From NCBI GenBank assembly GCA_038062115.1, contig JBBTXS010000012.1:23141-87140 (forward strand): 64,000 nucleotides of DNA, given 5' to 3'. The stretch comes from Patescibacteria group bacterium. GTDB taxonomy: Bacteria > Patescibacteriota > Microgenomatia > Levybacterales > UBA12049. This document shows, one piece after another, positions 1 through 64,000 of the stretch (positions are counted from its first letter, which is position 1; every line of letters starts with the position of its first letter). Under the pieces are notes generated by a model. The model was not told where the DNA came from, ran no database searches, and was given only the letters and a program-made list of their open reading frames with translations. The position numbers were made by a program, and so were the translations under genes.

Positions 1-674
1 TTATATCCCTTTTATGTGGACTTCAATCTGAAATAATCGGAGAAAGGGAAATCTTTCTGCAGGCACGAAAAGCTGTTTATAATGCCGTGCAAAATAGATC
101 GTTATCAAAAGAATGTTTCTGGAAAATTAACTCACTGTTTGACATAGCAGAGCAAATTAGAAATAAGCATAGCCTTACTCAGCTGGAAAATTATTCAACA
201 ATAGGCGCAGATCTACTTAATAGAAAAATTAAAAGCCCGGCAGTTATAGCAATTATTGGGGGAGGATATATGGCGGAAATTTTTTTCAAAAAAGTAAATA
301 TGTCTAAAATTAAAAAAATTATATGGATTAATAGAAGTCTTGATAAGGTAAAAAAAATTGTCAATGACCAGAATAATATTTTAAAAGATTTTTTTGAGTT
401 CTACAATTTTGAAAACGTAGAGGAAAAATTACGTAGTGCTGACTTTATTTTCTCCGCGGCTCATAATTGTGGCGGATTATTTTCATCGTTGCGTTTGGAA
501 AAGACGAAATGTGTAATTGATATTTCTTATCCGGCATTATTTTCCGATAAAGTTTCATGCGAATTTTATTCGATTAACAATACATATTTTGAAAATTTAT
601 TGAAGAATCCTGTACCAAAAATGTCTGTACTTGCAGCAGAAAAGGAAATAGATGCCTTGTTTAAATTTTTATGA
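1..674 (+). CDS. Glutamyl-tRNA reductase-like NAD(P)-binding protein; N-terminus lies outside the window. The ORF track starts it at a GTG at 87, but the frame is open from position 3.
   Basis: The frame translates from position 3 as ...EIIGEREIFLQARKAVYNA..., which resembles the HemA ETQILGQVK motif. A Rossmann motif AVIAIIGGGYMAE is followed by NRS, consistent with the NRT motif of the HemA family. Confidence 0.45.
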   Translation, partial: ISLLCGLQSEIIGEREIFLQARKAVYNAVQNRSLSKECFWKINSLFDIAEQIRNKHSLTQLENYSTIGADLLNRKIKSPAVIAIIGGGYMAEIFFKKVNMSKIKKIIWINRSLDKVKKIVNDQNNILKDFFEFYNFENVEEKLRSADFIFSAAHNCGGLFSSLRLEKTKCVIDISYPALFSDKVSCEFYSINNTYFENLLKNPVPKMSVLAAEKEIDALFKFL

Positions 675-1336
675 AAACAAATTGGATTGAAAAAGAATTG
701 GAGAAATTTGTAGAGCGAGGGAGCATATTGTTTGTTACGGCCCAAGGTGCAGATAAAAGTTCCGATATCGATATATATTGTGTTATTAAAAATGGATTAA
801 AATCCCAAATTCATATTTATAAAAAGAATAATTGTTGGATTGAAGTTTTTATTGATACGTGGGATGACATGGCTAGTAAGATAAAAAACTTTGATGAGAT
901 TGCAGTTGGTTTTATTTCAAAAATGGATCCATTAGCTCGCTTGAGCAACGTTTACTACCATCGTAAAGCTTTAAAACTTATTGGGGCAAAATATAAACTT
1001 CCCAATGAACGAAAAAGGCTATTACAATATCGCATCAAAGTGTTAGCATCAAAATATTATTCATCAGTTAATGAAAAGAATGAGCATTTTTTTGTTGGAC
1101 AGTTAATGCCATTTCTAATAATGGCTGTTTTTAGTAAATATGGAGTTTGGCCTAAGTCGCCAAAAAAATGGATTTGGCAATTGGAACAGATTAAAAAACC
1201 AGAATCAAAACAATTACTCAAAATTCTAGACGGCAAAGCAAAAGTTGATAATTTAATTGAGGAATTGACGTTAGATTTTGAAGGAATTTCTCTAGAAAAA
1301 AACAAGGAAAATAATAAAATTACTTATTTAGGATAA
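671..1336 (+). CDS. Nucleotidyltransferase-domain protein (Pol-beta-like NTase fold; ANT/Lnu-like or MNT-like)
   Basis: GSILFVTAQGADKSSDIDIYCV matches the GS-x9-13-DxD nucleotidyltransferase signature, and the C-terminal part is helical. The gene overlaps the upstream gene by 4 bp. Confidence 0.55.
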   Translation: MKTNWIEKELEKFVERGSILFVTAQGADKSSDIDIYCVIKNGLKSQIHIYKKNNCWIEVFIDTWDDMASKIKNFDEIAVGFISKMDPLARLSNVYYHRKALKLIGAKYKLPNERKRLLQYRIKVLASKYYSSVNEKNEHFFVGQLMPFLIMAVFSKYGVWPKSPKKWIWQLEQIKKPESKQLLKILDGKAKVDNLIEELTLDFEGISLEKNKENNKITYLG

Positions 1337-1648
1337 GCATATATTAAATGAATAAGACACTAACGACAGATATCTCTAATTTACTGAAACTTCCTTTATT
1401 CTCCGTTAGGGATAAAAAAATTAAAAATGAATATGAAAGACGGTTTTTTAATGGTCGTTTTGGACAGATCCGAGAGGGCTTGATCATGCCAGAGCGGCCA
1501 TTTGAATTTGGAAAAATTTTTGCGTTTTTTCTGAGCTGACAGTTTTTGGAGCGAGTTGGAAGGCCGAGCAATATAAAATAGTAGGAGGGAGCGGAAGCGA
1601 CCGACTACAATGATAACATGAAAGAAGTCCGAACTTTTTCGTAAAGGA

Positions 1649-1751
1649 GCTCACATTGGGACTTTTCAAAAGCCTGCGTTTGGGGACTTTGGACGAGAGA
1701 TTGCGTTTGGAGGTCTGCAAAGCCCAAATTGTAGGATGGGAAAAGTTGCCG
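1649..1751. repeat. Left arm of a perfect 103-bp inverted repeat flanking the serine recombinase gene
   Basis: Its reverse complement is identical to 3198..3300. It contains sub-repeats gcgtttgggg and gcgtttggagg. Confidence 0.9.
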
Positions 1752-1799
1752 GTTAAAAGAGAAGAAAAAAACGCAAAAATTAATAAGAAATAAACTGCC

Positions 1800-3362
1800 A
1801 TGAAATATATAGGATATTGCAGGAAATCAACGGATGAAAAAGATAGACAGATTTTATCTATAGAAGCTCAAATAGCAGAGCTGACCGAATTTGCTAGACG
1901 CGAAGGTCTGGAAATTTCAGAATTTATTACAGAGGCAAAGACAGCAAAAATTCCAGGCCGTGAACAATTTGACAAACTCTTAATGCTGCTTGAAAAAGGA
2001 AAAGCTCAAGGAATTATCTCATGGCATCCCGACCGCTTAGCTCGTAATTCCATTGATGGCGGAAAGATTATTTACTTACTCGATACAGGAAAACTTCTTG
2101 ACCTAAAATTCCCATCACATTGGTTTGAGAATACACCGCAAGGGAAATTTATGCTTAGTATCGCTTTTAGTCAGTCGAAATATTATATTGACAATCTTTC
2201 CGAGAATGTTAAAAGAGGTTTAAGACAAAAATTAAGAAACGGTGTTTATCCCGGAAAAGCATTTTGGGGATATGCGAACAATAAAGAGTTGGGAATTATT
2301 GAGGTTGATGTGACAGAGTCCAAGATTATCAAAAAGGCTTTCCAGTTATTTGCTAGTGGCGGAAAAACTTTTATGGATATTTCCCGCTTCTTACATAAGC
2401 ATGGACTTACCCAAAAAAACGGCAAAGATCTAAAAATAGACAGGATAAAAGAAATTCTTTCAAATAAATTTTACATTGGCATCATCTTTTACGCAGGAGA
2501 ATACTACGAAGGAAAACATAAGTTGTTTATTTCGAAAACATTATTTGACCGAGCGCAAAAACAGTTCAAATTCACTGAAAGATCAAAGCCCAATAACAAA
2601 CACAATTTATCTTTCTTAGGACTGTTGAAATGCGGTGAATGTAAAGCAAGTATTACCGGAGAAATGAAAATAAAATATTACAAAGAAACCCAAAGAAAAG
2701 CTGAATATATTTATTACAGTTGTACTAAAAAACTGGGAAACTGTTTGCAGAAACCAATTCCAGAGCCGGAACTGGAATTACAAATAAGAAAAGCGGTTAG
2801 CGATGTGGCCTTGCCCGAAAGTTGGGCTAGCGATTGGTATAAATGGCTTGAAAGAGATGAGATAACAGAAAAACAATTGAAAGAAGAAAATTTACAGAAA
2901 TTAAATGAAGAAATAAAAGCTCTGGATCAAAAATTAAATTTTCTTTTAGATAGTTACTTGGACAGCGTTATTGATGCCGATATCTACAAGAAAAAGAAAA
3001 ATGAATTATTCGAGGAGAAACTAAGAAAACAAGAAGAAATTACCAAGTTGCAGACCAATGGTTCAAGTTGGCTCGAACCTTTCAAGGAATTCGTAGATAG
3101 CGCATTACAATGCGGAAAAATTGCGCGCGAAAAAAAAACAAAAGAAGAATTGGCATTCTTCGCAAAAACTGTCGGCTCGAACTTCTTTTTAACTGATCGG
3201 CAACTTTTCCCATCCTACAATTTGGGCTTTGCAGACCTCCAAACGCAATCTCTCGTCCAAAGTCCCCAAACGCAGGCTTTTGAAAAGTCCCAATGTGAGC
3301 GGGATACGGGAGTCGAACCCGTCTTTTCAGATTGGAAATCTGACGTTGAACCGCTCAACTAA
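1800..3362 (+). CDS. Large serine recombinase (resolvase/invertase N-terminal domain, recombinase domain and zinc ribbon). The ORF has no stop until it has read through the right inverted repeat and tRNA-Gly, so the true 3' end is uncertain.
   Basis: The N-terminus YCRKSTDEKDRQILSIEAQ...RLARN is a serine-recombinase catalytic motif. The Cys cluster CGECKASITGEMK...YYSCTKKLGNC is a zinc ribbon typical of large serine recombinases, followed by a coiled-coil region. Confidence 0.8.
   Translation: MKYIGYCRKSTDEKDRQILSIEAQIAELTEFARREGLEISEFITEAKTAKIPGREQFDKLLMLLEKGKAQGIISWHPDRLARNSIDGGKIIYLLDTGKLLDLKFPSHWFENTPQGKFMLSIAFSQSKYYIDNLSENVKRGLRQKLRNGVYPGKAFWGYANNKELGIIEVDVTESKIIKKAFQLFASGGKTFMDISRFLHKHGLTQKNGKDLKIDRIKEILSNKFYIGIIFYAGEYYEGKHKLFISKTLFDRAQKQFKFTERSKPNNKHNLSFLGLLKCGECKASITGEMKIKYYKETQRKAEYIYYSCTKKLGNCLQKPIPEPELELQIRKAVSDVALPESWASDWYKWLERDEITEKQLKEENLQKLNEEIKALDQKLNFLLDSYLDSVIDADIYKKKKNELFEEKLRKQEEITKLQTNGSSWLEPFKEFVDSALQCGKIAREKKTKEELAFFAKTVGSNFFLTDRQLFPSYNLGFADLQTQSLVQSPQTQAFEKSQCERDTGVEPVFSDWKSDVEPLN
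3198..3300. repeat. Right arm of the 103-bp perfect inverted repeat
   Basis: It is the exact reverse complement of 1649..1751 and overlaps the 3' end of tRNA-Gly by about 3 bp. Confidence 0.9.
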
Positions 3363-3368
3363 TCCCGC
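3298..3368 (-). tRNA. tRNA-Gly (anticodon UCC)
   Basis: Manual fold of the reverse complement gives acceptor GCGGGAT/ATCCCGC, D-stem GTTG/CAAC, anticodon stem TCAGA/TCTGA with loop TTTCCAA, and T-stem ACGGG/CCCGT with loop TTCGACT. Confidence 0.85.
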
Positions 3369-3521
3369 GCATATTGATTTTATCAAATGCGATCAGTATT
3401 GTGCAAATGGAAAATTTAAGCTAAAATAACTGTGAACGTCGGGGTGGCGGAATTGGAGCGGAGTCCCGACGAGTCGGGACGAGCTCGCTTGCGAGCGTAG
3501 CGCGAGACAAGCGTGGAAGAC

Positions 3522-3605
3522 GCCGCGGTGGTGGAATGGTAGACACGAAGGCCTTAAGAGCCTTTGTTCCAAAAGAACGTGAGAGTTCGACTCTCTCCCG
3601 CGGCA
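3522..3605 (+). tRNA. tRNA-Leu (anticodon UAA), class II with a long variable arm
   Basis: Acceptor GCCGCGG/CCGCGGC, anticodon stem AAGGC/GCCTT with loop CTTAAGA, variable-arm hairpin GTTC-CAAAA-GAAC, T-stem GAGAG/CTCTC with loop TTCGACT. Confidence 0.8.
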
Positions 3606-3607
3606 CT

Positions 3608-3681
3608 CGGGGAGTAGCTCAGTTGGCTAGAGCGCACGGTTTGGGACCGTGAGGTCGGAGGTTCAAGTCCTCTCTCCCCGA
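3608..3681 (+). tRNA. tRNA-Pro (anticodon UGG)
   Basis: Acceptor CGGGGAG/CTCCCCG, D-stem GCTC/GAGC, anticodon stem CACGG/CCGTG with loop TTTGGGA, T-stem GGAGG/CCTCT with loop TTCAAGT. Confidence 0.85.
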
Positions 3682-3699
3682 CCCCATACTCATTTCTAA

Positions 3700-4515
3700 T
3701 CAATCTCTAATAGAGAATATTGTGCCAGTTTTTGGCAATGTCAATCTTGGAAGCGAAAAAGGTTCGGGGTTTGAATCTTCTTCTTTAATTTTTGCATTAG
3801 GACAGTTTTTTAAATGACAATCAACTTCTTGGCAAAGTCCGCAGAGGTATTTTTTTTCGTGCTTTTTTTCTATCGCAACATATGTAATTTTATACATATT
3901 ATTTGGAAACGTGTCTATAATGGTACGGGTTTGGGATTCTTCCTTACGTAAAGTTGGAGTGTTGATAACTAAACTATCATGTATTCCTTTTCGCGCATTC
4001 GCCTCAACTTGCGCTCTCATAAGAATTAACGCAAGCTGATCTCCTGAAACTTCACGCAAAAATGCAATAATCTCTGCAGCTATGCTTCGCACATCTGTGG
4101 AATATTTTGATATAACGCTTGCCGCCAAACTTCCCGCAGTTTCCCAGTCGTGTCCACCATGATAACAATGCATCATGTCAACTTTATATTTGTCGCTTCC
4201 AAAGCCTCGGGCACGACCTTCATGCGTATCAACTCCTCCTCCAGCAGCAATCACTTTCATCCTCTCAAGAGAAACCAAACCGCTAATCGTAGTTCTTCCC
4301 AAAGAATCGCCTGTTGGTATAACAGAAATGCTTTCAATGGGTACCCCATACGCCAGAGCTACAAGTGCGTGATTTAATTCATGCGAAGCAACACTTATCG
4401 ACTCTCGTGAAACCAAACCCGAACGATTTTCCGGAACAAAAGAAAGAGGCATCGCCTTTTGGAGAGGCGTTTCAACTAATTGCTGTGTAGGGCGACTTAA
4501 CTCTGCTGCCGCCAT
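3700..4515 (-). CDS. Stand-alone FtsH-like (peptidase M41) zinc-metallopeptidase domain protein with a C-terminal Cys4 zinc-ribbon-like tail and no AAA ATPase domain
   Basis: SVASHELNHALVALAYG...KVIAAGGGVDTHEGRARGFGSDKYKVD matches the FtsH protease-domain pattern vAyHEaGHAlva...GGraAE...GasnD. The C-terminus has CGLCQEVDCHLKNCP. Local GC content is visibly higher than the surrounding sequence. Confidence 0.55.
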   Translation of the reverse strand: MAAAELSRPTQQLVETPLQKAMPLSFVPENRSGLVSRESISVASHELNHALVALAYGVPIESISVIPTGDSLGRTTISGLVSLERMKVIAAGGGVDTHEGRARGFGSDKYKVDMMHCYHGGHDWETAGSLAASVISKYSTDVRSIAAEIIAFLREVSGDQLALILMRAQVEANARKGIHDSLVINTPTLRKEESQTRTIIDTFPNNMYKITYVAIEKKHEKKYLCGLCQEVDCHLKNCPNAKIKEEDSNPEPFSLPRLTLPKTGTIFSIRD

Positions 4516-4530
4516 AGTAAGCAGATTTTA

Positions 4531-5136
4531 TCACTTATGGCGGATATATAAAAGATATGGCAAAATGCCTACAAAATTAACAACCGATGCTAATATAAAC
4601 AAAAAATTAAATCCATAAGCGCTTGCTATAAAACCACCAAGCGCTGCAGTTGATGCCATTCCTATAAAGGTAACAGCATCATAGATGCCCCATTCTGTTG
4701 TTTCTTTGTTTTTATCTAGATGAGTTGCAAATAAAGAGTTTTTTACAGGAGATGCTATTCCTAGTCCCATTCCAACGATACCAAAAAATACAAAAAGCGA
4801 CATTACGCCATTGGAAAAAGCAAAACCTAAATACCCCAAACTAATAAACAACATGCCAGCCATTGTAGTAATAAATTTATTAAACTCGTTACTCCTTCCA
4901 AAATATTTACATGTAATCAGTTCGAATACCACTCTAACTATCAAGAAAAAACTGTAGGCACTGGCTGCGATTTGCACGTTTCCGCCTCTTATGTTATTAA
5001 GAACAAAGACGGCAAAAAGTGGAATAACAAAATTATATGCAGACCACAAAAATGCCTCCGAAACTATAAATGCCTTGACGATAGGATTTACCTGAAAATG
5101 CGTTGGATTTCTGCCAAGAAATTGTTCTTTCAACAT
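4531..5136 (-). CDS. Six-TM membrane protein resembling the C-terminal half of an MFS transporter
   Basis: Six predicted hydrophobic helices with Gly-rich helices, e.g. GIVGMGLGIASP. It is only about half the length of a full MFS transporter. Confidence 0.4.
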   Translation of the reverse strand: MLKEQFLGRNPTHFQVNPIVKAFIVSEAFLWSAYNFVIPLFAVFVLNNIRGGNVQIAASAYSFFLIVRVVFELITCKYFGRSNEFNKFITTMAGMLFISLGYLGFAFSNGVMSLFVFFGIVGMGLGIASPVKNSLFATHLDKNKETTEWGIYDAVTFIGMASTAALGGFIASAYGFNFLFILASVVNFVGILPYLLYIRHK

Positions 5137-5189
5137 TTATTGCCTATAAATAATTTTGCAACAGATTTTCTAAAAAAGCAAGACCTCTT

Positions 5190-5993
5190 CTAGCCACTCT
5201 TAAAATAATTTACTGCTCCAAAAACATTATCGGTAACAATATCTATGATTCCAGATTGCTTAAAATACTTAAATCCCGATTCTCTATTTATAACCCCTGC
5301 CATAACTTTAAAACCATTTTCTTCGTAAAATTCTCTTAACTTAGTTAAACGGCTAACAGATATTAATCTTCTAAATAACCGTTCGCTCCCATGCCAATTA
5401 TCAATCCACCCCAGCATTACTCCATAACTTTTGCGAGGCTTTCTAACATAAGAATAAAGAGGAATATTTATGATCTGCAATACCCTAAGTTTAGGATATT
5501 TGGATTGCATACGCAATGCGGTACCAATAAAAAAAGAAAATCCAATAATGTTTACCTGTAACCACAAAGACTTCTCTTCGATTTTTTTTACAATTTTTTC
5601 AACTAGAATTTTAGATGAACTTTTGATTTCTAAAAAAAACTGTATGTGTTTATTATTTGTGATATAAACAAACAACTCATCAAGAAGTAATGGTTCATAC
5701 AATTGTTTCTTATAAAAAGAAGCAAGATCTGTGAATAAAATATTTGAGATTGCAACTTTTTTGTTAGCAATCATTATTCTTTTGTCGTGATGGAGTACAA
5801 TTTTATTATCCAAGGTTAATTGTAGATCGCACTCAACGCCTTTCGCACCCATTTCCAAAGCTTGCTCAAAGGCTACAATTGTATTCTCTTTATTATTAGT
5901 ATTTCTGCCTCTATGAGTAATAATCATGTCCTTATTCCAAACCGTTTCTTTTGTTGGGTTTATATTTCTTATAGATATAATATATCGAGGCAA
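5190..5993 (-). CDS. Glycerophosphodiester phosphodiesterase family protein
   Basis: HRG...ENTIVAFEQALEMGAKGVECDLQLTLDNKIVLHHD is the GDPD catalytic motif (HR..ENT..E.D...T.D..V.HD). Confidence 0.7.
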   Translation of the reverse strand: MPRYIISIRNINPTKETVWNKDMIITHRGRNTNNKENTIVAFEQALEMGAKGVECDLQLTLDNKIVLHHDKRIMIANKKVAISNILFTDLASFYKKQLYEPLLLDELFVYITNNKHIQFFLEIKSSSKILVEKIVKKIEEKSLWLQVNIIGFSFFIGTALRMQSKYPKLRVLQIINIPLYSYVRKPRKSYGVMLGWIDNWHGSERLFRRLISVSRLTKLREFYEENGFKVMAGVINRESGFKYFKQSGIIDIVTDNVFGAVNYFKSG

Positions 5994-6591
5994 TTGTCAA
6001 CAAAGCAATAACTGCAACAAATACGCTCTTGCCAAATATTTTTTTATAAACTTCTTCTCCAATATAAAATATAAAAATATCTGGAACAGACGCAAATAGT
6101 GTAGCAAGCATAAATTTTTTATAACTTATTTTTGTTAGCCCAGCGATATAAGAAGAAAAATCCATAACTGGGACTGTAAATAGCCTAAGCGCCACTATTG
6201 CAAGAAATTGTTTCTTTTTGGATATTTCGCCTTCGAGTTTGTGAATCTTTTGAAGGGGCATAAATCTTTGGACAAGTTTCTCCCTAAAAGTTCTAGCAAG
6301 AAAAAATGCAACTGAAGTTCCAACAAGAATTCCCGAAAGAGTATAAATATACGTGTGAAGCCATCCAAATATTGGCACCACTGCAAAAGAAATTACACCA
6401 GCGGGCAAAGCTGGAAATACTATTCCTAAAATCCGCCAAACAATAAGAAGCAGAGGTCCAATCACTGTGTGTCTTCCTACAAAATCAATCCCAGCATCAA
6501 TATTTGAAGGTCTTGAAAGTATAACTACAACTACTAGAGAAAACAACAATAAAACAACCGCTAAACTAATAAATATATGCTTTTTACGCAT
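5932..6591 (-). CDS. TVP38/TMEM64 (DedA-related, SNARE-associated) family membrane protein
   Basis: Multi-TM protein carrying the characteristic VFPALPAGVISFAVVPIFGW motif. Confidence 0.6.
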   Translation of the reverse strand: MRKKHIFISLAVVLLLFSLVVVVILSRPSNIDAGIDFVGRHTVIGPLLLIVWRILGIVFPALPAGVISFAVVPIFGWLHTYIYTLSGILVGTSVAFFLARTFREKLVQRFMPLQKIHKLEGEISKKKQFLAIVALRLFTVPVMDFSSYIAGLTKISYKKFMLATLFASVPDIFIFYIGEEVYKKIFGKSVFVAVIALLTIASIYYIYKKYKPNKRNGLE

Positions 6592-6724
6592 TAATAAATT
6601 CCTCTATAGATTATATAGCATATAGATATGTATTGCACACCTCCGATGTATGCGGCTACACGGCGCAAAAGCAAATCTATTACATCTCCTTCGCAATTAT
6701 GATATATTAAAAACAGAGTTCAAA

Positions 6725-7498
6725 ATGAAAACACTAAATCTTCTTCTTACATTGTCTTCCCTAAACGTCATTTTAGTTACAATAGAAAGATTTTCTTTCA
6801 CAACAAAAATTATCTTACAACCATATAGTTTTCTAAGACTTCATGAAGTATTCCAAATAACAGTGCTAATACTTATAACTATTGTTATCCCCTTTTTTCT
6901 ATTAAAAGAAATTACTCATAATTTTGATTCGCTAAAAACTGCAAAAGGCACAATCTTAGGACTTTTTTTCGTAGTTGGCGTTTATTTATATGGCACTGGA
7001 AACGGGGTACACGAACTCGCAAGCTACTTATTTAATACATTTTGTCCTATAAAAAATTTTTCATCCTTACAATGCCAAAGCATGTATTTTAATGATTACT
7101 ATTTTGGAAACATATTGTATTTTGTAGGAGCGTTCTTAATAAATATATCTTTGATAATTTTTGAGCGAATAAAACCTAACATTAATTTCTCTAAGAAAGA
7201 TTTAGCCGTAACTTCTATAAATAGTCTTATTCTTGCATTTGCAATTTTTGCTTATTCAGCTTTTGATCGGGTGTTAGTTGGTCTTGTCTATTCTATGTTT
7301 ACTATGATTGTAGCCTATTTCTTTTTATTTACCGCGCACCACAATGCCCCGCTCGTCAGGACAATGCCCCGCCCGTTAGGTCGTGGTGCGGGGTTTACTT
7401 GGAAGAAAAAGTATATTTATATTCCATTTACTTTGTATATAACAATCGCCTATACAATTGGAACCCTAGCCTCAATAGCGATTCGATTTATTCGATAA
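6725..7498 (+). CDS. Polytopic membrane protein of unknown function; its C-terminal region carries an in-frame small repeat element
   Basis: Multiple hydrophobic helices. The ORF could start at 6650, but 6725 (MKTLNLLL) looks more plausible. Residues ...TAHHNAPLVRTMPRPLGRGAGFT... are encoded by the repeat at 7332..7399. Confidence 0.45.
   Translation: MKTLNLLLTLSSLNVILVTIERFSFTTKIILQPYSFLRLHEVFQITVLILITIVIPFFLLKEITHNFDSLKTAKGTILGLFFVVGVYLYGTGNGVHELASYLFNTFCPIKNFSSLQCQSMYFNDYYFGNILYFVGAFLINISLIIFERIKPNINFSKKDLAVTSINSLILAFAIFAYSAFDRVLVGLVYSMFTMIVAYFFLFTAHHNAPLVRTMPRPLGRGAGFTWKKKYIYIPFTLYITIAYTIGTLASIAIRFIR
7332..7399. repeat. Small GC-rich hairpin repeat (family C, ends in GGTGCGGGGTTTACT); related to 26621..26724
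   Basis: Terminal inverted repeat cgcaccac/gtggtgcg, tandem sub-units (a)caatgccccgc, and the same 3' terminus ggtgcggggtttact as the copy at 26.7 kb. Confidence 0.7.
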
Positions 7499-8267
7499 TA
7501 GTATCTTGGCTCCCTCCCAACGCATGAACCCAATCTAATAATGGAGCCCTACGGCTAAAGCCGTGGTGCATATTTAATGCCCTCCTTCGTCCCGCTCAGC
7601 GGGACTACGGAGGGTTATCCGCCACTAGCCGAGGCGACATCCGCCGTAGCTTACCCCACATTCATCCACGACTAAAGTCGTGGTTTTCTGCGAAGGCGGA
7701 TTAATTAAGGAAATAAAACTGCTTAAATGAGATGATGTTATGAGTAGGGGAAAAGATACGAATCTAAAAAAATGTGTAATGCTTATTATCTTTACCTGAT
7801 CTAATCAGAAACTTTTCAAAATTAAGCAGATTTATTACTTTAATCTGCTAGACTAGGAATGAGTATATCAGAAAATGCATGGAATGTCAATAATCACTAT
7901 AGGATAGTAATTAAAGAGGTGTTGAGTCAAGCCACCATTCGGCAATACCCATGGTTTAAGCATGGAGGGCGGAATAGATTTGCAAAAGAGGAAAGATTTC
8001 CCTCAGGGTAAATAATTGATTTCCACTGTTGCAGTGAAGCATAAATTTGGTTCCAATTCTGAAACATTTGGGCTACAGCACGTAATAGTTCACTCTTCTG
8101 ACATGAATTTTATTCTTCGATCCGTCAGCTGACGGAGAGAAGTTTTCAATGATTCTAGTTCTCTCGGCCTTTGGCGGATCGAACAATAATTTTTATGTCA
8201 GAAGTCTGAGTAGTTACTACATCACCTGTAGTTGATTTTGACTAACTCCTCATATATAATCCAAATT

Positions 8268-8606
8268 ATGACAATCAAGCGAATTAGCTATCCAAATGGA
8301 AAAGCCCTTCCTCTTGATGTCCCTGCAGCAGTAAGCTTAGGTCAATTCGTACTGAAAGATCGTAATCTAGCAAGAGATGTACCAGAAGGAGAGTGTGATA
8401 TAACACCAGCAGGATTAACAAAAGATGTCTATGGTTATTCTTTGAAAGTCAATGAGGACGGTTCTGGAGTTTTAGAAATGACAGTAAAAGATACAGACGA
8501 TGCAAGAGAAGCAAGAAAAGTTCGCCCAACTGAGGATCGAACTATTAGAATTCCACAAGACAAACCATCATTTGCCTTAGTAGGACCAAAAAAAGATAAT
8601 CCTTAA
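8268..8606 (+). CDS. Hypothetical protein with no recognisable domain
   Basis: Intact ORF following a ~730-bp region with no ORFs. I see no known motif. Confidence 0.3.
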   Translation: MTIKRISYPNGKALPLDVPAAVSLGQFVLKDRNLARDVPEGECDITPAGLTKDVYGYSLKVNEDGSGVLEMTVKDTDDAREARKVRPTEDRTIRIPQDKPSFALVGPKKDNP

Positions 8607-8746
8607 ATTCATGTATTTGAAGTACTTTACCATGAACCAGGAAGAAGTCCACGAAGATATAGAGAGCGATAATATTCGTTACCTAGAAGACTTTAACAAA
8701 GCCAATCAATACCGAGTGTTAATAATTTATTCATCCACGCAACTAA

Positions 8747-9706
8747 TTACAGCAGATTCTCGAACTCGTTTTTTAAGATGTCCAGGCTTTTTTGATCGTA
8801 AATCGAAGAACTGATGACTTTCTTTCCTTTTTTCTTCAGAATCTTTATGTTGTTTTTGATTGTCTTTTCATCTGCAAGATCGGATTTTGTAAGTAGTATT
8901 ATTTCAGGTTTGTCTAGCAATGAGATATTATATTGCGCAAATTCATGGCGGACAGTTTCGTATGCTTTTTCCGCATTTTCATCTGTAGCGTCTATGCAAT
9001 GAACTAAAACTTTCGTTTTTTCAATATGCTTTAAAAATGCAATTCCCAAGCCACGCCCCTTTGATGCTCCTTCAATAAGTCCTGGAATATCTGCAATTGG
9101 ATAATTTCCCAACATTCCAATATTCGGCTCAAGCGTGGTAAAAGGATAATCACCAATTTTTGGCCTCGCATTTGTCAAAACAGAAAGAAGACTGCTTTTT
9201 CCGGAATTTGGCAACCCAATCAGTCCGACGTCTGCGATTAGCCGAAGTTCGAGAAGTAATTTTTTTTCTTCACCCAATGTGCCCTTCTCAGCATAGCGCG
9301 GAGTCTGATTGGTAGCAGACTTAAATTCGGTATTGCCCCGCCCGCCTTTTCCGCCCATTGCCAAAAGAATGCGAGTAGTAGTGTCTGTTATTTCAATCAC
9401 ACTTCCTAGAGCAGTATCAGTGATTCGTGTACCAAGAGGTAAATAAATGGTTAAATGAGGTGCGTTTTTCCCAAACAATTTTTTGTGTTTGCCGGAGGTG
9501 CCATCTTCTGCAATAATTTTTTTCTGAAAGCGGAATTGCCGAAGATCATTGATATTAGTTGATCCCTGAAAATATATATTTCCTCCGTTTCCGCCATTGC
9601 CCCCATCTGGTCCGCCTTTGGCTGTAAGAGCGTTTCGCAAAAAAGTTGCTGCACCATCGCCACCCTTGCCCGCTTTAATATGTAAGGTAATATTGTCTAC
9701 TAACAT
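8747..9706 (-). CDS. obg: GTPase Obg/CgtA (short form without the C-terminal TGS domain)
   Basis: N-terminal Gly-rich Obg fold (KAGKGGDGAATF...GGPDGGNGGNGGNIYF) followed by a GTPase domain with GLIGLPNSGKSSLL and DIPGLIEGA. Confidence 0.85.
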   Translation of the reverse strand: MLVDNITLHIKAGKGGDGAATFLRNALTAKGGPDGGNGGNGGNIYFQGSTNINDLRQFRFQKKIIAEDGTSGKHKKLFGKNAPHLTIYLPLGTRITDTALGSVIEITDTTTRILLAMGGKGGRGNTEFKSATNQTPRYAEKGTLGEEKKLLLELRLIADVGLIGLPNSGKSSLLSVLTNARPKIGDYPFTTLEPNIGMLGNYPIADIPGLIEGASKGRGLGIAFLKHIEKTKVLVHCIDATDENAEKAYETVRHEFAQYNISLLDKPEIILLTKSDLADEKTIKNNIKILKKKGKKVISSSIYDQKSLDILKNEFENLL

Positions 9707-9766
9707 GTTGTAGGCATTGTACCATTTTTCGGTGGTACGACTTTTTGTTGCAATGACTTAGATTTT

Positions 9767-10192
9767 TTGGTAGCATTTAAAACACCTATGAAGACAATCG
9801 TAAGAAATATTGGCATTTATTCTTTTTCTCTTTTTATCTTAACGCAAGTATTAAGTGGCATAAAAGTATCAGGAGGAGTAACGACCTATATCATCGCAGG
9901 AGTAGTGCTGTCAATTATGTTTTTAATAATAAAACCAATTCTTAGCATTATTACTTTACCTCTAAATATTATTACTCTAGGTTTATTTTCTTTTTTGATA
10001 AATGCAATTATTCTTTATCTTCTTACAGTCTTAGTTAAAGGCATTTCCGTGAGCCACTTTGTATTTAAGGGTTTTTCTTTTGCGGGGTTTGTAGTTCCAA
10101 GTGTAACTCTTAATACTTTCTTTGCCTTTATTATTGCATCGCTATTTCTTTCTATTTTTGTTGGATTTTTAACATGGTTGATAAAAAAATAG
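9767..10192 (+). CDS. Small four-TM membrane protein, YvlD/holin-4 superfamily-like
   Basis: 141 aa with four hydrophobic helices and the pattern IIAGVVLSIMFLIIKPILSIITLPLNIITLGLF. Confidence 0.35.
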   Translation: MVAFKTPMKTIVRNIGIYSFSLFILTQVLSGIKVSGGVTTYIIAGVVLSIMFLIIKPILSIITLPLNIITLGLFSFLINAIILYLLTVLVKGISVSHFVFKGFSFAGFVVPSVTLNTFFAFIIASLFLSIFVGFLTWLIKK

Positions 10193-11130
10193 TCTGTCTT
10201 GGAGGAGGCATTGGGACGGTAAATTTAATAATAGGATTGAAAAAATATTTTAGCGATATTACCGTTATTGTTTCTATGGCAGATGACGGTGGGTCTTCGG
10301 GGCGGCTCAGGAGACTTTATAATATCGCGCCTCCCGGTGATTTAGTTTCCTGTATGGCAACGCTTGCTAAGACCGATGATTCATATTTAACAAAGATACT
10401 CACTTATAGATTTGCTGGAGAAAGATATGGTAGGGACGAAGAAATAGGAGGACAAAAACTAGGTAATCTTATAATGGTTGCTATGCGAGATATCACTGGA
10501 AGTTTTGATAAAGCTATAGCGTTATTTCAGAAGACTTTTAACGTTAAAGGAGACTTTTTTCCAGCCACAACTGGGAATGTTACAATTTCTGCAAAAACAA
10601 TAGAGGGGAAAAGAATATTTGGAGAAGAAAAAATTGATATGGGTAGATATGCAGGCAAAAGAATTTTAGAAAAAGTTTTCTTAGAACCTGCTAATGCAAA
10701 AACTAGTTCAAAAGTCTTAAAAAGCATTAAAGAAGCAGACGCTATTATTGCAGGTCCTGGAGACTTATATACAACAATTTTGCCTGTTCTGATAGTAAAA
10801 GATATAAAAGAAGAGTTAAAAAAGAGTAAGGCTTTAAAAATCTTTCTAGTGAATGTTGCTAACAAGCCGTTTGAGACCAAAGGATACAGTGTTAATGATT
10901 ATATTACAGCTCTTAAAAGACACTTAGGGTCTTTTCCTTTTGATAAGATAATCGCAAACAGTAATTTTAGCGTCGGAATTCCCAAAAAATATAAATATCA
11001 GTATGTGGCTCTTACAGCACCTAAAAAACTAAATGGCGTTAAACTTATAACAAGCGACATAGTGAATGAGAATTTTCCTCTATATCATAATTCTTCTAAA
11101 CTTGCAAAAACGATAATAGAAAATATATAA
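10174..11130 (+). CDS. yvcK: YvcK/UPF0052 gluconeogenesis-factor family protein (CofD-like fold)
   Basis: IVCLGGGIGT...SMADDGGSSGRLRR...PPGDL is the family signature. Confidence 0.8.
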   Translation: MVDKKIVCLGGGIGTVNLIIGLKKYFSDITVIVSMADDGGSSGRLRRLYNIAPPGDLVSCMATLAKTDDSYLTKILTYRFAGERYGRDEEIGGQKLGNLIMVAMRDITGSFDKAIALFQKTFNVKGDFFPATTGNVTISAKTIEGKRIFGEEKIDMGRYAGKRILEKVFLEPANAKTSSKVLKSIKEADAIIAGPGDLYTTILPVLIVKDIKEELKKSKALKIFLVNVANKPFETKGYSVNDYITALKRHLGSFPFDKIIANSNFSVGIPKKYKYQYVALTAPKKLNGVKLITSDIVNENFPLYHNSSKLAKTIIENI

Positions 11131-11139
11131 TATGCTTAC

Positions 11140-11355
11140 ATGCTTCTTAATATACTAGAAATTATTGTTGCTGTATTTCTTATTATTGTGATTCTTTTGC
11201 AGGTACAAGGAGGTGGATTGTCTGGAGCATTTGGCGCAGGTAAGGGAGAATTTTATCGAAGTAAAAGAAGTTTTGAAAAACTACTAGTTTGGATAACTAT
11301 TATCCTCTCGGCTTTATTTGGTGTTTTGTCGATTGTCCTTCTAATTCCTCGTTAG
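11140..11355 (+). CDS. secG: Preprotein translocase subunit SecG
   Basis: 71 aa, two TM helices, and the SecG motif LLQ..GGGLSGAFG. Confidence 0.75.
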   Translation: MLLNILEIIVAVFLIIVILLQVQGGGLSGAFGAGKGEFYRSKRSFEKLLVWITIILSALFGVLSIVLLIPR

Positions 11356-11362
11356 AGAATAT

Positions 11363-12718
11363 ATGATTACCATAAGACGTCGCCTAATCATTTGGCTTAT
11401 AAGAGCATATATTAGGAAAATGGGCAAAACGATCCTTATTTATTTTGCAGTTGGACTGTTGGTATTTTTTGTACTTCGCTTGTCTTTTAAACACATTCTT
11501 CCTAAATATCACTCTTATCAGAAAGAAACTATAGGTGTAGTTGGAGCTTACACAACCGATGATTTGCCTCCAAGTATTTTATATAAAATTTCCAGAGGAC
11601 TAACAACTATTGCCCAAGATGGGACTGTAAAACCAGACGTTGCTAGATATTGGAAACTAGAAAATGATGGTAAAACTTATATTTTTTACCTAAAAACCAA
11701 TATTTATTTTAGCGATGGTAAAGAACTAACTTCTGACCTTATCCATTACGATTTCTCCGACGTAATTACAGATCGGCCAGACAAATATACAATTATATTT
11801 AAATTAAAAGGAACATATTCTCCTTTTTTAGTCACAGTTGCAAGGCCTATTTTTAAAAAAGGCTTTATTGGATTAGGAGGTTATAAAATTAAAAATATAG
11901 AATTAAATGGAAATTTTGTCAAATCAATGGAATTAGTTTCTACCAATAACAAAAAGAGTTTGATTTATGAGTTTTATCCAACTGTTGCTTCGTCAAAAAC
12001 TGCTTTTGTTCTTTCGGACGTATCAAAGATTATTGACATGCCAGATGTAAACTTTAAAAAAACTTCTTTTTACAACTTTAAAAATGCTAACGTTAGTAAA
12101 AACATAAATTATAAACAGTTGGTTACACTATTTTACAATACAGAAGACAAAAACCTTTCTTCCAAAACCTTAAGAGAAGCTCTGTACTATACGATTCCTA
12201 ATCATTTTGATGAGGGCTTGAGGCATTTTGGTCCTTTCTCTCCTTTTTCTTTTGCGGTACAGGAGGGGTTGTACACATATCAACAAGACATATCACATGC
12301 ACAGCTACTTCTTGATAAATTTAAAAATGCAAGCCTTGGTGCAAAGCTTTCTTTAACAATAGATACTCTACCTCAATATAATGGTGTTGCCGAAACAATT
12401 TCAAAAATCTGGAACAGTCTTGAAATAGAAACTAGGATACAAATTACGGATAAGGTGCCTTCAAATTTCCAAGTTTTTCTTGGAGAATTTAGCCTGCCGC
12501 CAGATCCAGACCAATATGTTTTGTGGCATTCAGATCAAATAAACAATATTACACATTATAGTAATCTTCGCATAGATAAGTTATTGGAAGATGGAAGACA
12601 AACAAATGATATCGAAAAACGTAAAAAAATTTATGCTGATTTTCAAAAATACATTTTGTCCGATCCGCCAGCATCGTTCTTGTTTTTCCCATACACCTAT
12701 GACGTTGCCAGAAAATAG
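11363..12718 (+). CDS. Membrane-anchored solute-binding protein, SBP family 5-like (OppA/DppA fold), shortened
   Basis: N-terminal TM anchor. DGTVKPDVARYWKLENDGKTYIFYLKTNIYFSDGKELTSDLIHYDFS resembles the SBP_bac_5 core. Confidence 0.45.
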   Translation: MITIRRRLIIWLIRAYIRKMGKTILIYFAVGLLVFFVLRLSFKHILPKYHSYQKETIGVVGAYTTDDLPPSILYKISRGLTTIAQDGTVKPDVARYWKLENDGKTYIFYLKTNIYFSDGKELTSDLIHYDFSDVITDRPDKYTIIFKLKGTYSPFLVTVARPIFKKGFIGLGGYKIKNIELNGNFVKSMELVSTNNKKSLIYEFYPTVASSKTAFVLSDVSKIIDMPDVNFKKTSFYNFKNANVSKNINYKQLVTLFYNTEDKNLSSKTLREALYYTIPNHFDEGLRHFGPFSPFSFAVQEGLYTYQQDISHAQLLLDKFKNASLGAKLSLTIDTLPQYNGVAETISKIWNSLEIETRIQITDKVPSNFQVFLGEFSLPPDPDQYVLWHSDQINNITHYSNLRIDKLLEDGRQTNDIEKRKKIYADFQKYILSDPPASFLFFPYTYDVARK

Positions 12719-12721
12719 ACA

Positions 12722-14107
12722 TTATTTGTATAGAATATTTGATCTCAACTTGCGGTGATAGAAAATTGCAAATCTGTGAGCTTCGTCGCGGATTCGCTGT
12801 GTAAGATGGAGGACTGGCGAGTCCTTTGGAAGGAAAATTTCGACAAAGCTTGCTCTGTCGTCATTCTGAGGAGCGTTAACGACTCCAGAATCTCTCCTTT
12901 CAGTGTAATTAAAGGAGACTCTGGACGCGCTCGTTCCTCGCTTGCCAGAATGACGGTTTAAGCTTAGGGGAATAATAATTGTCTCCTCCCTTTTTGCAAG
13001 TCCTATAACTGGAATTTGCATACCCTTTTCTTTTAAAGCCATAAGAGCAGAGGATACTTGACCTTTTCCCCCATCAACTATTATTAAATCGGGCATTGGC
13101 CATTCTTTGTGATTGAGCCTTCGTCCTATAACTTCTTTAATCATTGCAAAATCGTTTGGAACAGGATAAAAATTTTTAATTTTAAACCTTCTATATAAAG
13201 ATGAATCTTTGTCTCCATTAATAAAAACTACCATAGATCCAGTAGCAGATTTTCCTTGGATATTAGATATATCGTAGCATTCTATTCTTTCTAATTTTTC
13301 AGCATGTATTCCATTTTGGGAGAGTAAGCATCGTAGACTAGACAACTGATTATCTAGTGTGTCTTGAGTTAAGTTTGGGTTAACTTTATGATCAAATTGA
13401 TTGTAGGCTGGATTTGTAATTAGTTTTATGGCATCTAGTTTTTTTTGAATTAGAGCTGCTTTTTCAAATTCTTCAAGTTTACTTAAATTATCTCTTTCTT
13501 TTTTAAGATCTTTAACAACTTTTTTTGTTTTGCCATTTAAGAAAGTAATAAGATGATTAATGTTTGATCTATATTCCTTATTGCCAACAACCTCTGGACA
13601 TGGGCAAAGTCCTAAATGGTAGTATAGGCAAAGCTTTTTTTGGTGATTTATGGTGGATTGAAACGGAAAAATTTTTCGTACAGTTTTTAAGACTAAGCGT
13701 AATGCCTGAGCGTTTGGAAATGGGCCAAAATATATAGATTTTTTGTCCTGAGCTTTCCTTGCAATTAAAACTTTAGGATATTTATCTACAGTAATTCGTA
13801 TAAGGGGATATGCTTTTCCATCAGTAAGCCGTACATTATATTTTGGCTTATATTTTTTAATGTAATTTGCTTCTAACAATAGTGCTTCTATTTCTGAGGC
13901 AACTGAAATTGTTTTTATTTTTTTGATCTTTGAAATCAAAATTTTTGTCTTTGGGCTAAGCAAGTTTAGATTAGTAAAATAAGAACTAACCCGCTTTTTA
14001 AGACTTTTTGCTTTTCCAACGTACAAGACTTCATTGTTTTGGTTTAAAAATAGATATACCCCAGGCCCTTGGGATAATGATCGATAAAAGTATGCTGATA
14101 GTAACAA
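12722..14107 (-). CDS. uvrC: Excinuclease ABC subunit C (UvrC), short form; carries an in-frame palindromic-element insertion near the C-terminus
   Basis: GIY-YIG domain (GPGVYLFLNQNNEVLYVGKAKSLKKRVSSYF), UvrBC motif, LAKREE...RIRDEAHRFAIFYHRK. An insert of about 35 aa (RHSGKRGTSASRVSFNYTERRDSGVVNAPQNDDRASF) lies between LAKREE and EIFLP. Confidence 0.85.
   Translation of the reverse strand: MLLSAYFYRSLSQGPGVYLFLNQNNEVLYVGKAKSLKKRVSSYFTNLNLLSPKTKILISKIKKIKTISVASEIEALLLEANYIKKYKPKYNVRLTDGKAYPLIRITVDKYPKVLIARKAQDKKSIYFGPFPNAQALRLVLKTVRKIFPFQSTINHQKKLCLYYHLGLCPCPEVVGNKEYRSNINHLITFLNGKTKKVVKDLKKERDNLSKLEEFEKAALIQKKLDAIKLITNPAYNQFDHKVNPNLTQDTLDNQLSSLRCLLSQNGIHAEKLERIECYDISNIQGKSATGSMVVFINGDKDSSLYRRFKIKNFYPVPNDFAMIKEVIGRRLNHKEWPMPDLIIVDGGKGQVSSALMALKEKGMQIPVIGLAKREETIIIPLSLNRHSGKRGTSASRVSFNYTERRDSGVVNAPQNDDRASFVEIFLPKDSPVLHLTQRIRDEAHRFAIFYHRKLRSNILYK
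12859..12955. repeat. Palindromic element, family A (termini GTCATTCTGAG...CAGAATGAC), in frame inside uvrC
   Basis: Terminal inverted repeat gtcattctg/cagaatgac, internal imperfect palindrome tccagaatctctccttt/aaaggagactctgga, GC-rich relative to the flanks. Confidence 0.75.
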
Positions 14108-15854
14108 TTAATATCCCTCCTATAATTCGTAAATCTAAAAATAAAGGGTAAACTTTTATATTTTTAGAAATAGATTGATTATCAAGATGTATTGTAAGCA
14201 CATCTGTTTTGTTTGTCAAAATTGGAGTTTTGTTAAAGGCAATAGGTATTGTTAAAGATCCAAAAGGTGGTATTTTGTCAAGATTAATTTTTTGATAGGA
14301 AGGAGAAAGATGTTTTGTAGTAATAATTGCGGTTTGGGGATTTGCTACTCGTTTTCCAATATTTTTAATAACTATATTACCTTTTATTGGAAGATTAGAA
14401 AAATAGCCTTTATAAAAAGTATCCGAAATTGAAAGCATTGAACCTGCTTCTTCAAAATTACTAGAAAATTTTACATCAACATCTTTGGTTGTTGTGTCTT
14501 CTGGCAACTTATATCCTCCTGCAGAAACTGGATATTGGCTGTCTATGCCTTTTATTACAAAAGCGAAATGGTCAAAGTCAAGAGTTTGGAAATAATCTAC
14601 TCCTCCTGTTGTGTTTCCCCAAGTAGGATCAATCATTACCCATGTTTTGAGAGTGTAATCGTAATACTCTGGCCATGCGTGTAAGACGTCTTTTACAAGC
14701 GATAGCGGTCTTTCTTTAGAATTTTGAGTATAGGCAAAACCATTTACTTCTCTTGCTGGAACTCCTAAAGATCGGGCAAGTGCAATAAATAAGTCTGTAA
14801 ACTCAAGACAAACCGCGGAAGATGGATTTTTTAGTGTGTCGAGTGCTCCTAGTCTTTTTTTGCCATCTGTTACTCTTGTAAGATCATATTTTAGGTTCTT
14901 AACTAAATATTCATAAATAGCATGAGGTGTTTTTAATGTGTTTGCTAAGTTTTTAATATCTTCATTTGATGTTTGCCAATAAGGCTGCTCTTTAAGGTAA
15001 ACTTTTAGTAGATCTTTGGAAGTAACTTCTTCCTTTGGAGTAAGAGATATTTTTGCTTTCCCAATTACTTTTATATTAACTTTTTGAGAAGGAGAAAGTA
15101 CATATTGCGCAAGCCAATTGCCATCTTTATCTGCTACAACTTCTATAGGTTTGGGGGTTATGTCCAGAATTTGTATTTCTTGGTAGTTGGTGGTGGGAGG
15201 GATGGCTATTTCGGTTTTTATTGGAAATAGATTTCTATTCGCAAGGTGATATAAAAGACTAAATTCGTAGATTTGCTCTTTGCCATATGCAATTGATATT
15301 CCAGATTTTCCAAGTTGGTCTTTAGAAAAGACTAAGTTGTCTGTCTCCAAACCTTTTATACTCGGCTTTATATAAACTGGATTTTTTAGAAAACTTGGAA
15401 CCTTAACGCTGACATTAAAGGAATTAAAATCGTTTTGACTGGCCAAGCCAGGAATATCGATTTGCCAAATTTTTCCATTTTTTTGAGCTACGTCTATGGT
15501 ATCAAAAGACAATCTAAAATTGAGTTTATTATCAATTCCAACCACCTTTTTATTAAAAGTTAAGGCAATACTTCTGCCGTCATCATTTTCGTTAATAGTA
15601 GGCGTTATTGGTCCATCGGGATCGTTGGCAGTAAGGTTGTCTATATTTTCAAAACCAATTTGGATATTATAGGATGAAGCATAATATTGGCTGGTTTTGT
15701 TAGTTAAGGTAATATCAAAAACTACATGCGTTTTGGCATCGTCTCCTACTGTATAAATAACATTGTAGTCAGTTGCAAAATTAGAAGAAGCAAAAGCAGG
15801 AGGTGTAACAAAAAGGATAAGAAGGAAAATTAGACAGAATATTATTTTTTTCAT
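14031..15854 (-). CDS. Secreted, membrane-anchored transglutaminase-like cysteine-protease-domain protein
   Basis: Signal peptide, then SSAVCLEFTDLFIALARSLGVPAREVNGFAY and HAWPEYYD (transglutaminase-like Cys/His core), then a C-terminal TM helix. Confidence 0.6.
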   Translation of the reverse strand: MKKIIFCLIFLLILFVTPPAFASSNFATDYNVIYTVGDDAKTHVVFDITLTNKTSQYYASSYNIQIGFENIDNLTANDPDGPITPTINENDDGRSIALTFNKKVVGIDNKLNFRLSFDTIDVAQKNGKIWQIDIPGLASQNDFNSFNVSVKVPSFLKNPVYIKPSIKGLETDNLVFSKDQLGKSGISIAYGKEQIYEFSLLYHLANRNLFPIKTEIAIPPTTNYQEIQILDITPKPIEVVADKDGNWLAQYVLSPSQKVNIKVIGKAKISLTPKEEVTSKDLLKVYLKEQPYWQTSNEDIKNLANTLKTPHAIYEYLVKNLKYDLTRVTDGKKRLGALDTLKNPSSAVCLEFTDLFIALARSLGVPAREVNGFAYTQNSKERPLSLVKDVLHAWPEYYDYTLKTWVMIDPTWGNTTGGVDYFQTLDFDHFAFVIKGIDSQYPVSAGGYKLPEDTTTKDVDVKFSSNFEEAGSMLSISDTFYKGYFSNLPIKGNIVIKNIGKRVANPQTAIITTKHLSPSYQKINLDKIPPFGSLTIPIAFNKTPILTNKTDVLTIHLDNQSISKNIKVYPLFLDLRIIGGILIVTISILLSIIIPRAWGISIFKPKQ

Positions 15855-15924
15855 TCCATGTCTATCTTATCACAAAAGCCCTCGTTTGCCTGACCGTACA
15901 TGAGTCATACTCACTACATTTTTG

Positions 15925-18804
15925 CTATAATACTTTTCTCAAAAACTGGCCTGTATAAGAGCCTTTGTTTTGAGCAATTTCCCAAGGTGTTCCAATAGCA
16001 ACTACTTTCCCACCTTTTTCTCCCCCATCAGGTCCTAAGTCTATTATAAAATCTCCGTTTTTAATTACATCTAAATTATGTTCTATTACAATAACTGTGT
16101 TGCCAGAATCAACTAAGCGCCTAAGCACCATTAGCAGTTTTTCAAGATCGGCGAAATGTAAGCCTGTGGTTGGTTCATCAAGCAAATACAATGAACCTTG
16201 TCCTCTTTTGGATAATTCATGTGAAAGTTTTACTCTTTGAGCCTCTCCTCCAGATAAAGTTGGTGCTGGTTGGCCTAATTTTATGTAAGAGAGCCCTACA
16301 TCATTGAGCGTTTGTAATTTGTGAGAAAGAGCAGCGTAAAATGAGAAAAATTGCAAAGCCTCTTGTACGCTCATACCAAGAATTTCTGCTATGTTTTTCC
16401 CCTTAAATAAAACCTCCAACGCTTCCCTATTGTATTGTAGTCCGTTGCATTCCTCACAAGTTATATAAACATCTGGTAAAAATTGCATCTCGATTTTTAT
16501 TTGCCCTTCTCCTTCACACGTCTCACATCTCCCACCTTTTACATTAAAAGAAAACCTTCCTGGTTTATAACCCTTTGCTCTTGCTTCTTTTGTTTGAGCA
16601 AAGAGATCGCGAATATAAGTAAATGCGCCAGTATAGGTTGCTGGGTTACTTCTTGGTGTTCTACCAATAGGAGATTGATCGATTAAATAAACCCTTCTTA
16701 TATTTTCGTATCCAACAAGCGCTTCATGAATTCCAGGTGTCTGCCTATGATATGGATTTTGTAATTGCATTAGGGCATGATATAAGATATCATTTATTAA
16801 AGTTGATTTTCCCGATCCTGAAACTCCAGTTACTACTACAAATTTATTTAGAGGGAAGCTTACGTCTATATTTTTTAAGTTGTGCTCCTTTGCTCCTTTT
16901 ACAAGGATACTCTTTGTGTAAAGAGTATCCTTGTTGTTATCTTTAATTATTTTTATTTCTCTTTTTCCAGACAAATACTGTCCAGTGAGTGAATTTGGGT
17001 CTTTTTTTATATCCTCAATAGTTCCCTTGGCAACAATTTTCCCACCATTAAAACCCGCGCCCGGTCCAAAATCTATTAAAAAGTCTGCCTGTTCCATTGT
17101 TTCCTTATCGTGTTCGACAACCAAGACTGTATTCCCAAGGTCCCTTAACTTCTTGAGAGTCTCAATTAGCTTTTTATTATCTTTTTGGTGGAGCCCAATT
17201 GATGGCTCGTCCAAAACATAAAGTACTCCAGTTAAGCCACTTCCTATTTGGCTGGCTAGGCGAATTCTTTGTGCTTCTCCTCCTGCAAGAGTTTGTGCGC
17301 CTCGTCCCAAAGTAAGATAATCAAGGCCAACATCTATTAAAAACGAAAGTCTAAGTTTTATTTCTTTAACAATAACTTTACTTATTTCACTTTCCCGAAA
17401 ACTTAAAATATTTTGAATATTATTTATAAACTTTAGGCAATCAATAATAGACATATTAGATACGTCAGCTATCGATTTGTTATTTATGGTAACTGCCAGT
17501 GCTTCTTTTTTGAGTCGATTACCACTACAAGAGTCGCATATTTCGTAGCGCATAAATCTCTCTATTCTTGTTTTTAAAAACATTGATTCTGTTGTACTAT
17601 GCCTTTGCTTTAGCTCCCAAAGTATTCCGCGAAACTGTTCGTAAATTTCTGTTTGTCTTCCCCACCTGTTGTTTCCAATCACACGATATTTTTTGTCTCC
17701 AGTTCCTTCTAGCAATAAATCTTTTTTTGAGTTACTGATTTCAGATAGTCTAATGTTAATCGGGATATCATTCTCTTTGCAGAAAGCAATAAAAGTTCTT
17801 GAGAACCAAGTATCGTTTTCAAAAAGATTGGAAAAAGGCAGAATTCCTCCTTCGGAAATTGTGAGGTTGTTGTTAAAGACTAAATCTTTATCAACTGTTA
17901 ATATAGTTCCTAGTCCATTACATCTTGGACACGCGCCGTGGGGCGTATTGAAAGAAAATAGACGAGGTTCAATTTCTGCAATAGATATGCCGCAAACCGG
18001 ACAAGCAAACTTTTCCGAAAAAAACTCGTCTTGCATTTTTTTGGGTTTTTGAGGCATAGAAAATCCTAGATCTTTAATAATCGATACTAGCAACTCCCCA
18101 TTACCAAACCTAAGTCCAGTTTCTACATCTTGGGAAATTCTTGATTTGTCGGTTTCGTTAGATAAAACGATCTCGTCTATCACAAGTTCGATTGTGTGTT
18201 TGTTTGTTTTTATAAGAACAAAATCTTCGTTTAAAGAAAAAATTTCTTTATCTATTCTTACTTTTTTGTATCCACGTTTTTTTAGATCAAAAAAAAGTTC
18301 CAAATATTCACCTTTTCTGTCTTTCACAATAGGAGCTAATATTAAAATTTTTATTTTTTGTACAGAAGAAGTTTTTAAAAGACCAAAAATAGAACTTGTT
18401 ATTTGTTCTTTGGATTGATGAGATATTTCCCTATTACAATTTGGGCAATGGGGATGACCTACTCTTGCAAACAAGAGCCTAAAATAATCATAAATTTCTG
18501 TAACAGTACCAACAGTGCTTCTTGGATTATGAGAAGTTGACTTTTGATCAATTGATATTGCTGGAGAAAGGCCTTCGATTAAATCAACATCGGGTTTTTT
18601 CATTACCCCTAAGAATTGTCTTGCATACGAAGACAAGCTTTCGACGTAGCGCCTCTGTCCTTCGGCATAAATTGTGTCAAAGGCAAGAGAAGACTTGCCG
18701 CTCCCAGATAAACCAGTAAAAACTACAAGTTTATTTTTGGGAATTTCAAGATTGATGTTTTTTAAATTATGCTCTCGTGCGCCTCTAATGACGATACTAT
18801 CCAT
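15925..18804 (-). CDS. uvrA: Excinuclease ABC subunit A (UvrA)
   Basis: 959 aa, two ABC ATPase modules (GLSGSGKSSLAFDT..., GVSGSGKSTLIND...) and zinc-finger Cys pairs. Confidence 0.95.
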   Translation of the reverse strand: MDSIVIRGAREHNLKNINLEIPKNKLVVFTGLSGSGKSSLAFDTIYAEGQRRYVESLSSYARQFLGVMKKPDVDLIEGLSPAISIDQKSTSHNPRSTVGTVTEIYDYFRLLFARVGHPHCPNCNREISHQSKEQITSSIFGLLKTSSVQKIKILILAPIVKDRKGEYLELFFDLKKRGYKKVRIDKEIFSLNEDFVLIKTNKHTIELVIDEIVLSNETDKSRISQDVETGLRFGNGELLVSIIKDLGFSMPQKPKKMQDEFFSEKFACPVCGISIAEIEPRLFSFNTPHGACPRCNGLGTILTVDKDLVFNNNLTISEGGILPFSNLFENDTWFSRTFIAFCKENDIPINIRLSEISNSKKDLLLEGTGDKKYRVIGNNRWGRQTEIYEQFRGILWELKQRHSTTESMFLKTRIERFMRYEICDSCSGNRLKKEALAVTINNKSIADVSNMSIIDCLKFINNIQNILSFRESEISKVIVKEIKLRLSFLIDVGLDYLTLGRGAQTLAGGEAQRIRLASQIGSGLTGVLYVLDEPSIGLHQKDNKKLIETLKKLRDLGNTVLVVEHDKETMEQADFLIDFGPGAGFNGGKIVAKGTIEDIKKDPNSLTGQYLSGKREIKIIKDNNKDTLYTKSILVKGAKEHNLKNIDVSFPLNKFVVVTGVSGSGKSTLINDILYHALMQLQNPYHRQTPGIHEALVGYENIRRVYLIDQSPIGRTPRSNPATYTGAFTYIRDLFAQTKEARAKGYKPGRFSFNVKGGRCETCEGEGQIKIEMQFLPDVYITCEECNGLQYNREALEVLFKGKNIAEILGMSVQEALQFFSFYAALSHKLQTLNDVGLSYIKLGQPAPTLSGGEAQRVKLSHELSKRGQGSLYLLDEPTTGLHFADLEKLLMVLRRLVDSGNTVIVIEHNLDVIKNGDFIIDLGPDGGEKGGKVVAIGTPWEIAQNKGSYTGQFLRKVL

Positions 18805-18877
18805 ATTTAATGACCTTCTATTATATGTAATTTTTTGCTACTTGACAAATATAGTTTTTAGTGGCTATCATAGATTT

Positions 18878-19579
18878 ATGATAATAAAATCATTTTCATT
18901 AGTGTTAGGTGTAGCATCGTTTCTTGTCTTTACTGTTAGCGCTTTAGCTGGGACTGCGTCGATAACTGGAACTACAGATTCTGCTGTTACTATAAGAAAG
19001 CCGATACAAGCGATTCAAGAGCAACGAGAGATGATGCTTAAAAATAGGCAAGAAACTAAAGCTATGTTGAAAGACACGAAAGAGGATCTTAAAGAAAAGC
19101 TTAATGTAATTCGAGACGAGAAGAAAAAAGTTTTAGTTGAAAAGATTGATGATAAGATTACCACAATGAATAAAACTCATACCGCAAAATTTTCTGCTGT
19201 GTTAGAAAAGCTCATGATGATTCTAAATAAAATTACCGACAGAGCCCAAAATGCAAAATTAAAAGGAGTTGATACCTCTACGGTTGATTCCGCTATTGAG
19301 GCTGCTAAAAAGGCAATAGATGTTGCAAAAGCCGCAGTTACTACGCAATCTGCAAAAACTTATAGCATAGAGGTGACTAGTGAAACCACATTAAAAACAA
19401 AGGTTGGAAGGGTAGTTAGTATGTTTAGAAAAGACCTAAGAGATGTGCATAAAATTGTAGTTGATGCAAAACAAGCTGTACAAAAAGCAGAAAGAGAATT
19501 AGCTAAAGCTCACGGAGAACAAATAGAAAAAAAGGCTCTGGATAATCGGATTAAAGAAATACCCAGTGTAAATGAATAA
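18878..19579 (+). CDS. Secreted coiled-coil protein of unknown function
   Basis: Signal peptide MIIKSFSLVLGVASFLVFTVSALA followed by Lys/Glu-rich helical repeats. Confidence 0.4.
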   Translation: MIIKSFSLVLGVASFLVFTVSALAGTASITGTTDSAVTIRKPIQAIQEQREMMLKNRQETKAMLKDTKEDLKEKLNVIRDEKKKVLVEKIDDKITTMNKTHTAKFSAVLEKLMMILNKITDRAQNAKLKGVDTSTVDSAIEAAKKAIDVAKAAVTTQSAKTYSIEVTSETTLKTKVGRVVSMFRKDLRDVHKIVVDAKQAVQKAERELAKAHGEQIEKKALDNRIKEIPSVNE

Positions 19580-19913
19580 TAATATGGAGCAAAATACAAA
19601 TCAAGTTACAACACAAGCAAATACCATAACCACAACTGATACTAAAAAAAGCAGGAGTAATGTTTTAATGTTACTGATATTGGTAGTATTATTTGCAATA
19701 TATGGCATACTAATTTATGGAATAAAAATGAGTAATGAAGTAGATTATATAACTACAATGAAACTAGAAAATGTTTCAAATTTAGATAGACCAGTTGTAA
19801 ACCGGTTACCTACGCCTTCGCCTCAAGAACAAATTGAAGGAATAGATAGCATAGATGTTGGAGATGTAGATACAGAGCTTCAGGATTTGAATGCTGACGT
19901 GCAGGGTTTGTGA
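19572..19913 (+). CDS. Small single-pass membrane protein
   Basis: 113 aa with one TM helix (VLMLLILVVLFAIYGILIYGI). It overlaps the upstream gene by 8 bp and the downstream gene by 4 bp, so the three are probably co-transcribed. Confidence 0.35.
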   Translation: MNNNMEQNTNQVTTQANTITTTDTKKSRSNVLMLLILVVLFAIYGILIYGIKMSNEVDYITTMKLENVSNLDRPVVNRLPTPSPQEQIEGIDSIDVGDVDTELQDLNADVQGL

Positions 19914-20668
19914 TGAAGAAGACCTCGTGGGGAGATTTTGCGGGCTGGTATAACGATCTAATCGAAAAAGAAAAGAACACTTATCAGAAAGAACTTATAC
20001 TTCCTAATCTTTTAAGACTTTTAGCTATAAAGAAAAATGATGTAATTTTAGATATAGCTTGCGGGCAAGGATTTTTTCCCCGTGAGTTTGCAAAGTTAGG
20101 TGCAAAAATTATAGGGGTTGATATATCTCAAGAATTGATTGACATTGCAAAAAAGAAATCTTCTTCTATAACGTATTACGTTAGTTTGGCAGAAAACATG
20201 CCCTTTTTAACAGGCTCAAGTATAGATAAAATTACAATAATTTTATCTATCCAAAATATAGAGAATGCTAATGATGTTTTTAAAGAATGTAATAGAGTGT
20301 TAAATTCTCAAGGACAAATGTATCTTATCTTAAATCACCCTGCCTTTAGGATTCCTAAGGAAACTTCGTGGGGGTGGGATGGGAAAAGAAAAATTCAGTA
20401 TAGACGTATCGATAGTTACCTTAGTGAATCAAAAGCGAAGATTCAAATGCATCCAGGTAGCAGTCCCAATGAGTTTAGTTGGTCCTTCCACCGTCCAATG
20501 CAATTTTATTCTAAAGCTCTATTAAAGAATAACTTTTGTATTTCAAGAATTGAGGAATGGAATTCTCATAAAAAAAGCGAGCCAGGCCCTAGGGCTATTG
20601 CCGAAGATCGTGCTCGCAGGGAAATTCCCCTTTTTCTTTTTATAGAAGCAAAACGTAGTAACTGTTAA
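19910..20668 (+). CDS. Class I SAM-dependent methyltransferase
   Basis: Motif I VILDIACGQGFF, motif II KIIGVDIS, and the rest of a Rossmann MTase fold. Confidence 0.7.
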   Translation: MMKKTSWGDFAGWYNDLIEKEKNTYQKELILPNLLRLLAIKKNDVILDIACGQGFFPREFAKLGAKIIGVDISQELIDIAKKKSSSITYYVSLAENMPFLTGSSIDKITIILSIQNIENANDVFKECNRVLNSQGQMYLILNHPAFRIPKETSWGWDGKRKIQYRRIDSYLSESKAKIQMHPGSSPNEFSWSFHRPMQFYSKALLKNNFCISRIEEWNSHKKSEPGPRAIAEDRARREIPLFLFIEAKRSNC

Positions 20669-21231
20669 GTTTGTTTTTCGGCCCGGCTAGTGTAGCTTCC
20701 ATCCCTAGTATCTAGTATTATTTGGTCTCCTATGTTTATAAATAGTGGAACTTTTGTTTTGAGGCCGTTTTCAAGTAGGGCTTCTTTATAAACATTTGTT
20801 GCTGAATTTCCGCGAACCCCAGGATCTGTGTCTGTAACTTTAAGTTTAATTTTTGGCGCTAGGATCATGCTTAGCGCTTCGTCTTTGTAAAACCCTATGG
20901 TAACTGTTTGTCCCTCTTTTAAAAACAAATGTCCTTCTAAGTTTTTAAGAGGAATACTTACCTGATCAAAGGTTTGGGGGTCCATAAAATAGCAACCTTC
21001 ATTGTCTTTATAAAGGTATTGAAGATTTTTTTTCTCAACCCTTACTTGGTTTACTTGGCCATTGCTTGCAAAACTTTTTTCAATTGTCATGCCTTTTCGC
21101 AAACTTCTTACCTTGAGTTTAACAACGGAGCTTGTTTTTCTCAAATGTACATTATTGTAGGTGATGACCTCAAAAATATCTCCATTGTCTTCAAAAGTAG
21201 TGCCTGGCCGCAATGTTGTAACTGGAATCAT
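20665..21231 (-). CDS. efp: Elongation factor P
   Basis: Three OB/KOW-like domains and an EF-P-like N-terminus (MIPVTTLRPGTTFEDNGDIFEV). The ORF extends to 21276, but 21231 is the likelier start. Confidence 0.75.
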   Translation of the reverse strand: MIPVTTLRPGTTFEDNGDIFEVITYNNVHLRKTSSVVKLKVRSLRKGMTIEKSFASNGQVNQVRVEKKNLQYLYKDNEGCYFMDPQTFDQVSIPLKNLEGHLFLKEGQTVTIGFYKDEALSMILAPKIKLKVTDTDPGVRGNSATNVYKEALLENGLKTKVPLFINIGDQIILDTRDGSYTSRAEKQT

Positions 21232-21241
21232 AGATGATATT

Positions 21242-22132
21242 TTACCATTTTTCCTTTCTATTTTGAAAATAGTCATAAACTGCTTTTGACACTTCTGCTA
21301 TCCGTTCTTTGGCTTGAGGAGGCGAATCACTTTCTGACAAAACTATAATAAGATAATCCCCTTTAGGGGAATAAACTATACCTGCGTCATGAGTAAAAAA
21401 ATCTATCTCACCAGTCTTATGAGCAATAATAGTGTCTTGTGGTAGATATTTAGGTAACTTGTCATTGAGTTTTTGCTCTTTTAGTAGACCCAACATTTTA
21501 TTGCTATACTCTAGATTGGTAAGTTCCTCCTTGTATAACTTTTCAAAGAAAAGGGCTATATCATAAGGAGTGGTCTTAGGAGGTTCTCCTAGTGATGATT
21601 CACGAAAACCATTTTGAGTTAAAAAAGATCTGACAGAAGAATGCTTAACCCTTGCCGTAAGAAGAAATGATGCATAGTTGTGAGAAATTGTAAGCATTTG
21701 TCTCAAAGCGTGACTAACAACAAGAGTTATTGTTCCTTCTGTCATTTCTGCTTCCTCGGAAGCAATGTTGAACTTATCGTTTAGTACTGTTACATCTTCG
21801 CTTAATACCTCATCTTCTTTTAATTTTCCGTTCTTAATTTGATCAAAAGCTGTTGCCATAATCCAAATTTTATAAAGACTTCCAGGTTGATAAACTCTGT
21901 GTTCATTTGTAAAATATGCTTCACCTGTTTTTAGATTTTTAATAACAATTCCATATATTCCTTTAGTTCCTTTTAGCGTATTTTGGACAACATATTCTAA
22001 CGATCTGTCCACGCGTTGGTTATTATTATTTTTTGTAAATCTATTAAACAGAATAAGCACGATAAGTCCTACTACTAAAATAAATCCTAAAGATTTGATA
22101 TTTTTCTTTGCTGAATTTCGCTGATTTCTCAT
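21242..22132 (-). CDS. Membrane-anchored serine hydrolase with a class A beta-lactamase / PBP-like fold
   Basis: N-terminal TM helix, SxxK (GSLYK), SxN-like SHN, and KTG (AHKTGE) motifs. Confidence 0.6.
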   Translation of the reverse strand: MRNQRNSAKKNIKSLGFILVVGLIVLILFNRFTKNNNNQRVDRSLEYVVQNTLKGTKGIYGIVIKNLKTGEAYFTNEHRVYQPGSLYKIWIMATAFDQIKNGKLKEDEVLSEDVTVLNDKFNIASEEAEMTEGTITLVVSHALRQMLTISHNYASFLLTARVKHSSVRSFLTQNGFRESSLGEPPKTTPYDIALFFEKLYKEELTNLEYSNKMLGLLKEQKLNDKLPKYLPQDTIIAHKTGEIDFFTHDAGIVYSPKGDYLIIVLSESDSPPQAKERIAEVSKAVYDYFQNRKEKW

Positions 22133-22219
22133 TATTCGTACCGTAATACTTCAATAAGAAGAAAGCTTACAAATAAACTGAATGTAAATCTTATTAGTTT
22201 TGTGTGAGGTAAGACTTAG

Positions 22220-22293
22220 TACCGCCAAGGGGATTCGAACCCCTGATTCTTGGGCTGAAAACCCAATGTCCTGGGCCACTAGACGATGGCGGC
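22220..22293 (-). tRNA. tRNA-Glu (anticodon UUC)
   Basis: Reverse complement GCCGCCATCGTCTAGTGGCCCAGGACATTGGGTTTTCAGCCCAAGAATCAGGGGTTCGAATCCCCTTGGCGGTA folds as a cloverleaf with anticodon loop TTTTCAG. Confidence 0.85.
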
Positions 22294-22400
22294 ATAAAAA
22301 ACTATTAACTTACACACAATTATATCTAAAATTGATCCGTTAGACAAATTGGAATCCTTCGATTTCTCTCAGGATAAAATAAAAATTAAGTCTTTAATTT

Positions 22401-23075
22401 TTATTTTAGCTTTTTTTTAAGCTCCGCCAAAATCTCACTGGCGCTGTCTTTTCCGCCCAATCCAAACGCTATTCCCCCAGCAATTGCAACCATTGCGACA
22501 AATCCAGTAAATAGGATCCTAATTAAATCTGACGCAACACCAAGCTGAGTCAGAATTGCCAGTATTACAAATACGTTGATAGCCCAACGAGTTACCGATG
22601 CAATCGCATTGGCAGCATCTAGAGATATACCTTTTGCCGATGCCAAAATAACATCGTGGGAAAGTCTGGCAAATACAAATCCAACTATTGCAATTATTGC
22701 TGCAACAAAGACATTTGGCAAATAGAGCAAAAATTCATTTAATATCGTAACCACTCTTGGCAAACCCCAAACATCTGCTGTTGGGATTAAGAAAACTATT
22801 ATTACAAACCATCTTGCTATTTCGGCTATTATGTTTGTCCAAGTAAATTCTTCTTTGGCCTCTGGAACCCCGTATTTTCTAAGCACACTTTCTATCTTTA
22901 GTGCTCTAAAGATTCCGACCACTACCTGTCTAAGTAGAGAGGCTATAATTATTCCTAAAAGAAGAATTATTCCTCCAACAATAAATTTTGGGACAAAACC
23001 AACAACAGCCGTAATGCCATTATTAATAGAGATAATTAGAGTTTGACCAATATCTGTTGTCATTTCTTTTTTCAC
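22401..23075 (-). CDS. Conserved-TM-helix family membrane protein (mechanosensitive-channel-like repeats)
   Basis: Repeated amphipathic TM segments typical of the TM_helix family, e.g. VVGFVPKFIVGGIILLLGIIIASL. Confidence 0.45.
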   Translation of the reverse strand: MKKEMTTDIGQTLIISINNGITAVVGFVPKFIVGGIILLLGIIIASLLRQVVVGIFRALKIESVLRKYGVPEAKEEFTWTNIIAEIARWFVIIVFLIPTADVWGLPRVVTILNEFLLYLPNVFVAAIIAIVGFVFARLSHDVILASAKGISLDAANAIASVTRWAINVFVILAILTQLGVASDLIRILFTGFVAMVAIAGGIAFGLGGKDSASEILAELKKKLK

Positions 23076-23178
23076 CCCCTTTCTTTTAATCTTTTAAAGG
23101 GTCCAAGATTAGTCTATATTGCATCTAGTTACCTTGTCAAGAGTTGATCTTGTTGTTATAATTACACTGGGTCATTTT

Positions 23179-23253
23179 GGTCCGGTAGCTCAGTGGTAGA
23201 GCAGGAGCCTTTTAAGCTCTTGGTCCAGGGTTCGAATCCCTGCCGGATCACCA
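23179..23253 (+). tRNA. tRNA-Lys (anticodon UUU) with CCA encoded
   Basis: GGTCCGGTAGCTCAGTGGTAGAGCAGGAGCCTTTTAAGCTCTTGGTCCAGGGTTCGAATCCCTGCCGGATCACCA; anticodon loop CTTTTAA. Confidence 0.85.
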
Positions 23254-23481
23254 TAAGAGATTTTTGAGTGGTATTAGTCCATTTTGGCTCGATACAGTAA
23301 GCTAATTTAGTGGTTTCAAATTTTACACCGTCAAAAGGTAGCCCTTGAGGAAACAGGAACTTTTGGAACCGTTTCTTAATCTCTAAATCCACTCGCATCC
23401 ATACTACGCTTATATCCTCAAGAATAGATATGCTATGCCTTACTACCTTCATTACATCCTCTTGGTTTTCTTGGTAGCCAT

Positions 23482-24294
23482 TTAACTTCTAAGAAATGCT
23501 GCTATTTTATCTAATATTAATGCACCTTCAACTGGATGATCAATAATCCAAGGCACAACCCCATGATCACTCCCTGGAATAATAATCATTTCGCGCCTTT
23601 CAGGTGAAACTGCATGATAGATCATCTCCATTACCTCTTTTGGTATTGGGCTATAGTAGCCCTTGTTATCTATCTCTACTTTTCCTGCAGACGTGCCTTG
23701 TGGTTTGCCATAGGCTACAGGATCTAAAGCATCATACTCTCCCTTTATTAGCAGTAGCTTACCATGGAAAGCTTCAAGATTTGCAATGACATCGTTTTCA
23801 TGATAACTAAAAGGTTCCGAAATTATCCTTCTAAATTCCTTCCCGAAGGGCTTATCGTAAGCTTGCGCTGAATAAAAAGCTGGGCCAAATAAGACAATTT
23901 TATCAACTTGGTCTAAATGCATGCCAAGAATCTTAAGGGCTGGTGTAGCTCCAAGGCTATATGCAAGAATTTTTTTCTTTCGTTGCGGATCTAGGTATGA
24001 ATAAAATGCCTCAGTTTCTTTCACATTATTGCCAAGCGTGGTTTGTTCCAAGGAAATTTTACTGGCAGGATTATGTCCCGACATATTGAAACCTAAAATC
24101 GAATATCCTCGCTCTTGCAGTCCAACTGTTACAGCGTCAGACTTGGTATAGTCAGACCTTGCCCCATGTACAGATACTAGCCACGGTTCCTCATGTCTAT
24201 TGTTATATAATATACGTCCCCCTAGAGAATACTTGCCAAAGTTATGTTCAAAGTAAAAACTATTTTCTAATCGCGATTTTTTCCTTATTTTCAT
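23482..24294 (-). CDS. Alpha/beta-hydrolase fold protein (esterase/lipase-like)
   Basis: A nucleophile-elbow-like AYSLGA, and a downstream HG and acidic residues consistent with an a/b hydrolase triad. Confidence 0.5.
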   Translation of the reverse strand: MKIRKKSRLENSFYFEHNFGKYSLGGRILYNNRHEEPWLVSVHGARSDYTKSDAVTVGLQERGYSILGFNMSGHNPASKISLEQTTLGNNVKETEAFYSYLDPQRKKKILAYSLGATPALKILGMHLDQVDKIVLFGPAFYSAQAYDKPFGKEFRRIISEPFSYHENDVIANLEAFHGKLLLIKGEYDALDPVAYGKPQGTSAGKVEIDNKGYYSPIPKEVMEMIYHAVSPERREMIIIPGSDHGVVPWIIDHPVEGALILDKIAAFLRS

Positions 24295-24390
24295 AATTCA
24301 TACTCATAATGAAAGTTTTACTCCTAATCCAGTTATATACAGCTTTTGCGTTTACTCCTGTCTCTTGGGATACTGGAATACCATCATTTT

Positions 24391-24586
24391 TGTCCTGTCT
24401 AATATTGTTAAACAAGAATAGAAATGTCCGCTTTTTTGTCATTCCGAGTGCAGTGAAACGGAGTCGAGGAATCTGATCCCTCCACTCCGCTATCGCTACG
24501 GTCGGGATGACAAACCATGTAACTTATTGTGTCTCTTAAATAGGACATTTCTATTCTTGTCTGACATGTCCTGTCTAATATTTGTT
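24391..24586. repeat. Composite palindromic element: family A core (24436..24513) nested inside an 18-bp outer inverted repeat and a ~16-bp direct repeat
   Basis: Core termini ttgtcattccgag...cgggatgacaa. Outer inverted repeat acaagaatagaaatgtcc/ggacatttctattcttgt. Direct repeat tgtcctgtctaatatt on both sides. Confidence 0.75.
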
Positions 24587-24780
24587 TCTTTATTTCTTTT
24601 GGTATAAATGTAACAGTACCCATTATATTTTATCACATCCTCACTCCTGACTTTAGAAGCCCATGATCAAGTTTCTGAACCACATGAAGATGAAGTCTTG
24701 TAATAAAATTCTCAACTGCATCTACAAACTTCTGAGAATCGCCATTAAAAGTCTCAACTTTAATGATAGCTGAAAAGTGC

Positions 24781-25764
24781 TTAATTAAAGGTATAGATTG
24801 TCTTCTCATAGTTTCCATGAATAAGTGATTTTGTTTTTGGCGTTACTTCACAAACAAATAATGTACTTGTGTTACCAATAGATTCTGCGCCTTTATACCT
24901 ATTGAATTTATCAAATACCCACCTTATCATTAAACCCAAGTCAAGAAATGCACGGTAGATAGGAAGAAATCTCTCTTTGGCTTTATCGCTAGTCCCATAA
25001 CATACATAGACCCTTGCCGACTGGTTTGTTTTATCAAGCGAATCAATGGCTCTTGAAACAAAAAGTGTTATTCCGTTTGGTGTATAGGGAGGATCCGTAA
25101 ATACCACATCAAACTTTCCCGAAAGCTTCTTAGGAAATTGCTTCCGAGCATCATAAGCGACAGTTGTTATATTGAAGCTTTGTTGTTTTGATGCCTTTCC
25201 TATGTTGTTTAAGATTCTAGTATCTATATCAAGAACTGCTATCTCTGCTGCTCTTCTATATCTAGAAATAGCCACAGAGGTAAAATCGTTATCTCCCAAA
25301 AACAATATTCTTTTCCCCGCAATGTCTTCAAAAAACTGAAGTAGTACGGCTCTTTTAGCTGTTGTTTCTATAGTTGCGGTAAATTGATCATATTCTCGTT
25401 TTGCTGCGGGGCGAAGGTCGGAACATTTCTCTAGAAGATTAATGATTTTTTCAAAACTCTCGCCACCCAAAGCAGAATATAACTCGTCTTCTATTTTGTA
25501 ATCAGTAGCAAATAGAGTCTGCATATCTTGACGCACATTTTTTTTCAATTGAGTATTCCTAGACACATCATTTAACAAAGATCTCAAAGCTTTCTTTATT
25601 TGATTTATAGCATTTTTTGAAATGCCAACTTTCATAAGCAGTTCGTGATTATCGACAGGTTTCCCCGTATGCAAAAAATAAAAAATATCCATTACCTTTT
25701 TTGTTGGAATACCAGTCTCTTTAGATACCTGCAAAATTTTCAAATATATTTGATTTCTACCCAT
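24781..25764 (-). CDS. DUF43-family protein (BpsA-like branched-chain polyamine aminopropyltransferase / MTase fold) with an N-terminal HTH-like region
   Basis: KRILFLGDNDFTSVAISRY...AVLDIDTRIL...GKFDVVFTDPPYTPNGITLFVSRAIDSL matches the DUF43 core, including the DPPYT motif. Confidence 0.5.
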   Translation of the reverse strand: MGRNQIYLKILQVSKETGIPTKKVMDIFYFLHTGKPVDNHELLMKVGISKNAINQIKKALRSLLNDVSRNTQLKKNVRQDMQTLFATDYKIEDELYSALGGESFEKIINLLEKCSDLRPAAKREYDQFTATIETTAKRAVLLQFFEDIAGKRILFLGDNDFTSVAISRYRRAAEIAVLDIDTRILNNIGKASKQQSFNITTVAYDARKQFPKKLSGKFDVVFTDPPYTPNGITLFVSRAIDSLDKTNQSARVYVCYGTSDKAKERFLPIYRAFLDLGLMIRWVFDKFNRYKGAESIGNTSTLFVCEVTPKTKSLIHGNYEKTIYTFN

Positions 25765-25833
25765 TGTTTATTAATTATAGCTACTTTCGAACTTTTTTTC
25801 ACTATGGCATTTATGCAGATCAAAACAAAACAG

Positions 25834-25965
25834 TGTAGCCGTTCAGGGTTTGACAAAACATCTGTCATCTCGAGCCTAAGCGAGAGATCTCCTTGAGATT
25901 TCTCACCTACTTCGTAGCTTCGAAATGACAATTCTTTGACAACTCCTGAACGGCTACAAAACAGT
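25834..25965. repeat. Composite palindromic element: family A core (25863..25931, tgtcatctcgag...cgaaatgacaa) with a 14-bp perfect outer inverted repeat
   Basis: Outer inverted repeat tgtagccgttcagg/cctgaacggctaca. The core resembles the other family A copies. Confidence 0.7.
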
Positions 25966-26159
25966 TTATTGATTTGCTTTTATGATCTATACTAGTATAA
26001 CTTCGTCAGGAAGATCGCAGTTATTTTGATGATTTAAAACACTTGATAGTATTTAATTAAATAAATAATATTCTTAAAGATTACAATGTACAAGATAATA
26101 AGATAAAACACGAATTAATAATCTAATAATCCATTTTTGTTCTAAAAAGAATTTATACG

Positions 26160-26345
26160 GTCGGAAAAATTACAGTAGATATTTTGTGGCGGCGTCCGCC
26201 GCCCCCGCCCAATCATGGAGTCATAGCATTAAAGGAGGGCTACCGTCAGAGAAACTTTAACCTAAGATATATTTTGGGGAGGTAGCCCGACCAACGCGAG
26301 AGCCGAACTCGGCTCGATCCGATGTGTCTGGGTTTTCCCACCTTT
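26160..26345. ncRNA. Candidate structured RNA of unknown class, or a degenerate repeat, in a GC-rich intergenic stretch
   Basis: Several strong hairpins within ~185 bp in an otherwise AT-rich intergenic region: ggcggcgtccgccgcc, gggctacc...ggtagccc, gagccgaactcggctc. No ORF is present. Confidence 0.25.
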
Positions 26346-26359
26346 CACGTAGCGATCTT

Positions 26360-26624
26360 TTACACTGTTATTGCTTCTCCAGTTTGTATGCCATAGAATT
26401 TTATTCCAAATTGTTTAAAATACTTAGTTAGTCTTTCATAAAAAGTTTCTCTTACTTTATCTCTCCAGTGCCAGTCATGGATTGGAATTATTACTTTTGG
26501 CTTTAGATAAACTGCAATTTCTACTGTTTCAACAAGACTTCCCCATGGCGCTTGTACTGGAAGAGCAAGAACTGCTTTGGTTGCACCAAAATGGAATGAA
26601 TCTCCATTTTCCTCATTTACCCCG
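26360..26624 (-). pseudogene. C-terminal fragment (~88 codons) of a metallo-beta-lactamase-fold hydrolase, with no N-terminal catalytic half, abutting a repeat element
   Basis: The minus-strand translation GDSFHFGATKAVLALPVQAPWGSLVETVEIAVYLKPKVIIPIHDWHWRDKVRETFYERL...* resembles the C-terminus of UPF0173/MBL-fold hydrolases. No HxHxDH region lies upstream. The frame is broken at the repeat at 26621..26724. Confidence 0.5.
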
Positions 26625-26724
26625 TACCCAGAATGCCCTGACCGTAAGGTCAGGGATGAATGGGTTATTTCCGCGAAGCGAACCCCTAATGCCCCGAGCG
26701 TAAGCTCGGGGTGCGGGGTTTACT
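26621..26724. repeat. Family C hairpin repeat (ends GGTGCGGGGTTTACT) with two GTAA-tetraloop hairpins
   Basis: Hairpins ccctgacc-gtaa-ggtcaggg and ccccgagc-gtaa-gctcgggg. The terminus is shared with 7332..7399. Confidence 0.7.
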
Positions 26725-26755
26725 AAAAGACACGAATGTATGTGTTTAGATATTT

Positions 26756-27085
26756 TCATTGCTCGATATTTGGTTGGAAAATTCCAGGCGGTTGCTTGCA
26801 TCCCGTTCTCTCATTTAGTATCCCAATAATTAGCCCAAGTGGCGCTCTGCACACTCCCATTGTTGTATCTATTCCTGACGACAGAGTTTCTTTTCCAAAG
26901 GGTCGATTATTTACATTCTTGGGATCAAACAACTTACAATTGCCGCAAACCTTTTCCAAACCTTCCTGACCTTGCGATGTTTCAGGTGACCCCATAATTT
27001 TAATAATATCAAACTGCCACATCTTAGGCAATATAATATCCTTTGGAAAATAACAGGAAGAGAATAAATAGTAAGATAATACCAA
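26756..27085 (-). CDS. Hypothetical small protein containing a CxxC pair
   Basis: Intact 109-aa ORF. It overlaps the upstream membrane-protein gene by 62 bp in a different frame. Confidence 0.25.
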   Translation of the reverse strand: MVLSYYLFSSCYFPKDIILPKMWQFDIIKIMGSPETSQGQEGLEKVCGNCKLFDPKNVNNRPFGKETLSSGIDTTMGVCRAPLGLIIGILNERTGCKQPPGIFQPNIEQ

Positions 27086-28208
27086 CTATTGAGTAGACAG
27101 TTTTTATTGTTTTACTTTTTACTAGAGCCAAAGCGATAAAAATTGGAAATAAAACTAAGGAGTATCTTGGCAGCCCTGTAAAAGTGCCGCTTGATATTGG
27201 AATGAAGAAACATATAATTGCAAAAATAATATAAGAGAGGCGAAGCCTCTTCTTCCACGCTACAAAAAGCATAAAAGCTACAAACATAAATGTCGAGATT
27301 TCAAGCAGCGCTATCCACCATTCATAATGAGATAATGAAACACTTGTTAGAATTTTTATATATCGATATATTGTTTGGGGAATAAGTATAAGGGTAGCCA
27401 CAGATCTATTGTTTAAGAAGCTTCCCTGAGCTTGAATAAAATAGAAAATATCTCCCCATTTTAAAAAATTAAACAACATGTATCCTAAGATTCCTAAAGG
27501 CGTAAAAAGTAAAAATAAACTTTTAGCTTTAAACAATGTTCTTCTTGCCCCCAGGAGCTTTAGCGAAGAATGGTCTTGTTTTATAAATTCATATATAAGA
27601 GCTGGAATTATTGCAATCCCAACTAGTCTTGTTGCTGTTAGCAATCCTCCGCATAAAGAGGCTAAAATCCATCTTTTTTTTCTTGCAAAATAAAATGCTA
27701 AGACCGATAAAAGCAAAAAAAGGCTTTCAGAATAAATGGAAGCGAAGAAAAATGATGTTGGAAAAAGAAGCATAAAAACAATCGTCGATAAAGCTACACT
27801 ATCTTTATAGTCAATTCTCAAAAGCTTGTATATTATGATAAGAGCTATTAAAAAGTATAAGCCAACAAGTAAAAGTGCAGTAAAATATTGTATTGGGTGG
27901 AAGGGTAATTCCGCCGAGGCGGGAGCAAAAATAGAAGTTGTTAAATGTAAAAATAAAGGAAACAATGGAAAGAAACCAGCATTTACAGTATAACCGTTGG
28001 CTGCAATTAGAAGGTAGTAAACTCCATCGAAATTTGCCCAAGGCGACAGAAAAAAATTAGAGATTAGACTATGCTTATCGCTTAAAAAATATAAAGGCGA
28101 CGTATATGCATAACCTTGGCGAAATTCAACGAATGCTTGAGCAATAAAAAGAGGAATAAATAAAAAAAATCTCCAAAATAAGAAAAACAAAACAATTTTT
28201 TTAAACAT
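27024..28208 (-). CDS. Polytopic membrane protein, glycosyltransferase-like (GT39/GT87/DUF2029-type fold)
   Basis: About 11 predicted TM helices with Arg/Lys-rich loops. I have no catalytic motif to confirm the assignment. Confidence 0.35.
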   Translation of the reverse strand: MFKKIVLFFLFWRFFLFIPLFIAQAFVEFRQGYAYTSPLYFLSDKHSLISNFFLSPWANFDGVYYLLIAANGYTVNAGFFPLFPLFLHLTTSIFAPASAELPFHPIQYFTALLLVGLYFLIALIIIYKLLRIDYKDSVALSTIVFMLLFPTSFFFASIYSESLFLLLSVLAFYFARKKRWILASLCGGLLTATRLVGIAIIPALIYEFIKQDHSSLKLLGARRTLFKAKSLFLLFTPLGILGYMLFNFLKWGDIFYFIQAQGSFLNNRSVATLILIPQTIYRYIKILTSVSLSHYEWWIALLEISTFMFVAFMLFVAWKKRLRLSYIIFAIICFFIPISSGTFTGLPRYSLVLFPIFIALALVKSKTIKTVYSIVGIILLFILFLLFSKGYYIA

Positions 28209-28317
28209 AGCGTAATCAATAGTATTTTACTATTTGAATAACTTCTACACAAATTTACGCATAGAGTATTATCTTATGCTATTGCGTAGTATATATTGTC
28301 TTTCGTATAATTATTTC

Positions 28318-29472
28318 ATGTTGTACTTGTATAATTCATTAATGCGGACAAAAGAAAAATTTATTCCGAATGACAACAAAAAAGTTAAAATGTATGTCTG
28401 TGGCATTACGCCTTACGATACAACTCATTTAGGCCATGCGTTTACTTATGTCTCTTTCGATGTGTTAGTAAGATATCTTCAATATAAAGGCTACGAAGTT
28501 ATTTATACCCAAAATGTTACCGACATAGACGATGATATTTTACTAAAAGCCAAACAAGAAGATAGAGATTGGAGGGAATTGGGAGATTTTTGGACAAAAA
28601 AATTTCTTGATGACATGAAATCTCTTAACGTTTTACCTCCCACTCATTTCGTAAAAGCAACTAACTCCATCGCTCTAATGATACGTATCATTAGAATGTT
28701 GATTGATAAAGGAATCGCTTACGAAAAAGATGGGAACGTATATTTTGAGACTAAGAAGTTTAAAAATTATGGAAATTTATCCAAGTTTAATGATAGACAA
28801 ATGAAGATTTTACTTAAGGAACGGGGTGGCAACCCTGACGATCCATTGAAAAAAGACCCATTAGATTTTCTACTTTGGCAAAAAACAAAGCCAGATGAGC
28901 CTTTTTGGGAAAGTCCATGGGAGAAAGGAAGACCGGGATGGCACATTGAATGTTCTTCGATGATAAAAAACTATCTTGGAGACCAAATAGATATTCATGG
29001 TGGAGGCAGAGATCTTATTTTCCCTCATCACGAAAGCGAAATCGCGCAGAGTGAAAGTTTCACAAATAAAAAACCATTTGCAAAATTTTGGGTTCATACG
29101 GCTATGGTTTTGTATCAAGGTGAAAAAATGGCAAAATCGCTTGGAAATTTAGTAATGGTTTCTAATCTATTAAAGTATAATAATGCTAACGAAATTAAAT
29201 GGCTCTTGCTTTCTCATCACTATAGAAAACCATGGGAGTTTGAAAAAGAAGAATTGGAGTTAATAAAGAAAAAACTTTTAATGATTAAAAAAGTCATAAA
29301 AACTAATAAAAATCAGAAAATAAATACTTTGTACGTCAGGAAATTTATAACGATTATGGATAATGACTTAAATACTCCACAAGCTCTAAATTTTATATTA
29401 GATATTGTAAAAAAACCAAACCTATCTCCTACCATTCTAAAATGTTTGTCGATATTAGGTATTGAACTCTAA
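28318..29472 (+). CDS. cysS: Cysteinyl-tRNA synthetase, compact form
   Basis: MYVCGITPYDTTHLGHA (HIGH region) and KMAKSLGN (KMSKS region). 28318 is chosen as the start (MLYLYNSLMRTKEKF) by analogy with the N-termini of other CysRS proteins. Confidence 0.85.
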   Translation: MLYLYNSLMRTKEKFIPNDNKKVKMYVCGITPYDTTHLGHAFTYVSFDVLVRYLQYKGYEVIYTQNVTDIDDDILLKAKQEDRDWRELGDFWTKKFLDDMKSLNVLPPTHFVKATNSIALMIRIIRMLIDKGIAYEKDGNVYFETKKFKNYGNLSKFNDRQMKILLKERGGNPDDPLKKDPLDFLLWQKTKPDEPFWESPWEKGRPGWHIECSSMIKNYLGDQIDIHGGGRDLIFPHHESEIAQSESFTNKKPFAKFWVHTAMVLYQGEKMAKSLGNLVMVSNLLKYNNANEIKWLLLSHHYRKPWEFEKEELELIKKKLLMIKKVIKTNKNQKINTLYVRKFITIMDNDLNTPQALNFILDIVKKPNLSPTILKCLSILGIEL

Positions 29473-29500
29473 GAGTCTGTTTGAAAAGTGTTACACAATC

Positions 29501-29595
29501 TGTCATTGCGATCAGTCAGGCTTAGCCTGACTGAGAAGCAATCTCTCATCAATGGGATTGCCACGTCGCTCGTTCCTCGCTCCTCGCAATGACAC
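29501..29595. repeat. Palindromic element, family A (tgtcattgcga...ctcgcaatgacac)
   Basis: Termini plus internal palindromes tcagtcaggcttagcctgactga and gcaatc...gattgc. Intergenic between cysS and the glycoside-hydrolase-like gene. Confidence 0.8.
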
Positions 29596-29625
29596 AACTG
29601 ATCTGAAGCAAAATGGTATACTGTA

Positions 29626-30792
29626 TTGATGAAATCAATTTTCAAAATATTAATTTTATTTCTTGTGTATTTATTTCTGTTTCAACTTGTACCTAGTGTA
29701 TATTCGGTAGATCCACTGTCTTTCCCAAATAACAAATTTGGCGTCCATATCCTATTTTCTTCAGAAATCGGTGACGCCGCCAAATTAGTAAACTCAAGTG
29801 GCGGCGATTGGGGATACGTTACTATTCCGATTCAAGCTGGAGATAAAAACCTTGTAAAATGGCAAAAATTTATGGATAAAGCCCGCGAATTGCATGTGAT
29901 TCCTATTATCCGCATTGCAACAGAGGGCGATTTTTTTAATAAAAAAGTTTGGAGAAAACCGATAGATGAAGACATTATAGATTTTGCCAATTTTCTTAAT
30001 TCTTTAGACTGGCCTACAAAAAACCGCTATGTTGTAATTTTAAATGAGGTCAATAGGTCGGATGAATGGGGGCAAGACCCAAATCCGAAAGCCTACGCTG
30101 AAATCTTGCAATATGCGCTAGCGGTTTTTAAGTCAAAACACAGCGATTTCTTTATAATTTCGGCAGGCTTGGACAATGCTGCGGCTAATATTTCAAAAGA
30201 ATCTATGGATGAGTACAAGTTTATGACGGAAATGAATAATGCAGTGCCTGGCATATTCAATCAAATTGACGGATTAGGAAGTCATTCTTACCCTAATCCA
30301 GCATTTCTACAGCCTCCATCGGTAGATACTCCCAAAAGTATTAGTAGCTTTAAATACGAAAAAGATTTAGCAGAGAAATTATCTAACAAAAGCCTGCCAG
30401 TCTTTATAACAGAAACTGGTTGGTCATTAGATATGGTAAATGAATCTAAAATGGCATCGTATTACGAAGAAGCATTTAAAACTGTTTGGAATGACGAAAA
30501 CATCGTGGCTGTAACACCCTTTTTGCTTAAGGCTGGAACAGGACCTTTTTCTCAATTTTCGTTAATAAATATCCATGGTGCCCCAACTTTAGGCTATAAG
30601 GCTTTAGAAAAAATTCAAAAAGTGAAAGGCAATCCTAAACTTCCTGATGATTATATAAAAATTGGCATAGATAACCCTCAAAGCAATTTGATTCCAAAAA
30701 AAGATTTTCTAGATGATCCAACAAGCAAAAAAGATAGTTTCATACAGCTTGATACTGTAAAAACCATCCTAAAATGGCTCATAAAATCTTAA
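29626..30792 (+). CDS. Secreted glycoside hydrolase, clan GH-A (GH5-like)
   Basis: Signal peptide, an acid/base NE motif (VVILNEVN), and a nucleophile TE motif (VFITETGWS). Confidence 0.55.
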   Translation: MMKSIFKILILFLVYLFLFQLVPSVYSVDPLSFPNNKFGVHILFSSEIGDAAKLVNSSGGDWGYVTIPIQAGDKNLVKWQKFMDKARELHVIPIIRIATEGDFFNKKVWRKPIDEDIIDFANFLNSLDWPTKNRYVVILNEVNRSDEWGQDPNPKAYAEILQYALAVFKSKHSDFFIISAGLDNAAANISKESMDEYKFMTEMNNAVPGIFNQIDGLGSHSYPNPAFLQPPSVDTPKSISSFKYEKDLAEKLSNKSLPVFITETGWSLDMVNESKMASYYEEAFKTVWNDENIVAVTPFLLKAGTGPFSQFSLINIHGAPTLGYKALEKIQKVKGNPKLPDDYIKIGIDNPQSNLIPKKDFLDDPTSKKDSFIQLDTVKTILKWLIKS

Positions 30793-30831
30793 AATATGAT
30801 ATAATACACGCAGTTTTTACTCCTCAAACTT

Positions 30832-31356
30832 ATGGATAGAGAAGATTATGCTTGGAACGATAAGCTCGAAAGTATTACTCATGGTAGCGTAAAGATCTAC
30901 GAGGCAATAAAGATTATAAAAATGTTTTTGGACGAAGATCCTTCTGCTGACTATAGTTTGGTTATTGGTACAGATTCTCATGAGAAAAATACCGCCAAAA
31001 ATAAAACTAAAGTTATTAGTCTTGTAACTGCTATTCTAGTACACAGACGTGGATTTGGGGGAAAATATTTTTGGAAAAGAAAAGAAGTTGAAAATATCCA
31101 TACACTTCGCGAAAAAATCTATGTTGAAACAATGAGTTCTATAAACTTTGCGTCTAAATTTGTGCCTTTACTTAAAAAAACTTTAAACGGAAGGACTCCT
31201 AAATACAACTTAGAGATTCATATTGATGTTGGCGAACACGGCGACACACGTGATATGATAAAAGAAGTGGTTGGAATGGTAACTGGAAATGGCTATGTTG
31301 CTAAAACAAAACCAGAGGCATACGGAGCAACGTATATTGCCGACAAGCACACGTAA
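30832..31356 (+). CDS. DUF458 / YkuK-like protein (predicted RNase H-like fold)
   Basis: 174 aa with LVIGTDSHEK, which resembles the DUF458 conserved core. The length matches YkuK-type proteins. Confidence 0.45.
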   Translation: MDREDYAWNDKLESITHGSVKIYEAIKIIKMFLDEDPSADYSLVIGTDSHEKNTAKNKTKVISLVTAILVHRRGFGGKYFWKRKEVENIHTLREKIYVETMSSINFASKFVPLLKKTLNGRTPKYNLEIHIDVGEHGDTRDMIKEVVGMVTGNGYVAKTKPEAYGATYIADKHT

Positions 31357-31365
31357 AAAACCAAG

Positions 31366-31797
31366 ATGCCAAAACTCAAAAGTCATGACCCTGAGCGAAG
31401 TCGAACGGGTCAAAAGTTAGAATGGCAGGAAGCAAAAGAGGTAAAAAAAAATATAGAAAATATTCTTAAGGTTTTAAATTTGCCTCACATCGATTCTTCT
31501 AGAATTTTTTGTTTTAGAACCAAAGGATCAAAATCAAGATCATATGCACGCATTTGGTCTATGCCAAAAATCTTTCAGACAGTTCTTAATGTAAAACCAG
31601 CTTATGTAATAGAAGTGATAGCCCGGCATTTTGATAGATTAGATACAGACGGAAAGAAAAAAGTATTAATTCACGAACTTTTGCATATTCCTAAAAATTT
31701 TTCTGGAGCGCTCTTACCTCACCGTAGTCGCAATCGGCATCTTGGAGCATTGGTGAATAGATTGTTTAAAGAATATAAGAAAATTTCTAATTCCTAA
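31366..31797 (+). CDS. Small HExxH zinc-metallopeptidase-like protein (DUF45/YgjP-, WLM- or SprT-like)
   Basis: VLIHELLHIPKNFSGALLPH contains HExxH plus a downstream His. It starts 10 bp after the DUF458 gene. Confidence 0.4.
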   Translation: MPKLKSHDPERSRTGQKLEWQEAKEVKKNIENILKVLNLPHIDSSRIFCFRTKGSKSRSYARIWSMPKIFQTVLNVKPAYVIEVIARHFDRLDTDGKKKVLIHELLHIPKNFSGALLPHRSRNRHLGALVNRLFKEYKKISNS

Positions 31798-31912
31798 TTA
31801 ACCTAATTTCTAAATAAATCCCAAAAACTAAGTTCCAATTGGGTTATTTAGACATTTAGGAATTGATTAGGTCAATTAGAAATTAGTAATTAGAAATTTA
31901 TATGATTACTAT
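31775..31912. repeat. First copy of a 138-bp perfect direct repeat (second copy at 32114..32251)
   Basis: Identical to 32114..32251. It spans the last 23 bp of the HExxH gene, the intergenic region, and ATGATTACTAT (the first 11 bp of the holA-like gene). Confidence 0.9.
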
Positions 31913-32115
31913 CCTGAGTTTCCCATTTTCGAGTAGCAAAATTAAAAAGCTTGATTTGACAATCTTTTTTTGAAAAAATTTAGTGCGAAACCGCACTACC
32001 GAAAGATTTCAAAGACAAAAGCTAATAGAAGAAATGCTATGGTTTCTAGCAGACTTTCGAGCCTAGAAATGGTTTTTTGCTAAAATTAAACCGCACTAAT
32101 TGGGAAACTCAGGAT
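31911..32115. mobile_element. 205-bp MITE-like non-autonomous element with 15-bp perfect terminal inverted repeats
   Basis: Terminal repeats atcctgagtttccca / tgggaaactcaggat, internal hairpin tagtgcg-aaa-ccgcacta, and no ORF. Confidence 0.7.
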
Positions 32116-32251
32116 AAGAAAATTTCTAATTCCTAATTAACCTAATTTCTAAATAAATCCCAAAAACTAAGTTCCAATTGGGTTATTTAGACATTTAGGA
32201 ATTGATTAGGTCAATTAGAAATTAGTAATTAGAAATTTATATGATTACTAT
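32114..32251. repeat. Second copy of the 138-bp direct repeat; contains the functional start of the holA-like gene
   Basis: Identical to 31775..31912. Confidence 0.9.
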
Positions 32252-32936
32252 TATTCATGGAGAAGACATTGTAAATTCAAGAAAATTTTTTATTGACGAG
32301 CGGAAAAGATCATCGTATCCAATAACGTTTTTGAGCGATAATCTTAATCTAACAGATCTTACTCAAACACTTGAGGGCGGCAGTTTGTTTGACATTAAAG
32401 ATAAAGAAATATTTATCGAAGATTTTTTTTCAAAAAAACGAAGTCAAGAATTTGATAGCATTATTTCTTATTTGCAAAAACATGGTAAAAATGTAAATAT
32501 AAAAATTTGGGAATCAAGAGAGGTGTCTAAAAAACAATTAAATAATCTTAAAAATACTACAATCAAGCTGTTTAGTCTCCCTAAACCCCTTTTTTTATTT
32601 TTGAATAAACTCGCGCCTCATAACAGTAAAAGACTGATCTATCTCTTCCATAAAACACTAGAAAGCATAGAGGCTGAATTAGTATTTTATATGATGATTC
32701 GCCAATTTAGATTATTATTGGCTATTTTTGGGGAATCCCAGAATAATCAAATAGACGAAATAAAAAATATACAGCCATGGCAAAAAGCAAGGCTTAAGAA
32801 ACAAGTAAGTTTTTTTTCGGAAACTCATCTTAAAAATATATACAATAAAATTTGTACTATAGAAATTTCGCAAAAGACTGGTAGTAGTATTTTGTCTCTC
32901 CCTCAAGCCATTGACTTTTTATTGCTCTCTATCTAA
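32241..32936 (+). CDS. holA: DNA polymerase III delta subunit-like protein (HolA-like, short)
   Basis: An N-terminus IIHGEDIVNSRKF and a C-terminal helical region (ELVFYMMIRQFRLLL) resemble delta-subunit features. Confidence 0.45.
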   Translation: MITIIHGEDIVNSRKFFIDERKRSSYPITFLSDNLNLTDLTQTLEGGSLFDIKDKEIFIEDFFSKKRSQEFDSIISYLQKHGKNVNIKIWESREVSKKQLNNLKNTTIKLFSLPKPLFLFLNKLAPHNSKRLIYLFHKTLESIEAELVFYMMIRQFRLLLAIFGESQNNQIDEIKNIQPWQKARLKKQVSFFSETHLKNIYNKICTIEISQKTGSSILSLPQAIDFLLLSI

Positions 32937-32979
32937 GATAATATAAATCCAGCATCTTAGAAAAGGTGCTGGATAAAAT

Positions 32980-34374
32980 ATGCCACTTTTAAAAAAGACC
33001 ATGTTTCGCGAGTACGACATTCGAGGCATAGAAACTCGCGATGAGCTTAACGACTCAAGCATGTATTTTATTGGACGCGGTTTTGGCACATATCTGAGAC
33101 ATCTTAATATTACAAAGGCTGTTGTTGGTTGCGACGCAAGGGCTACGTCTGAAAGCTTTAAAAACAGTGCGATTAAAGGCATAAGAGAATCTGGGATAAA
33201 TGTTATAGACATTGGAACTGTTACAACCCCAATGAGTTATTGGGCTCAGTACTTTCTTAAAGTTAAAGGGCTTGTTTGTGTTACTGCTAGTCACAATCCA
33301 TCTGGATGGAATGGAGTAAAACTTGGTACAAATTTTTCATCAACCCTTCTTACACAAGAATTGCAAGATCTATATAGTATAATAGCAAAAGAAGAATTTT
33401 TAAGTGGTCAAGGTAACATACAAAAAAAAGATATTGCGGATGTATACATAAAAGACTTAATTTCAAAAGCAACAATTACTAAAAAATTTAAGATTTTAGT
33501 TAATACTGGCAATGGGACAGCGGGTTTGTATATTCCCAAACTATTAAAGTTGGCAGGTTGCGAAGTAGTAGAACATTTTACAAATATAGACCCAACTTAC
33601 CCTAACTATACTCCAAACCCCGATGGTATAGCTATGATGGAAGATACAGGATTGCAAACTGTTAAAAACAATTGCGATTTGGGTTTTGCATATGATGGAG
33701 ATGGAGACAGGCTTGGTTTGGTAGATGAAAATGGAAATATTATTTGGCCAGATCGGTACATTATTTTACTTTCAAGACTTGTGCTTTCAAAACATAAGGG
33801 TGCTAAAATTGTTTTTGATGTAAAAGTGTCCGAAGCAGTTCCCGAAGACATAAAAGCTCATGGAGGAATCCCAATCATGTGGAAAACAGGCCATTCATAC
33901 ATTAAATCAAAATTAGCCAAAGAAAAGGCTGCCATGGCAGGAGAGATGAGCGGACATATTTTTTTTGTGGATGATTTTTATGGTTTTGACGATGCTTTTT
34001 TTGCTGGCCTAAAGCTTTTGGAATATCTTTCTACCCAAAATAAACCATTGTCCCAAATAATAGCAACAACTCCTTACTATGTTTCAACACCAACCATTCA
34101 GGTTAAAACAACTGATGAGGAAAAATATAAAGTCGTTGAGTCTTTAACAGACGAATTCAAAAAAGAAGGTTATAAAATTATCGATATTAATGGAGCAAGG
34201 GTTTATATGGAGGGTGGATGGGGTTTGGTTAGAGCATCCTCTAATACCCCAACGCTTGTTCTACGGTTTGAAGCAAAAACTCAAAATGATTTAGATAAAA
34301 TTAAATCTGTCTTTAGGGAAAAATTAGAAAAATTTGACGTTGTTAATAAAGATTGGGATATGAGCGGTAGATAA
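32980..34374 (+). CDS. Phosphoglucomutase/phosphomannomutase (alpha-D-phosphohexomutase)
   Basis: Active-site TASHNPSGWNGVK, metal-binding DGDGDR, and the sugar-binding loop GEMSGHIFF. Confidence 0.85.
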   Translation: MPLLKKTMFREYDIRGIETRDELNDSSMYFIGRGFGTYLRHLNITKAVVGCDARATSESFKNSAIKGIRESGINVIDIGTVTTPMSYWAQYFLKVKGLVCVTASHNPSGWNGVKLGTNFSSTLLTQELQDLYSIIAKEEFLSGQGNIQKKDIADVYIKDLISKATITKKFKILVNTGNGTAGLYIPKLLKLAGCEVVEHFTNIDPTYPNYTPNPDGIAMMEDTGLQTVKNNCDLGFAYDGDGDRLGLVDENGNIIWPDRYIILLSRLVLSKHKGAKIVFDVKVSEAVPEDIKAHGGIPIMWKTGHSYIKSKLAKEKAAMAGEMSGHIFFVDDFYGFDDAFFAGLKLLEYLSTQNKPLSQIIATTPYYVSTPTIQVKTTDEEKYKVVESLTDEFKKEGYKIIDINGARVYMEGGWGLVRASSNTPTLVLRFEAKTQNDLDKIKSVFREKLEKFDVVNKDWDMSGR

Positions 34375-34378
34375 AAAT

Positions 34379-34816
34379 ATGTTTGACTTAAATCGATTCG
34401 ATAAATCTAAATTCACCAATAAGCCACACGAGAAAAAAATTGAAAAGCCTTGGGGATACGAAATTCTTCTTACTCCTCCAAATTTACCATACACTGCTAA
34501 GATAGTACATGTAAATTTAGGTCATAGACTTAGTCTTCAGGTGCATGACGCAAAACAAGAAACTATGACTTTGGTCTCTGGAGGGGCAAACCTTCTTATT
34601 GATGGCAAGGATGGAGAAATTAAAAAAATCCAAATGCAGCTTCGTAAAGGCTATACAGTTCGAGTTGGACAAAGACATAGGGTTCAAGCAGTAACCGATT
34701 GTGAAATCCTCGAGGCATCAACGCCAGAAATTGGTACAACTTATCGGTTAGAAGATGATTATTCTAGGGGAGATGAAACAGAAGAGATAAGAAAAGAAGA
34801 AAGAAGCAAAATGTAA
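34379..34816 (+). CDS. Cupin-domain protein, mannose-6-phosphate isomerase type II C-terminal-like
   Basis: KPWGYEILL...LSLQVHDAKQETMTLVSGGANLLIDG...GQRHRVQAV matches the PMI type II cupin pattern. Confidence 0.55.
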   Translation: MFDLNRFDKSKFTNKPHEKKIEKPWGYEILLTPPNLPYTAKIVHVNLGHRLSLQVHDAKQETMTLVSGGANLLIDGKDGEIKKIQMQLRKGYTVRVGQRHRVQAVTDCEILEASTPEIGTTYRLEDDYSRGDETEEIRKEERSKM

Positions 34817-34817
34817 A

Positions 34818-36185
34818 ATGAGAATCGCAAGTTATATTACTTGGTTTTCCGAAGTAGACAAAGAAGATGTTGCTCTTGTTGGAGGCAAAGGAGCAGCTCT
34901 TGGCGAGGCAACAAGAGCGGGTTTTTCTGTTCCTAACGGCTTTATTGTTACGTCATATGCATATTATGATTTTATTTTAGAAAATAACCTTGCTGCCAAA
35001 ATTAAGCATTTGTTAAAGACTGTTGACTTTTTTAATCCAGACTCTTTAGAACACGTATCTTTGGATATTAGAAAAGAGATAATTAAATCAAAAATATCGC
35101 AAGAACTTGCTTACCAAGTGAATAGGGCGTATAGAAGATTAAGCGGTACATTGTCTGATGCTCTTGTTGCAGTAAGGTCATCCTCAACTATCAAAGATCA
35201 GGCTTATGCTCCATTTGCTGGACAACTTGGTACTTTTCTAAATGTCAAAGGAGATGCAAGCGTTATTTTAAAAATAAAAGAAGTCTGGGCTTCTCTTTTT
35301 AGTGGTCGTGCAATTTTTTATAGACACGAAAACAAATTAGATCACTTAAGAATAGGTGTTGCTGTACCAGTTCAAAAAATGATTGAGTCGGAAAAATCTG
35401 GAGTTATGTTTACAATAGATCCTGTTACAGGAGATAAAACAACAATTGTTATTGAAGCTATATATGGGTTAGGTGAGTTAATCGCACAAGGAGAGGTTAC
35501 GCGAGACCATTACAAAGTTAACAAAATTAAAGATTTAATAATAGAGAAAAATATAGTAAGCCAAAAATTTTATCTAAAAAAAGTAGGGATCAAGAATAAA
35601 ATAATTAAGGTAGCAAGTGTAAAGGCAGAAAAACAAAAAATTTCAAACGATAAGATTTTGGAACTTGCAAGAATTGGTAAAAAGTTAGAAAAACACTACT
35701 ATTTTCCACAAGATGTAGAATGGGCAATAGAAAAAGGAAAGATCTATATTATTAAGATACGGCCGGTGACAACAGTTAAAAGTGCAAGGTTCAACCCAAC
35801 GACAAAGCTTGGGGCAAGAGTTCAGGGTGTCAGTAAGCACGAAGTATTGGTCGGTGGATACGCGGCATCTCCCGGAATTGCCTCGGGTTATACAAAAGTT
35901 ATTAAAAATCTGAAAGAAATAAATAGAGTAAGTATTGGCGATGTACTAGTTGTAGATCAAACAAACACAGATTATGTTGCTGCAATGAAGAAAGCGATTG
36001 CTATTGTTACAGAAAGAGGAGGAAGAGTCTCGCATGCCGCAATAGCTGCTCGCGAACTTGGAATCCCAGCAATAGTTGGGGCAGAATTTGCAACAAAAAT
36101 ACTAAAAACTGGAATTGTAATAACAGTAAATGGAACAAAAGGGCAAGTTTATAAAGGCGGTTACTTACAAAATATCACAGTTTAA
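34818..36185 (+). CDS. PEP-utilising enzyme with a PpsA/PPDK-like N-terminal nucleotide-binding domain and a phosphohistidine swivelling domain, but no C-terminal PEP/pyruvate TIM-barrel domain
   Basis: GGKGAALGE (PPDK_N ATP-grasp) and GGRVSHAAIAARELGIPAIVG (mobile-domain His). The protein ends after the mobile domain. Confidence 0.65.
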   Translation: MRIASYITWFSEVDKEDVALVGGKGAALGEATRAGFSVPNGFIVTSYAYYDFILENNLAAKIKHLLKTVDFFNPDSLEHVSLDIRKEIIKSKISQELAYQVNRAYRRLSGTLSDALVAVRSSSTIKDQAYAPFAGQLGTFLNVKGDASVILKIKEVWASLFSGRAIFYRHENKLDHLRIGVAVPVQKMIESEKSGVMFTIDPVTGDKTTIVIEAIYGLGELIAQGEVTRDHYKVNKIKDLIIEKNIVSQKFYLKKVGIKNKIIKVASVKAEKQKISNDKILELARIGKKLEKHYYFPQDVEWAIEKGKIYIIKIRPVTTVKSARFNPTTKLGARVQGVSKHEVLVGGYAASPGIASGYTKVIKNLKEINRVSIGDVLVVDQTNTDYVAAMKKAIAIVTERGGRVSHAAIAARELGIPAIVGAEFATKILKTGIVITVNGTKGQVYKGGYLQNITV

Positions 36186-36189
36186 TTTT

Positions 36190-37449
36190 ATGGCAAAAAT
36201 AAAACAAGTAAAAGCTCGCGAAATATTAAACTCAAAGGGAGTCCCAACTGTTGAAACAAGTGTAATTTTAAGCGATGGGAGCGTTGGAACGTCTTCTTAT
36301 CCAATAGGAACATCCGTTGGCTCCTATGAGGCTTGGCAACTTAAAGACAGCGAGCAGAAACGTTATCAAGGCCAAGGAGTACAAAAGGCTATTCAAAACA
36401 TAGAATCTCAAATCGCACCAAACATTGTCGGACTAGAGGCCGATAGACAACAAGAGATCGACAAAATAATGATCGACCTTGACGGTACCCAAAATAAAGG
36501 TCGTTTTGGAGTAAATGCGATTTTGTCTGTTTCTATGAGTGTAGCGAAAGCCGCATCCACAAGTTCTGTTTTGCCTCTTTTTCTTTATCTTAGAGAATTT
36601 ATAAAAAAAGAAAATTTGTTACTCAAAATCCCAACTCCAGCTTTTAATCTACTAAATGGGGGTAAACACGCTAGGGGAACTTTGAATTTTCAGGAATTTC
36701 TTGTAATTCCAGCTTCTTCAAAGACGTACAGCGAATCTTTAGAGATTGGCGTGTCTATTTATAGAGCCTTAGGAAAAACATTAGAGTTTAAAAGTCTCTC
36801 TACTCTTACTGGAGATGAAGGAGGGTATTCTCCCAGTGTTGCTAACAATATAGATGCTTTTTCTCTTTTAAGAGAAAGTATAGAAAGAACTTCAATTCAA
36901 CTAGAATTTGATGTTTTTTTTGGACTAGATAGCTCCGCTTCAAATTTTTTTAGCGATAAAAAATATTATATTAAAGATAAACCAGCAGGTCTATCGTCAA
37001 ATGAGCTTATGTCTTACTACGAAGAGTTAAACAGAAACCATCACCTTTTATATATAGAAGATCCTCTAGCAGAAGATGATTGGGGTGCATGGTCAGATCT
37101 TTGTTCTCGGATGTCGCAAACAACAATCATTGCCGGGGGTGATTTGGTTGCAACAAATCCTTATAGACTTCAAATTGCTCTAAACAAAAAAGCAATAACT
37201 GCAATTGTTATTAAGCCTAGCCAAATAGGCACTGTTATAGAGGCTTTGGCTGTTGTTGAAATAGCAAGGCAATCAGGCCTTAAGATAATTGTTTCCAATA
37301 GAGGGGGTGAAACAAACGACAATTTTATCGCAGACTTTGCAGTTGCTGTGTCGGCTGATTATGTTAAGTTTGGAGCACCAGCCCGTGGAGAAAGAGTCGA
37401 AAAATACAATAGGCTTTTACAAATAGAAGATGAGATAAATGCTTTATAA
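36190..37449 (+). CDS. eno: Enolase
   Basis: MAKIKQVKAREILNSKGVPTVE at the N-terminus, the enolase signature region, and SNRGGETND near the C-terminus. Confidence 0.9.
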   Translation: MAKIKQVKAREILNSKGVPTVETSVILSDGSVGTSSYPIGTSVGSYEAWQLKDSEQKRYQGQGVQKAIQNIESQIAPNIVGLEADRQQEIDKIMIDLDGTQNKGRFGVNAILSVSMSVAKAASTSSVLPLFLYLREFIKKENLLLKIPTPAFNLLNGGKHARGTLNFQEFLVIPASSKTYSESLEIGVSIYRALGKTLEFKSLSTLTGDEGGYSPSVANNIDAFSLLRESIERTSIQLEFDVFFGLDSSASNFFSDKKYYIKDKPAGLSSNELMSYYEELNRNHHLLYIEDPLAEDDWGAWSDLCSRMSQTTIIAGGDLVATNPYRLQIALNKKAITAIVIKPSQIGTVIEALAVVEIARQSGLKIIVSNRGGETNDNFIADFAVAVSADYVKFGAPARGERVEKYNRLLQIEDEINAL

Positions 37450-37454
37450 AAATA

Positions 37455-38108
37455 ATGGCAAATTTAATTTTAGTTAGACACACAGAATCTGTGTGGAATA
37501 AAAAAGGGATTTGGACAGGATTAACAGACATACCTCTAAGTAAAAAAGGTAGAAAAGAAGCAAAAGACGTTGCAAATTTACTTAAGAACATGAAGCTAGA
37601 TATTGCTTATACTTCGGTTTTAAGTCGCGCAACAGAGACTCTTGGTATTATAAAAAATGTTTTGCATCTCGATTCTATCCTAATCGTAGGAAATAAAGCT
37701 TTAAATGAACGGGATTACGGAGAACTTACTGGTAAAAATAAATGGGAAATCAAAAAATTATACGGAGAACAAAAATTTCTTAACATAAGAAGAGGTTGGG
37801 ATTATCCAATTCCAAATGGCGAGACGTTAAAAGATGTTTATGAGCGAGTAATTCCCTATTATAAACGTGAAATTTTGCCAAAATTAAAGATGGGCAAAAA
37901 CGTTATTATTGTTGCACACGGAAATTCTTTAAGAGCTCTTGTTAAATATCTCGAAAATATTTCAGACGAAGATATTTCTAAAATAGAGATTGCAACTGGA
38001 GAAATTTATATATATAAGCTCGATAAAAAGGCCAACATTACCTCAAAGCAAATAAAAATTTATAAGCCTAACTTTCCAAATGAAACAAAACTACAAATTC
38101 ACCTTTAG
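37455..38108 (+). CDS. gpmA: Histidine-phosphatase-family phosphoglycerate mutase
   Basis: LILVRHTESVWNKKGIWTG (RHGE-type catalytic His motif) and a downstream AHGNSLRAL. Confidence 0.75.
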   Translation: MANLILVRHTESVWNKKGIWTGLTDIPLSKKGRKEAKDVANLLKNMKLDIAYTSVLSRATETLGIIKNVLHLDSILIVGNKALNERDYGELTGKNKWEIKKLYGEQKFLNIRRGWDYPIPNGETLKDVYERVIPYYKREILPKLKMGKNVIIVAHGNSLRALVKYLENISDEDISKIEIATGEIYIYKLDKKANITSKQIKIYKPNFPNETKLQIHL

Positions 38109-38778
38109 GCAAAACTTTACTAAAATGTTCAATGGATTCAGAAATTTTCTCTCGCCTTATTTCCTCATGGATTTTGGTAAGTTCGCGAGCTAAAACAATG
38201 TCAATGTTTCCAAAGGCTTCTTGTAACTCCTGTAAGGTCTTAAGCAGTTTGTGTGGAGCTTCAAATAGAATATAGGTTACTTTAATACTGCGCTGTATTA
38301 TAGTAAGTGACCGAAAAAGTTTTTTACGGCGACCTTCTTTGTTTAGCGGATATCCTAAGAATAAAAACTTGTCTGTTGGCAAACCAGAAACTACAAGTGC
38401 TGATATCAAAGAAGAAGGTCCTGGTATTGATTCTACTCTTATTCCATTCTTAATACACTCTCTAACTAGCTTAAATCCAGGATCAGAAATTGTTGGTGTA
38501 CCAGCATCAGAAACTAGAGCCACATCGAGTCCATTGCTTAGGGCATTTAGAACCTGAGGAATTCTTTTAAATTCATTCTGTTCGTAATATGAAAGAAGTG
38601 TTGGCTCAACTACATTTTGGGTACTTAGCTTATTTTCTCTAATGTATTTAAGAAGAAGTCCAGTATGCCTAGTGTCTTCGCACGCAATAATTTTTACTCT
38701 AGTTAATATATCTATTGCTCGTAAACTTAGATCTTGCAAGTTGCCAATTGGTGTTGCTACAATGTACAAAGTACCCAT
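38068..38778 (-). CDS. rsmI: 16S rRNA (cytidine1402-2'-O)-methyltransferase RsmI
   Basis: GTLYIVATPIGNLQDLSLRAIDIL...ACEDTRHT matches the N-terminus of the tetrapyrrole-methylase-family RsmI. Confidence 0.8.
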   Translation of the reverse strand: MGTLYIVATPIGNLQDLSLRAIDILTRVKIIACEDTRHTGLLLKYIRENKLSTQNVVEPTLLSYYEQNEFKRIPQVLNALSNGLDVALVSDAGTPTISDPGFKLVRECIKNGIRVESIPGPSSLISALVVSGLPTDKFLFLGYPLNKEGRRKKLFRSLTIIQRSIKVTYILFEAPHKLLKTLQELQEAFGNIDIVLARELTKIHEEIRREKISESIEHFSKVLPKGEFVVLFHLES

Positions 38779-38782
38779 GTAA

Positions 38783-39409
38783 TTATTTTTTAAAAAGCTT
38801 TAGGGATAAAGATAAAAGTTGTTTTCTGTTATTCTTTTCTTTTAACAGATGAATAGCTTGCGGCAGGAGTGACATAACAATAATTAATACAATTATTGGC
38901 AAAAGGTAACGATCTATATCTGGAATAATACTGCCTAAAAAATATCCTATAATAGGCAGTAAAACCGCCCACAAAAATCCTCCAATAACATTATACGTTA
39001 GAAATGTTTTGTAGTGCATATTGCCGATTCCAGCGACAATTGGCGCGAACGTTCGCACAATTGGCAGAAAACGAGCTAAAACAATAGTTTTTTTTCCATG
39101 CTTCTCGTAAAATCTTTGGGCTTTTATGAGATGGTCTGGATGAAACAAGAAAGACTCCTTCTTTCTAAATAATCTTCTTCCTAGTTTTCTCCCAATAGCA
39201 TATCCAGCACTATCTCCTAAGACCGCAGCAAAAAAACAAACAAGAACTAATGATTTAATTTCGAATGCTCCTTGTGAAGCAAGAACCCCGGCGGTAAAAA
39301 GAAGACTGTCTCCTGGAAGAAAAAAACCAAATAAAAGTCCAGACTCGGCAAAAATTATGGCAAATATTCCTAAAAGTCCAAGTGTAGGAAGGATGGTTTC
39401 TAAATGCAT
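38783..39409 (-). CDS. DedA-family membrane protein
   Basis: GLLFGFFLPGDSLLFTAGVLASQG is the DedA/SNARE-associated signature. Multi-TM. Confidence 0.7.
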   Translation of the reverse strand: MHLETILPTLGLLGIFAIIFAESGLLFGFFLPGDSLLFTAGVLASQGAFEIKSLVLVCFFAAVLGDSAGYAIGRKLGRRLFRKKESFLFHPDHLIKAQRFYEKHGKKTIVLARFLPIVRTFAPIVAGIGNMHYKTFLTYNVIGGFLWAVLLPIIGYFLGSIIPDIDRYLLPIIVLIIVMSLLPQAIHLLKEKNNRKQLLSLSLKLFKK

Positions 39410-39483
39410 AGAATTATATTATACATATTTTACAAATAGTTTTCATTGGAGCTTTAGCAAGACGAAGAATGTTATGGTAGAGG

Positions 39484-40110
39484 TTAAAAACGTCGTACCA
39501 ACCCTACAGCTTTTCCCTGCACTATCAAGGAGTTTGGATAAATAGGTTCCATTTCTGCATTGGCTGGTTTAAGAACGACTTTGCCGTTTTCTTTAAAAAA
39601 ACGTTTAAGTGTAGCTAGGTTATTATCTACAAGAGCAACAACAATGTCTCCATTTACTGCTTCTTCTGTTCTTTCAATAATCATATAATCGCCATCCAAA
39701 ATTCCATCTTCAATCATAGAATGTCCTTTTACCTGCAATACATAAGCAGTCTTTTTGCCAGAAAGCATACTAGCAGAAACTAAAAATGTTGCATTTGGAT
39801 CACTGTGTGGTTCTAATGGTTTTCCAGCGGCAATGTAGCCCATTAAAGGAAGAGTTATAGACGGTTGACTGCCCATTAATGCGTATGTAACTTTCTCGTC
39901 TATAATCTTTAATACTCTTTTATTGCCTTCTACTTTTTGAATATATCCTTTATCCACCAAACCGCCAATTAACGAATGGACTGTAGAATTGCTTTTGTGC
40001 CCGGTAGCAACTGCTATCTCTGTAAGAGTTGGAGAATATCCGTACTGTCTTTGGAATTGAGCTAAGTAGTCTAATACTTCTCTTTCTTTTTTGTATAAAA
40101 CTCCCGCCAT
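39484..40110 (-). CDS. lexA: LexA repressor (winged-helix domain plus S24 peptidase domain)
   Basis: N-terminal HTH (LTEIAVATGHKSNSTVHSLIGGL), an Ala-Gly cleavage site (AAGKP), and S24 Ser/Lys (KGHSM ... K). Confidence 0.8.
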   Translation of the reverse strand: MAGVLYKKEREVLDYLAQFQRQYGYSPTLTEIAVATGHKSNSTVHSLIGGLVDKGYIQKVEGNKRVLKIIDEKVTYALMGSQPSITLPLMGYIAAGKPLEPHSDPNATFLVSASMLSGKKTAYVLQVKGHSMIEDGILDGDYMIIERTEEAVNGDIVVALVDNNLATLKRFFKENGKVVLKPANAEMEPIYPNSLIVQGKAVGLVRRF

Positions 40111-40125
40111 ATACAATATTTTATA

Positions 40126-40136
40126 CGAAATATTCG
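40126..40136. promoter_or_regulatory. Palindrome CGAAATATTCG in the divergent lexA/uvrB intergenic region; candidate SOS operator
   Basis: A perfect dyad in the lexA promoter region, similar in spirit to CGAAC-N4-GTTCG LexA boxes. I have no other instances with which to build a motif. Confidence 0.25.
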
Positions 40137-40210
40137 AGAATTTTGTCAATAGGACAATCACGTACAAACTAGGTCAATTTTTGTAATCCTCATGTGTTAA
40201 AATAGTTTCT

Positions 40211-42196
40211 ATGAATTTTAAGCTTGTATCAAGTTTTAAACCAACCGGCGATCAGCCCCAAGCTATAGAAAAGTTGGTTAAAAATCTTAATAAAAATATA
40301 AGATACCAAGTGCTTTTAGGTGTTACAGGGAGCGGAAAGACTTTTACTATGGCAAACGTTATAAACATCGTCCAAAGACCAACGCTTGTAATTTCGCACA
40401 ATAAAACTTTGGCTGCCCAGCTATATCAAGAATTTAGGGACTTTTTTCCGCATAATGCAGTTTGCTACTTTGTTTCATACTACGATTATTATCAACCAGA
40501 AGCCTACATTCCCCAAAGCGATACTTATATAGAAAAGGAAGCAGAAATAAACGAAGAAATAGATAAATTGAGACTTTCGGCAACGGCAAACCTTTTAACT
40601 AGAAATGATGTTATAGTTGTTGCGTCAGTCTCGTGCATTTATAATTTGGGCTCCCCTATTGAATATGGAAAATTCATTTTGGAATTAAGAACTGGGGTTT
40701 CCATCAATCAAAAGTCAGTTTTGCTTCGATTAACAGATTTGCAATACGAAAGAAACGAGTATAATTTTAAGAGAGGAACTTTTAGAGTACGTGGCGAATC
40801 AATTGATTTATTTCCCAGCTATTCAGATAACGGAATTAGAATAGAAATATTTAACGGAAAAGTCAAACAACTTTTAGAGTTTAGTCCATTAACTGGAGAA
40901 ACAATATCCTCATTAAATGCCGTAGTAATATACCCTGCAAAACACTACATGACTGATCCAAAATCGTACAACAGCGTTTTTGAGCAGATTCGAAACGACC
41001 TGAAACTACAAGTTGAAAAATTTAAAAAACGAGGAAAATTTTTAGAAGCGCAAAGAATAGAAGACAGAACAAATTTCGATCTTGAGATGATTAGGGAAAC
41101 AGGTTATGTAAATGGAATCGAAAATTATTCTCGTTATTTTGACGGCAGAAATATAGGTGAGGCACCATATACACTTTTAGATTATTTCCGAGAATGCTCA
41201 AAAGATTTTTTGTGTATGATCGATGAATCGCACATGACAGTACCCCAACTAAGAGGCATGTACAATGGCGATCGCGCGCGAAAAGAAACATTAATTGAGT
41301 ATGGCTTTAGACTTCCATCTAGCTTAGACAACCGACCTCTTCGTTATATTGAGCTACTTGGAAGACTTAATCAAATAGTATTTGTTAGTGCAACACCTAG
41401 TGACTACGAAATTTCTTTATCTTTAGAAAAAAATGCGGTTGTTGAACAATTGGTTCGTCCAACCGGTCTTGTTGATCCAGAAGTTGTTGTGCGGCCAACT
41501 CAAGGCCAAATTCTAGACTTAATTTCCGAAATAGAAAAAAGAGTATCAAAAAAACAAAGAGTCTTAGTAACAACTCTTACAAAGCGTATGGCAGAAGAAT
41601 TATCATCGTATTTAGAAGAAAAAGGAATTAAAGTATCGTATCTTCATTCTGATATTCAAACTCTTAATCGTCAAGATGTGCTAGATAAACTAAGAAGTGG
41701 AGATTATGATGTTATTGTTGGAATTAACCTACTTCGCGAGGGTTTAGATTTACCCGAAGTTTCTCTTGTTGCAATTTTAGATGCCGACAAAGAAGGATTC
41801 TTGCGTAGCAAGACTTCTTTAGTACAAACAATGGGGAGAGCTGCTAGGCACATAGACTCAATGGTAATCATGTATGCAGATATTGTTACAAAATCAATGG
41901 AGTTTGCAATAAAAGAAGTAGAACGTCGCAGAAAAATTCAGATCAAATACAATAAAGAACACAACATAACGCCCCTTGGGATTAAAAAATCAATCCGCGC
42001 AAAATTGATTGAGCAGGATAATACAGAACGCGCAGATTTCCTGCAAGTTTTAGAAAGAAAAGAGATTTTATTGCCAGATGAAAAAGAAGTTCTTATTAAA
42101 AAATTGAGAAAAGAAATGATTTATGCAGCAAGGGATCTCGACTTTGAGAAAGCTGCAATTTTAAGGGATAGAATAAGGCTTCTTAAAAACCGCTGA
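40211..42196 (+). CDS. uvrB: Excinuclease ABC subunit B (UvrB)
   Basis: Walker A GVTGSGKT, helicase motifs, and the C-terminal UVR domain (ILRDRIRLLK). Confidence 0.95.
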   Translation: MNFKLVSSFKPTGDQPQAIEKLVKNLNKNIRYQVLLGVTGSGKTFTMANVINIVQRPTLVISHNKTLAAQLYQEFRDFFPHNAVCYFVSYYDYYQPEAYIPQSDTYIEKEAEINEEIDKLRLSATANLLTRNDVIVVASVSCIYNLGSPIEYGKFILELRTGVSINQKSVLLRLTDLQYERNEYNFKRGTFRVRGESIDLFPSYSDNGIRIEIFNGKVKQLLEFSPLTGETISSLNAVVIYPAKHYMTDPKSYNSVFEQIRNDLKLQVEKFKKRGKFLEAQRIEDRTNFDLEMIRETGYVNGIENYSRYFDGRNIGEAPYTLLDYFRECSKDFLCMIDESHMTVPQLRGMYNGDRARKETLIEYGFRLPSSLDNRPLRYIELLGRLNQIVFVSATPSDYEISLSLEKNAVVEQLVRPTGLVDPEVVVRPTQGQILDLISEIEKRVSKKQRVLVTTLTKRMAEELSSYLEEKGIKVSYLHSDIQTLNRQDVLDKLRSGDYDVIVGINLLREGLDLPEVSLVAILDADKEGFLRSKTSLVQTMGRAARHIDSMVIMYADIVTKSMEFAIKEVERRRKIQIKYNKEHNITPLGIKKSIRAKLIEQDNTERADFLQVLERKEILLPDEKEVLIKKLRKEMIYAARDLDFEKAAILRDRIRLLKNR

Positions 42197-42566
42197 TGTT
42201 TTTTATAAGTTCTATGTTCCCGACTTTGTTATTAATTCCCAAAGTGACGGCGACTGCATCAACTCTCATGCTATCTGGAAGATTTGGGTGAATCAATTTG
42301 TAAAATTGCGCTGCTTTTATAAGTGATTTTAGCTTCCATGGAGTGATTGCTTCAAGCGGACTGCCAAAGCTGTTAGATTTTCTTGTTTTCACTTCTATAA
42401 AAGCTAACACCTTTTCATGTTGGTTAGAAGAAGAGTCAATACCAATAATATCTATTTCTCCATAACCTTTTCTAAAATTTCGCTCGATTATTTTGAAGCC
42501 ATTTTTTTTAAGGAAGTTACACGCCTTATCTTCTCCCGCTTTCGCAGTTGGGTTTACTATTTTCAT
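42183..42566 (-). CDS. yraN: YraN-family (UPF0102) endonuclease
   Basis: GEDKACNFLKKNGFKIIERNFR...GEIDIIG...LAFIEVKTRK matches the family signature. Confidence 0.7.
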   Translation of the reverse strand: MKIVNPTAKAGEDKACNFLKKNGFKIIERNFRKGYGEIDIIGIDSSSNQHEKVLAFIEVKTRKSNSFGSPLEAITPWKLKSLIKAAQFYKLIHPNLPDSMRVDAVAVTLGINNKVGNIELIKNISGF

Positions 42567-42844
42567 TTAGTATTAAATAGATAGTAAAGCTTTGCTCTTT
42601 TTACTTTTTTCTTTGGATGTTCTTTAACTACGACTTTTTCAATATTCGGAGAAATAAATGGCCAAATTCTTTCAACCAAGACGTCTCTAACCAATTTTCT
42701 AACCCTAAAGCTCTTATTTTTCCCCCTACCCCTTATTCCCAAAACCGTTCCCTCAAAAACTTGAGTACGAGTCTTTTCTCCATCTTTGATCTTTTCAAAA
42801 ACCTTTACTATGTCTCCTGGGGCAAAATCAATCTGAGCTATCAT
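42563..42844 (-). CDS. rplS: 50S ribosomal protein L19
   Basis: FAPGDIVKVFEKIKDGEKTRTQVFEGTVLGIRGRG...RAKLYYL resembles L19. The ORF could extend to 42877, but that extension runs into the upstream repeat. Confidence 0.8.
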   Translation of the reverse strand: MIAQIDFAPGDIVKVFEKIKDGEKTRTQVFEGTVLGIRGRGKNKSFRVRKLVRDVLVERIWPFISPNIEKVVVKEHPKKKVKRAKLYYLFNTK

Positions 42845-42857
42845 AAACAGTATTGTG

Positions 42858-42965
42858 GCTGGGTCATAAATACCCATTTGTCATTCCGAGCGAGTGTAGC
42901 GAGTCGAGGAATCTCGTTGAAGGAGATTTCTCGGCAAGCTCGAAATGACAATTGTGACCCAGTCA
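42858..42965. repeat. Family A palindromic element with the extended terminal inverted repeat (c)tgggtcat...tgacccagtca; near-identical to 52151..52260
   Basis: Its core ttgtcattccgagcgagtgtagcgagtcgaggaatctcgttgaaggagatttctcggcaagctcgaaatgacaa differs by one base from the copy at 52.2 kb. Confidence 0.85.
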
Positions 42966-42998
42966 TAAACAGTATTATAGCAAATATTTACACCCATA

Positions 42999-43061
42999 TC
43001 ATGCTGAACTTGTTTCGGCATGAAGAGCAGGTTAGATCCTGAAATGAATTCAGGATGACAC
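42999..43061. repeat. Family B palindromic element (TCATGCTGAA...TTCAGGATGACAC); related to 61038..61089
   Basis: catgctgaacttgtttcggcatg hairpin plus atcctgaaatgaattcaggat hairpin, and a shared terminus ggatgacac. Confidence 0.7.
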
Positions 43062-44717
43062 ATTTTTGCACGCTTCAATAAAACCCAAAAATATTGGATG
43101 GGGAAGAAGAGGCTTGCTTTTGTACTCTGGATGGCCTTGTGTGCCTAAATAAAATGGATGCGTGCTATTTGGTAGTTCGATTATTTCTACAAGATTTTCT
43201 ATGACAGATCTAGCGGATATTACAAGACCAGCTTTTTCTAAATCTTTTGTATACCTTTCGTTAAATTCGTATCTGTGTCTGTGTCGCTCGTTTGTTAAGC
43301 CTTGAGAAATATTTATAAAACCACCGTATATTTCGTAAAGGCTAAATGTTCTTGTTTTAGGTTTAACAATTGCTTCCCATCCGCCCAGTCGCATAGTTCC
43401 ACCGTATGCTCTCCTTTTCATGATATTTTCTTGTTTTGGCATAAGATGTATAACTGGATGGGATGTTTTGGGATTATTCTCTGTGGTATCAGCGTCTTTC
43501 CAACCCAATACGTCGCGAGCGAAAGCAACAACTGCAAGCTGCATTCCATAGCAAAGCCCAAGATAAGGAATTTTATTAATCCTAGCGTAGGATGCAGCTT
43601 TAATCATTCCTTCAGCGCCTCGTTCTCCCCAACCTATAGGAACGATAATACCATCTGGACGTCCAAGTATACTTTCCAATTCTTCTTTATGAGATTCAAC
43701 CTTTTCTGCGTCTATCCAACGTGTTCTGACACTAACGTTCAACTGCCAGCTTGCGTGATCAATAGCGTCAAATAAAGCAGCATAAGAATCTCGAAGCTGA
43801 TAATCTCCAGTGCCAAAATATTTACCTAGAATTGCAATCTCTATGTGTTTCTTGTTGGTTTTCTTAATGCTAGATAATAAATTCTCCCAATCTTTAAGAT
43901 GAGGTGCTTTTACTTTTAAATGAAGTTTTTGCAATATTTTTTTGTCTAAATTTTGTTTATGCAGAATAAGTGGAATTTCATAAATAGAAGAAAGGTCTGG
44001 ATTAGAAATTATGTCTTCTTTATGCATATTGCAAAAAAGAGCAAATCTATCTCTTCTTCTTTGATCTAAATATTTTTCCGATCGTGCAATAATAAAATCT
44101 GGCTGAATTCCCATGGAATTTAAAGTTCTAACAGAAAGCTGAGTTGGTTTTGTTTTTGGTTCTCCAATGTGGGGCGGAGTTGGAACATAGCTTACGTGAA
44201 TATGTAAAACATCCCCTGGATTTTTAAGCGTTAATATTCTCGATGCTTCGTAGTAAAAAATATTTTGATATTCTCCTGCTGTTCCGCCTAGCTCTATAAT
44301 TACAAAGTCAGCGTTTTTTTTATGACCCAAAGTCACAATACGACGAATAATCTCATCAGTTATATGAGGTATAGCCTCAACATCTTCTCCGTTGTATTCA
44401 AAGCGCCTTTCACGATCAATAACGGTTTTGTAAATCTGCCCCATGGTAACAAAATTATCCCTCCCCATGGGCTCGCCCAAAAACTTTTCGTAACTTCCTA
44501 TATCCATATCAGACTCTGTTCCGTCTTCGCATAGGAAAGGATCACCATGCTCAATGGGATTAATAGTTCCAGCGTCCATATTAAGATAGTTTTCAAATTT
44601 AATTGGAGCGACTTTAAACCCTCTAGATTTAAGAAGAAGGGCAATTGAGGCAACTGTAGTACCTTTTCCTATTCCCGAAATAACACCACCTGAGACAAAG
44701 ATATATTTAGTGCGCAC
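43050..44717 (-). CDS. pyrG: CTP synthase
   Basis: N-terminal synthetase domain (FVSGGVISGIGKG) and a C-terminal GATase domain (GLCYGMQ). Confidence 0.95.
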   Translation of the reverse strand: MRTKYIFVSGGVISGIGKGTTVASIALLLKSRGFKVAPIKFENYLNMDAGTINPIEHGDPFLCEDGTESDMDIGSYEKFLGEPMGRDNFVTMGQIYKTVIDRERRFEYNGEDVEAIPHITDEIIRRIVTLGHKKNADFVIIELGGTAGEYQNIFYYEASRILTLKNPGDVLHIHVSYVPTPPHIGEPKTKPTQLSVRTLNSMGIQPDFIIARSEKYLDQRRRDRFALFCNMHKEDIISNPDLSSIYEIPLILHKQNLDKKILQKLHLKVKAPHLKDWENLLSSIKKTNKKHIEIAILGKYFGTGDYQLRDSYAALFDAIDHASWQLNVSVRTRWIDAEKVESHKEELESILGRPDGIIVPIGWGERGAEGMIKAASYARINKIPYLGLCYGMQLAVVAFARDVLGWKDADTTENNPKTSHPVIHLMPKQENIMKRRAYGGTMRLGGWEAIVKPKTRTFSLYEIYGGFINISQGLTNERHRHRYEFNERYTKDLEKAGLVISARSVIENLVEIIELPNSTHPFYLGTQGHPEYKSKPLLPHPIFLGFIEACKNVSS

Positions 44718-44777
44718 GATTTATATTAGCAAAACAAATAGTTGCCGTCAACTACTAAAACTTGTAGAATTACCTAA

Positions 44778-45062
44778 ATGCACAAGGCCATTCTACTACT
44801 TAGAAAAATTCCAAAAGGGAAAGTGTCAACGTATAAAGAGATGGCGAGAGTTTGCAAAACATCGCCCCGAGCTATTGGACAAATAATGTCAAAAAATCCC
44901 TATCCTATTAATTATCCATGCTACAAAGTAGTTGCAGCAAATGGAGAACTTCGCGGTTATAGTGGACGTGGCGGATTGGAGGCAAAGAAAAAACTTTTGG
45001 AAAAAGATGGAATAGAAGTTATAAACGGCAAAGTAGACAAAAAATATTTTTATAAATTTTGA
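44778..45062 (+). CDS. Stand-alone 94-aa Ogt/MGMT C-terminal DNA-binding-domain protein (ATL/Ogt-like)
   Basis: KVSTYKEMARVCKTSPRAIGQIMSKNPYPINYPCYKVV is the MGMT helix-turn-helix and active-site region. The Cys is retained (PCYKV versus canonical PCHRV). No N-terminal domain is present. Confidence 0.55.
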   Translation: MHKAILLLRKIPKGKVSTYKEMARVCKTSPRAIGQIMSKNPYPINYPCYKVVAANGELRGYSGRGGLEAKKKLLEKDGIEVINGKVDKKYFYKF

Positions 45063-45178
45063 ACAAAACTAAGATTTGGGGACGGTCATGAGAAAGATTG
45101 TTGTAGCACGCTGAAAATAAAACACTTTGATTTATCGCCCCTCCAGAGGCGGGCAGGCATCAACAGGATTATTTTTTG

Positions 45179-45250
45179 AGCCGTCAGTCGGACTTGAACC
45201 GACAACCTGTGGTTTACGATACCACTGCTCTACCATTGAGCTAAGACGGC
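45179..45250 (-). tRNA. tRNA-Thr (anticodon CGU)
   Basis: Reverse complement GCCGTCTTAGCTCAATGGTAGAGCAGTGGTATCGTAAACCACAGGTTGTCGGTTCAAGTCCGACTGACGGCT; anticodon loop ATCGTAA. Confidence 0.8.
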
Positions 45251-45277
45251 ATAATGTGTGGGATTATTCTATGAAAT

Positions 45278-45940
45278 TCAGGAAGAAAGCGCAAGGGATG
45301 CCCATGATGAAGGGTCTTTAAACCATAAATCAACACTTTTCTTTTGTTTATCGTTTAATACTTTATTTTTGTAGGATTGCTCTACAATTGTTTTTCCATC
45401 AGTTAAAGCAAAAAGAGTTATTTTATTGTTTTTTAAAAGATCATCTGACTCTTTTGTATCATAGGTTGTTGTTGCAACTGCATAAGAAACTTTTCCTCCT
45501 AATTCTCTAACAGTTTCTGCATTATTAACAATACTTGTTGCAGTTGAGACATGGTCTTCAATAATAACAAGTTTTGCACTTTTTTTTAAGTATCCTTCCA
45601 ACTTGTTTCCTTTTCCGTATGATTTTGTTGAGGGTCTGATATATACCATTGGCAAATCTAAAATTCCTGCAACCCATGAAGCTTGGGGGATTGCTGCGCT
45701 TGCGGTTCCTGAGATGTAGTCAATATTTGAAAGTCCGATTTTTTCCTTAATTATTTGAACATAGAACTCGACAATCTTACGGCGTACTGCTGGGTATGAC
45801 ATAACAATACGATTGTCCAAATATATTGGGCTTTTCATGCCTGTTGTGTAGGTAAAAGGAGGGTTAAATCGAAAAGAAACTGCATCTATTTTTAACAAAA
45901 GCTGTGCAGTCTTTTTGGCAATGTTTTTATTTACAATCAT
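45278..45940 (-). CDS. pyrE: Orotate phosphoribosyltransferase
   Basis: Type I PRTase PRPP-binding loop VIIEDHVSTATS, in operon context with pyrF and pyrD. Confidence 0.7.
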   Translation of the reverse strand: MIVNKNIAKKTAQLLLKIDAVSFRFNPPFTYTTGMKSPIYLDNRIVMSYPAVRRKIVEFYVQIIKEKIGLSNIDYISGTASAAIPQASWVAGILDLPMVYIRPSTKSYGKGNKLEGYLKKSAKLVIIEDHVSTATSIVNNAETVRELGGKVSYAVATTTYDTKESDDLLKNNKITLFALTDGKTIVEQSYKNKVLNDKQKKSVDLWFKDPSSWASLALSS

Positions 45941-45947
45941 GATTTGA

Positions 45948-46841
45948 TCAAGTTCGAAATTTATTAATAAGAACTTTTAATTTTACAGCTTCCTCTCGTG
46001 CTTTTTGAGCAAAATCTTCTTTTTTTGATGCATATATTATCTCACGACTCGTGTGAATTATCAGTCCAGACCTTTCTTTTGTCAGACCATTTTTTAGTGT
46101 TTTTTCAACATCCCCTCCTTGTGCGCCAATACCAGGAACTAAGAAGAAAATGTCAGGCGCGATATCTCGAATTTTTTTCAATTCTTCTTGCCATGTTGCG
46201 CCAACAACCAGAAGACAGTTTTGGTATTTTTTATTCCATTCAACAATTTTTTTTGCAACTTTTATATAAAGCGGTTCTAAAAAAAAATCCCTAGGTGTTC
46301 TATCTGATTCACCACCGAGGTGAGATCCTATTTGTATCTCGGTATCTTGTAGGTCTTTTGCACCAGAATTAGATGTTCTACAAAGAATGATAATTCCTTT
46401 ATTTTTCCATTTAAGGAACGGTTCAACCGAGTCATATCCCATGTATGGATTAACTGTTACTGCATCTGCATCCCAGTACTCAAACACAGCTTTTGCGTAC
46501 ATTTTGGAAGTGTTCGCAATATCAGCGCGTTTGGCATCTAAAATAACTGGAATTTCTGGGTGCTCTATTTTTAAATACGCAATTGTTTTTTTAAGAGATA
46601 GAAGTGTTTTTTCGCCATATGCTTCATAGAAAGCGGAGTTAAGTTTATAAGAGCAGATGAGATCGAATGTGTTGTCGATAATCAGCTTGTTGAAAGTAAA
46701 TACAGGATCATTTTCTTTTAGTAAGTGCTTGGGAATTTTCTCTAAATCTGTATCAAGACCAATGCAAAGAAGAGAATTATTTTTTTTTACAATTTTTTCT
46801 AGCTTTTGTTTAAAATTCATATTTAGTTTTCTCTTTTCCAA
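45948..46841 (-). CDS. pyrF: Orotidine 5'-phosphate decarboxylase (long type 2 form)
   Basis: LCIGLDTD...ILDAKRADIANT (DxKxxDI catalytic motif). Confidence 0.75.
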   Translation of the reverse strand: MEKRKLNMNFKQKLEKIVKKNNSLLCIGLDTDLEKIPKHLLKENDPVFTFNKLIIDNTFDLICSYKLNSAFYEAYGEKTLLSLKKTIAYLKIEHPEIPVILDAKRADIANTSKMYAKAVFEYWDADAVTVNPYMGYDSVEPFLKWKNKGIIILCRTSNSGAKDLQDTEIQIGSHLGGESDRTPRDFFLEPLYIKVAKKIVEWNKKYQNCLLVVGATWQEELKKIRDIAPDIFFLVPGIGAQGGDVEKTLKNGLTKERSGLIIHTSREIIYASKKEDFAQKAREEAVKLKVLINKFRT

Positions 46842-47903
46842 ATTTCATATGCAAGATAGGGATTCCACATTGCGCCAGTTGCAGATTGAACAATATCTGC
46901 CCCCGACTTTTTATACTCAAAATAATCATCTGGGGTTAATACTCCGCCAATTCCTATTATTTGGAATTTATAATTTTTATTTTGTCTAATTTTATTTAAC
47001 ATTTTGACCATTTTAAGCCCAGCCCATCGTATTGCGTATCCACATACACCGCTTTTCAGTCTGTTTGCACCCGGGAGCGCCTGATTTCCATTTTTACCTA
47101 CTATTTCTGCCTGAATTGTGTTTATTGCCGCAATTGCATTAGCATATTCATTGGCAATTTCTGCAAGTTTTTCAAGGTCTTTGTAGGTCTTATAATATCC
47201 AATTTTAAGAATAAGAGGAGTATTGCCAATTGCTTTTCTTACCATTTGACATACTTTTTTGGTTACGTCTTGGTTATAGCAGACTAACCCTTCATTTCCA
47301 ATATTAGGACAAGATAGGTTTGCTTCTAATACTTTTGCTTGAGTCTGTTTGGCAAGCTTGCCTGCTTTTGCAAAATCATCAATAAATTCTTGTTGAGTTT
47401 GGTTCTTTTTAACAGTGCCCATAAAGCTTAGTATCATAAGACTTCCCTTTTTTTGACAAGCTAAGGCTCTTTTTACGTCTTTTTGCCAGAATCTCGAATC
47501 TTTCGATGGAACTCCAAATGAATTAGTTATCGTTAAATTTTTTGAAACTTTTGCACCACTTCTAACTTTTAGACGAGATATTTTTGAAGGGTCAAATTTG
47601 TTAGGAGAATCCAAAAATACAATATTGGGATATGGATGACAGGGAAAAGAGTCTGTCCTAACAGTTTTATATGTGGATACTGCGAATCCAAAATCAAATG
47701 CTTCTTTTATAAATTTAGAATTCAATAAGGGGCCTGCCGGAATACCAAATGGGATATTTATTGGAAATCCTAAAAACTTATAGGAATGATTACTTTTTTT
47801 AAAAATGGGTTTTTTAAGATTCCTACTCCCAAGTGGGCCTTTTTTAAAATTCTCATCGTATGATTCATAAATGTTGTAGAGCAATGCATTCATAGAGGAT
47901 TTA

Positions 47904-49737
<1,834 letters not shown>

Positions 49738-50601
49738 TTACATAATTGTAGTAAAAGTTGCGCTGCTAATATCTAATATTTCGTTTGTTATTCTCTCTTG
49801 CCTGGCTTTATTATACTCAAGCCTAATTTCATTTGTAATTTCAATTGCATTATTCGTTGCATTTTGCATTGACAACATTCGAGCTGCCTGTTCGGATGCA
49901 TAACTTTCCAAAGAAATGTGAAATATTACAGTTTCTAAATAGTGTTGCAAAAGAGGAGACAGCAGTATTTGGGGCGATGGTTCAAAAATAGTAGTCTGAC
50001 TCATAGGTTTTGCTGTTTCTTTAGAAGGAAATTCAATTGGCAATAAATCAGCAATTTCTTGTTGTTGGGAAAACACATTCAAGAATTTAGAATATAAAAT
50101 TTTGACACTTTTAACTTTTTTTCCTTGGAAAAAACTATTAATAATTGTTATAAGAGGGTAAACTTTGTCGAATTGGGGTCGAGTAGTACCGAAGTTAAAC
50201 GAGGCAACAATCTCTTTGTTAAGACTCGAAACATATTTTTCGATTTTTTTACCAACTGTTATATAAATTGTATTTGGGTTTTTGGAATCAAAATTAAAAA
50301 TTTCATCAATTATATTTCCTATTAATCCTCCACAAAGCCCTTTATCTGGAGCAAAAATAATTAGGAGATTGCTCTTTACCTGTTTTGGAGTTTTCATATA
50401 GTCATGATAAAATTTTTCTTCTAATTTGCTTACAATATTTTGTAGTAGTTGCACCAATTTGTCAGCGTAGGGCCTGGATTTTAGCGCTAAATCTTGGCCG
50501 CGTTTTAACTTTGAGGCGGCAATCATTTGCATTGCTTTTGTTGTTTTCGAAACATTTTGAGCTGCTGTTATCCTTCTTTTTAAAGATAAAATGTTTGCCA
50601 T
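49738..50601 (-). CDS. atpG: ATP synthase F1 gamma subunit
   Basis: Conserved gamma N- and C-terminal helices (ITKAMQMIAASKL..., ...ITNEILDI). Confidence 0.9.
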   Translation of the reverse strand: MANILSLKRRITAAQNVSKTTKAMQMIAASKLKRGQDLALKSRPYADKLVQLLQNIVSKLEEKFYHDYMKTPKQVKSNLLIIFAPDKGLCGGLIGNIIDEIFNFDSKNPNTIYITVGKKIEKYVSSLNKEIVASFNFGTTRPQFDKVYPLITIINSFFQGKKVKSVKILYSKFLNVFSQQQEIADLLPIEFPSKETAKPMSQTTIFEPSPQILLSPLLQHYLETVIFHISLESYASEQAARMLSMQNATNNAIEITNEIRLEYNKARQERITNEILDISSATFTTIM

Positions 50602-50611
50602 ATTTATTTTT

Positions 50612-52126
50612 TTAAAAGGTTTTCCTAAATTCTTGGGTTGCTTTTTGGACTTGTTTTAAGGTTGCCTCAGATGGTCTTTCGCCACTAGTTAAATTCTCAA
50701 TGATTTTTGGATGATGTCTTTTTATAAAAGCATGATATTTATTTTCGAATTCTTGAATTTTATCAACTGGAATATCATCCAAAAATCCACTTACCGCAGA
50801 GTTTATGCTCAAAAATTGTAATGGTTCTGCTAATGGCGCAAATCGCGGCTGCTTTAAAATTTCTGTTATTCTTTTTCCTCTTTCTATTTGGGCTGTGGTT
50901 GCTGGATCAAGCTCTCCTCCAAATTGAGCAAAAATAGCAAGTTCTCGATATTGTGCAAGCTCAAGTCTTAGTTTTCCAGATACAGATTTTATCGTGGCAG
51001 TTTGAGCGGCTCCTCCAACTCTTGAAACTGAATTTCCAACATTGACCGCTGGTCTTATCCCTGCATTAAAAAGATCTAATTGTAGATAAATTTGTCCGTC
51101 AGTGATTGAGATAACATTTGTTGGAATATAGGTAGAAATATCATTCGCTTGTGTTTCTATAATAGGTAGGGCAGTAATTGATCCGCCACCGTTTTGACTA
51201 TTTAATTTAACTGCTCGTTCAAGAAGTCTGCTATGCAAATAAAAAATGTCTCCTGGATAAGCTTCGCGACCTGCGGGACGTCGTAATACCAAGGATATTT
51301 GCCTATATGCCCATGCATGCTTGGAAAGATCGTCATAAATTATTAAAACATCTCTTCCTTTTTCCAAAAAATATTCTGCAACAGCGCATCCTGCATAAGG
51401 GGCAAGATACTGTAGGGAAACAGGACTAGATGCGCCCGCGTTTACAACCATAGAGTAGTCAAGAGAGTTTGTTTGAGACAGTTTATCTATAACCTGAGCA
51501 ACAGTACTTTGTTTTTGACCTATTGCTACATAAATGCAAATAACCGGTTTCTTATCTTTGGTCGTTGATTTTTGGTTGATGATTGTATCGATTGCTATAG
51601 AAGTTTTTCCTGTTTGGCGGTCCCCAATTATAAGTTCGCGTTGGCCCCGTCCTATTGGAATCATTGTGTCGATAGCTTTTATTCCAGTTTTAAGAGGCGT
51701 GTTAACCGATTCTCGTTCAACAACACCTGGTGCTATCCGTTCAAGAGGCATACTTTTACCGTTCTTGATTTTTGGTTTTCCATCCAATGGTTCTCCAAGC
51801 GGATTTATTACCCTTCCCAAAAGTGCGTCTGATGCATCAATACTTAGTATTGTTCCACTCGTTTTAACTTCGTTTCCTTCTTTTATGGTTTCTCCTTTTC
51901 CAAGAAGTATTATGGAGACATAGTCTTCCTCTAGATTTAATACAACTCCAGTCGTACCTTCTTCAAAGTGTACTATTTCTCCGATTCTAGCCTGTGATAA
52001 CCCAGAAGCAACTATTACACCGTCTGTATTTTTAATCACCCTACCAATATTTTTAACCCTTAGGTCCTCCCCAAATGTCATTAATCTTTCTTCCAATTTC
52101 TTTATAATATTCTCGTTATCAATCAT
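50612..52126 (-). CDS. atpA: ATP synthase F1 alpha subunit
   Basis: Walker A GDRQTGKTSIA and the alpha signature region. Confidence 0.95.
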   Translation of the reverse strand: MIDNENIIKKLEERLMTFGEDLRVKNIGRVIKNTDGVIVASGLSQARIGEIVHFEEGTTGVVLNLEEDYVSIILLGKGETIKEGNEVKTSGTILSIDASDALLGRVINPLGEPLDGKPKIKNGKSMPLERIAPGVVERESVNTPLKTGIKAIDTMIPIGRGQRELIIGDRQTGKTSIAIDTIINQKSTTKDKKPVICIYVAIGQKQSTVAQVIDKLSQTNSLDYSMVVNAGASSPVSLQYLAPYAGCAVAEYFLEKGRDVLIIYDDLSKHAWAYRQISLVLRRPAGREAYPGDIFYLHSRLLERAVKLNSQNGGGSITALPIIETQANDISTYIPTNVISITDGQIYLQLDLFNAGIRPAVNVGNSVSRVGGAAQTATIKSVSGKLRLELAQYRELAIFAQFGGELDPATTAQIERGKRITEILKQPRFAPLAEPLQFLSINSAVSGFLDDIPVDKIQEFENKYHAFIKRHHPKIIENLTSGERPSEATLKQVQKATQEFRKTF

Positions 52127-52150
52127 AACGTTTTGTAATATATGAGATTA

Positions 52151-52260
52151 TGACTGGGACATAAATACTCATTTGTCATTCCGAGCGAGTGTAGCGAGTC
52201 GAGGAATCTCTTTGAAGGAGATTTCTCGGCAAGCTCGAAATGACAATTATGACCCAGTCA
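52151..52260. repeat. Family A palindromic element (near-identical to 42858..42965), between atpA and atpH
   Basis: Same core with one mismatch, extended terminal repeat tgactggg.../...cccagtca, and a flanking direct repeat atatgagatta. Confidence 0.85.
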
Positions 52261-52591
52261 CATATGAGATTATATCATCTAGCCTACTTTTTAGATTGAA
52301 TTCGTAAACATTGTCGTTATCTACGATTTTTACCCCTAACATTAAAGATGGATCAATTTTGTAAACTATTTTTTTATTAGGAAATAATTTTTCAAATCCT
52401 ATGTTACTGTATGCCTTAAAAGGTGTAGTAACTATAATGTTTTTTTTATCTTCGTAATTTTTAAGCGCATCAATATACTGTTTAAGTTCGAATCTTGTAA
52501 AACAGTTTACAATGGCATATACTTTGTTGCTGTCTAAAATATCATTTTTATAACTTTCTGCCACCAAATTTTTTAGTTTGTTTCTGGTCAT
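52247..52591 (-). CDS. atpH: ATP synthase F1 delta subunit (OSCP), short form
   Basis: Operon position between atpF and atpA, and a C-terminus (DPSLMLGVKIVDNDNVYEFNLKSRL) that resembles delta. Confidence 0.6.
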   Translation of the reverse strand: MTRNKLKNLVAESYKNDILDSNKVYAIVNCFTRFELKQYIDALKNYEDKKNIIVTTPFKAYSNIGFEKLFPNKKIVYKIDPSLMLGVKIVDNDNVYEFNLKSRLDDIISYVTGS

Positions 52592-52597
52592 AAAGTT

Positions 52598-53101
52598 TTA
52601 AACTAATATTTTTATCTTTTTTAAGGCCTTTTCCACAACTTCTTTTTGATCTCTTTCCGAAAATAACTGTTCAACAGATTTTTGTAAAAATTTTATTGCC
52701 AAACTACTAACATTTTCCATTAATCTTTTTTCGGTCTCACTTCTCTCTTTTTCTATTTGTAGTCTTACTTCTTTTAGAATCTTTTCGGATTGCTTTTTAG
52801 CGTTTTCCTGTATTTCTTTTGAGGCTTCTATAGATTGAAGAGTTGCATCCTCGACAATTTTTTTTGCCTGAATTTGGGCATTTCGTAGAATATTTTTTTC
52901 TTCTTGCAATACTTTCTCCATCCGCTTTTGAGCTTCTTCCGCGGTTTTTAACCCCTCTATTATAGTATCTTTTCTCTTTTGCAAAAGTTGAGTAATGGGT
53001 TTGTACAATAACTTACGAAGAATAAATAAAACTATTAAAAAATTAACAACCTGAGCACCTAATAGTATAGGGTTAATTCCAAAATTTTTGATAAGTTCCA
53101 T
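52598..53101 (-). CDS. atpF: ATP synthase F0 subunit b
   Basis: N-terminal TM helix then a long charged helix, in operon context. Confidence 0.8.
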   Translation of the reverse strand: MELIKNFGINPILLGAQVVNFLIVLFILRKLLYKPITQLLQKRKDTIIEGLKTAEEAQKRMEKVLQEEKNILRNAQIQAKKIVEDATLQSIEASKEIQENAKKQSEKILKEVRLQIEKERSETEKRLMENVSSLAIKFLQKSVEQLFSERDQKEVVEKALKKIKILV

Positions 53102-53106
53102 AATAC

Positions 53107-53313
53107 TTATTTGGTAAATGCTAAAATTAAGGAATAAATTGCGATAGCCTCAGCAAATGCCATTGCAAGAAGCATGGCTGGCAGGATTCTTCCCGAAGCT
53201 TCTGGATTTCTCCCAAGTGCTTCCATTGCCTTGCTTCCAATAAGGCCAATTGCTAAAGCTGGTAATGCTCCGCCCAAGGCAATAATCAGTCCTCCTGAAA
53301 TGCTAAAACTCAT
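53107..53313 (-). CDS. atpE: ATP synthase F0 subunit c
   Basis: 68-aa hairpin proteolipid with a loop RNPE... and a conserved acidic residue in helix 2 (AFAEAIAIY). Confidence 0.9.
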   Translation of the reverse strand: MSFSISGGLIIALGGALPALAIGLIGSKAMEALGRNPEASGRILPAMLLAMAFAEAIAIYSLILAFTK

Positions 53314-54044
53314 GTTGTCGTCACCTCCTTTGGCTTGTGGTGTGTAGTTAATATAGCCATAAAAGCCATTGTTAGCATTGCAAAAACAAGTGCTTGTACC
53401 ATACCTATTATAATCTCAAGCAATAAGAAAGGGGTAGGAAAAATAAAAGCAAAAATCGAAGATACAGTTAGAAGAACTACTTCGCCAGCAAAAATATTGC
53501 CAAAGAGACGGAAAGACAAAGAAATTACTTTGGTTATCTCCGAAATTACTTCTAATATTCCTATAAAAAGATTTATTGGGTTTAGAGACAAGTATCGACT
53601 TAAATAGTCCCCAAAGCCAACTACTCTAATACTTAATATGTGAGTAGCAACTGACGATACAATTGCGAGTGCAAGAGTTAGATTTAAATCGCTTGTTGCG
53701 CTTCTTAAAAGCGGAATAAGCTTTTCGTCTCTAAATAACCCTATTGTGCCAACCCCAGGAATTAACCCGCTCCAATTCGCAACGAGAATAAAAAGAAAAA
53801 AAGTCATAACATAAGGAAAAATTAGTGATGCTCGATTTTGAGCAACAGATTCTATTAAACTATAGAATATTTCTATTATATATTCACTCACGTTTTGGAA
53901 AAAGTTGGGAATAGCGGACAATTTTTTTGTTATAAATACAGAACTTCCTATTAGAATTATATCGACCAATAATGTACCTAATAAAGTGTTTGTGATGCTA
54001 ATTGATCCTAAGCTAAAAATTGATTCAGGTGTAAACGAAACCAT
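53310..54044 (-). CDS. atpB: ATP synthase F0 subunit a
   Basis: Multi-TM protein with a conserved Arg in the penultimate helix (SLSFRLFGNIFAGE). Confidence 0.85.
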   Translation of the reverse strand: MVSFTPESIFSLGSISITNTLLGTLLVDIILIGSSVFITKKLSAIPNFFQNVSEYIIEIFYSLIESVAQNRASLIFPYVMTFFLFILVANWSGLIPGVGTIGLFRDEKLIPLLRSATSDLNLTLALAIVSSVATHILSIRVVGFGDYLSRYLSLNPINLFIGILEVISEITKVISLSFRLFGNIFAGEVVLLTVSSIFAFIFPTPFLLLEIIIGMVQALVFAMLTMAFMAILTTHHKPKEVTTT

Positions 54045-54094
54045 AGAATTACCTTTTATTCTTAATCTAAGTGTAGACTTAATTATATATTAAG

Positions 54095-57000
54095 TCAAGA
54101 CGAAAAATGATTTTTTGTAGATATTTTTTCTGCAATAACGGTTGGCTTGTCATTCTTTGTATCAAGCTTTCCTTCTATAATTACAACAGAATCTTTTATT
54201 AATAAATTTTTGTGTCGTTCATAAATTCTTGGAAAAATAACACATTCTACAGATAGTCCTTTTTCGTCGCCAACTGTTGAAAATGCCATTTCGTTCCCGC
54301 TTTTAGTAAATATTCTTTTAGTTGTTTCTATAATTCCGCCTATTTTAACTCTTGTGCCTTCTTTTTCTTCTGTCAAAAGATCAATCTCATGGGAAATTAC
54401 TGATTTTAAAGATAATAAGTTATCAAGTTGTGGATGGGATGTTAAATAAAGTCCTAAAAATTCTTTCTCAAAAGCTAGTTTTTCATTGGACGAAAAATCA
54501 TCTACATTTGAAACAGTTCTTTTAAGATTATCCATGCCTAAACTATCGCCAAAAAGGCTAGATTGTCCAACCTGAGCCTGTTTTCGTTTTCTATGAGCAT
54601 TCTCGGCAATCTCTGGATACGAGATTAAAAGATTTGCTCTGTTTCCAAAAGAATCCATAGCACCTGCTTTTATAAGACTCTCAACTGTTTTTTTATTCAC
54701 TGGACCAGGGTCAACTCGATCATAAAAATCTACAAGACTTTTAAACAAACCAGTTCTTCGTGCGGTAAGAATGCTATTTATGGCTGCTTCTCCAACATTT
54801 TTTATAGCAGAAAGCCCAAACCGAATGTTTTTTTTATCCTCAATAGTAAAATCGCTAGCAGATTTATTAACGTCTGGAGACAAAACTGTAAGTTTTAATC
54901 TTTTACACTCTGCAACAGCTTGAGCGATTTTTTCGTTTTTTGTTGGACCAGTAGTGCCCCGAGACTCTGCGGTTAATAAGGCAGTCATAAATTCTACTGG
55001 AAAATGCGCCTTAAGATACGCAGTTCTAAAAGCAATGGTTGCGTAACCCGCAGCATGTGCCTTATTAAAACCGTATCCCGCAAACGGCTCAAATAAATTC
55101 CATAAATTTTGAGCATTATCCTTTTTCATTCCGCCTGCTACGCATCCTTGTACAAACTTGTCATGTTGTTTTTTCATCTCTGATGGGATTTTTTTACCAA
55201 TCGCTTTTCTTAGTTTGTCTGTCTCAAGCCAAGAGTATCCTGCTACTTTTATTGCAGTCAACAAAACATCATCTTGGAAAGTAATAACGCCATATGATTC
55301 TTTTAATATCTCTTTAAGTCGAGGATCAGGATATTTGATGTGAGATGCACTATGCTTACGTTTAACAAACTCTGGAATATTTGCCATAGGTCCTGGTCTA
55401 TACAAAGCAACCATGGCCTGAAGATCAAATATAGAGGTTGGCTTTAATTCTTTTATATATCTTCTCATTCCAGAAGATTCCAACTGGAATATTCCAGTAG
55501 TTTCTCCCGAAGAAAGCAACTCAAATGTCTTTTTGTCATCAAAAGATGCCTGAGACAAATCAATATTTATTACTTGGTTTTCTTTAATGAATCGTAAAGC
55601 TTCTTCTATGATTGCTAAATTTCTAAGCCCCAAGAGATCAATCTTTAAAAGTCCCACGCCATCTTCTCCAACAGTGTACATGTCGTACTGAGTAACTATT
55701 TTCTCTCCGTTAGTTTCTCGTTGTAGAGGAGTGTATTCAGTAAGAGGCCTATCTGCAATTACAACTCCAGCAGCATGCATAGATGCATGTCTGACAACAC
55801 CTTCCAATCTTGTCGCAAGATCCAATAGTTTTTTGGCGTCTGGTTCTGTAGCATAGACAGTTTTGAGATCAGTACTCTGTTCAAGAGCTTTTTCTATGGT
55901 CATTGCATGGCCTTGCCAACCAGGAGGAATCATCTTTGCTATTCTATCGCAAACTGCATATGGCATGCCAAGCGCCCGGCCAGTATCTCTTACAGAACCC
56001 CTTGCTTCCATTGTTCCAAATGTAATAATCTGAGCAACTTTATCCCGACCGTATTTTTGAGTTACATATTCTATAACTTCATCTCGTCTGTTATCGGCAA
56101 AATCAAGATCAATATCTGGAGGAGAAGGCCGCATTGGATTAAGAAACCTTTCAAATGGAAGCTTAAAAAACAAAGGATCTATATCCGAAATGCCTAAGGC
56201 ATAAGACACTATAGAGCCAGCATTAGATCCTCGGCCTGGACCAACCGTAATCCCATGGTTTTTTGCCCAATTGACAAAATCTGCAACAATAAGAATATAC
56301 GTTTCGTAGCCTTTCTTTAAAATGATAGACAGCTCATATTCAGCTCGCTCTCTTATTTCACGAGTTATTTCTTTGTATCTATTCTTTAGCCCTTCTTCTA
56401 CTTTATTTTTCATGAATTCTTGTGGCGTTTTATTGTTTGGTACATCAAAAATAGGCATAATCCACTTGCCAAGAGATATTTCTACGTTACACATATCTGC
56501 AATTCTAGAAGTGTTTTCTAGGGCTGTTTGTGTTTGAATAAAGAGACCCTTCATTTCTTCTTGAGACTTCATATAGAAATCAGGAGAAGAGATCATAGAA
56601 AGCTTACGGTTTGGCGTATTTAAGGCTGTTTGTGTTTGAATACAAAGCAAGATTTCTTGTGCTTCTGCATCTGTATTATAAATATAATGATTATCGTTAG
56701 TTGCAACCAAAGGTAAACCCATTTTTTTGGAAAGAGCAATTAATTTTTCGTTTAGAATATCTTGATCCTCAACGTTTATGTGTTTTTGGAGTTCTAAATA
56801 AAAGTTGCCTTCTCCAAATATTTTATATAAAACCTCTGCTCTTTTTACCGCTGTTTCTTCTTGGTTTTGTATCAGTGGATCAGAGATATACCCATTGACG
56901 CATGCGCTTAAACATATTAAGCCGTTGCTAAATTGCCGAAGAAGTTCAATATCGGTTCTTGGTCTGTAATAATATCCCTCTAAGTTTGCAATAGAAATTA

Positions 57001-57313
57001 TTTTAATAAGATTTTTGTATCCTGTATTATTTTTTGCCAAAAGTATTAGATGGTTTGAGTCGTTGTCAACTCCCGCCTCTTTATCGTGTCTTGATCTTTT
57101 GGATATGTAGATTTCGCATCCAATAATTGGTTTAATACCTAAAGCTTGGCATGTTTTATAAAAGGTAATCGTTCCGTACATATTTCCATGATCTGTAATC
57201 GCTAACGCTTTCATATTAAGTTCTTTGGCACGCTTGACCATTTCTGGGATTTTTGAAAGCCCATCTAAAAGAGAATATTCACTATGATTATGAAGGTGAA
57301 CAAAATTTGCCAT
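54095..57313 (-). CDS. dnaE: DNA polymerase III alpha subunit
   Basis: PHP domain (FVHLHNHSEYSLLDG), polymerase core, and an OB domain; 1072 aa. Confidence 0.95.
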   Translation of the reverse strand: MANFVHLHNHSEYSLLDGLSKIPEMVKRAKELNMKALAITDHGNMYGTITFYKTCQALGIKPIIGCEIYISKRSRHDKEAGVDNDSNHLILLAKNNTGYKNLIKIISIANLEGYYYRPRTDIELLRQFSNGLICLSACVNGYISDPLIQNQEETAVKRAEVLYKIFGEGNFYLELQKHINVEDQDILNEKLIALSKKMGLPLVATNDNHYIYNTDAEAQEILLCIQTQTALNTPNRKLSMISSPDFYMKSQEEMKGLFIQTQTALENTSRIADMCNVEISLGKWIMPIFDVPNNKTPQEFMKNKVEEGLKNRYKEITREIRERAEYELSIILKKGYETYILIVADFVNWAKNHGITVGPGRGSNAGSIVSYALGISDIDPLFFKLPFERFLNPMRPSPPDIDLDFADNRRDEVIEYVTQKYGRDKVAQIITFGTMEARGSVRDTGRALGMPYAVCDRIAKMIPPGWQGHAMTIEKALEQSTDLKTVYATEPDAKKLLDLATRLEGVVRHASMHAAGVVIADRPLTEYTPLQRETNGEKIVTQYDMYTVGEDGVGLLKIDLLGLRNLAIIEEALRFIKENQVINIDLSQASFDDKKTFELLSSGETTGIFQLESSGMRRYIKELKPTSIFDLQAMVALYRPGPMANIPEFVKRKHSASHIKYPDPRLKEILKESYGVITFQDDVLLTAIKVAGYSWLETDKLRKAIGKKIPSEMKKQHDKFVQGCVAGGMKKDNAQNLWNLFEPFAGYGFNKAHAAGYATIAFRTAYLKAHFPVEFMTALLTAESRGTTGPTKNEKIAQAVAECKRLKLTVLSPDVNKSASDFTIEDKKNIRFGLSAIKNVGEAAINSILTARRTGLFKSLVDFYDRVDPGPVNKKTVESLIKAGAMDSFGNRANLLISYPEIAENAHRKRKQAQVGQSSLFGDSLGMDNLKRTVSNVDDFSSNEKLAFEKEFLGLYLTSHPQLDNLLSLKSVISHEIDLLTEEKEGTRVKIGGIIETTKRIFTKSGNEMAFSTVGDEKGLSVECVIFPRIYERHKNLLIKDSVVIIEGKLDTKNDKPTVIAEKISTKNHFSS

Positions 57314-57322
57314 AGCTCAATA

Positions 57323-57412
57323 TGTCATTGCGAGCGAACTTTAGTTCGCGCGGCAATCTCTTTTGATGGGGATTGCTTCGTCTCAGGCTTCGCCTGATCC
57401 TCGCAATGACAC
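57323..57412. repeat. Family A palindromic element between dnaE and gatB
   Basis: tgtcattgcgag...ctcgcaatgacac with internal palindromes gcgaactttagttcgc, gcaatc...gattgc and tcaggcttcgcctga. Confidence 0.8.
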
Positions 57413-58857
57413 TATAATAATTGCTTTTTAATCTCTCTTTTTACTATATTAGGATCTATACTTTTTAAAATTTTTCTTAATACCATTCCTACCAAAAACA
57501 TAATCACATTTGCTTTACCTTTTTTATAATCGCTTATTGCTCTTGGATTGTCAAGAATTACTTGTTTTACTGTTTTTTCAAGGTACTTCTGATCAACAGT
57601 CGTTTTTTGCGTTGACGTAATAATACTTCGAACTAACTGCGCTGGCATTGTTTTTTCTAAATCTACTTTTTTATTGATAATCCAGTTAGCAATAACCTTT
57701 GTATTTATAGATTCCTGATTCTTAATTCTTAATTCACGATTCACTTTTACCGCTTCTTCGAAATATTCTGCAATCCCTCTATCTTTTGTTAATATTTCAC
57801 TGTCGTAATCTGACAAACCATAAATTTTTGTGAATCGTTGAAACTTTTGATCGGGTAGTTCTGTCATTTGAAATTTGAAATTTGAAATTTGTAATTCCAC
57901 CCACCGAATGGGTGGTATATCTGGCTCTGGGAAGTATCTATAATCCATTGTTTCTTCTTTTACTCTTTGAGACACTGTAATTTGTTTTTTGCTATCCCAA
58001 CCCCTTGTTTCTTGGATTGGAGTTTTTCCTGATTCTAAAATCTTTTTCTGCCTTTCTATCTCGTAATTTATTGCCTTTTCGACAAAACGGAAAGAATTAA
58101 TATTTTTTACTTCGACTTTATAGGTAGGCAACCTCTCACTGTCATTGCGAGCGAAGCGAAGCAATCCCTCTACTTTTGAGATTGCTTCGTCGCCGCGTCT
58201 GACGCGGCTTCCTCGCAATGACATTTCAGATAGTGAAATGTTAGGCTCCAACCGCATCTGCCCTCTCTCCATGTCTGCGTCTGACACGTCTAAGTATCTA
58301 ACGATTTGCTGGAGTTTTTTTAGATATTCAACGACCTCTGTTGCAGATTCAAAATCAGGTTCAGTAACTATTTCAACAAGCGGAACTCCTGATCGATTAA
58401 AATCTATCAGCGTTACTTTTTCCCCTTTTACAATAGAATGAATTAGCTTACCAGTATCTTCCTCCATGTGAACCCGACGTATCCGAATTATTTTTTTACC
58501 CTCACCTCGAAGGTGTTTATCCGTTTCACCTTCCAGGTGTACATATCCACCGACTGCAAATGGTTGATCGTATTGTGAAATCTGGTATCCCTTAGGAAGG
58601 TCTGGGTAAAAATAATTTTTCCGATCAAACTTTGAAAATAGAGGAATCTTGCAATTTAATGCAAGCCCAATCATCACACACCACTCAATTGCTTTTTTGT
58701 TTGGAACTGGTAGGGCTCCAGGGAGCCCTAAGCAGACTGGACAAACGTGAGTATTTGGGTCTTTACCAAAATAATCCACAGAACAGCCACAAAACATTTT
58801 AGATTTTGTTTTTAACTCAACATGAACCTCAAGACCTATGACTGGTTTGTACCCCAT
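57412..58857 (-). CDS. gatB: Asp/Glu-tRNA(Asn/Gln) amidotransferase subunit B, with an in-frame palindromic-element insertion
   Basis: MGYKPVIGLEVHVEL..., a zinc-binding CGCS, and KNINSF. An extra ~28 aa (EMSLRGSRVRRGDEAISKVEGLLRFARNDSE) sits in the loop before KVEVKNINSF. Confidence 0.9.
   Translation of the reverse strand: MGYKPVIGLEVHVELKTKSKMFCGCSVDYFGKDPNTHVCPVCLGLPGALPVPNKKAIEWCVMIGLALNCKIPLFSKFDRKNYFYPDLPKGYQISQYDQPFAVGGYVHLEGETDKHLRGEGKKIIRIRRVHMEEDTGKLIHSIVKGEKVTLIDFNRSGVPLVEIVTEPDFESATEVVEYLKKLQQIVRYLDVSDADMERGQMRLEPNISLSEMSLRGSRVRRGDEAISKVEGLLRFARNDSERLPTYKVEVKNINSFRFVEKAINYEIERQKKILESGKTPIQETRGWDSKKQITVSQRVKEETMDYRYFPEPDIPPIRWVELQISNFKFQMTELPDQKFQRFTKIYGLSDYDSEILTKDRGIAEYFEEAVKVNRELRIKNQESINTKVIANWIINKKVDLEKTMPAQLVRSIITSTQKTTVDQKYLEKTVKQVILDNPRAISDYKKGKANVIMFLVGMVLRKILKSIDPNIVKREIKKQLL
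58140..58224. repeat. Family A palindromic element inserted in frame within gatB
   Basis: tgtcattgcgagcgaagcgaagcaatc...gattgcttcg...ctcgcaatgacat. The reading frame stays open through the element. Confidence 0.8.
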
Positions 58858-59596
58858 TACTTCTCCTTTCCTTAACAAAATTTTGAACTTCTTGATAACT
58901 TTTCTGCCATGGCCAATAAAGCGAACCTGATAGACCATATACAGGAATACAAAAGTTAGGTCGATCTCTATTTATTGATGTCATTTCCGAAACAACAATA
59001 TCTACCGTTTCTTGTACAGTCGTACTTTTAAGATCAACACATTCTGAGAAACGGATAGAACTTAGTATTTGATCAAGTACAACAATGCCTTTAAATAATT
59101 GTGGACCTACTCTATTTTTTGCTAATTCTTCTACGGGGTTTCTTTTAGCATAAGGCTTATTTTCAACAAGAATAACACACAGATTCTCTCGGGGGATCAC
59201 GATCCTATTGAAGTTATACTTAAGATCATGCGTCGCGCTCAAAATAGCAGTTTCAAAAGATTTCTCCAACGTTACATCTGTATTAGAAAGGGATATACTA
59301 GTCTTATTTACGGGATCTACCCAGTTTCTGCTAAAAAGTATCCCTTTTTTTCTTGCAAAACTCTCAGCCACTAATCCATGGAGAAGAATTCCCCGTAGTC
59401 TATCTACTGGTAAATTTGTGAGGCCATTATTGTTATGAATATCCCCTAAGCGGATAAAGCCATGCTTAAATAACAACGGCTCAGTGTGGATGTCTACAAC
59501 TTTATTTATTGCTGCTTCTTGTGCCATTTCAATAAAGCTGGATGAATGTTCAGGACTTACTTCGACATTCATAGTATAGGTTTTTGTTTGTGCCAC
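58829..59596 (-). CDS. Hypothetical protein located between gatA and gatB
   Basis: Intact 255-aa ORF within the gat cluster. It has a weak GDIH motif but no complete metallophosphoesterase signature. Confidence 0.35.
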   Translation of the reverse strand: MAQTKTYTMNVEVSPEHSSSFIEMAQEAAINKVVDIHTEPLLFKHGFIRLGDIHNNNGLTNLPVDRLRGILLHGLVAESFARKKGILFSRNWVDPVNKTSISLSNTDVTLEKSFETAILSATHDLKYNFNRIVIPRENLCVILVENKPYAKRNPVEELAKNRVGPQLFKGIVVLDQILSSIRFSECVDLKSTTVQETVDIVVSEMTSINRDRPNFCIPVYGLSGSLYWPWQKSYQEVQNFVKERRSNGVQTSHRS

Positions 59597-61023
59597 TCTG
59601 TTTCTTGTTCGTATTTATAAGCAACGTTTAGTATTAACGCTTCCGAAAACTGGGGGCCGATGATTTGCATGCCAATGGGTAGACCTTGTTTTGAAAATCC
59701 GCAGGGAACACTGATGCCAGGAAGCCCTGCGATAGAGGACGGTTCTACCAATACATCTGCCATTTCGCCAAACATAGGATGATTTTTGCTAGAGCCAAGA
59801 GGTAACGCTGTTGATGGACTTGTTGGCCCTATAATTACATCTACTCCGCCAGTTGACGGATTAAATGCTTTTTCAAAGTCTTGAATTATAAGTGTTCTAA
59901 CTTTTTGTGCTTTATTGTAATATTGGTCATAGTACCCAGCAGACAATGTATATGTTCCAAGCATTATTCTCCGTTTTGCCTCATCGCCAAAGTAAGATCG
60001 ATCATTACCATACCTAATCCCATCGTATCGCGCAAGATTTGAAGAGACTTCCGAACGCTGAAGAATCGTATATACTGCGATTGCATATTTTGGTGGAAAA
60101 AGTTTAATAGTTTTTATTATTGCACCCTTTTTTTCTAAAACTTTTAAAGCATTATGTACTCCATTTTGAACTTCTTGATCAACACCCTCGAAATAATCAT
60201 TAGAAACTCCTATCTTGACTTTCTCAATCGATCGATTGAGATTTTTGGTATAGTATGGTACTTTTTTGGGAGAAGTAGTGGCATCAAAAGAATCTTTTCC
60301 TGCTAATACTTGTAAAATTAATGCACTATCTTCTACAGTTTTTGTAATTGGGCCAGGAGAATCAAGAGAAGACGCCATTGCGATAAGGCCATATCTACTT
60401 ACCCTTCCATAAGTTGGCTTAAGACCTACAACTCCACACCAAGATGCTGGTTGTCGAATAGAACCAGCAGTTTCTGATCCAATTCCAGCAATTGCTTGAT
60501 TAGCTGCAACGCTTGCCGCAGCGCCGCCTGATGATCCACCAGGTAAAAAATTCGTATTCCAAGGATTTTTTGTAGTTCCATAATCAGAAGTTTCGGTTGA
60601 TGATCCATGCGCCCACGCATCCATGTTGGTTTTTCCAAGCATTATCATCCCAGCATCTTTGAGTCGGTTTACAACTGTAGCATCATATGGTGGAATAAAA
60701 TCATCAAGTACCTTACTTGACGCAGTTGTTCGAATACCTTTTGTACAAAAATTATCTTTTATGCTAATAGGGATGCCAAGAAGGGGAAGAGTATTTAATT
60801 GCTCAATTGTTAAATTGTTAAATTGTTTGTCTGCCATTTTTGCAGCTCCGATTGCTTCTTTTTCGCAAACTGTAATAAACGCATTTATCTTTGAGTCGAG
60901 TTTTTTAATTTGGTCTAGGCAGTCTTCGGTAAGTTCGAAAGATGAAAATTTTTTATTCCTTAATCCTTCTTGTGCTTGTTTAATTGTTAGTTGATTTAGT
61001 TTCATAGTTTCTCTCAATGTCAT
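59569..61023 (-). CDS. gatA: Glutamyl-tRNA(Gln) amidotransferase subunit A (amidase signature family)
   Basis: GGSSGGAAASVAA (amidase signature) with the Ser-cisSer-Lys triad context. Confidence 0.9.
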   Translation of the reverse strand: MTLRETMKLNQLTIKQAQEGLRNKKFSSFELTEDCLDQIKKLDSKINAFITVCEKEAIGAAKMADKQFNNLTIEQLNTLPLLGIPISIKDNFCTKGIRTTASSKVLDDFIPPYDATVVNRLKDAGMIMLGKTNMDAWAHGSSTETSDYGTTKNPWNTNFLPGGSSGGAAASVAANQAIAGIGSETAGSIRQPASWCGVVGLKPTYGRVSRYGLIAMASSLDSPGPITKTVEDSALILQVLAGKDSFDATTSPKKVPYYTKNLNRSIEKVKIGVSNDYFEGVDQEVQNGVHNALKVLEKKGAIIKTIKLFPPKYAIAVYTILQRSEVSSNLARYDGIRYGNDRSYFGDEAKRRIMLGTYTLSAGYYDQYYNKAQKVRTLIIQDFEKAFNPSTGGVDVIIGPTSPSTALPLGSSKNHPMFGEMADVLVEPSSIAGLPGISVPCGFSKQGLPIGMQIIGPQFSEALILNVAYKYEQETEWHKQKPIL

Positions 61024-61037
61024 GCTGAATTTATTTC

Positions 61038-61089
61038 AGCATCTATTTTCTGTCATGAGTAAGATTCTGAAACAAGTTCAGGATGACAC
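61038..61089. repeat. Family B palindromic element between gatA and gatC
   Basis: catgctgaatttatttcagcatc hairpin plus gattctgaaacaagttcaggatgacac. Confidence 0.7.
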
Positions 61090-61093
61090 AGAA

Positions 61094-61375
61094 CTATCCA
61101 TCTAGTATTGTTTTTACTTTAAATAAACCATTATGTACAGACTTTGCATTTTTTAAAACTTCTTCTTGAGAAAGCGAGGGTTTTGCTTCATCTTCTCTTG
61201 TAACATTTTCCAGGCCTGTTACTTGACTTGTAGGTTCAATATTTTCTGTAGCAACTTCTTTTAGTTTGTTTATATACTGTAAGATTGAAAAGAGTTGTTT
61301 TTGAAATTTTTCCTTTTTATCTTCTTTTATCTGTAGATTCGCAAGTTTTGCAATATGGGAAACATCTATTTTCAT
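61094..61375 (-). CDS. gatC: Glutamyl-tRNA(Gln) amidotransferase subunit C
   Basis: ~93 aa: MKIDVSHIAKLANLQIKEDKKEKF...PTSQVTGLENVTREDE... resembles GatC. The ORF could extend to 61540, but only by crossing a palindromic intergenic region. Confidence 0.7.
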   Translation of the reverse strand: MKIDVSHIAKLANLQIKEDKKEKFQKQLFSILQYINKLKEVATENIEPTSQVTGLENVTREDEAKPSLSQEEVLKNAKSVHNGLFKVKTILDG

Positions 61376-61491
61376 AAATTTGCCTTTCCCCCGAGTTTTG
61401 TTAATTAATGATGCAAAGGATCTCTTTTCTAGGAGATCCCTCTGCCTGCTGACCTCGGGATGAGTCTGAAATAACATTCCAGACTCAGTTA

Positions 61492-62358
61492 TTATACCGA
61501 AATACCCAAGCGTTTCGCAATTGTCTCGTGGGCTTGCCATTCAAGGGAGTCGTTAAGAGAGGAGAGGTTGATAGATTTTTTGTACTTTCTCTTAAGAGCA
61601 AGTTTTATTAGGTAATCTGCAAAATGGGGATTTTTTGGGAGGATTGGGCCGTGTAAATAGCTTCCAAAACTGTTTTTATAAACTACTCCTTCTGTTTTAT
61701 CTTCTCCATTATTCCCAAAACCCTTAAGAACTTTACCCAAAGGTTTTATCTCTTTGCCAAGATAAGTTCTACCCCCATGATTCTCGAACCCAACCAGATA
61801 ATCCTTTTTGTCATTGCGAGGAGTTCTGAGCTTGTCGAAGGACGACGAAGCAATCCCATTGATTTGAGATTGCTTCACTTCGTTCGTAATGACATCTGTT
61901 TTGATGACAACATTTCCAATAAGTCTCGGTACTTTTTCTCCCCGGTTTTCTGTACATAAATCTAGGATACATAGTCCATCGATAATATTTCCGTCTGCTT
62001 CTTTGTAGTATTTGCCTAAAAACTGATAAGCGCCGCAAATATAAAGGCCTGTAACCCCATCCTCTATAATCTCTTTTAGCGCTTTTACCTTTTCTTTGCT
62101 AAAATCATGGGAAACGATTTTTTGCTGCGTATCTTGTGCTCCGCCCATAAATAGAAAATCACAAGATCTTAAATCTTGAATCTTAAATCCTAAATCTAAA
62201 TGTTTTACCTTAGTCTCAATCTTTCGCCATTCACATCGCTTTTGAAGACAAATAATATTACCTCTATCGCCATAGGTACTCATTAACTCTGGATACAACC
62301 AACCAATAACCAACTTATAATTCATACACTTATTGTCATCCCGAGCGAAGGGATGCAC
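61492..62358 (-). CDS. gatD: GatD-like glutamine amidotransferase (CobB/CobQ-type GATase partner of MurT), with an in-frame palindromic-element insertion
   Basis: It is adjacent to murT, has a GATase-like Cys context (LYICGAYQFLG), and ends in HGP. An inserted ~29 aa (DVITNEVKQSQINGIASSSFDKLRTPRNDKKD) is encoded by 61809..61895. Confidence 0.7.
   Translation of the reverse strand: MHPFARDDNKCMNYKLVIGWLYPELMSTYGDRGNIICLQKRCEWRKIETKVKHLDLGFKIQDLRSCDFLFMGGAQDTQQKIVSHDFSKEKVKALKEIIEDGVTGLYICGAYQFLGKYYKEADGNIIDGLCILDLCTENRGEKVPRLIGNVVIKTDVITNEVKQSQINGIASSSFDKLRTPRNDKKDYLVGFENHGGRTYLGKEIKPLGKVLKGFGNNGEDKTEGVVYKNSFGSYLHGPILPKNPHFADYLIKLALKRKYKKSINLSSLNDSLEWQAHETIAKRLGISV
61809..61895. repeat. Family A palindromic element inserted in frame within gatD
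   Basis: tgtcattgcgag...gaagcaatcccattgatttgagattgcttc...cgtaatgacat. Confidence 0.8.
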
Positions 62359-62443
62359 CAGACGGTGCGTCCCGAAGTCGAGGGATCTCCTGCAATTGCG
62401 ATGAAAGAGATTTCTCTCAGGCTTCGCCTGATCGAAATGACAA
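62333..62443. repeat. Family A palindromic element (111 bp) between murT and gatD
   Basis: ttgtcatcccgag...cgaaatgacaa. It shares the module tctcaggcttcgcctgatc with the copy at 57.3 kb and has an internal palindrome gggatgcaccagacggtgcgtccc. Confidence 0.8.
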
Positions 62444-62459
62444 ATGAACTAAATAAAAA

Positions 62460-63830
62460 TTACAATATTTTCTTTCCTGTTAATATTTTTCTAACTTCAA
62501 GCATTGCAGAATATGTCGGCAAGATATATAAGATATCACTTTTATTCATTTCTTCTAGCCCTTGCATAATAGCTCGTTTTAAATCTTTAATAATTTTAAA
62601 TTTTACACTTTTATTTTTTATTTTTAATCTTTCATTTTTAATTTCAGAAGAACTCGAATATTTTAGTCTTAAACCCATATCGTAGGCACGCTCTCCGCTT
62701 ATAATAATACTTTTTATTCCATCAGGTTCTTCTGTGTCTACATCCCAAATCCACGAAACATCTCGGCCATCTGGAATGCGATCATTCAAAACAAACACTA
62801 CATTTCTCGCACCTAAACTTGCTACAGTCCTAAGGGATTCGTTAAAGCTTGTTGGGTTTTTGGATAGAAATATTTGTGCTTTTTTACCGTTGATATCAAA
62901 TATTTCTTGCCTGCCAAATGCTGGAATAAATGTTCTTAAGGATTTGTTAATTATCTCATCAGAAACCCCAATCTTTTTAGTAACTAGAACTGTCGCAAGA
63001 ATGTTATAAAGATTATATGTCCCTGTCAACCTGCTTGGTGGGGGAGTCGAAAAAATATTTTTGGGTCGTATATTTTCGCAGTTTTTACATTCCCAATTTC
63101 CAAGATGAGAGTAATAAACTGAATGATAATAAAGTTTCGAGTTACAGTTTGGACAATAAGTTGAGTCAGCTGCGTGTTGATATGCTGTTTGAGCGAGCTT
63201 TTTATCGTTAAGCCCAAAGTAGAACACCAAGGTGTAGCTACGTTTTAACACCCGATGTTCAATCCTATATCTGTTCTGTTGGAATCCTAGGTAGGCAATC
63301 TGCGGATCATCTGCGTTAAGGATAAGTTGAATTTTTGGAAGGAGATGTCGAATGGCATCTCTCCACTTACCAGCAATTGTATTAACTTCGCCATATCTGT
63401 CTAATTGATCTCTAAATAAATTAAGAAGAATTAAATAATCAGGAGTTATCTCTTTTAACGCTAATGGTAAAGTTGCTTCGTCAACTTCAAATATCGCATA
63501 ATCATAATTAATTGTCGAAAGTATATTACTATGTAGTACTATACTTGACGCAATTCCGTTTAAAAGATTTGCACCGGATTCATTTTGAAAAGTTCTATAA
63601 TTAGCATTTTTTAAGATAGTTTGGATGAGTTTACCAGTTGTTGTTTTTCCATTAGTTCCTGCAATTAAAATTATTTTAAGCTGCGGATTTGCTTCAATAA
63701 GTTCTCTGATAAAGTTTTTATTTGCTAAAAGCGCAATATGCCCCGGCCACGTTGATCCATTACCAATGCGAAAAGAAGTACTTATTGAAGAAAGAAGCTT
63801 TCCAATTATTATGAGAAAAAAATTAATCAT
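62460..63830 (-). CDS. murT: MurT (Mur-ligase-family subunit of lipid II isoglutaminyl synthase)
   Basis: Mur ligase P-loop GTNGKTTT and the C-terminal MurT Cys4 ribbon CPNCNSKLYY...CKNCEN. Confidence 0.85.
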   Translation of the reverse strand: MINFFLIIIGKLLSSISTSFRIGNGSTWPGHIALLANKNFIRELIEANPQLKIILIAGTNGKTTTGKLIQTILKNANYRTFQNESGANLLNGIASSIVLHSNILSTINYDYAIFEVDEATLPLALKEITPDYLILLNLFRDQLDRYGEVNTIAGKWRDAIRHLLPKIQLILNADDPQIAYLGFQQNRYRIEHRVLKRSYTLVFYFGLNDKKLAQTAYQHAADSTYCPNCNSKLYYHSVYYSHLGNWECKNCENIRPKNIFSTPPPSRLTGTYNLYNILATVLVTKKIGVSDEIINKSLRTFIPAFGRQEIFDINGKKAQIFLSKNPTSFNESLRTVASLGARNVVFVLNDRIPDGRDVSWIWDVDTEEPDGIKSIIISGERAYDMGLRLKYSSSSEIKNERLKIKNKSVKFKIIKDLKRAIMQGLEEMNKSDILYILPTYSAMLEVRKILTGKKIL

Positions 63831-63832
63831 TA

Positions 63833-64000
63833 CTACATTGAGCGAAGAATTTTAATTCTCTCTTCAATCGGTGGGTGGGTGTTGAAAAGATTTGCAAACC
63901 AGCTACCTGAAATTTTATCTTTAAATGGATTCGCAATATACAAATGTGCAGTCGCATTATTTGCTACTTCCAAGGGTTCCTTATCTTTTGCAATTTTTGA
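63833..64000 (-). CDS. htpX: C-terminal part of an M48/HtpX-like zinc metalloprotease; the 5' end lies beyond the window
   Basis: The minus-strand translation ends ...NTHPPIEERIKILRSM*, matching the HtpX C-terminal THPP..ERI motif. Confidence 0.55.
   Translation of the reverse strand, partial: SKIAKDKEPLEVANNATAHLYIANPFKDKISGSWFANLFNTHPPIEERIKILRSM

Follow-up and report, generated by a model that had tools for sequence, protein, structure and literature searches.

How did a stretch of about 29 residues come to lie inside GatD, the glutamine amidotransferase partner of MurT, in a member of the Patescibacteria, and stay in frame there? The first-pass annotation of the 64,000-nucleotide stretch of DNA that we analyzed (herein referred to as the window) proposed that a repeat of the same family as one found in the nearby gatB gene had been inserted. 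The reading that we favor, and to which we assign a probability of roughly 85%, takes the segment to be a non-autonomous palindromic repeat in which (C/T)GTC-tagged REP units form an inverted dimer, and holds that it entered a tolerant loop, kept the frame and is translated with the gene. In-frame palindromic insertion that adds 20–30 aa is an already known kind of event, and a known route by which selfish DNA gives essential proteins extra loops: in-gene dimers of the CGTC/TGTC REP superfamily, RPE-4 and RPE-6 included, encode peptides of that length (Di Nocera, De Gregorio and Rocco 2013, PMC3733652).

The identity of the gene, as read from its sequence, is solid. On the minus strand, gatD occupies positions 61492–62325 (277 aa counted from MNYK): the start at 62325 is the best supported, the stop codon ends at 61492 and the upstream GTG at 62358, from which the ORF list begins the gene, falls within another repeat. 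The product matches Pfam GATase_3 (E = 3e-33) and finds its best PDB match in Staphylococcus aureus GatD (5n9m/6gs2, E = 4e-48), murT lies immediately upstream (62460–63830, minus strand) and the invariant residues C97, H225 and R134 correspond to S. aureus C94, H189 and R128, their catalytic and glutamine-binding roles being taken from published work (PMC5871853). A GATase_3 fold, Cys/His catalytic residues, a glutamine-binding Arg and a murT neighbor thus all mark the product as the glutaminase subunit of lipid II isoglutaminyl synthase. The insert-bearing enzyme plausibly remains functional, and the label "essential", carried over from Staphylococcus and Streptococcus, would apply to it by analogy.

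Alignment with S. aureus GatD falls into two blocks (query residues 6–145 and 176–268 against chain residues 5–139 and 142–231), and about 28 residues of the present protein therefore have no S. aureus counterpart. Comparison of orthologues, the check that the first-pass annotation had suggested, places the difference exactly: the site is empty in L003, L004 and L007 (...ETRIKKLVGFENHGG), and the net gain here is exactly 29 aa, or 87 nt, which in the protein alignment with the empty-site orthologue P0031/L003 corresponds to 61804–61890 on the minus strand. The loop that carries the insert caps a beta-hairpin, 12 residues past the glutamine-binding Arg134. An AF2 model, moderate overall (mean pLDDT 68) and used solely for its local strand-insert-strand topology, puts insert residues 150–172 at pLDDT <50 between strands 136–143 and 176–180.

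Bounded by its TGTCAT and ATGACA termini, the element spans 61809–61894 (86 nt, minus strand), within gatD where it had first been noticed, and codes for V145–D172 plus one base of the codon on each side; the plus strand reads TGTCATTGCGAG...CGTAATGACA. The encoded peptide, DVITNEVKQSQINGIASSSFDKLRTPRNDKKD, is the one of about 29 aa originally quoted, with insert-derived stretches including VITNEVK and QSQINGIASSSFDK, and the ORF through it is intact, in frame and stop-free. The terminal inverted repeats (TGTCATTGCGAG with CTCGCAATGACA) pair over 11–12 bp, and the element folds at -17.1 kcal/mol as DNA (z -4.1) and at -29.6 kcal/mol as mRNA-sense RNA. Its intact unit (61866–61894, minus strand) reads TGTC-ATTAC-GAACGAAGTGAA-GCAAT-CTC in mRNA sense and is one G>A change away from a widespread 26-mer, GTCATTGCGAACGAAGTGAAGCAATC. 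The tails of the two units are separated by a spacer of 8 nt (61858–61865), which forms the loop of a central 9-bp hairpin (GAAGCAATC/GATTGCTTC), and beyond it lies the second unit (61809–61857, plus strand; TGTC-ATTGC-GAGGAGTTCTGAGCTTGTCGAAGGACGACGAA-GCAAT-CCC), which has an expanded, partly decayed inner loop and accounts for the length variation among orthologues.

Four copies of this repeat, family A, lie within the 64 kb, two of them intergenic. Besides the gatD copy, these are an 84-nt dimer in frame in gatB (58140–58223, minus strand, encoding ...SLRGSRVRRGDEAISKVEGLLRFARND...), an 89-nt dimer in the dnaE–gatB gap (57323–57411) and a 94-nt dimer downstream of cysS (29501–29594). A profile built from the four copies, the gatD copy included, scores the latter at E = 5e-19, which bears out the proposed kinship with the gatB insert and extends it to both intergenic copies; the gatB and gatD elements are separate copies, as had also been supposed, and differ in their inner hairpins and spacer. 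That score argues against a chance likeness of a native loop. An assembly artefact is conceivable in a metagenome-assembled genome, since assemblers can be misled by palindromic repeats; however, an identical protein (accession MEK7534376.1) is found on several NCBI and ENA contigs, of up to 375 kb, and the same insert recurs in independent assemblies of other samples (L001, L002, L005, L006, L092), and we consider either account highly improbable.

Other REP elements in the window include an in-frame uvrC dimer that is CGTC-tagged and belongs to the ATTCTGG subfamily (12859–12955, 97 nt, minus strand, encoding NRHSGKRGTSASRVSFNYTERRDSGVVNAPQNDD), a heterodimer of ATCCC and ATTTC units that occupies the murT–gatD intergenic gap (62334–62442), two genes that overlap in the REP-poor relative L003, and two short canonical TGTC units in the gatA–gatC gap (61018–61088; 8-bp stem, 5-nt loop, CTA/CTT tail). 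Among about ten window dimers three are intragenic (uvrC, gatB and gatD) and the others intergenic, and some are nested within larger palindromes, as reported before for CGTC dimers (PMC3733652). With up to two mismatches TGTCATTGCGAG occurs 21 times against 3.3 expected (shuffle maximum 7), GAAGCAATC has 8 occurrences where 0.66 would be expected and strict REP units number 21 in the window against 1 in a reversed-sequence control. The stems covary: 20 of 24 tagged starts, with 8 triplet types, close with their own complementary triplet, against an expectation of 0.4 of the 24 when the triplets of other units are cross-assigned. The elements match no Rfam family, either for the whole window at gathering thresholds or for 57200–62600 in E-value mode. 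The source genome is, in short, densely colonised by (C/T)GTC-tagged REP units.

The first-pass annotation had also looked to gatD, gatB and uvrC for a common rule of length and phase, with lengths divisible by three. Divisibility holds for the net gain of 87 nt in gatD and fails for the element as its termini define it, since 86 nt is not a multiple of three; among the three genes, element lengths are 86, 84 and 97 nt and the left ends fall in three codon phases, such that no shared rule emerges. One codon phase is excluded because the ATGACA end creates a TGA there, and this is the sole regularity that we see. A family-A copy, which that annotation implied, was sought in uvrC and none was found; the insert there belongs to a sister subfamily with ATTCTGG stems.

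Orthologues from unrelated lineages that share the segment had been named in advance as grounds for rejecting an insertion, and sharing is seen in part: in P0002, P0003 and P0013 the same element is present with unchanged boundaries, while L025, a distant MAG, has a family-A-like element in the same loop. The insertion nevertheless stands, because empty sites occur, other REP families occupy the loop and family A is also intergenic. Orthologous gatD copies differ by whole-codon indels (element 74–86 nt, loop segments 44–48 aa) and contain zero stops, from which their translation is implied. It is scarcely credible that the segment is instead removed after transcription or bypassed in translation and hence absent from the protein: the termini do form a 12-bp stem that draws the flanks together, but frame and stop-free reading are kept in every orthologue despite the length changes, no Rfam family or intron-like feature matches the segment and excising 86 nt would shift the frame.

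In related Levybacteria the GatD loop holds at least six kinds of REP dimer at differing offsets, including an element in L090 of the type with an 8–9-bp stem and a 4–5-nt loop. Occupied loops coincide with REP-rich loci. The gatB loop is likewise a recurrent REP site, vacant in certain relatives and occupied in others by differing REP dimers. For the gatD segment, family membership, absence from some orthologues, maintenance of the frame and repeated use of the loop are all shown. The loop also changes hands between strains: near-identical strains carry unrelated elements in it, and two otherwise identical strains differ by a recombined tract of ~270 nt that swaps the GatD-loop element. The element boundaries coincide exactly among family-A gatD genes, but with the loop left out these genes resemble one another no more closely than they resemble carriers of other elements, and recombination or site-specific re-insertion is therefore needed as an extra step. 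The spacer shared by orthologous gatD copies was considered as proof of one ancestral insertion and set aside, as the spacer of the intergenic copy at 29501–29594 (ATCAATGG) almost matches it; when 120 GatD proteins were placed in a neighbor-joining tree after masking of the loop, the loop types came out interspersed, at a resolution too poor for counting insertions.

Such concentration could reflect a preference of insertion rather than of survival, with a site- or structure-specific enzyme directing elements to the loop or to a resident element. The variety of REP kinds in one loop, which is the sole site of large indels among the 120 orthologues, the identical family-A boundaries in gatD backgrounds that are not closest relatives and the nesting of some dimers in larger palindromes are all consistent with targeting of this kind. 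We nonetheless regard it as unlikely: dimers start 15, 17, 18, 20, 21 or 36 nt past the LIGN motif (15–36 nt on the left, 5–20 nt on the right), a conserved flanking motif was looked for across the orthologous inserts and none is present, the loop also hosts inserts other than REPs and is of variable length in REP-poor genomes, and the ~270-nt recombination tract can explain a patchy distribution without targeting.

Third codon positions agree at 25/27 in the element, compared with 140/243 over the remainder of gatD (p = 2.5e-4), and both differences from L001 are non-synonymous; the element is conserved more than expected of a neutral passenger. A function that keeps the insert in place, be it that of a peptide loop in MurT/GatD or of a stable DNA or RNA hairpin affecting murT–gatD–gatCAB expression, would fit the nucleotide-level conservation of the unit core above that of synonymous sites, the very stable mRNA structures (-30 to -50 kcal/mol) and the retention of the insert in several lineages. 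Exaptation is distinctly unlikely, however, given that near-identical strains have unrelated loop elements, empty-site orthologues are common, substitutions alter amino acids, the right-hand unit decays freely and the insert is low in AF2 confidence. The 26-mer, moreover, is unchanged in metagenome contigs spanning 29–75% GC; because it is conserved everywhere and lies mostly outside genes, this conservation characterises the family as a whole rather than the gatD locus. A more general possibility, which we hold to be doubtful, is that the TGTC-REP core is actively maintained by sequence-specific machinery common to several phyla that copies, converts or re-inserts units, which would explain the identity of the 26-mer across such a range of GC content, the excess conservation in gatD and the re-colonisation and swapping of the loop.

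No target-site duplication is found at the four family-A copies or at the orthologous inserts, and Pfam detects no transposase, RAYT and Y1 included, among the ~55 window ORFs. Clustering of the ORFs beside 80 metagenome copies yielded no recurrent family and no RAYT or Y1 transposase, and the 64-kb window contains no parent insertion sequence with matching terminal repeats. Two candidates were rejected, namely a large serine recombinase (1800–3362) as mobiliser, which is unrelated to the repeats, and an IS3-like element adjoining gatD in L005/L006 as parent, the ends of which are unrelated. With regard to phages as vectors, four IMG/VR contigs match and GenBank phages give no match. Because target-site duplication, transposase and recurrent neighboring ORF are all absent, we infer the mobility of the element rather than observe it.

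We hypothesize that one copy of the REP dimer entered gatD at the tip of the beta-hairpin, and that this copy would have survived since the net length added was divisible by three, the open frame was free of stops and the loop tolerates added residues. The insert would then be transcribed and translated with gatD as a surface loop of ~29 aa that is probably disordered and presumably neutral. Mobilisation would occur in trans, through an enzyme that most plausibly works on DNA in single-stranded hairpin form, in line with proposals made for REPs, and loop alleles would then also have passed between lineages by homologous recombination. The GatD and GatB loops offer an unusually clean natural experiment, in which empty sites can be set against different REP dimers and alleles are swapped at the strain level. 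For annotation, many odd insertions in Patescibacteria proteins are likely translated repeats, as are small "hypothetical proteins" with VIANEVKQS or LRFARND motifs. What mobilises and conserves CGTC-type REPs is a question explicitly left unanswered in PMC3733652; if active maintenance does occur, the small genomes of Patescibacteria, with their very unequal REP loads (near zero in genomes like L007, high in the present one), would be a compact system in which to find the enzyme by phylogenetic profiling.

Several known systems resemble these elements in part. Bacterial MITEs (such as the Coxiella QMITEs, PMC5896051; reviewed in PMC10969869) are also short and non-coding with inverted-repeat ends, and may add a peptide within ORFs, whereas each stems from an insertion sequence that has the same terminal repeats, and their insertion duplicates the target site; in the window, neither a parent of this kind nor a target-site duplication was found. 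REPIN–RAYT systems share inverted REP doublets that fold into a long hairpin and many dispersed copies, and their mobilisation as single-stranded hairpin DNA would be the likeliest mechanistic analogue; however, they carry a GTAG tag in place of TGTC/CGTC, are mobilised by a Y1 HUH transposase, of which no example was found in the window or beside the metagenome copies, and are usually lineage-specific, in contrast to a 26-mer common to contigs of such different composition. Neisseria dRS3 elements differ in being short, intergenic units. They are known chiefly as integration targets for prophages and insertion sequences, and are not known to serve as in-frame protein inserts. The ATTCC units of the window (TGTC-ATTCC...GGAAT-CTC) have ends like those of the dRS3 consensus (ATTCC.../...GGAAT). 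The Rickettsia palindromic elements (RPE), of which RPE-1 is longer at about 100–150 nt, are likewise in-frame palindromic inserts in the conserved, intact housekeeping genes of reduced genomes, their tolerance being attributed to permissive positions on the protein surface, as here. Their host lineage differs, and in the present case one loop has been struck repeatedly by different families that are exchanged by recombination. The classification of dRS3 as CGTC-1 and of RPE-4 and RPE-6 as CGTC-4 and CGTC-1 is that of PMC3733652, and the link to RPE rests on this assignment.

It is the CGTC/TGTC-tagged REP superfamily (PMC3733652) that the architecture of the gatD element matches. The superfamily tag is an unpaired tetranucleotide CGTC, with TGTC or CCTC allowed; each end of the gatD element, taken on its own strand, gives TGTC, every one of the 20 closed units in the window begins with YGTC and the uvrC copy has CGTC. 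In both, the stem opens with A-T pairs (here AT+N3...N3'+AT, with eight N3 types) and is followed by a short unpaired 3-nt tail, for which the consensus is CCA, the window has CTC, CCC or CTA and the Novosphingobium and Aulosira copies have CCA/CCC. The described stem of 8–9 bp and loop of 4–5 nt differ from the 5-bp covarying Watson-Crick stem and the 12–31-nt loop with nested hairpins of family A, though the superfamily type is present at 61018–61045, 61059–61088 and 43036–43059, and because such short canonical units co-occur with it, family A is a variant in a genome that also holds canonical members. Also common to both are inverted dimers in high copy number that are mainly intergenic and occasionally in frame in genes, often those of DNA repair (here uvrC). 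The superfamily has no dedicated flanking transposase gene; here, the window ORFs and the surroundings of the 80 metagenome copies yielded none. Very similar sequences recur across phyla: a match of 27/27 nt lies on a Novosphingobium plasmid, and an Aulosira plasmid carries a full dimer. Our literature search returned no relevant report of palindromic, REP, REPIN or MITE repeats in Patescibacteria/CPR or of the sequence motifs themselves, and Patescibacteria are not among the five phyla listed in PMC3733652, which likewise does not describe repeated colonisation of one loop; the elements described here extend the superfamily to Patescibacteria.

The gatD gene lies at 61492-62325 on the minus strand (277 aa counted from MNYK; Pfam GATase_3, E=3e-33), with murT (Mur_ligase_M and MurT_C) directly upstream and gatC, gatA and gatB downstream, in a window of 35% GC whose GatD homologues place the source in Patescibacteria, near Candidatus Levybacteria. 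Within it, at 61809-61894, is a family A element, an inverted dimer of TGTC-tagged REP units with ATTGC/GCAAT stems, whose plus strand reads TGTCATTGCGAG...GAAGCAATC-CCATTGATTTGA-GATTGCTTC...CGTAATGACA. The first-pass annotation had taken this segment for an in-frame copy of a repeat family, and both the reading and the quoted peptide are borne out: the gatD frame gives D-VITNEVKQSQINGIASSSFDKLRTPRND-K, the orthologues of three relatives (L003, L004 and L007; P0031, 248 aa) read ...IIIETRIKKLVGFENHGG at the insertion point with no insert, and alignment to them leaves a single gap of exactly 29 residues at 61804-61890, a gain of 29 codons relative to the empty site. By its termini the element measures 86 nt, one base short of the net gain, and the gatD insertion shows no target duplication.

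The closest solved structure, Staphylococcus aureus GatD (E=4e-48), aligns in two blocks (query 6-145 and 176-268 to chain 5-139 and 142-231), between which approximately 28 residues of the window protein are unmatched. The catalytic residues Cys97 and His225 and the glutamine-binding Arg134 are the counterparts of S. aureus C94, H189 and R128, which are required for activity (PMC5871853), and all three are invariant in the alignments. An AF2 model of moderate quality (mean pLDDT 68; below 50 for residues 150-172) has strands 136-143 and 176-180 flanking the insert, and the predicted insertion site is thus the tip of a beta-hairpin. The mechanical open reading frames (ORFs) of gatC and gatD extend upstream past the orthologous starts, that of gatD through 62326-62358 into the adjoining intergenic repeat and that of gatC through 61376-61540 (55 additional residues, spanning a separate hairpin); the true starts are likely 61375 for gatC and 62325 for gatD, such that automatic annotation would over-extend both genes. 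Relative to L003, murT also carries a 15-aa insertion at 63240-63284 (FQQNRYRIEHRVLKR), whose DNA is, by eye, not obviously palindromic or REP-like.

The gatD copy shares its 12-nt termini and a central 9-bp hairpin with three further family A copies in the window, two intergenic (29501-29594 and 57323-57411) and one in gatB (58140-58223). A profile built from the four recovers the gatD copy at E=5e-19 and also picks up copies in L024, L025, L028 and L040, all of them other loci from Patescibacteria, and the terminal 12-mer occurs 21 times with up to two mismatches (3.3 expected). As DNA, all family A copies form much more stable folds than their shuffled counterparts (-17 to -32 kcal/mol, z -4 to -9), the mRNA-sense RNA folds of the elements reach -30 to -50 kcal/mol, and no Rfam family matches them. 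Strict REP units number 21 in the window, versus one in the reversed-sequence control, at a density of 3.3 per 10 kb; 37 other Patescibacteria loci average 0.5 per 10 kb, and cyanobacterial loci are at control level. Such elements occupy nearly all intergenic gaps of the murT-gatD-gatC-gatA-gatB-dnaE cluster, the genes of which abut or overlap in the REP-poor relative L003. Between gatA and gatB, which overlap in L003, the window also has a 255-aa ORF (58829-59596, minus strand) that has no Pfam match and is missing from L003.

Each element consists of two units joined tail to tail with their tags outward, and each unit runs (C/T)GTC, AT+N3, GA(G)..., a variable inner hairpin, ...GA, N3'+AT, C(T/C)C. 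Across subfamilies, the two sides of the 5-bp stem covary (ATTGC/GCAAT, ATTCC/GGAAT, ATTTC/GAAAT, ATCTC/GAGAT, ATCCC/GGGAT and ATTCT/AGAAT), and of the 24 tagged starts in the window, 20 are closed by the complement of their own triplet no more than 50 nt away, where 0.4 would be expected with triplets exchanged among units. Short canonical units (8-bp stem, 5-nt loop, 3-nt tail) are also present, for example at 61018-61045 and 43036-43059.

The window holds a third in-frame case, a CGTC ATTCTGG dimer at 12859-12955 in uvrC (12722-14107). The length and phase rule proposed for gatD, gatB and uvrC does not emerge from the three together: terminus-defined lengths are 86, 84 and 97 nt, and the left ends fall in three codon phases (xxT GTC ATT, xTG TCA TTG and CGT CAT). 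The right ends all read AAT GAC x, a phase from which orthologues also depart (A ATG ACx, ...ARMT). One to three of the six frames are open per element, the ATGACA end creating TGA in one phase, and the sole rule is the trivial one of a net length divisible by three and an open frame.

Across 120 GatD orthologues (64-78% identity), large internal indels occur at this loop alone, which has from none to ~37 additional residues, and the added peptides belong to many unrelated types. At the DNA level, the inserts in representative loci are REP dimers. Family A (74-86 nt) starts 17 nt after the preceding LIGN motif in the window, L001, L005 and L092, and a family-A-like insert starts at 18 nt in L025; L089 carries a CGTC ATTCTGG dimer (94 nt, starting at 17 nt), L090 a canonical dimer with 8-bp stems (64 nt, at 15 nt), and L091, L024 and L026 REP dimers of 59, 85 and 94 nt starting at 20, 36 and 21 nt. 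These differing subfamilies and positions point to at least six separate insertion events. Among GTDB species representatives the loop segment is 23-28 aa in most and 36-70 aa in nine, four of which (L024, L025, L026 and L028) are among the REP-richest loci. The GatB loop is likewise a recurrent REP site: it spans 10-13 aa after the RLEPNIS motif in ~25 loci and is occupied by a REP dimer of family A in the window, of another subfamily in L003, L004 and L007, and by REP dimers in L025 and L031 as well.

Many other GatD orthologues (P0017, P0019, P0021 and others) carry in the same loop a different, AT-rich palindromic insert (L008:6509-6637, L034:7429-7566; peptide HDLRFKIYE...NHKSYFINHKS), a 26-nt piece of which is found elsewhere in L026, and at least one further repeat superfamily therefore uses this site. 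L005 and L006, the closest family-A-bearing relative, have an IS3-family transposase pair (HTH and rve domains) between gatD and gatC (L005:2642-4297, L006:4105-5275), the ends of which are unrelated to REP termini.

A simple neutral relic in gatD would not be predicted to be better conserved than its host gene, as this element is: third-codon identity between the window and L001 is 25/27 within the element and 140/243 in the rest of gatD (Fisher p=2.5e-4), and against L005 it is 25/29 and 157/246 elsewhere (p=0.02). Both differences from L001 within the element are amino acid changes. It is the intact unit that is conserved: its 26-mer, GTCATTRCGAACRAAGTGAAGCAATC, has at least 120 exact matches in metagenome stretches, on contigs whose GC content spans 29-75%; among 80 such metagenome loci (L093-L172), none places it in gatD and no recurrent ORF family lies beside it. 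On two plasmids (L087, L088), a family A arm is identical at 27/27 positions (Novosphingobium) and a dimer is complete (Aulosira). These recurrences in very different genomes mean that the conservation belongs to the family and not to the gatD locus.

Nor would a simple neutral relic predict that, outside the loop, family A genes are no nearer to each other than to genes with other elements (nucleotide identity 0.78 in both cases). Two contigs of one sample series, L001 with family A in the loop and L090 with a canonical dimer, were compared over their whole loci. They match at 100% throughout murT, gatD and gatC outside a tract of ~270 nt with the GatD loop at its centre (L001:6300-6640, L090:1285-1610), which is 50-88% identical and contains different REP dimers. 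This looks like allelic replacement within a population, with loop alleles exchanged by homologous recombination. Such exchange can explain the patchy distribution of elements, and shared boundaries hence need not mean one old insertion and vertical descent. A second divergent tract begins in the next gene.

Other features of the window include a large serine recombinase gene (1800-3362) with 118-nt inverted repeats (1649-1766/3183-3300, 94% complementary) adjoining a tRNA gene cluster (3298-3368, 3522-3605 and 3608-3681), a region (1649-3368) that is possibly an integrative element; a 138-nt direct repeat with identical copies (31775-31912/32114-32251, 339 nt apart) just past a phage-type metallopeptidase gene (31366-31797); and a small GC-rich hairpin repeat (7363-7399 and 26688-26724, 86% identity; AATGCCCCG...CGGGGTGCGGGGTTTACT) unrelated to the TGTC units.

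The gatD finding is real, and it belongs to a recognized kind of event, in which a permissive protein loop tolerates the in-frame presence of a selfish palindromic repeat. It adds three observations: several REP families have repeatedly colonized one loop of GatD and one of GatB, loop alleles are swapped at strain level, and a REP core is conserved at the nucleotide level even within a gene. Together these keep the mechanism of CGTC-type REP mobilization and maintenance testable in small genomes.

The elements are not strict MITEs, as no target duplication flanks them and the window has no parent IS, nor are they GTAG REPIN-RAYT elements. The CGTC-tagged REP superfamily (Di Nocera et al. 2013, PMC3733652), which takes in Rickettsia RPE-4/-6 and Neisseria dRS3, has a tag that is sometimes TGTC, stems of 8-9 bp beginning with A-T pairs, loops of 4-5 nt and a 3-nt tail; its members are mainly inverted dimers without a dedicated transposase, with closely similar sequences across phyla. 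Patescibacteria are missing from the phyla named there, and we found no paper linking REPs to them. In both copies of a 131-nt segment of the window (42852-42982 and 52147-52277, 90% identity), a REP heterodimer is nested within a second, larger palindrome (CTGGGTCAT...ATGACCCAG), similar to the CGTC dimers nested in host palindromes reported in that study, which also describes intragenic dimers coding for 20-30 aa, frequently within genes for replication and repair. The window elements share the tag, A-T start, tail, dimeric form and dispersal of this superfamily; family A differs in its 5-bp stem and expanded loop with nested hairpins, but canonical CGTC-type units co-occur in the same genome, and one canonical dimer fills the GatD loop of L090.
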